Made by a program: the position numbers and the translations under genes. The notes beneath the pieces are model-generated. The model searched no databases. It was not told where the DNA came from and was given only the letters and a program-made list of their open reading frames with translations. 2,956 bases of DNA from Naegleria gruberi. Its lineage: Eukaryota. This document shows, one piece after another, positions 1-2,956 of the stretch. The stretch lies in the NCBI GenBank assembly GCA_000004985.1, contig GG739240.1. One strand, 5' to 3'. Positions within the stretch are counted from its first letter, which is position 1, and every line of letters starts with the position of its first letter.

Positions 1-760
1 TTTCTTCTTCTTCTGATTCAGATTTTTTACTTGATTTTCTAGTTGATTTTTTTCTGGCTACTCTTGACGGTGGTTCTTCTTCTTCAGATTCGGAATTAGA
101 TTGTTGTTCTTGTTCAAGTACATGTTCTTCTTCTTCTGTTTTTTTCTTTTTAGATGATCTTGTTTCATATTTTCTACCTTCATTCTTGGAGGAGGTATCA
201 ACAGAATTGCTTTTGGAATTTTTTTTGGTTGGTTGTTCATTTAATTTAATAATTCTTGTTTTAAATGTTTTTACACTCTTATCATTCTCGTCAACCAATT
301 CCAACCACTCGTGATCAAGATCAGTGGTTTTACTGAAATCCATTTCTAAAATTCCACACACCTTAAATGACTTTTTTAATTTTTTAATTCCTAAAATGTA
401 AAATAATGATGAAATGTTGGATTTTTTAAATCGTACAACAGATTCACTGATTAGTTGGTTTCCAGTATTCTTGATAGTAATGCTTTTAAAGAGATCAGTT
501 GGTTTTCCCTTAATATTTACAGGGTCCCCTAATTTGTAATAGGTTTCAAAGGAGTTCTCATCTTCTGAATTTTGCTTGTTAGTTGTTTGCTCCGGAATTT
601 TAGATGAATCGGGTGTCGATTCATGAACATCAATTGTTGATTCAGAAGTACTAGTGGACGATGGTAAATTATTGTTGGATTTTGATGATGAAATATTATC
701 TCCAACAACATTTTCTTGTATTTCGTTACTTGTTGATTGTGATGATTCACTTGAAGACAT
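1..760 (-). CDS. Protein-coding gene, N-terminus complete (ATG at 760-758), C-terminus beyond the window start. Ser/Asn/Thr-rich acidic N-terminus, a roughly 110-aa non-repetitive core (…YYKLGDPVNIKGKPTDLFKSITIKNTGNQLISESVVRFKKSNISSLFYILGIKKLKKSFKVCGILEMDFSKTTDLDHEWLELVDEND…), then a Lys/Glu-rich charged tail (…KKKKTEEEEHVLEQEQQSNSESEEEEPPSRVARKKSTRKSSKKSESEEEE…). Function unknown.
   Basis: Hand translation of the reverse complement from 760 gives an uninterrupted reading frame of 253 codons to position 1: MSSSESSQSTSNEIQENVVGDNISSSKSNNNLPSSTSTSESTIDVHESTPDSSKIPEQTTNKQNSEDENSFETYYKLGDPVNIK… An in-frame TGA lies 9 nt upstream of the ATG (complement of 770-772), so this is the first ATG of the frame. 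The start context is A-rich (AAAAAAATGTC), as in yeast. Codon use is AT-rich yeast-like with no CTG codons. The ORF track omitted it, presumably because it has no stop inside the window. Confidence 0.75.
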   Translation of the reverse strand, partial: MSSSESSQSTSNEIQENVVGDNISSSKSNNNLPSSTSTSESTIDVHESTPDSSKIPEQTTNKQNSEDENSFETYYKLGDPVNIKGKPTDLFKSITIKNTGNQLISESVVRFKKSNISSLFYILGIKKLKKSFKVCGILEMDFSKTTDLDHEWLELVDENDKSVKTFKTRIIKLNEQPTKKNSKSNSVDTSSKNEGRKYETRSSKKKKTEEEEHVLEQEQQSNSESEEEEPPSRVARKKSTRKSSKKSESEEEE

Positions 761-930
761 TTTTTTTAGTCAATTTTAATGCCTTATTAAATAAACATCT
801 TTGAAAATTAAATTGTATTCGGAATTTAATGATGAATCATTTTTCACAAAAATTGCATTACTTTTCGGCTGAAAATATTTACCAAATAATTGTCCAATTG
901 TTTTTGGTTTTAAATTATATGTTTTTAGGT
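761..930 (-). promoter_or_regulatory. Probable 5' UTR and proximal promoter of the minus-strand gene. The segment is AT-rich and lies between the ATG and the first repeat copy.
   Basis: Position only: it sits immediately upstream, in the gene's orientation, of ATG 760-758 and contains no ORF. I could not pin down a clear TATAAA. Confidence 0.3.
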
Positions 931-1135
931 TTTGGATCCCATGTCAACCCCTATTTATTAAGCTTTTCTCCTTAAATACATTAACAATATATATCACAAA
1001 TGATGTCAAAAGATGGTGATGGTAATGGGGCACAATATACGGCTGATGTGAAATTGTTAAATATTTATATATATCAAGTTATGATGGTGGCTAGTGGCAA
1101 TAAAATCACTTGATCAAAATTATTTTTGCCGGTTG
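931..1135 (+). repeat. Direct repeat, copy 1 (about 205 bp). It starts TTTGGATCCCATGTCAACCCC… and contains TATATATA at 1067-1074, which is LTR-U3-like if the repeat is an LTR.
   Basis: Base-by-base alignment to 2753-2956 at a constant offset of 1822. There are only two substitutions in the first ~188 bp (1017 g vs t; 1098 c vs t). The last ~17 bp are more divergent (one substitution, one 1-nt T-run indel, then breakdown), which suggests the homology ends near 1135. Confidence 0.9.
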
Positions 1136-1156
1136 ATCAAACCGAAAAACGCGCGG
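1109..1156. promoter_or_regulatory. Cluster of palindromic and CpG motifs at the distal edge of repeat copy 1: TTGATCAA twice (1110-1117 and 1133-1140), GCCGG (1128-1132), CGG-N9-CCG (1130-1144) and ACGCGCGG (1149-1156).
   Basis: The sequence is cacTTGATCAAAattatttttGCCGGTTGATCAAACCGaaaaACGCGCGGaaaag. There are five CpGs in about 30 bp, against roughly one CpG per 80-100 bp elsewhere in the window. The cluster is about 370-400 bp upstream of the minus-strand gene's ATG. Confidence 0.2.
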
Positions 1157-1231
1157 AAAAGTTAAAAATAGATTCAAGTTGATGTGAAAATGGCTCAGAA
1201 TCGAAAGGATTAACAAAGCTTACTACTATAT

Positions 1232-1265
1232 TGGAAGTGAAAGTGCCATTTGGCACTCACTTCCA
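1232..1265. repeat. Interrupted palindrome that could form a hairpin: TGGAAGTGA-aa-GTGCCA-tt-TGGCAC-TCACTTCCA. The stems are 9 + 6 bp with a 2-nt bulge and a small loop.
   Basis: Read directly: the reverse complement of 1257-1265 (TCACTTCCA) equals 1232-1240, and the reverse complement of 1251-1256 (TGGCAC) equals 1243-1248. Confidence 0.85.
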
Positions 1266-2095
1266 TCAACTTTATCATAGAAATCACTCTTGAAACATGA
1301 ATTGTACTATAATGTGTGAGTAACATACTGTTGTTGGAATTGATCAATAACTCTATGAAATGACTGAGATGGAACGTAAACCTTCTTCTAAGGTAAGTTA
1401 GTGGAATTTAAGATACTGAGCCATGAATGTGAAACTTTCTCAGATTGTTCTCCTCATCTAGGGAAGTGTATTCATATTTGATACTTGTATGATATTTTGA
1501 AAAATGAATGAGATGGAGTATATTCTATATGTTGAAATATGACAATTTGACAGATTGTTATTATTATCATATTGAATTCGATTCTAAAACACTAAAAATG
1601 ATACCAGTTGTATATCAGTGTGACTAAACGTACATGGTAAAGTTACACGATAATAGGATGTACTTTCATTGAGATAGAGTGTACACTTGGATATAATCAC
1701 TCTTGACATTGAACATTTACTGATTGACTGAATGTAAGTTTCATGAATTGTTTCAATACGTATATGGATGTATATAAATGATGTATATAATGTGTGTTAT
1801 CAATTCTAGACTAATTTCATATAAAATAAGTGAGTTGGAGCATAATCTTTGATTTTATGTCAAAGTTCTATAGTAAAATGATAGAGTTGACAACTCAATA
1901 TCTACTGAACCAATATTAATGAAATTGATATCATATGCTAATTAGAGTGTCTACATATCATGGTATTAATTTCAGTGAAAATGGAGTTGTTTCTGGTCCC
2001 TTCAGATTTCCATCCATTCTCCTTGACAATCACCATGTACTATCCACTGGATGCATTTCTTGAAATGAAAATATATAATTTGATGAAAGTTCACT

Positions 2096-2116
2096 TTATT
2101 TGAGATGTAGAACACG
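2096..2116 (+). repeat. 21-bp near-identical direct repeat, member A: TTATTTGAGATGTAGAACACG.
   Basis: It matches 2398-2418 (TTATTTGAGATGTTGAACATG) at 19 of 21 positions. The spacing is 302 bp, about two array periods. Confidence 0.7.
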
Positions 2117-2397
2117 ATATTATCATTTATTTTGAGATTAGTAATTTTTCCTATAGTATCATCCTTAATTGTCTTAATTGACCTAAAGAGGTAAAGGAGA
2201 GATTTCAAAACATAAAATAAATGATATTTACGAGATGTACTATTGATTTCCAACCGATTGATATGTATTTTGTAGATTGAGGATGAAGTTCTGAAGAGTT
2301 CCTCCTTAACTTACCAAGTCAACCCTGATATTTCACCCTTTACCTTAGTGAATGATGGAATGTTCACTAAAACGTCTAAAAACTGAATCATATACAT

Positions 2398-2418
2398 TAT
2401 TTGAGATGTTGAACATGG
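2398..2418 (+). repeat. 21-bp near-identical direct repeat, member B. It is followed by ACATGGTGGTAAAGTTGCA (2413-2431), which also matches ACATGGTAAAGTTACA at 1632-1647.
   Basis: Direct alignment with 2096-2116, and with 1632-1647 (a 3-nt GGT indel and one substitution). Confidence 0.7.
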
Positions 2419-2752
2419 TGGTAAAGTTGCATAGAGTGGTCATTTTCCAGATTTTCATCCATGTCCACAGTTGACTAGATGGCATGTTAGAGTTGAAATC
2501 GTGAATATAAAAGTGAAAATAAACTTAATATTCTATCTATACTCATCGAATGGAGCATTTTCATATATAATTTATTGATTGAAGTGATGTATTTGGGTTT
2601 GGATATTAATCTGCGCTCTTAAACATCATTATTTATAAGACTTCATATACATCAATATATATCATTAGATAGGAAATGTTCACGCCTACATGTTGATATA
2701 TAATTTTAATATTGGTTGCTATCAAATAATGGAGATAATCAACTCGTTTGGG

Positions 2753-2956
2753 TTTGGATCCCATGTCAACCCCTATTTATTAAGCTTTTCTCCTTAAATA
2801 CATTAACAATATATATCACAAATGATGTCAAAAGATGGTGATTGTAATGGGGCACAATATACGGCTGATGTGAAATTGTTAAATATTTATATATATCAAG
2901 TTATGATGGTGGCTAGTGGTAATAAAATCACTTGATCAAAAGTATTTTGCCGGTGT
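2753..2956 (+). repeat. Direct repeat, copy 2. It is cut by the window end, so its true 3' boundary is unknown.
   Basis: About 98% identity with 931-1135. The flanks upstream of the two copies do not match each other (the ten bases upstream of each copy, 921-930 vs 2743-2752, are only about 50% similar). Confidence 0.9.

What the first reader, a model, noticed from the sequence alone, without database searches (positions are those of the whole stretch)
931..2956. About 98%-identical 205-bp direct repeats exactly 1822 bp apart, bounding an ORF-free interior
Copies at 931-1135 and 2753-2956 differ by two substitutions over ~188 bp, then diverge in the last ~17 bp. The sequence upstream of each copy is unrelated. 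The interior has no coding capacity. Either of two explanations would be notable in a gene-dense, yeast-like genome. (a) They are LTRs of a non-autonomous LARD/TRIM-like retroelement; supporting this, a TATATATA lies inside the repeat at 1067-1074, as in a U3 promoter, and the repeat is LTR-sized. (b) They are successive junctions of a ~1.8-kb higher-order tandem unit, organised like the C. albicans RPS units with internal 'alt' sub-repeats (organisation only; I am not claiming sequence homology). Copy 2 is cut by the window end, so the true length and 3' boundary are unknown.
Basis: seen in the sequence. Interest (0 to 1): 0.6.

Follow-up and report, generated by a model that had tools for sequence, protein, structure and literature searches.

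The report
Naegleria direct repeats around non-coding DNA
A real pair of about 205-bp, 97-98% identical direct repeats brackets 1.6 kb of non-coding, internally periodic DNA beside an orphan gene of the amoeba Naegleria gruberi (not a yeast); it looks most like the start of an ordinary local tandem duplication, not a retroelement, but the window ends too soon to prove either.

Summary
The repeat is real: 925-1133 aligns with 2747-2954 at 97.1% (98.0% from 931), offset 1822 bp, BLAST E 1e-78. The upstream flanks are unrelated. The interior has no ORF over 83 aa, no Pfam match in any frame, no protein homologue, no tRNA and no Rfam match. Two details in the finding are wrong. The genome is Naegleria gruberi, not yeast-like. 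The copies do not diverge in the last 17 bp (one substitution and one 1-bp indel, then 10 matches), so homology runs to within 2 nt of the window end and the repeat's true length is unknown. LTR hallmarks that could be tested failed: no PBS-like TGG next to copy 1, no adjacent polypurine tract in either orientation, no gag/pol remnant. The 1822-bp unit is built from old, degenerate tandem sub-repeats (pairs of about 300 bp, four monomers of about 155 bp, significant periodicity of about 150 bp). My best reading, at about 0.4 confidence, is the left edge of a head-to-tail duplication of a 1.8-kb non-coding unit in a duplication-prone intergenic tract. No sequence beyond 2956 or other genomic copy could be retrieved, so the LTR-like, dispersed-repeat and artefact readings stay open. 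Interest is low.

The parts
2..760 (-). 5' part (253 codons) of an orphan Ser/Glu/Lys-rich protein gene. It runs off the window start. Its ATG lies about 165-170 bp from repeat copy 1.
   Evidence: The translation is 251/253 identical to NCBI 'predicted protein [Naegleria gruberi]' P0001, 273 aa. No Pfam family.
925..1133 (+). Direct repeat copy 1. The solid core runs from 931; 925-930 is a fuzzy edge.
2747..2954 (+). Direct repeat copy 2. It is cut, or ends, 2 nt before the window end.
1134..2746 (.). Non-coding interior (about 30% G+C) with periodicity of about 150 bp.
   Evidence: No ORF over 83 aa, no Pfam match, no homologues, no tRNA or Rfam match. Periodicity z = 4.6-4.7, reached by 0 of 200 shuffles.
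1350..1975 (+). Four degenerate head-to-tail monomers of about 155 bp (1350, 1494, 1655, 1816). Each opens with an AAATGA-TGAGATGGAG-like motif. Together they also read as one pair of about 320 bp (1466-1750 and 1794-2067).
   Evidence: Self-BLAST 38.3 bits, never reached as second-best hit in 200 shuffles. Alignment shows 43-58% pairwise identity. The motif occurs 5 times against 0.24 expected, but it was defined post hoc.
2093..2700 (+). Two degenerate head-to-tail units of about 300 bp (2093-2393 and 2394-2700). The alignable cores are 2093-2289 and 2394-2590, at 61% identity.
   Evidence: Self-BLAST 42.5 bits, reached by 0 of 200 shuffles. Alignment.
2592..2604 (+). Exact copy of the 13-mer TTTGGGTTTGGAT that opens repeat copy 2, lying 155 bp upstream of it. 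Copy 1 opens with TTAGGTTTTGGAT.
   Evidence: 13/13 match, E = 2 on its own, so suggestive only. Sequence read.

Best explanation
The window shows the left edge of a head-to-tail (tandem) duplication of a non-coding unit of about 1.82 kb. It lies in an intergenic tract of Naegleria gruberi, about 170 bp upstream of an orphan gene. The tract has duplicated repeatedly. First came monomers of about 150-155 bp, then blocks of about 300 bp, both now decayed to about 50-60% identity. Most recently the whole 1822-bp unit (about 12 monomers) duplicated. Only its first 208 bp of the second copy (2747-2954) fall inside the window, so they look like a short repeat bounding an interior. The inferred mechanism is unequal crossing-over or replication slippage between short similar sequences: the TT[A/T]GG[T/G]TTTGGAT motif sits at 925, 2592 and 2747. 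No function is required; this is neutral turnover of tandem-repeat DNA. Shown here: the repeat, its offset, the non-coding interior, the nested sub-repeats and the absence of LTR hallmarks. Inferred: that homology continues past 2956, and the mechanism.
For: (1) Homology runs to within 2 nt of the window end, so nothing shows the repeat is only about 205 bp. (2) The unit is made of older tandem duplications. The pair 2093-2289 / 2394-2590 scores 42.5 bits (0 of 200 shuffles reach it). The pair 1466-1750 / 1794-2067 scores 38.3 bits. Four monomers of about 155 bp share a motif. An unbiased spectral test gives a period of 148-150 bp with z = 4.7, reached by 0 of 200 shuffles at any period from 100 to 420, while the adjacent gene shows none. 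A locus with this history is the kind that duplicates again. (3) The 13-mer at the start of copy 2 recurs 155 bp upstream. Copy 1's left flank has a near-match, as expected for a microhomology-mediated junction that is in register with the monomers. (4) The retroelement hallmarks that could be tested are absent. (5) The Naegleria gruberi genome is TE-poor: 0.28% in one study, and a five-pipeline library reports only four Gypsy families and no structure-defined LTR family (bioRxiv 10.64898/2026.06.24.734286). (6) If the repeat really ended at 2954, the window would have to end within 2 nt of it by coincidence (about 0.1% for a randomly placed window end). Two terminal mismatches or an indel in continuing homology are at least as probable. 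This last point is my inference, not a tool result.
Against: Only 1.11 units are visible, so tandem recurrence is not demonstrated. The last two window bases mismatch. Three of the four differences within 931-1133 fall in the last 36 columns (P about 0.02, post hoc), which could mark a true end of homology near 1133/2954. TRF finds no long-period array even with lenient settings. A profile of the monomers detects no copy outside its training set. The sub-repeat evidence shows only that the interior is repeat-derived. Internal regions of non-autonomous LTR elements can also carry tandem repeats.
Confidence: 0.4

Rival explanations
1. The two copies belong to a short dispersed repeat family (solo LTRs or an unclassified element of 200-300 bp) that inserted twice in one intergenic tract. 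Alternatively, copy 2 is the 5' end of a longer element lying to the right of the window. In either case the interior is simply the DNA between them.
For: The left boundary is sharp with unrelated upstream flanks. The terminal mismatches and the clustering of differences near 1120-1135 are compatible with an end of homology there. Most repeats in N. gruberi are unclassified (PMC12344493).
Against: There are no terminal inverted repeats beyond what T/A runs give by chance, and no recognisable target-site duplication. A tRNA-like A/B-box resemblance seen by eye does not fold as a tRNA, and ARAGORN finds none. Two same-orientation insertions 1.6 kb apart are improbable in a genome with 0.28-5% repeats. 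No other copy was found anywhere that could be searched, although those collections do not hold the Naegleria genome. The same window-end coincidence applies.
Confidence: 0.2
2. It is a non-autonomous LTR-type retroelement of about 2.03 kb, between TRIM and LARD in size. The two repeats are its LTRs, and it would be mobilised in trans by one of the Gypsy-type elements of Naegleria.
For: Two direct repeats at 97-98% identity in LTR size range with a non-coding interior. Copy 1 can be read as starting with TG at 933. TATATATA at 1066 is followed by AATAAA at 1099, as in a compact U3-R arrangement. Gypsy-type elements exist in N. gruberi.
Against: There is no primer-binding site. The only TGG after copy 1 is at 1191, 56 nt downstream, and what follows it does not fit a tRNA 3' end. 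There is no CCA beside copy 2 for the reverse orientation. No polypurine tract abuts copy 2: the best one, AAATAATGGAGATAA at 2724-2738, ends 8-16 nt short, and the region right of copy 1 is purine-rich on the wrong strand for the reverse orientation. No gag/pol remnant exists in any frame. The TATA..AATAAA pairing is expected about 0.7 times per window by chance and also occurs on the repeat's minus strand. Five TE pipelines, three of them LTR-structure-aware, reported no structural LTR family in NEG-M. The 3' end of the LTR, the CA terminus and the TSD cannot be seen.
Confidence: 0.15
3. It is an isolated, non-tandem local duplication of about 205 bp, for example from template switching or double-strand-break repair. 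It may be retained because it carries promoter sequence of the adjacent gene.
For: Copy 1 lies about 170 bp upstream of the ATG of the orphan gene. The repeat core is better conserved than its edges.
Against: No gene is detectable downstream of copy 2 on the strand equivalent to the orphan gene. Such dispersed micro-duplications are rare. It requires the same window-end coincidence.
Confidence: 0.12
4. It is an assembly artefact: two alleles or haplotypes, or a collapsed repeat, laid head-to-tail.
For: The window's gene differs from the NCBI N. gruberi protein at 2 of 253 residues, so it comes from another allele, strain or assembly. The differences near the window end include a homopolymer indel (T5 vs T4), which is typical of consensus error.
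Against: The repeat divergence of 2-3% includes clean substitutions in non-homopolymer context (1021, 1098). The junction 2746/2747 lies in ordinary sequence. A haplotype mis-join would normally duplicate flanking unique sequence too, and the upstream flanks are unrelated.
Confidence: 0.08

Closest known systems
Higher-order tandem repeats / satellite-like arrays (monomers organised into longer, more recently duplicated units)
   Same: Degenerate monomers of about 150 bp and blocks of about 300 bp sit inside a unit of about 1.8 kb. The visible recurrence of that unit is far more similar (97-98%) than the monomers are to each other (about 45-60%). The DNA is AT-rich and non-coding.
   Different: Only 1.11 units are visible, so an array is not demonstrated. 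The monomers are much more decayed than in typical HOR satellites, and TRF does not call them. The tract abuts an ordinary gene.
Non-autonomous LTR retrotransposons (TRIM, LARD)
   Same: Two short direct repeats of high identity flank a non-coding interior. A TATA-like run lies in the repeat.
   Different: No PBS and no adjacent PPT are found, and the TG..CA ends and TSD cannot be verified. The size (2.03 kb in total, 1.6 kb interior) is above TRIM and below LARD. The host genome has no reported structural LTR family.
Candida albicans MRS/RPS units with 'alt' sub-repeats
   Same: Only the general organisation matches: a unit of about 2 kb containing shorter internal sub-repeats.
   Different: The organism is from a different supergroup (Naegleria, Heterolobosea). 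No homology was claimed or found. The sub-repeats here are ancient and degenerate, and no array is demonstrated.

Membership tests
LTR retrotransposon, non-autonomous (TRIM/LARD) | Two direct terminal repeats of high identity | tested here: met
   925-1133 vs 2747-2954, 97.1% identity.
LTR retrotransposon, non-autonomous (TRIM/LARD) | LTR termini 5'-TG...CA-3' with short inverted ends | tested here: inconclusive
   TG is present at 933-934, but homology starts at 925-931. The 3' end of the repeat is not visible, because copy 2 is cut at 2956.
LTR retrotransposon, non-autonomous (TRIM/LARD) | Primer-binding site (TGG..., complementary to a tRNA 3' end) within a few nt of the 5' LTR | tested here: not met
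   The only TGG in 1120-1215 is at 1191. There is no CCA in 2690-2760 for the reverse orientation. Caveats: the LTR end is unknown, and no Naegleria tRNA set was available.
LTR retrotransposon, non-autonomous (TRIM/LARD) | Polypurine tract abutting the 3' LTR | tested here: not met
   The best tract, at 2724-2738 (80% purine), ends 8-16 nt before copy 2. The reverse orientation fails as well.
LTR retrotransposon, non-autonomous (TRIM/LARD) | Target-site duplication of 4-6 bp flanking the whole element | not testable with these tools
   The 3' flank lies beyond the window. The contig could not be retrieved.
LTR retrotransposon, non-autonomous (TRIM/LARD) | Further copies or solo LTRs in the genome, with LTRs shared with an autonomous partner | not testable with these tools
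   No accessible collection holds the Naegleria genome. Searches of proteins, metagenome contigs and viral contigs found nothing. The Gypsy consensus sequences fall outside the stored part of the supplementary file.
Higher-order tandem repeat / satellite | Internal monomer periodicity | tested here: met
   Period 148-150 bp, z = 4.7, reached by 0 of 200 shuffles. Sub-repeat pairs are significant. Four monomers of about 155 bp align.
Higher-order tandem repeat / satellite | Recurrence of the long unit is more similar than the monomers are to each other | tested here: met
   97-98% over the visible 209 bp, against about 45-60% between monomers. This holds only for the part of the second unit that is visible.
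Higher-order tandem repeat / satellite | Two or more complete head-to-tail copies of the long unit | not testable with these tools
   The window ends 208-210 bp into the second unit.
MITE / TIR element | Terminal inverted repeats and a TSD around each copy | tested here: not met
   The best candidate (921-932 vs 1139-1150, 11/12) is made of T/A runs and is matched by an unrelated site. No TSD was found.
Structured non-coding RNA gene (two copies) | Rfam match or folding better than shuffles | tested here: not met
   No Rfam match at E<=1 in the repeat. Fold z = +1.75 and +2.12 on the two strands.
C. albicans MRS/RPS | Candida genome context | tested here: not met
   The flanking gene is 99% identical to a Naegleria gruberi protein.

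The most novel reading that the evidence does not exclude
The window catches the edge of a true higher-order satellite array in Naegleria gruberi: nucleosome-length monomers of about 150 bp organised into a 12-mer unit of about 1.8 kb. Such an array could mark a chromosomal landmark such as a centromere or a subtelomere. To my knowledge neither has been defined at sequence level in Naegleria; I did not confirm this in the literature.
Probability: 0.06. Interest if true: 0.6.

Novelty: new member of a known kind. Interest (0 to 1): 0.2.

Why it matters
As it stands it matters little. Local tandem duplications and decayed minisatellite-like tracts are ordinary intergenic features. It is mildly useful as a caution: in TE-poor protist genomes, a direct-repeat pair of LTR size is more likely to be the visible part of a tandem duplication than a retroelement. 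It also corrects the assumed organism. It would matter more if the 1.8-kb unit proved to be a long array, because Naegleria repeat biology is poorly described. It would also matter if it proved to be a mobile non-autonomous LTR family in a genome where structural LTR elements have not been reported.

Tried and rejected
Attempts to get sequence beyond 2956 or other copies all failed:
- The exact-protein look-up of the neighbouring gene's NCBI product (P0001) was not on record.
- The look-up of the 83-aa interior ORF was not on record.
- All ORFs of 28 aa or more from 779-2776, concatenated and searched against 5.8 billion proteins to catch gene-caller ORFs on other assemblies, gave 0 hits at E<=10.
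- Exact 22-mer and 24-mer scans of metagenome contigs (cap exhausted) and viral contigs gave 0 hits.
- The TE library of bioRxiv 10.64898/2026.06.24.734286 is stored truncated. It has no match to the repeat, and the N. gruberi entries fall outside the stored text.
- The N. gruberi genome paper is not held.
- A literature search for Naegleria tandem or telomeric repeats found nothing relevant.

Readings I rejected:
- A decayed paralogue of the neighbouring gene in the interior: tblastn, blastn and tblastx show background only.
- A MITE: no significant TIR.
- A tRNA-derived SINE: an A-box/B-box resemblance seen by eye at about 1088 and 1131 does not form a tRNA, and ARAGORN finds none.
- A structured RNA.
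- Hairpin 1232-1265: not significant, 62 of 150 shuffles as good.
- A clean segmentation into monomers: TRF with lenient settings finds none, the monomer profile finds no copies outside its training set, and the test of whether the repeat is in register with the preceding monomer is only weakly positive (13 of 300 shuffles).

Full report
**Observation**

The direct repeat exists. The repeat finder reports a 202-nt pair at 925-1126 / 2747-2948 with an offset of 1822. A gapped local alignment extends it to 925-1133 / 2747-2954, which is 209 columns at 97.1% identity. Sensitive self-BLAST gives E = 1e-78.

The differences lie at 927, 930, 1021, 1098, 1120 and a 1-bp indel in a T run at 1123. The last two window bases (1134-1135 TG vs 2955-2956 GT) also differ. 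From 931 the identity is 98.0%.

After one substitution and one indel, TTTTGCCGGT matches exactly. Homology reaches to within 2 nt of the window end, and the true length of the repeat is unknown.

The 120 bp upstream of each copy are unrelated: 474 of 500 shuffles score as well. The left boundary is therefore sharp.

**Organism and context**

The minus-strand ORF at 760..2 is 251/253 identical to a 273-aa 'predicted protein' of Naegleria gruberi. This is a heterolobosean amoeba, not a yeast. The protein is an orphan with no Pfam family.

The two amino-acid differences mean the window comes from another allele, strain or assembly than the NCBI reference. Copy 1 starts about 165-170 bp upstream of this gene's ATG.

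**The interior is non-coding**

- The longest start-to-stop ORF is 83 aa and the longest stop-to-stop frame is 102 aa.
- Six-frame translations of 925-2956 match no Pfam family at E<=1.
- All ORFs of 28 aa or more, concatenated, match nothing among 5.8 billion proteins at E<=10.
- There is no tRNA and no credible Rfam match.
- No trace of a paralogue of the neighbouring gene is present.
- The repeat itself folds worse than shuffled sequence on both strands (z = +1.75 and +2.12), so it is not a structured RNA.

**Internal architecture**

The interior is not random sequence. Self-BLAST finds two head-to-tail pairs:
- 2093-2289 / 2394-2590: 61% identity, 42.5 bits.
- 1466-1750 / 1794-2067: 60% identity, 38.3 bits.

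No dinucleotide shuffle in 200 reaches the first score, and none reaches the second as a second-best hit.

The region 1350-1975 resolves into four monomers of about 155 bp with 43-58% pairwise identity. Each opens with an AAATGA-TGAGATGGAG-like motif. That motif occurs 5 times against 0.24 expected, although I defined it post hoc.

An unbiased spectral test on 6-mer pair distances gives a period of 148-150 bp with z = 4.7. No shuffle in 200 reaches that at any period from 100 to 420, and the adjacent gene shows nothing. The 1822-bp unit therefore corresponds to about 12 monomers.

The 13-mer TTTGGGTTTGGAT that opens copy 2 also occurs exactly at 2592, which is 155 bp upstream. Copy 1 opens with TTAGGTTTTGGAT.

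The limits of this evidence are clear. The monomers are very decayed. TRF does not call them even with lenient settings. A monomer profile finds no copies outside its training set. Cross-pair identity is at background.

**LTR hallmarks**

- TG is present at 933.
- The only TGG in the 95 nt after copy 1 is at 1191, and what follows it does not fit a tRNA 3' end.
- No CCA lies beside copy 2, so the opposite orientation fails too.
- The best purine tract (2724-2738) stops 8-16 nt short of copy 2.
- The region right of copy 1 is purine-rich on the wrong strand for the reverse orientation.
- The TATA run (1066-1073) followed by AATAAA (1099) is expected about 0.7 times per window by chance in DNA with 70% A+T. 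The repeat has a similar pair on its minus strand.
- TIRs are not supported.
- The 3' LTR end, the CA terminus and the TSD cannot be examined.

**Literature**

N. gruberi has about 5.1% repeats (PMC6125883), most of them unclassified (PMC12344493). A five-pipeline survey reports 0.28% TEs. Its library lists only four Gypsy families for NEG-M, all found by homology, and no structure-defined LTR family (bioRxiv 10.64898/2026.06.24.734286).

**Weighing the window end**

This part is inference. If the repeat truly ended at 2954, the window would have to end within 2 nt of it by chance, which is roughly 0.1% for a randomly placed end. If homology continues, two terminal mismatches or an indel are needed, which is roughly 0.1-0.6% at the observed divergence. 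The terminal mismatches therefore do not show that the repeat is short.

Three of the four differences within 931-1133 fall in the last 36 columns (P about 0.02, post hoc). This could mean an end of homology, a hypermutable A/T-run, or lower consensus quality near a contig end.

**Verdict**

The best-supported reading, at about 0.4, is the left edge of a head-to-tail duplication of a non-coding unit of about 1.82 kb, in a tract that has duplicated repeatedly at smaller scales.

| Rival reading | Confidence |
|---|---|
| Two copies of a dispersed short repeat, or the start of a longer element | 0.2 |
| Non-autonomous LTR-type element | 0.15 |
| Isolated local duplication | 0.12 |
| Assembly artefact | 0.08 |

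All attempts to obtain sequence beyond 2956, or other genomic copies, failed because no accessible collection holds the Naegleria genome. The decisive test is trivial with the genome in hand: read past 2956 and BLAST the unit genome-wide.

Interest is low, because whichever reading is right it is a known kind of feature. The only reading that would raise it is a true satellite or higher-order array marking a chromosomal landmark in Naegleria, which I put at about 6%.

Noticed in passing
window 2107-2240: An imperfect 134-bp palindrome (49-nt arms at 71% complementarity around a 36-nt spacer; 64% self-complementary overall). Only 1 of 150 shuffles gives as strong a minus-strand self-hit, but the DNA fold is not exceptional (z = -1.38).
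   Followed up: partly
window 1123-1149: A hairpin TTTTT-GC-CGGTT-GATCA-AACCG-AAAAA straddles the last aligned base of repeat copy 1. The equivalent region of copy 2 is cut by the window end, so it is unclear whether the hairpin belongs to the repeat.
   Followed up: no
window 2-760 (minus strand): The neighbouring gene encodes an orphan Ser/Glu/Lys-rich protein with no Pfam family. Its only database relative is the N. gruberi protein, and the window allele differs from that at two residues (T140M, P232S), so the window is from a different allele, strain or assembly than the NCBI reference.
   Followed up: partly
window 1-40 and 2940-2956: The window starts in a (TTC)n-rich low-complexity coding stretch and ends inside the repeat, and its length (2956) is not round. 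It may be a whole short contig or a contig end. If so, the homopolymer indel and the mismatches in the last 37 nt could be contig-end consensus errors.
   Followed up: no
window 1366, 1510, 1671, 1832, 2102: A recurrent motif GAG[AT]T[GA][GT]A[GA] spaced 144-161 bp apart (270 bp for the last interval). It occurs 5 times against 0.24 expected in shuffles. It was defined post hoc and marks the start of each monomer of about 155 bp.
   Followed up: yes
window 1088-1097 and 1131-1143: Sequences resembling pol III A-box (TGGCTAGTGG) and B-box (GGTTGATCAAACC) elements lie 43 nt apart inside or at the end of repeat copy 1. No acceptor or D-stem pairing exists and ARAGORN calls no tRNA, so this is probably coincidence.
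   Followed up: partly

Follow-up and report, generated by a model that had tools for sequence, protein, structure and literature searches.

MITEs are defined by their many dispersed copies, Helitrons can form tandem arrays, and recombination sites of the loxP/FRT type consist of two arms of ~13 bp around an asymmetric crossover spacer of 6–8 bp. Tandem clusters of small-RNA genes have, to our knowledge, been described in Euglenozoa and not in Heterolobosea; Naegleria is a discoban relative of Euglenozoa, and we know of no description of the organisation or processing of its small non-coding RNA genes. These are the described systems against which we compare an interrupted palindrome in the spacer DNA of Naegleria gruberi. 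In the literature on Naegleria snoRNAs, palindromes, transposons, Helitrons, Fanzor and centromeres, no description of such an element was found. The annotated TE content of N. gruberi is 0.28% (preprint 10.64898/2026.06.24.734286), which lowers the prior for a transposon, and the regulatory DNA elements of Naegleria are still unknown according to a 2026 review (PMC13315211).

The window analysed (the whole stretch of DNA, 2,956 nt of contig GG739240.1, assembly GCA_000004985.1) contains the 5' part of one gene and a spacer of 2.2 kb (Table 1). Translation of the minus strand of 1–760 agreed with the N. gruberi predicted protein XP_002676208.1, whose gene lies on a contig of 461,873 bp, at 251 of 253 residues, which identifies the window as N. 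gruberi nuclear DNA; the two residue differences (M140T and S232P) indicate that it derives from a strain, haplotype or assembly slightly unlike the reference. No Pfam domain was detected in the N-terminal 253 residues of NAEGRDRAFT_68595, and no homologue of the protein was found outside N. gruberi among 5.8 billion proteins. The DNA to the right of position 760 looks non-coding: the longest ORF there is 83 aa, and Pfam searches of the six-frame translations of 761–2956 returned no domain and no decayed transposase, RT or Rep. The hairpin lies in this spacer, 472 nt upstream of the NAEGRDRAFT_68595 start codon. On the plus strand at 1361–1399, ATGACTGAGATGGAACGTAAACCTTCTTCTAAG followed by GTAAGT has the look of a short first exon that ends in a canonical 5' splice site, and there is no downstream ORF of any length to back a gene.

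Table 1. Coordinates of the features of the 2,956-nt window (strand '.', feature without strand).
Feature	Position	Strand	Basis or remark
NAEGRDRAFT_68595, 5' part, 253 codons, start codon 758–760	1–760	-	translation and protein match
C/D-box-like unit	829–872 (wider 824–887)	+	C box, D box, 4–5-bp terminal stem
Direct repeat copy 1	925–1136	+	self-alignment, ~97–98% identical to copy 2
C/D-box-like unit, with duplicate	1000–1046 (wider 994–1051); duplicate 2822–2868 (wider 2816–2873)	+	C box, D box, 4–5-bp stem
Direct word GATGTGAAA, candidate TSD, left copy	1181–1189	+	abuts left outer arm
Outer inverted repeat, left arm ATGGCTCAGAATC	1190–1202	.	possible left terminal inverted repeat; closing stem in folds
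Interrupted palindrome, 34 nt	1232–1265	.	sequence, RNA and DNA folds, window shuffles
Outer left arm TGGAAGTGA	1232–1240		
Bulge AA, left arm	1241–1242		
Inner left arm GTGCCA	1243–1248		
Centre TT	1249–1250		
Inner right arm TGGCAC	1251–1256		
Outer right arm TCACTTCCA	1257–1265		
Outer inverted repeat, right arm GATACTGAGCCAT	1412–1424	.	pairs with left arm; closing stem in folds
Direct word GAATGTGAAA, candidate TSD, right copy	1425–1434	+	after right outer arm; also start of degenerate repeat D4
Perfect small palindrome AGTGTACACT	1678–1687	.	in possibly paralogous module 1655–1720
Direct repeat copy 2	2747–2956	+	1822 nt downstream of copy 1; runs into window end

The original prediction, made from the letters alone, had described a palindrome of 15 paired positions with a single 2-nt bulge, GC-richer than its surroundings, and this description proved exact. 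The 9 + 6 = 15 symmetric positions are all Watson-Crick, with no G-U pair, and GC content is 47% (16/34) compared with 30.1% across the window; the left arm is itself an internal tandem (AAGTGA-AAGTGC). When folded as a single strand, the 34-mer formed 9 + 5 = 14 pairs and a 4-nt loop. The comparison of fold energy with composition-matched controls, which had been proposed as a check, separated the two clearly: the RNA fold of the 34-mer had an energy of -20.6 kcal/mol while shuffles gave -6.2 ± 2.4 kcal/mol (z = -6.0, 0/200 as good), and the DNA fold had an energy of -12.3 kcal/mol (z = -5.45, 0/200 shuffles as good). The outcome that was to refute the prediction therefore did not occur. The 40-nt window over the hairpin scored -21.4 kcal/mol, identically on the plus and minus strands. 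In a z-score profile of 150-nt windows, those containing the hairpin (1126–1350) had values between -2.3 and -3.3 whichever strand was folded; besides these only 2101–2325 folded better than shuffles, on the plus strand only. As a strong structure the hairpin stands alone, and apart from these two stretches the spacer is not unusually structured.

The region around 2101–2325 includes an imperfect palindrome of 134 bp at 2107–2240 (arms of 49 nt, 71% complementary; self-BLAST E = 3.5e-9), which as DNA folded slightly better than its shuffles (z = -1.6); as RNA, the window 2101–2250 gave z = -3.0 on the plus and -1.0 on the minus strand. The proposal that the spacer is generally foldback-rich was rejected, given the z of -1.6 for this palindrome as DNA and the unstructured state of most of the spacer.

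The hairpin is enclosed by a second inverted repeat, perfect over the first 9/9 positions of its arms and paired at 12/13 overall (13 nt, 92% complementary), which can be extended by eye to roughly 35 bp at ~63%. A short non-coding unit of 235 bp (1190–1424) is bounded on either side by these terminal inverted repeats; the hairpin lies off-centre within it, and its terminal bases do not fit the usual hAT termini. The outer arms formed the closing stem when a 243-nt segment was folded as RNA on either strand and as DNA (z = -5.0 for the plus strand as RNA, at -67.2 kcal/mol; -4.2 for the minus strand; -3.4 as DNA). In the intact segment, G-U pairs gave the flanking long-range stems an advantage of ~8 kcal/mol on the plus strand over the minus strand. 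With the hairpin deleted the segment still gave z values of -2.7 and -2.5, alike on the two strands. A direct word, ATGTGAAA, is present at 1182–1189 and 1427–1434, the right copy being offset by 2 nt from the right TIR, and was counted four times against 0.58 expected. A TIR with at least 9 perfect bp together with an 8-bp flanking direct repeat arose in 12/2000 shuffles (0.6%). The similarity of the direct word runs on into the unit (CTCAGA) and forms part of the degenerate direct repeat D4, in which 1181–1203 resembles 1425–1447 and 1426–1458 resembles 1536–1568, and for these reasons the reading of the word as a TSD is uncertain.

Further degenerate repeats and recurring words make up the spacer. 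Positions 2093–2289 and 2394–2590 are 61% identical, and a motif of ~16–20 nt, approximately AAATGA(A/C)TGAGATGGA(G/A), recurs on the plus strand only (at 1358, 1502, 1663, 1824, 2094 and 2395), with a matching strand bias in word counts (plus versus minus: TGAGAT, 6 vs 0; GAGATG, 5 vs 0; ATGGAG, 4 vs 0). The spacing of this motif is ~150–300 nt and no longer monomer could be aligned; a satellite with a 150-bp monomer was rejected, as lags near 150 and 300 bp were only mildly raised and mean pairwise identity was 0.44. A palindromic core, AGTG...CACT, was found four times (1093–1110, 1242–1257, 1678–1687 and 2915–2932) compared with 0.27 expected, each followed by a word of the type AATCACT(C)TTGA, exact at 1282 and 1695. 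This suggests that the cores with their downstream word are paralogous modules that have since decayed, the long palindrome being confined to the one at 1232. The module at 1655–1720 and the hairpin module have in common the AGTG...CACT core and the downstream word AATCACTCTTGA, a similarity that is marginal (10/300 and 63/1000 shuffles scored as well). When the two were aligned with MAFFT, the left arm and loop of the hairpin stood opposite TTGAGATAGAGTGTACACTTGG and the right arm fell inside a 24-nt block found only in the hairpin module, as would be expected had an inverted copy of the left arm been inserted afterwards to form the right.

On the other scale of repetition in the window, 925–1133 and 2747–2954 aligned at 97% over 209 nt. 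The hairpin starts ~96–99 nt beyond the point where the alignment of copy 1 ends, in agreement with the distance of about 100 bp given originally. The two copies may be a short pair on either side of unique DNA, or copy 2 may open a second tandem unit of 1.8 kb; if the unit is tandem, a second hairpin would be expected at ~3054–3087, 98 nt past the window end. Copy 1 (901–1125) is unusually unstructured and folded markedly worse than its shuffles on both strands (z of +1.0 to +3.2 in 150-nt windows). A near-palindrome, CCGGTTGATCAAACCG, lies at 1129–1144 around a TGATCA centre, where the copies stop aligning and copy 2 leaves the window, and could mark the repeat boundary.

Searches of the whole window and of two sub-regions against Rfam 15, with lax filters and E values up to 10, returned nothing near a gathering threshold; the best match over the hairpin scored 16.8 bits against a threshold of 45, to an unstructured lncRNA model. 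ARAGORN detected no tRNA or tmRNA in the window. The C/D-box-like units listed in Table 1 have a C box (ATGATGA or ATGATGT) and a D box (CTGA) 44–47 nt further on, an architecture matched three times compared with 0.39 in shuffles (P = 0.013), two of the three matches being one duplicated sequence. C/D covariance models at both units scored below threshold (15–22 bits, where Rfam gathering scores are 43–90). The 20 nt upstream of the D boxes were compared, as presumptive guides, with complete eukaryotic rDNA units from metagenomes, and against these the best pairing was 8–9 bp, the same as for shuffled guides (P ~0.5), where a guide needs at least 10–12 nt of complementarity ending beside the D box. 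A snoRNA cluster was rejected as unsupported, though not finally refuted: the boxes are enriched, yet their guides pair with eukaryotic rDNA at chance level. The hairpin was also rejected as an H/ACA snoRNA hairpin, since it has no pocket, its sole interruption is the one-sided 2-nt bulge and the nearest AGA stands 13 nt after the stem rather than at its base, and as a pre-miRNA or Dicer substrate, its stem being 14–15 bp where ~21 bp or more is needed.

Other known elements were compared with the locus in the same way. The sequence past the hairpin (TCAACTTTATCATAG on the plus strand and ATATAGTAGTAAG on the minus strand) contains no CTRR (CTAG, CTAA, CTGA or CTGG) 10–12 nt downstream of the hairpin on either strand, and a Helitron 3' end was rejected. 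The same was concluded for an LTR retrotransposon or TRIM with the direct repeats as LTRs and the hairpin region as PBS, for which TG...CA termini, a PBS within a few nt of the 5' LTR, a polypurine tract and RT/IN remnants would be expected: most hallmarks went unmatched, the hairpin lies ~96 nt past copy 1, no RT or integrase domain occurs in six frames and the window has no tRNA gene. The length of 34 bp fits the core of a tyrosine-recombinase site (loxP/FRT type), but the spacer is 2 nt (TT) and the arms are nested palindromes. The stretch GGAAGTGAAAGTG resembles metazoan EICE/PRDI motifs (ETS/IRF-like words), and a site of this kind was dismissed, since the factors concerned belong to metazoan families. 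A search with the hairpin core, its bulge and loop positions unconstrained, gave no match in JGI metagenome contigs, IMG/VR viral contigs or GTDB prokaryote genomes. Neither a 25-nt probe covering the left outer inverted repeat (1190–1214) nor the direct-repeat probe had a match in the IMG/VR viral contigs.

Taking these data together, we tentatively favour, with a probability of about 0.4, a DNA-level quasi-palindrome that arose by local sequence turnover, within or as part of a small MITE- or foldback-like unit, and that has no dedicated function. One arm would have been copied in inverted orientation from the other, through a template switch or snap-back during replication or repair, and this inverted duplication would have taken place inside, or as part of, the 235-bp unit bounded by short inverted repeats. 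The palindrome would be inert in duplex DNA; where the region became single-stranded, during replication or transcription, either strand could snap back into a hairpin of 14–15 bp at about -12 kcal/mol, and the main expected effect would be mutational (polymerase pausing, slippage or local rearrangement) rather than a dedicated regulatory or RNA role. That the palindrome originated by inverted duplication, belongs to a mobile or foldback unit and lacks a host function is inferred from the following. The palindrome pairs throughout by Watson-Crick pairs with equal energy on both strands, a feature expected of an inverted duplication that arose recently at the DNA level and one that an RNA element need not have; it is nested in a second inverted repeat, flanked by a direct word and set in a non-coding, repeat-built context, the module alignment has the pattern described above, and no coding or known RNA-family signal is present. 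Counted against local turnover are the TE-poor genome, the ambiguous TSD, the off-centre position of the hairpin and the marginal paralogy. Two further points oppose a DNA-level reading: the advantage of ~8 kcal/mol for the flanking stems on the plus strand is what an RNA-level element would show, and a GC-rich perfect stem in AT-rich DNA also fits selection for a stable hairpin. Among the four functions that had been proposed for the palindrome, only the small foldback element or recombination-prone DNA structure gains modest support (from the nested inverted repeat, the TSD-like word and the strand-equal Watson-Crick folding), whereas the Rfam searches and the guide test gave no positive evidence for an RNA stem.

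An inverted repeat with a short loop, one bulge allowed, reached 15 pairs in 2/1000 shuffles of the whole window, and the palindrome is significant within its window (p ~0.002). The genome of N. gruberi, at ~41 Mb, amounts to ~14,000 windows of 3 kb, so that at this p per window tens of equally good palindromes are expected genome-wide by chance; the earlier assertion that it is far beyond chance thus calls for qualification at the scale of the genome, the more so as the palindrome was singled out for its striking look. Pure chance, with no duplication history and with arms drawn from locally common short words (AAGTG twice and CACT twice) that make a 15-bp match more probable than it seems, is an unlikely explanation to which these expectations nevertheless lend weight, together with the tandem make-up of the left arm and the local over-representation of AGTG/CACT words. 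It is opposed by the energy of the hairpin, at least 5 kcal/mol better than in all 40 dinucleotide shuffles of the window (best 40-nt window over both strands: mean -13.2 and lowest -16.4 kcal/mol, against -21.4 observed), a lead that is due to the hairpin being GC-rich as well as long, by the rarity in shuffles of an enclosing inverted repeat that has a direct word beside it, and by the other repeat structure of the neighbourhood. A candidate site at which a DNA-binding protein would bind as a dimer (as part of a promoter, origin or insulator), with TGGAAGTGA as its half-site, we regard as decidedly improbable. Its two-fold symmetry and its place upstream of NAEGRDRAFT_68595 in an AT-rich spacer are consistent with such a site, as are the recurrence of AGTG...CACT cores at 1093, 1678 and 2915 and the copies of the half-site with one mismatch at 1335 and 2579, which bring the matches to four against 0.95 expected. 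This count is only nominally raised, since 2/200 shuffles reach four and two of the four are the arms of the palindrome itself; moreover, a nested palindrome of 34 bp greatly exceeds the usual length of dimer sites, and a distance of 16 bp between half-sites is atypical.

A role at the RNA level would take the form of a stem-loop in a putative plus-strand non-coding transcript of the spacer, acting as a processing or 3'-end signal (an RNase III-type substrate) or as a helix of an RNA of ~235 nt whose ends pair (1190–1198 with 1416–1424), and the transcript might come from a tandem small-RNA gene cluster as known in Euglenozoa. The stability of the RNA hairpin (z = -6.0) and of the 243-nt segment, with its G-U-dependent preference for the plus strand, argues for this reading, as do the restriction of the recurrent motifs to the plus strand and the two C/D-like units upstream on that strand, with their enrichment (P = 0.013) and sub-threshold C/D model matches. 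We consider it doubtful all the same: even with lax filters no Rfam family came near its gathering score, the C/D-like guides paired with eukaryotic rDNA at the level of shuffled guides, two of the three C/D matches are the same duplicated sequence, and the hairpin itself lacks a pseudouridylation pocket, is too short for Dicer, lacks G-U pairs and is equally stable on either strand. In an extended form of this proposal the hairpin would mark each repeat of a non-coding tandem array with 1.8-kb units and would serve as a signal for processing or recombination in a small-RNA gene cluster; the C/D-like units would then be genuine, unusually short snoRNAs whose targets in Naegleria rRNA escaped the comparison with metagenomic rDNA. 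This we hold to be very improbable.

What the palindrome signifies differs between these readings. Under the preferred reading of a locally made or transposon-derived quasi-palindrome it matters little in itself and flags a repeat-rich, possibly assembly-breaking region in a genome reported to be nearly free of transposons. It would matter more if the 235-bp unit proved to be present in many copies, as a MITE family so far unannotated in a TE-poor protist, or if the hairpin were transcribed and present in all of the 1.8-kb units, which would give a first glimpse of small-RNA gene organisation and processing in Naegleria.

The tandem snoRNA clusters of Euglenozoa (Euglena and trypanosomatids) are resembled in the ~1.8-kb direct repeat and the two C/D-like units on one strand, whereas the presumptive guides show no above-chance pairing with eukaryotic rRNA, the Rfam scores are far below threshold and the hairpin matches neither the C/D nor the H/ACA architecture. 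The Helitron 3' terminal hairpin has its counterpart in a GC-richer palindrome of at least 16 nt in AT-rich DNA beside tandem-like repeats, although the locus has neither a CTRR terminus nor a Rep/helicase remnant. With MITEs and TIR DNA transposons the locus shares a short non-coding unit with inverted-repeat ends, an 8-bp direct word and an internal hairpin sequence, as well as placement in intergenic AT-rich DNA; it differs from them in that the candidate TSD overlaps a degenerate direct repeat and the 235-bp unit has no link to any transposase. Template-switch quasi-palindromes are an origin rather than a family with diagnostic sequence features, and the likeness to them consists in a perfect Watson-Crick inverted copy of the neighbouring sequence, whose arms are separated by a very short spacer and differ by a single indel, and in the position of the right arm in a module-specific 24-nt block of the marginal paralogue alignment. 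Hairpin-capable inverted repeats of spacer DNA form a known kind of sequence, whether they resemble MITEs or result from template switching, and the palindrome described here would be an instance of that kind in a little-studied protist.

What the first reader, a model, noticed from the sequence alone, without database searches (positions are those of the whole stretch)
1365..2737. Strand-polar, degenerate tandem array with a ~150-bp period (TGAGATGGAG anchor) filling the interior
Ten anchor occurrences on the + strand only, spaced 125-181 bp apart with a mean of about 151. Secondary conserved blocks (cAGATTGTT…CTCATC, TAGAGTK, ACATGGTAAAGTT) recur between units. Exact TGAGATG occurs four times against about 0.1 expected, and TGGAG five times against about 0.7 expected. 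This looks like an old, heavily diverged satellite family of about nucleosome length whose roughly 12-unit block was later re-duplicated as the 1822-bp period, i.e. a higher-order repeat. Related GATGG motifs also sit inside the 205-bp repeat (1012, 1018, 1082, 1190), which suggests the bounding repeat is itself made of the same units. Satellite and higher-order-repeat organisation is not typical of ordinary yeast intergenic DNA.
Basis: seen in the sequence. Interest (0 to 1): 0.6.

Follow-up and report, generated by a model that had tools for sequence, protein, structure and literature searches.

The report
Decayed local duplications in Naegleria spacer
The supposed 150-bp satellite is a noncoding spacer in the amoeba Naegleria gruberi (not a yeast) that holds a few very old, mostly eroded local direct duplications sharing one short motif, which is ordinary and shows no sign of satellite or higher-order-repeat organisation.

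Summary
The window is Naegleria gruberi nuclear DNA, not yeast. The minus-strand ORF 760..1 is 99% identical to the predicted protein NAEGRDRAFT_68595.

Within 1 mismatch there are 5 copies against 0.2 expected. The other four anchors (1977, 2231, 2546, 2725) cannot be told from background.

What the six sites share is a motif of about 30 nt, not a 150-bp unit. Tandem Repeats Finder finds no such array. Units cut at the anchors barely align.

The real homology is three old direct duplications at roughly 60-70% identity:
- 1346-1489 with 1490-1650, lag about 144
- 1466-1793 with 1794-2092, lag about 320
- 2093-2289 with 2394-2590, lag 301

The two halves of each ~300-bp unit are unrelated. If each pair is reduced to one member, the anchor enrichment is no longer significant (p about 0.15).

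The 209-bp bounding repeat (97% identical, 1822 bp apart) is real. It is unrelated to the interior units, and its second copy runs into the window end, so a higher-order repeat cannot be shown.

There is no coding, RNA, LTR or structural signal. The most likely reading is a neutral relic of local tandem duplications. Interest is low.

The parts
1..760 (-). 5' 253 codons of a protein-coding gene. It is an allele or strain variant of N. gruberi NAEGRDRAFT_68595 (XP_002676208.1, UniProt D2VI82). The start codon is at 760-758 and the ORF runs off the left end of the window.
   Evidence: Translation. It is 99% identical over 100% of the query to P0001, named N. gruberi by NCBI and UniRef. No Pfam family matches.
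925..1133 (+). Copy 1 of the 209-bp direct repeat that bounds the interior.
   Evidence: the repeat finder family D1, 925-1126, 98% identical. blastn aligns 925-1133 with 2747-2954 over 209 columns at 97.1%, E = 2e-78, lag 1822. It has no similarity to the interior units.
2747..2954 (+). Copy 2 of the 209-bp direct repeat. It ends 2 nt before the window end, so its true 3' limit is unknown.
1365..1374 (+). Anchor site 1, TGAGATGGAA. Flank subtype AAATGAnTGAGATGGA.
1509..1518 (+). Anchor site 2, TGAGATGGAG (exact match).
1670..1679 (+). Anchor site 3, TGAGATAGAG.
1831..1840 (+). Anchor site 4, TGAGTTGGAG.
   Evidence: The block 1501-1526 aligns with 1823-1848 at 81%.
2101..2110 (+). Anchor site 5, TGAGATGTAG. 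Flank subtype AYWTTATTTGAGATGTWGAACA.
   Evidence: the repeat finder family D9.
2402..2411 (+). Anchor site 6, TGAGATGTTG (2 mismatches).
   Evidence: the repeat finder family D9: 20 of 22 nt identical to 2093-2114.
1346..1650 (+). Oldest visible pair of units of about 144 bp (1346-1489 and 1490-1650). The homologous blocks are 1358-1373 with 1502-1517, and 1426-1473 with 1536-1584, offset by a 34-bp indel.
   Evidence: Gapped Smith-Waterman score 17 against shuffles at 9.1 +/- 1.4, z = 5.5, 0 of 300 shuffles, with the anchor excluded. The repeat finder families D3 and D4.
1466..2092 (+). Pair of units of about 320 bp (1466-1793 and 1794-2092).
   Evidence: nhmmer with 1466-1793 as query hits 1822-2064 at E = 0.005. 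The block 1702-1750 against 2022-2067 gives z = 5.0 to 6.7.
2093..2700 (+). Pair of units of about 301 bp (2093-2393 and 2394-2700). They align over 2093-2289 and 2394-2590 at about 61% identity.
   Evidence: blastn E = 1.3e-6. Smith-Waterman score 28 against 12.4 +/- 1.8, z = 8.6. nhmmer E = 0.006.
2107..2240 (.). Imperfect 134-bp palindrome inside one ~300-bp unit, with 49-nt arms that are 71% complementary.
   Evidence: the repeat finder pair I1. blastn self-hit on the minus strand, E = 3.5e-9. nhmmer E = 0.004. The DNA fold z-score is only -1.7.

Best explanation
Positions 1134-2746 are noncoding spacer upstream of a Naegleria gruberi gene. This spacer has undergone several rounds of local head-to-tail duplication, by replication slippage or unequal exchange, at different times. 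The oldest products are a pair of about 144 bp and two pairs of about 300-320 bp. They have drifted to about 60-70% identity with indels. What survives across all of them is a block of about 30 nt centred on TGAGATGGAG. Each duplication copied that block along with its unit, so the block recurs in one orientation at about 150 or about 300 bp. The youngest event produced the 209-bp block seen at 925 and 2747 (97% identical). Shown: the three pairwise homologies, the six motif copies, and the absence of coding or RNA signal. Inferred: common descent of all six motif copies, the duplication mechanism, and the lack of function.
For: - Three pairwise homologies, all direct: z = 8.6, z = 5-6.7 and z = 5.5 against dinucleotide shuffles, with nhmmer E = 0.005 and 0.006.
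- The anchor falls in the best-preserved block of each pair.
- Conservation among the six sites is confined to about -15/+19 nt.
- Keeping one member of each pair leaves 3 anchor copies against 0.055 expected, and 15% of shuffles have an equally extreme best 10-mer. The striking 5-against-0.2 statistic is therefore largely non-independence caused by duplication (compared).
- No homolog for any six-frame ORF segment of 780-2956 among 5.8 billion proteins at E <= 10.
- No Pfam family reaching its curated cut-off; one sub-threshold match, called chance. No Rfam family except one chance-level hit at E = 0.51 in the gene region. No tRNA.
- No fold signal for five of the seven segments tested; two reach only z = -1.7 and -2.2.
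- The direct-word excess in the interior is no larger than in the neighbouring coding DNA.
- N. gruberi is reported to have only about 5% repeat content (PMC9928731, Table 1). That fits an isolated local event better than a satellite domain.
Against: - The core 10-mer is far better preserved (0.81 mean pairwise identity) than the rest of units that are otherwise barely alignable or not alignable at all. The same block is the best-kept piece of three separate pairs. By my own estimate that coincidence has p of about 0.02-0.04, which hints at constraint or gene conversion rather than pure drift.
- The six sites fit one 148-bp lattice (p about 0.03) even though the demonstrable duplication units differ in size.
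- Homology between the two ~300-bp pairs, and of site 1670 to anything, is not demonstrable beyond the motif.
- No genomic context beyond 2956 bp could be obtained.
Confidence: 0.6

Rival explanations
1. The ~30-nt motif is a functional cis-element, for example phased binding sites for a sequence-specific DNA-binding protein or a repeated promoter or processing signal. Selection keeps it intact while the duplicated DNA around it decays.
For: - The core is at 0.81 identity against flanks at 0.25-0.33.
- All six sites are on one strand with none on the other.
- The spacing is lattice-like.
- The motif is the best-kept block in three independent pairs.
Against: - After collapsing the duplicates, the motif enrichment is not significant (p about 0.15).
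- No seventh site or weaker sites appear above background.
- No RNA family match in the interior. Fold signal is absent or weak: the best segment reaches z = -2.2.
- No known element with this sequence could be named.
- Binding-site clusters are usually irregular in spacing and mixed in orientation (general knowledge).
Confidence: 0.15
2. One reading: a genuine satellite of about 150-bp monomers organised as a 12-mer higher-order repeat of 1822 bp, of which the window shows just over one unit.
For: - A 97% identical block recurs at exactly one 1822-bp period and runs to the window end.
- 1822/148 is about 12.3, and the anchors fit a 148-bp lattice.
- Two interleaved ~300-bp series (1365/1670 and 1509/1831/2101/2402) would suit a dimeric substructure.
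Against: - Tandem Repeats Finder finds no array.
- Adjacent 150-bp halves of the ~300-bp units are unrelated (z about 0).
- Four of the ten anchors are background.
- The bounding repeat is unrelated to the interior units.
- Mismatches between the two 209-bp copies pile up in the last 30 nt, as at a repeat boundary.
- The locus abuts an ordinary single-copy gene.
Confidence: 0.1
3. A non-autonomous LTR-type retroelement (LARD- or TRIM-like). The two 209-bp blocks would be LTRs and 1134-2746 a noncoding internal region with internal repeats.
For: Two direct repeats of about 200 bp at 97% identity flank a 1.6-kb interior that has no ORF.
Against: - The repeat starts TT(A/T)GG... and its last shared bases are ...GCCGGT, so it lacks TG...CA termini.
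- No TGG-initiated tRNA-complementary primer-binding site follows 1133.
- The 15 nt before 2747 are not a polypurine tract.
- No gag or pol remnant in any frame.
- A 22-mer from the repeat has no match in metagenome contigs, and an 18-mer has none in viral contigs.
- The target-site duplication cannot be tested because the 3' end lies off the window.
Confidence: 0.08
4. Nothing repeated at all: the pattern is produced by AT-rich composition and post-hoc choice of anchor.
For: - In shuffles, some 10-mer reaches 5 or more approximate copies 11% of the time.
- The left half of the interior has no excess of direct words.
- The collapsed test gives p about 0.15.
Against: - The composition-adjusted post-hoc test beats 100 of 100 shuffles.
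- Three gapped alignments with z from 5 to 8.6 show real homology independent of the anchor.
Confidence: 0.05

Closest known systems
Decayed local tandem duplications or minisatellite relics in eukaryotic intergenic DNA
   Same: Head-to-tail copies in one orientation. The duplication layers differ in age (about 60% up to 97% identity) and in unit size. There is no coding or RNA signal, and the locus lies in a spacer next to an ordinary gene.
   Different: One short block is much better preserved than the rest of the units. Copy number is very low, with two copies per layer.
Satellite DNA with higher-order repeats (for example primate alpha satellite: 171-bp monomers, multi-monomer units homogenised to more than 95%)
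   Same: An apparent period of about 150 bp. A much younger repeat sits at a period about 12 times longer. The orientation is strand-consistent.
   Different: Monomers here do not align with one another. No array is detectable by Tandem Repeats Finder. Only 209 bp of a second long-period copy is visible, and that block is unrelated to the interior units. No evidence of a genome-wide family could be obtained.
Non-autonomous LTR retroelements (LARD / TRIM)
   Same: Two direct terminal repeats of about 200 bp enclose a noncoding interior.
   Different: No TG...CA termini, no primer-binding site and no polypurine tract. The target-site duplication cannot be tested.

Membership tests
Satellite DNA / tandem array of ~150-bp monomers | Head-to-tail units that align with one another over their whole length | tested here: not met
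   Tandem Repeats Finder finds no array. Units compared without the anchor score 11.3 against 10.3 for shuffles and 10.7 for the reverse-complement control. The halves of the ~300-bp units give z about 0. Identity falls to background beyond -15/+19 nt of the anchor.
Satellite DNA / tandem array of ~150-bp monomers | Regular period | tested here: inconclusive
   The six strong sites give R = 0.93 at 148 bp, p about 0.03. The demonstrable duplication lags are 110-144, about 320 and 301.
Satellite DNA / tandem array of ~150-bp monomers | Many copies, long arrays or a genome-wide family | not testable with these tools
Higher-order repeat | Multi-monomer units repeated in tandem, much more similar to each other than the monomers within a unit are | tested here: inconclusive
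   Only 209 bp recurs at lag 1822 before the window ends. Mismatches cluster at its 3' end.
Higher-order repeat | The repeated block is itself built of the same monomers | tested here: not met
   The 209-bp repeat against every interior segment gives z from -1.6 to +1.6. The weight matrix finds no site in the repeat above background.
LTR retroelement (LARD / TRIM) | LTRs with TG...CA termini | tested here: not met
   The sequence at 925-933 / 2747-2755 and at 1128-1133 / 2949-2954 lacks them.
LTR retroelement (LARD / TRIM) | tRNA-complementary primer-binding site after the 5' LTR and a polypurine tract before the 3' LTR | tested here: not met
   1134-1160 reads TGATCAAACCGAAAAACGCGCGGAAAA, with no TGG start. 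2730-2746 reads TGGAGATAATCAACTCG. This was read by eye. No Naegleria tRNA set was available.
LTR retroelement (LARD / TRIM) | Target-site duplication flanking the element | not testable with these tools
   The 3' end of copy 2 lies at or beyond the window end.
Clustered small-RNA genes (snoRNA, tRNA, 5S, SL RNA) | Match to an RNA family or a stable conserved fold in each unit | tested here: not met
   Rfam at E <= 1 gives only a chance hit inside the gene. ARAGORN finds no tRNA. Fold z-scores range from -2.2 to +0.6.
Repeat-domain protein gene or pseudogene | An open frame or detectable protein homology | tested here: not met
   The longest ORF listed in the interior is 83 aa, and the longest stop-free stretch is 102 codons. 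No homolog at E <= 10. No Pfam family reaching its curated cut-off; one sub-threshold match.

The most novel reading that the evidence does not exclude
The ~30-nt strand-specific motif (core TGAGATGGAG) is a selected cis-element in Naegleria. It would act as a phased array of protein-binding or transcript-initiation/processing sites spaced about one nucleosome repeat apart, maintained while the surrounding duplicated DNA decays freely. It may be one instance of a genome-wide class.
Probability: 0.1. Interest if true: 0.5.

Novelty: new member of a known kind. Interest (0 to 1): 0.12.

Why it matters
It matters little. It adds one example of eroded local tandem duplication in a compact protist genome. 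It also shows how a few old duplications can inflate the apparent enrichment of a motif and mimic a periodic satellite. The locus would become interesting only if the short motif proved to be conserved or widespread in Naegleria, because almost nothing is known about cis-regulatory or chromatin-organising sequences in Heterolobosea.

Tried and rejected
- Getting more of the genome. The look-up of encoding contigs with P0001 and four window ORFs found nothing on record. Metagenome scans with a 22-mer from the repeat and with the flanking protein were empty. Viral contig scans were empty.
- Coding potential. All six-frame stop-free segments of at least 22 aa from 780-2956, joined into one query, gave no hit at E <= 10. 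Pfam on the longest segments gave nothing beyond chance. The 102-codon stop-free stretch on the minus strand (2005-2310) looked slightly like leucine-rich repeats by eye, but nothing supported that.
- snoRNA cluster. I looked for C/D boxes by eye and ran Rfam. Rejected.
- Anchor as a start codon or first exon. The three copies 1359, 1503 and 1825 read M-(T/N/S)-E-(M/L)-E in frame, and copy 1 runs into AAG|GTAAGT. The other copies hit stops within 12 codons, and no downstream exon could be built. I left this as a note.
- MITE or hairpin units. The palindromes at 1798-1883, 1890-1990 and 2107-2240 have weak E-values, and their fold z-scores are -0.6, -2.2 and -1.7.
- Literature on Naegleria repeats, satellites and telomeres. 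Nothing specific to this locus or motif turned up.
- The flanking protein. Its only remote hit is a bacterial DUF7507/DUF11 repeat protein, with the score inflated by 14 identical repeats. It has no bearing on the finding.

Full report
**Identity of the window.** The minus strand carries an open frame from the ATG at 760-758 to the left edge of the window (253 codons). It is 99% identical over its full length to a 273-aa Naegleria gruberi predicted protein (P0001 = XP_002676208.1 / EFC43464.1 / NAEGRDRAFT_68595 / UniProt D2VI82). That protein is a singleton whose gene lies on a 461,873-bp scaffold. The window is therefore N. gruberi nuclear DNA, either another allele or another strain, and not yeast. 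Everything from 761 to 2956 is unannotated AT-rich spacer. GC is 0.25-0.365, no lower than in the gene.

**What is mechanically repeated.** The repeat finder and blastn confirm one strong direct repeat, 925-1133 against 2747-2954: 209 columns, 97.1% identical, lag 1822. Copy 2 stops 2 nt before the window ends. There are only 2 mismatches in 934-1120, then 2 mismatches and an indel in the last ~13 nt. This is either a true repeat boundary or poor sequence at a contig end. Tandem Repeats Finder at the lowest score threshold reports only five tiny arrays with periods of 8-12, one listed twice because it lies inside both copies of the 209-bp repeat.

**The anchor.**
- TGAGATGGAG with at most 1 mismatch occurs 5 times, all on the + strand (1365, 1509, 1670, 1831, 2101). 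The expectation is 0.20, and 0 of 200 shuffles reach 5. A sixth copy with 2 mismatches is at 2402.
- The anchor was chosen after looking at the sequence, so I compared the best composition-adjusted 10-mer of the interior with the best one in shuffles. The observed P is 7e-8. The shuffle minimum is 1.4e-6, and 0 of 100 shuffles beat the observed value.
- A raw count test is not impressive: 11% of shuffles contain some (AT-rich) 10-mer with 5 or more approximate copies.
Matches at that level are at background, 31 against 22.5 +/- 4.1 with the six strong sites included.
- A weight matrix built from the six sites finds nothing else above the best minus-strand scores.

So six sites are real, not ten.

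**Period.** The six sites fit a lattice of 148 bp: Rayleigh R = 0.93, p about 0.03 after scanning periods 80-400. The ten-site version gives a smaller p, but its weak members were picked to fit the lattice. The word-match lag spectrum peaks at about 300, 450, 620 and 780 rather than at 150.

**Are there units?**
- Cutting at the anchors and comparing the units without the anchor gives a mean local alignment score of 11.3. Shuffles give 10.3 +/- 0.27 and the reverse-complement control 10.7. The best pair is not significant.
- Column-wise identity among the six sites is 0.81 in the core and 0.43-0.45 out to about -15/+19 nt. Beyond that it is at background, 0.25-0.33. The shared object is a motif of about 30 nt.

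Gapped comparisons of larger segments do reveal real but very old homology, always direct:
- 2093-2289 with 2394-2590: lag 301, about 61% identity, blastn E = 1.3e-6, Smith-Waterman z = 8.6, nhmmer E = 0.006.
- 1466-1793 with 1794-2092: lag about 320, nhmmer E = 0.005. The block 1702-1750 with 2022-2067 gives z = 5-6.7.
- 1346-1489 with 1490-1650: anchor lag 144, plus the block 1426-1473 with 1536-1584, z = 5.5 with the anchor excluded.

In contrast:
- The two halves of each ~300-bp unit are unrelated (z from -0.7 to 0.5).
- The two ~300-bp pairs are unrelated to each other apart from the anchor.
- The 209-bp bounding repeat is unrelated to all of them.

**Non-independence.** The anchor sits in the best-preserved block of each pair, so the six sites are not independent draws. 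I kept one member of each pair, which leaves an 863-nt collapsed sequence. That leaves 3 anchor copies against 0.055 expected. TGAGATGGAG is still the top 10-mer, but 15% of shuffles have an equally extreme best word. Most of the headline enrichment therefore comes from three duplications, not from an array. The same motif being the best-kept block in three separate pairs is a residual coincidence. I estimate p of about 0.02-0.04 from word-sharing probabilities. That figure is inference, not a tool result. It leaves room for common descent from one ancestral unit, or for some constraint on the motif.

**Background level of repetition.** The interior's excess of direct 7- and 8-mers (z about 4) is matched by the coding region 1-760 (z = 3.7-4.8). 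The excess is absent from the left half, 1134-1940 (z = 0.5-1.3), which holds four of the anchors. It comes from the right half. Short 12-14-nt matches are as frequent in inverted as in direct orientation.

**What it is not.**
- No tRNA.
- No Rfam family; the only hit at E <= 1 is a chance match inside the gene.
- No stable fold in five of the seven segments tested. Two palindromic segments reach only z = -1.7 and -2.2.
- No listed ORF above 83 aa and no stop-free stretch above 102 codons in the interior.
- No protein homolog for any six-frame segment at E <= 10 among 5.8 billion sequences. This also means no N. gruberi gene model overlaps the region with an exon of about 22 aa or more.
- No Pfam family reaching its curated cut-off; one sub-threshold match, called chance.
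- LTR hallmarks are missing: no TG...CA termini, no TGG-initiated primer-binding site after 1133, and no polypurine tract before 2747 (read). The target-site duplication cannot be tested.

**Best explanation.** Local head-to-tail duplications occurred repeatedly in a noncoding spacer, at different times and with different unit lengths. Almost all of them have eroded. The youngest is the 209-bp block at an 1822-bp distance. The periodic, strand-polar anchor is the surviving common piece of these copies. My confidence is about 0.6. The main rival is that the motif is under selection as a cis-element (about 0.15). Neither can be excluded because the sequence right of 2956 and the genome-wide copy number could not be obtained.

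**Comparison with known systems.** The locus behaves like an ordinary minisatellite or segmental-duplication relic. It resembles alpha-satellite-type higher-order repeats only in the numerical coincidence of 148 x 12 being about 1822. It fails the defining test of alignable monomers. N. gruberi is reported to have about 5% repeats and 57.8% coding sequence (PMC9928731). Most of its repeats are unclassified (PMC12344493). I found no literature on this motif or locus.

**Verdict.** The satellite, higher-order-repeat and yeast claims are unsupported. Interest is low.

Noticed in passing
window 1146-1160: AAACGCGCGGAAAA (minus strand TTTTCCGCGCGTTT) is the only CpG-dense spot in the AT-rich spacer. 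From memory it resembles an E2F-type TTTSSCGC site. It lies about 390 bp upstream of the minus-strand gene's ATG and about 200 bp upstream of a possible + strand mini-exon.
   Followed up: no
window 1359-1397: ATGACTGAGATGGAACGTAAACCTTCTTCTAAG is followed by GTAAGT, an 11-codon ORF that contains anchor 1 and runs into a canonical 5' splice site. Anchors 2 and 4 read the same M/I-(N/S)-E-(M/L)-E in frame but soon hit stops. This could be the first exon of an unannotated + strand gene, with the other copies as dead duplicates.
   Followed up: partly
window 2107-2240: A 134-bp imperfect palindrome with 49-nt arms (71% complementary, 36-nt spacer) sits inside one ~300-bp unit and is bracketed by GAGATGTAG and GAGATGTAC. 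nhmmer gives E = 0.004, but the DNA fold z-score is only -1.7.
   Followed up: partly
window 2592-2604 and 2747-2759: An exact 13-nt TTTGGGTTTGGAT occurs 155 bp upstream of the second 209-bp copy, and the second occurrence forms that copy's first 13 nt. It may be microhomology involved in the duplication, or chance (I expect about 0.1-0.3 such matches).
   Followed up: no
window 1121-1133 vs 2941-2954: Differences between the two 209-bp copies cluster in the last ~13-30 nt, right at the window end. This would fit a real repeat boundary or low-quality sequence at a contig end. The odd window length (2956) and the gene cut off at the left edge suggest the window may be a whole short contig.
   Followed up: no
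window 2005-2310 (minus strand): A 102-codon stop-free stretch in 30% GC DNA, where I expect roughly 0.05 of this length by chance. It has no homolog and no Pfam match, and it overlaps the palindrome.
   Followed up: yes
window 1-760 (minus strand), protein residues 34-124: The flanking Naegleria protein has no relatives except itself. One weak, repeat-inflated match links it to the start of bacterial DUF7507/DUF11 repeats through an ITIKNTGN-type strand motif (E = 2.8e-16 over 14 identical repeats, but only 28.9 bits per repeat). This may indicate an Ig-like beta-sandwich domain or may be spurious. The window's protein also differs from the reference protein at 2 visible residues (M/T and S/P).
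   Followed up: partly
window 2-161: The TTCTTCTTCTTC-rich direct repeats (family D2, and 2-152 against 125-273 at 64%) are the antisense of the Glu/Lys/Ser-rich low-complexity C-terminal part of the gene. They are coding low complexity, not a DNA repeat element.
   Followed up: no
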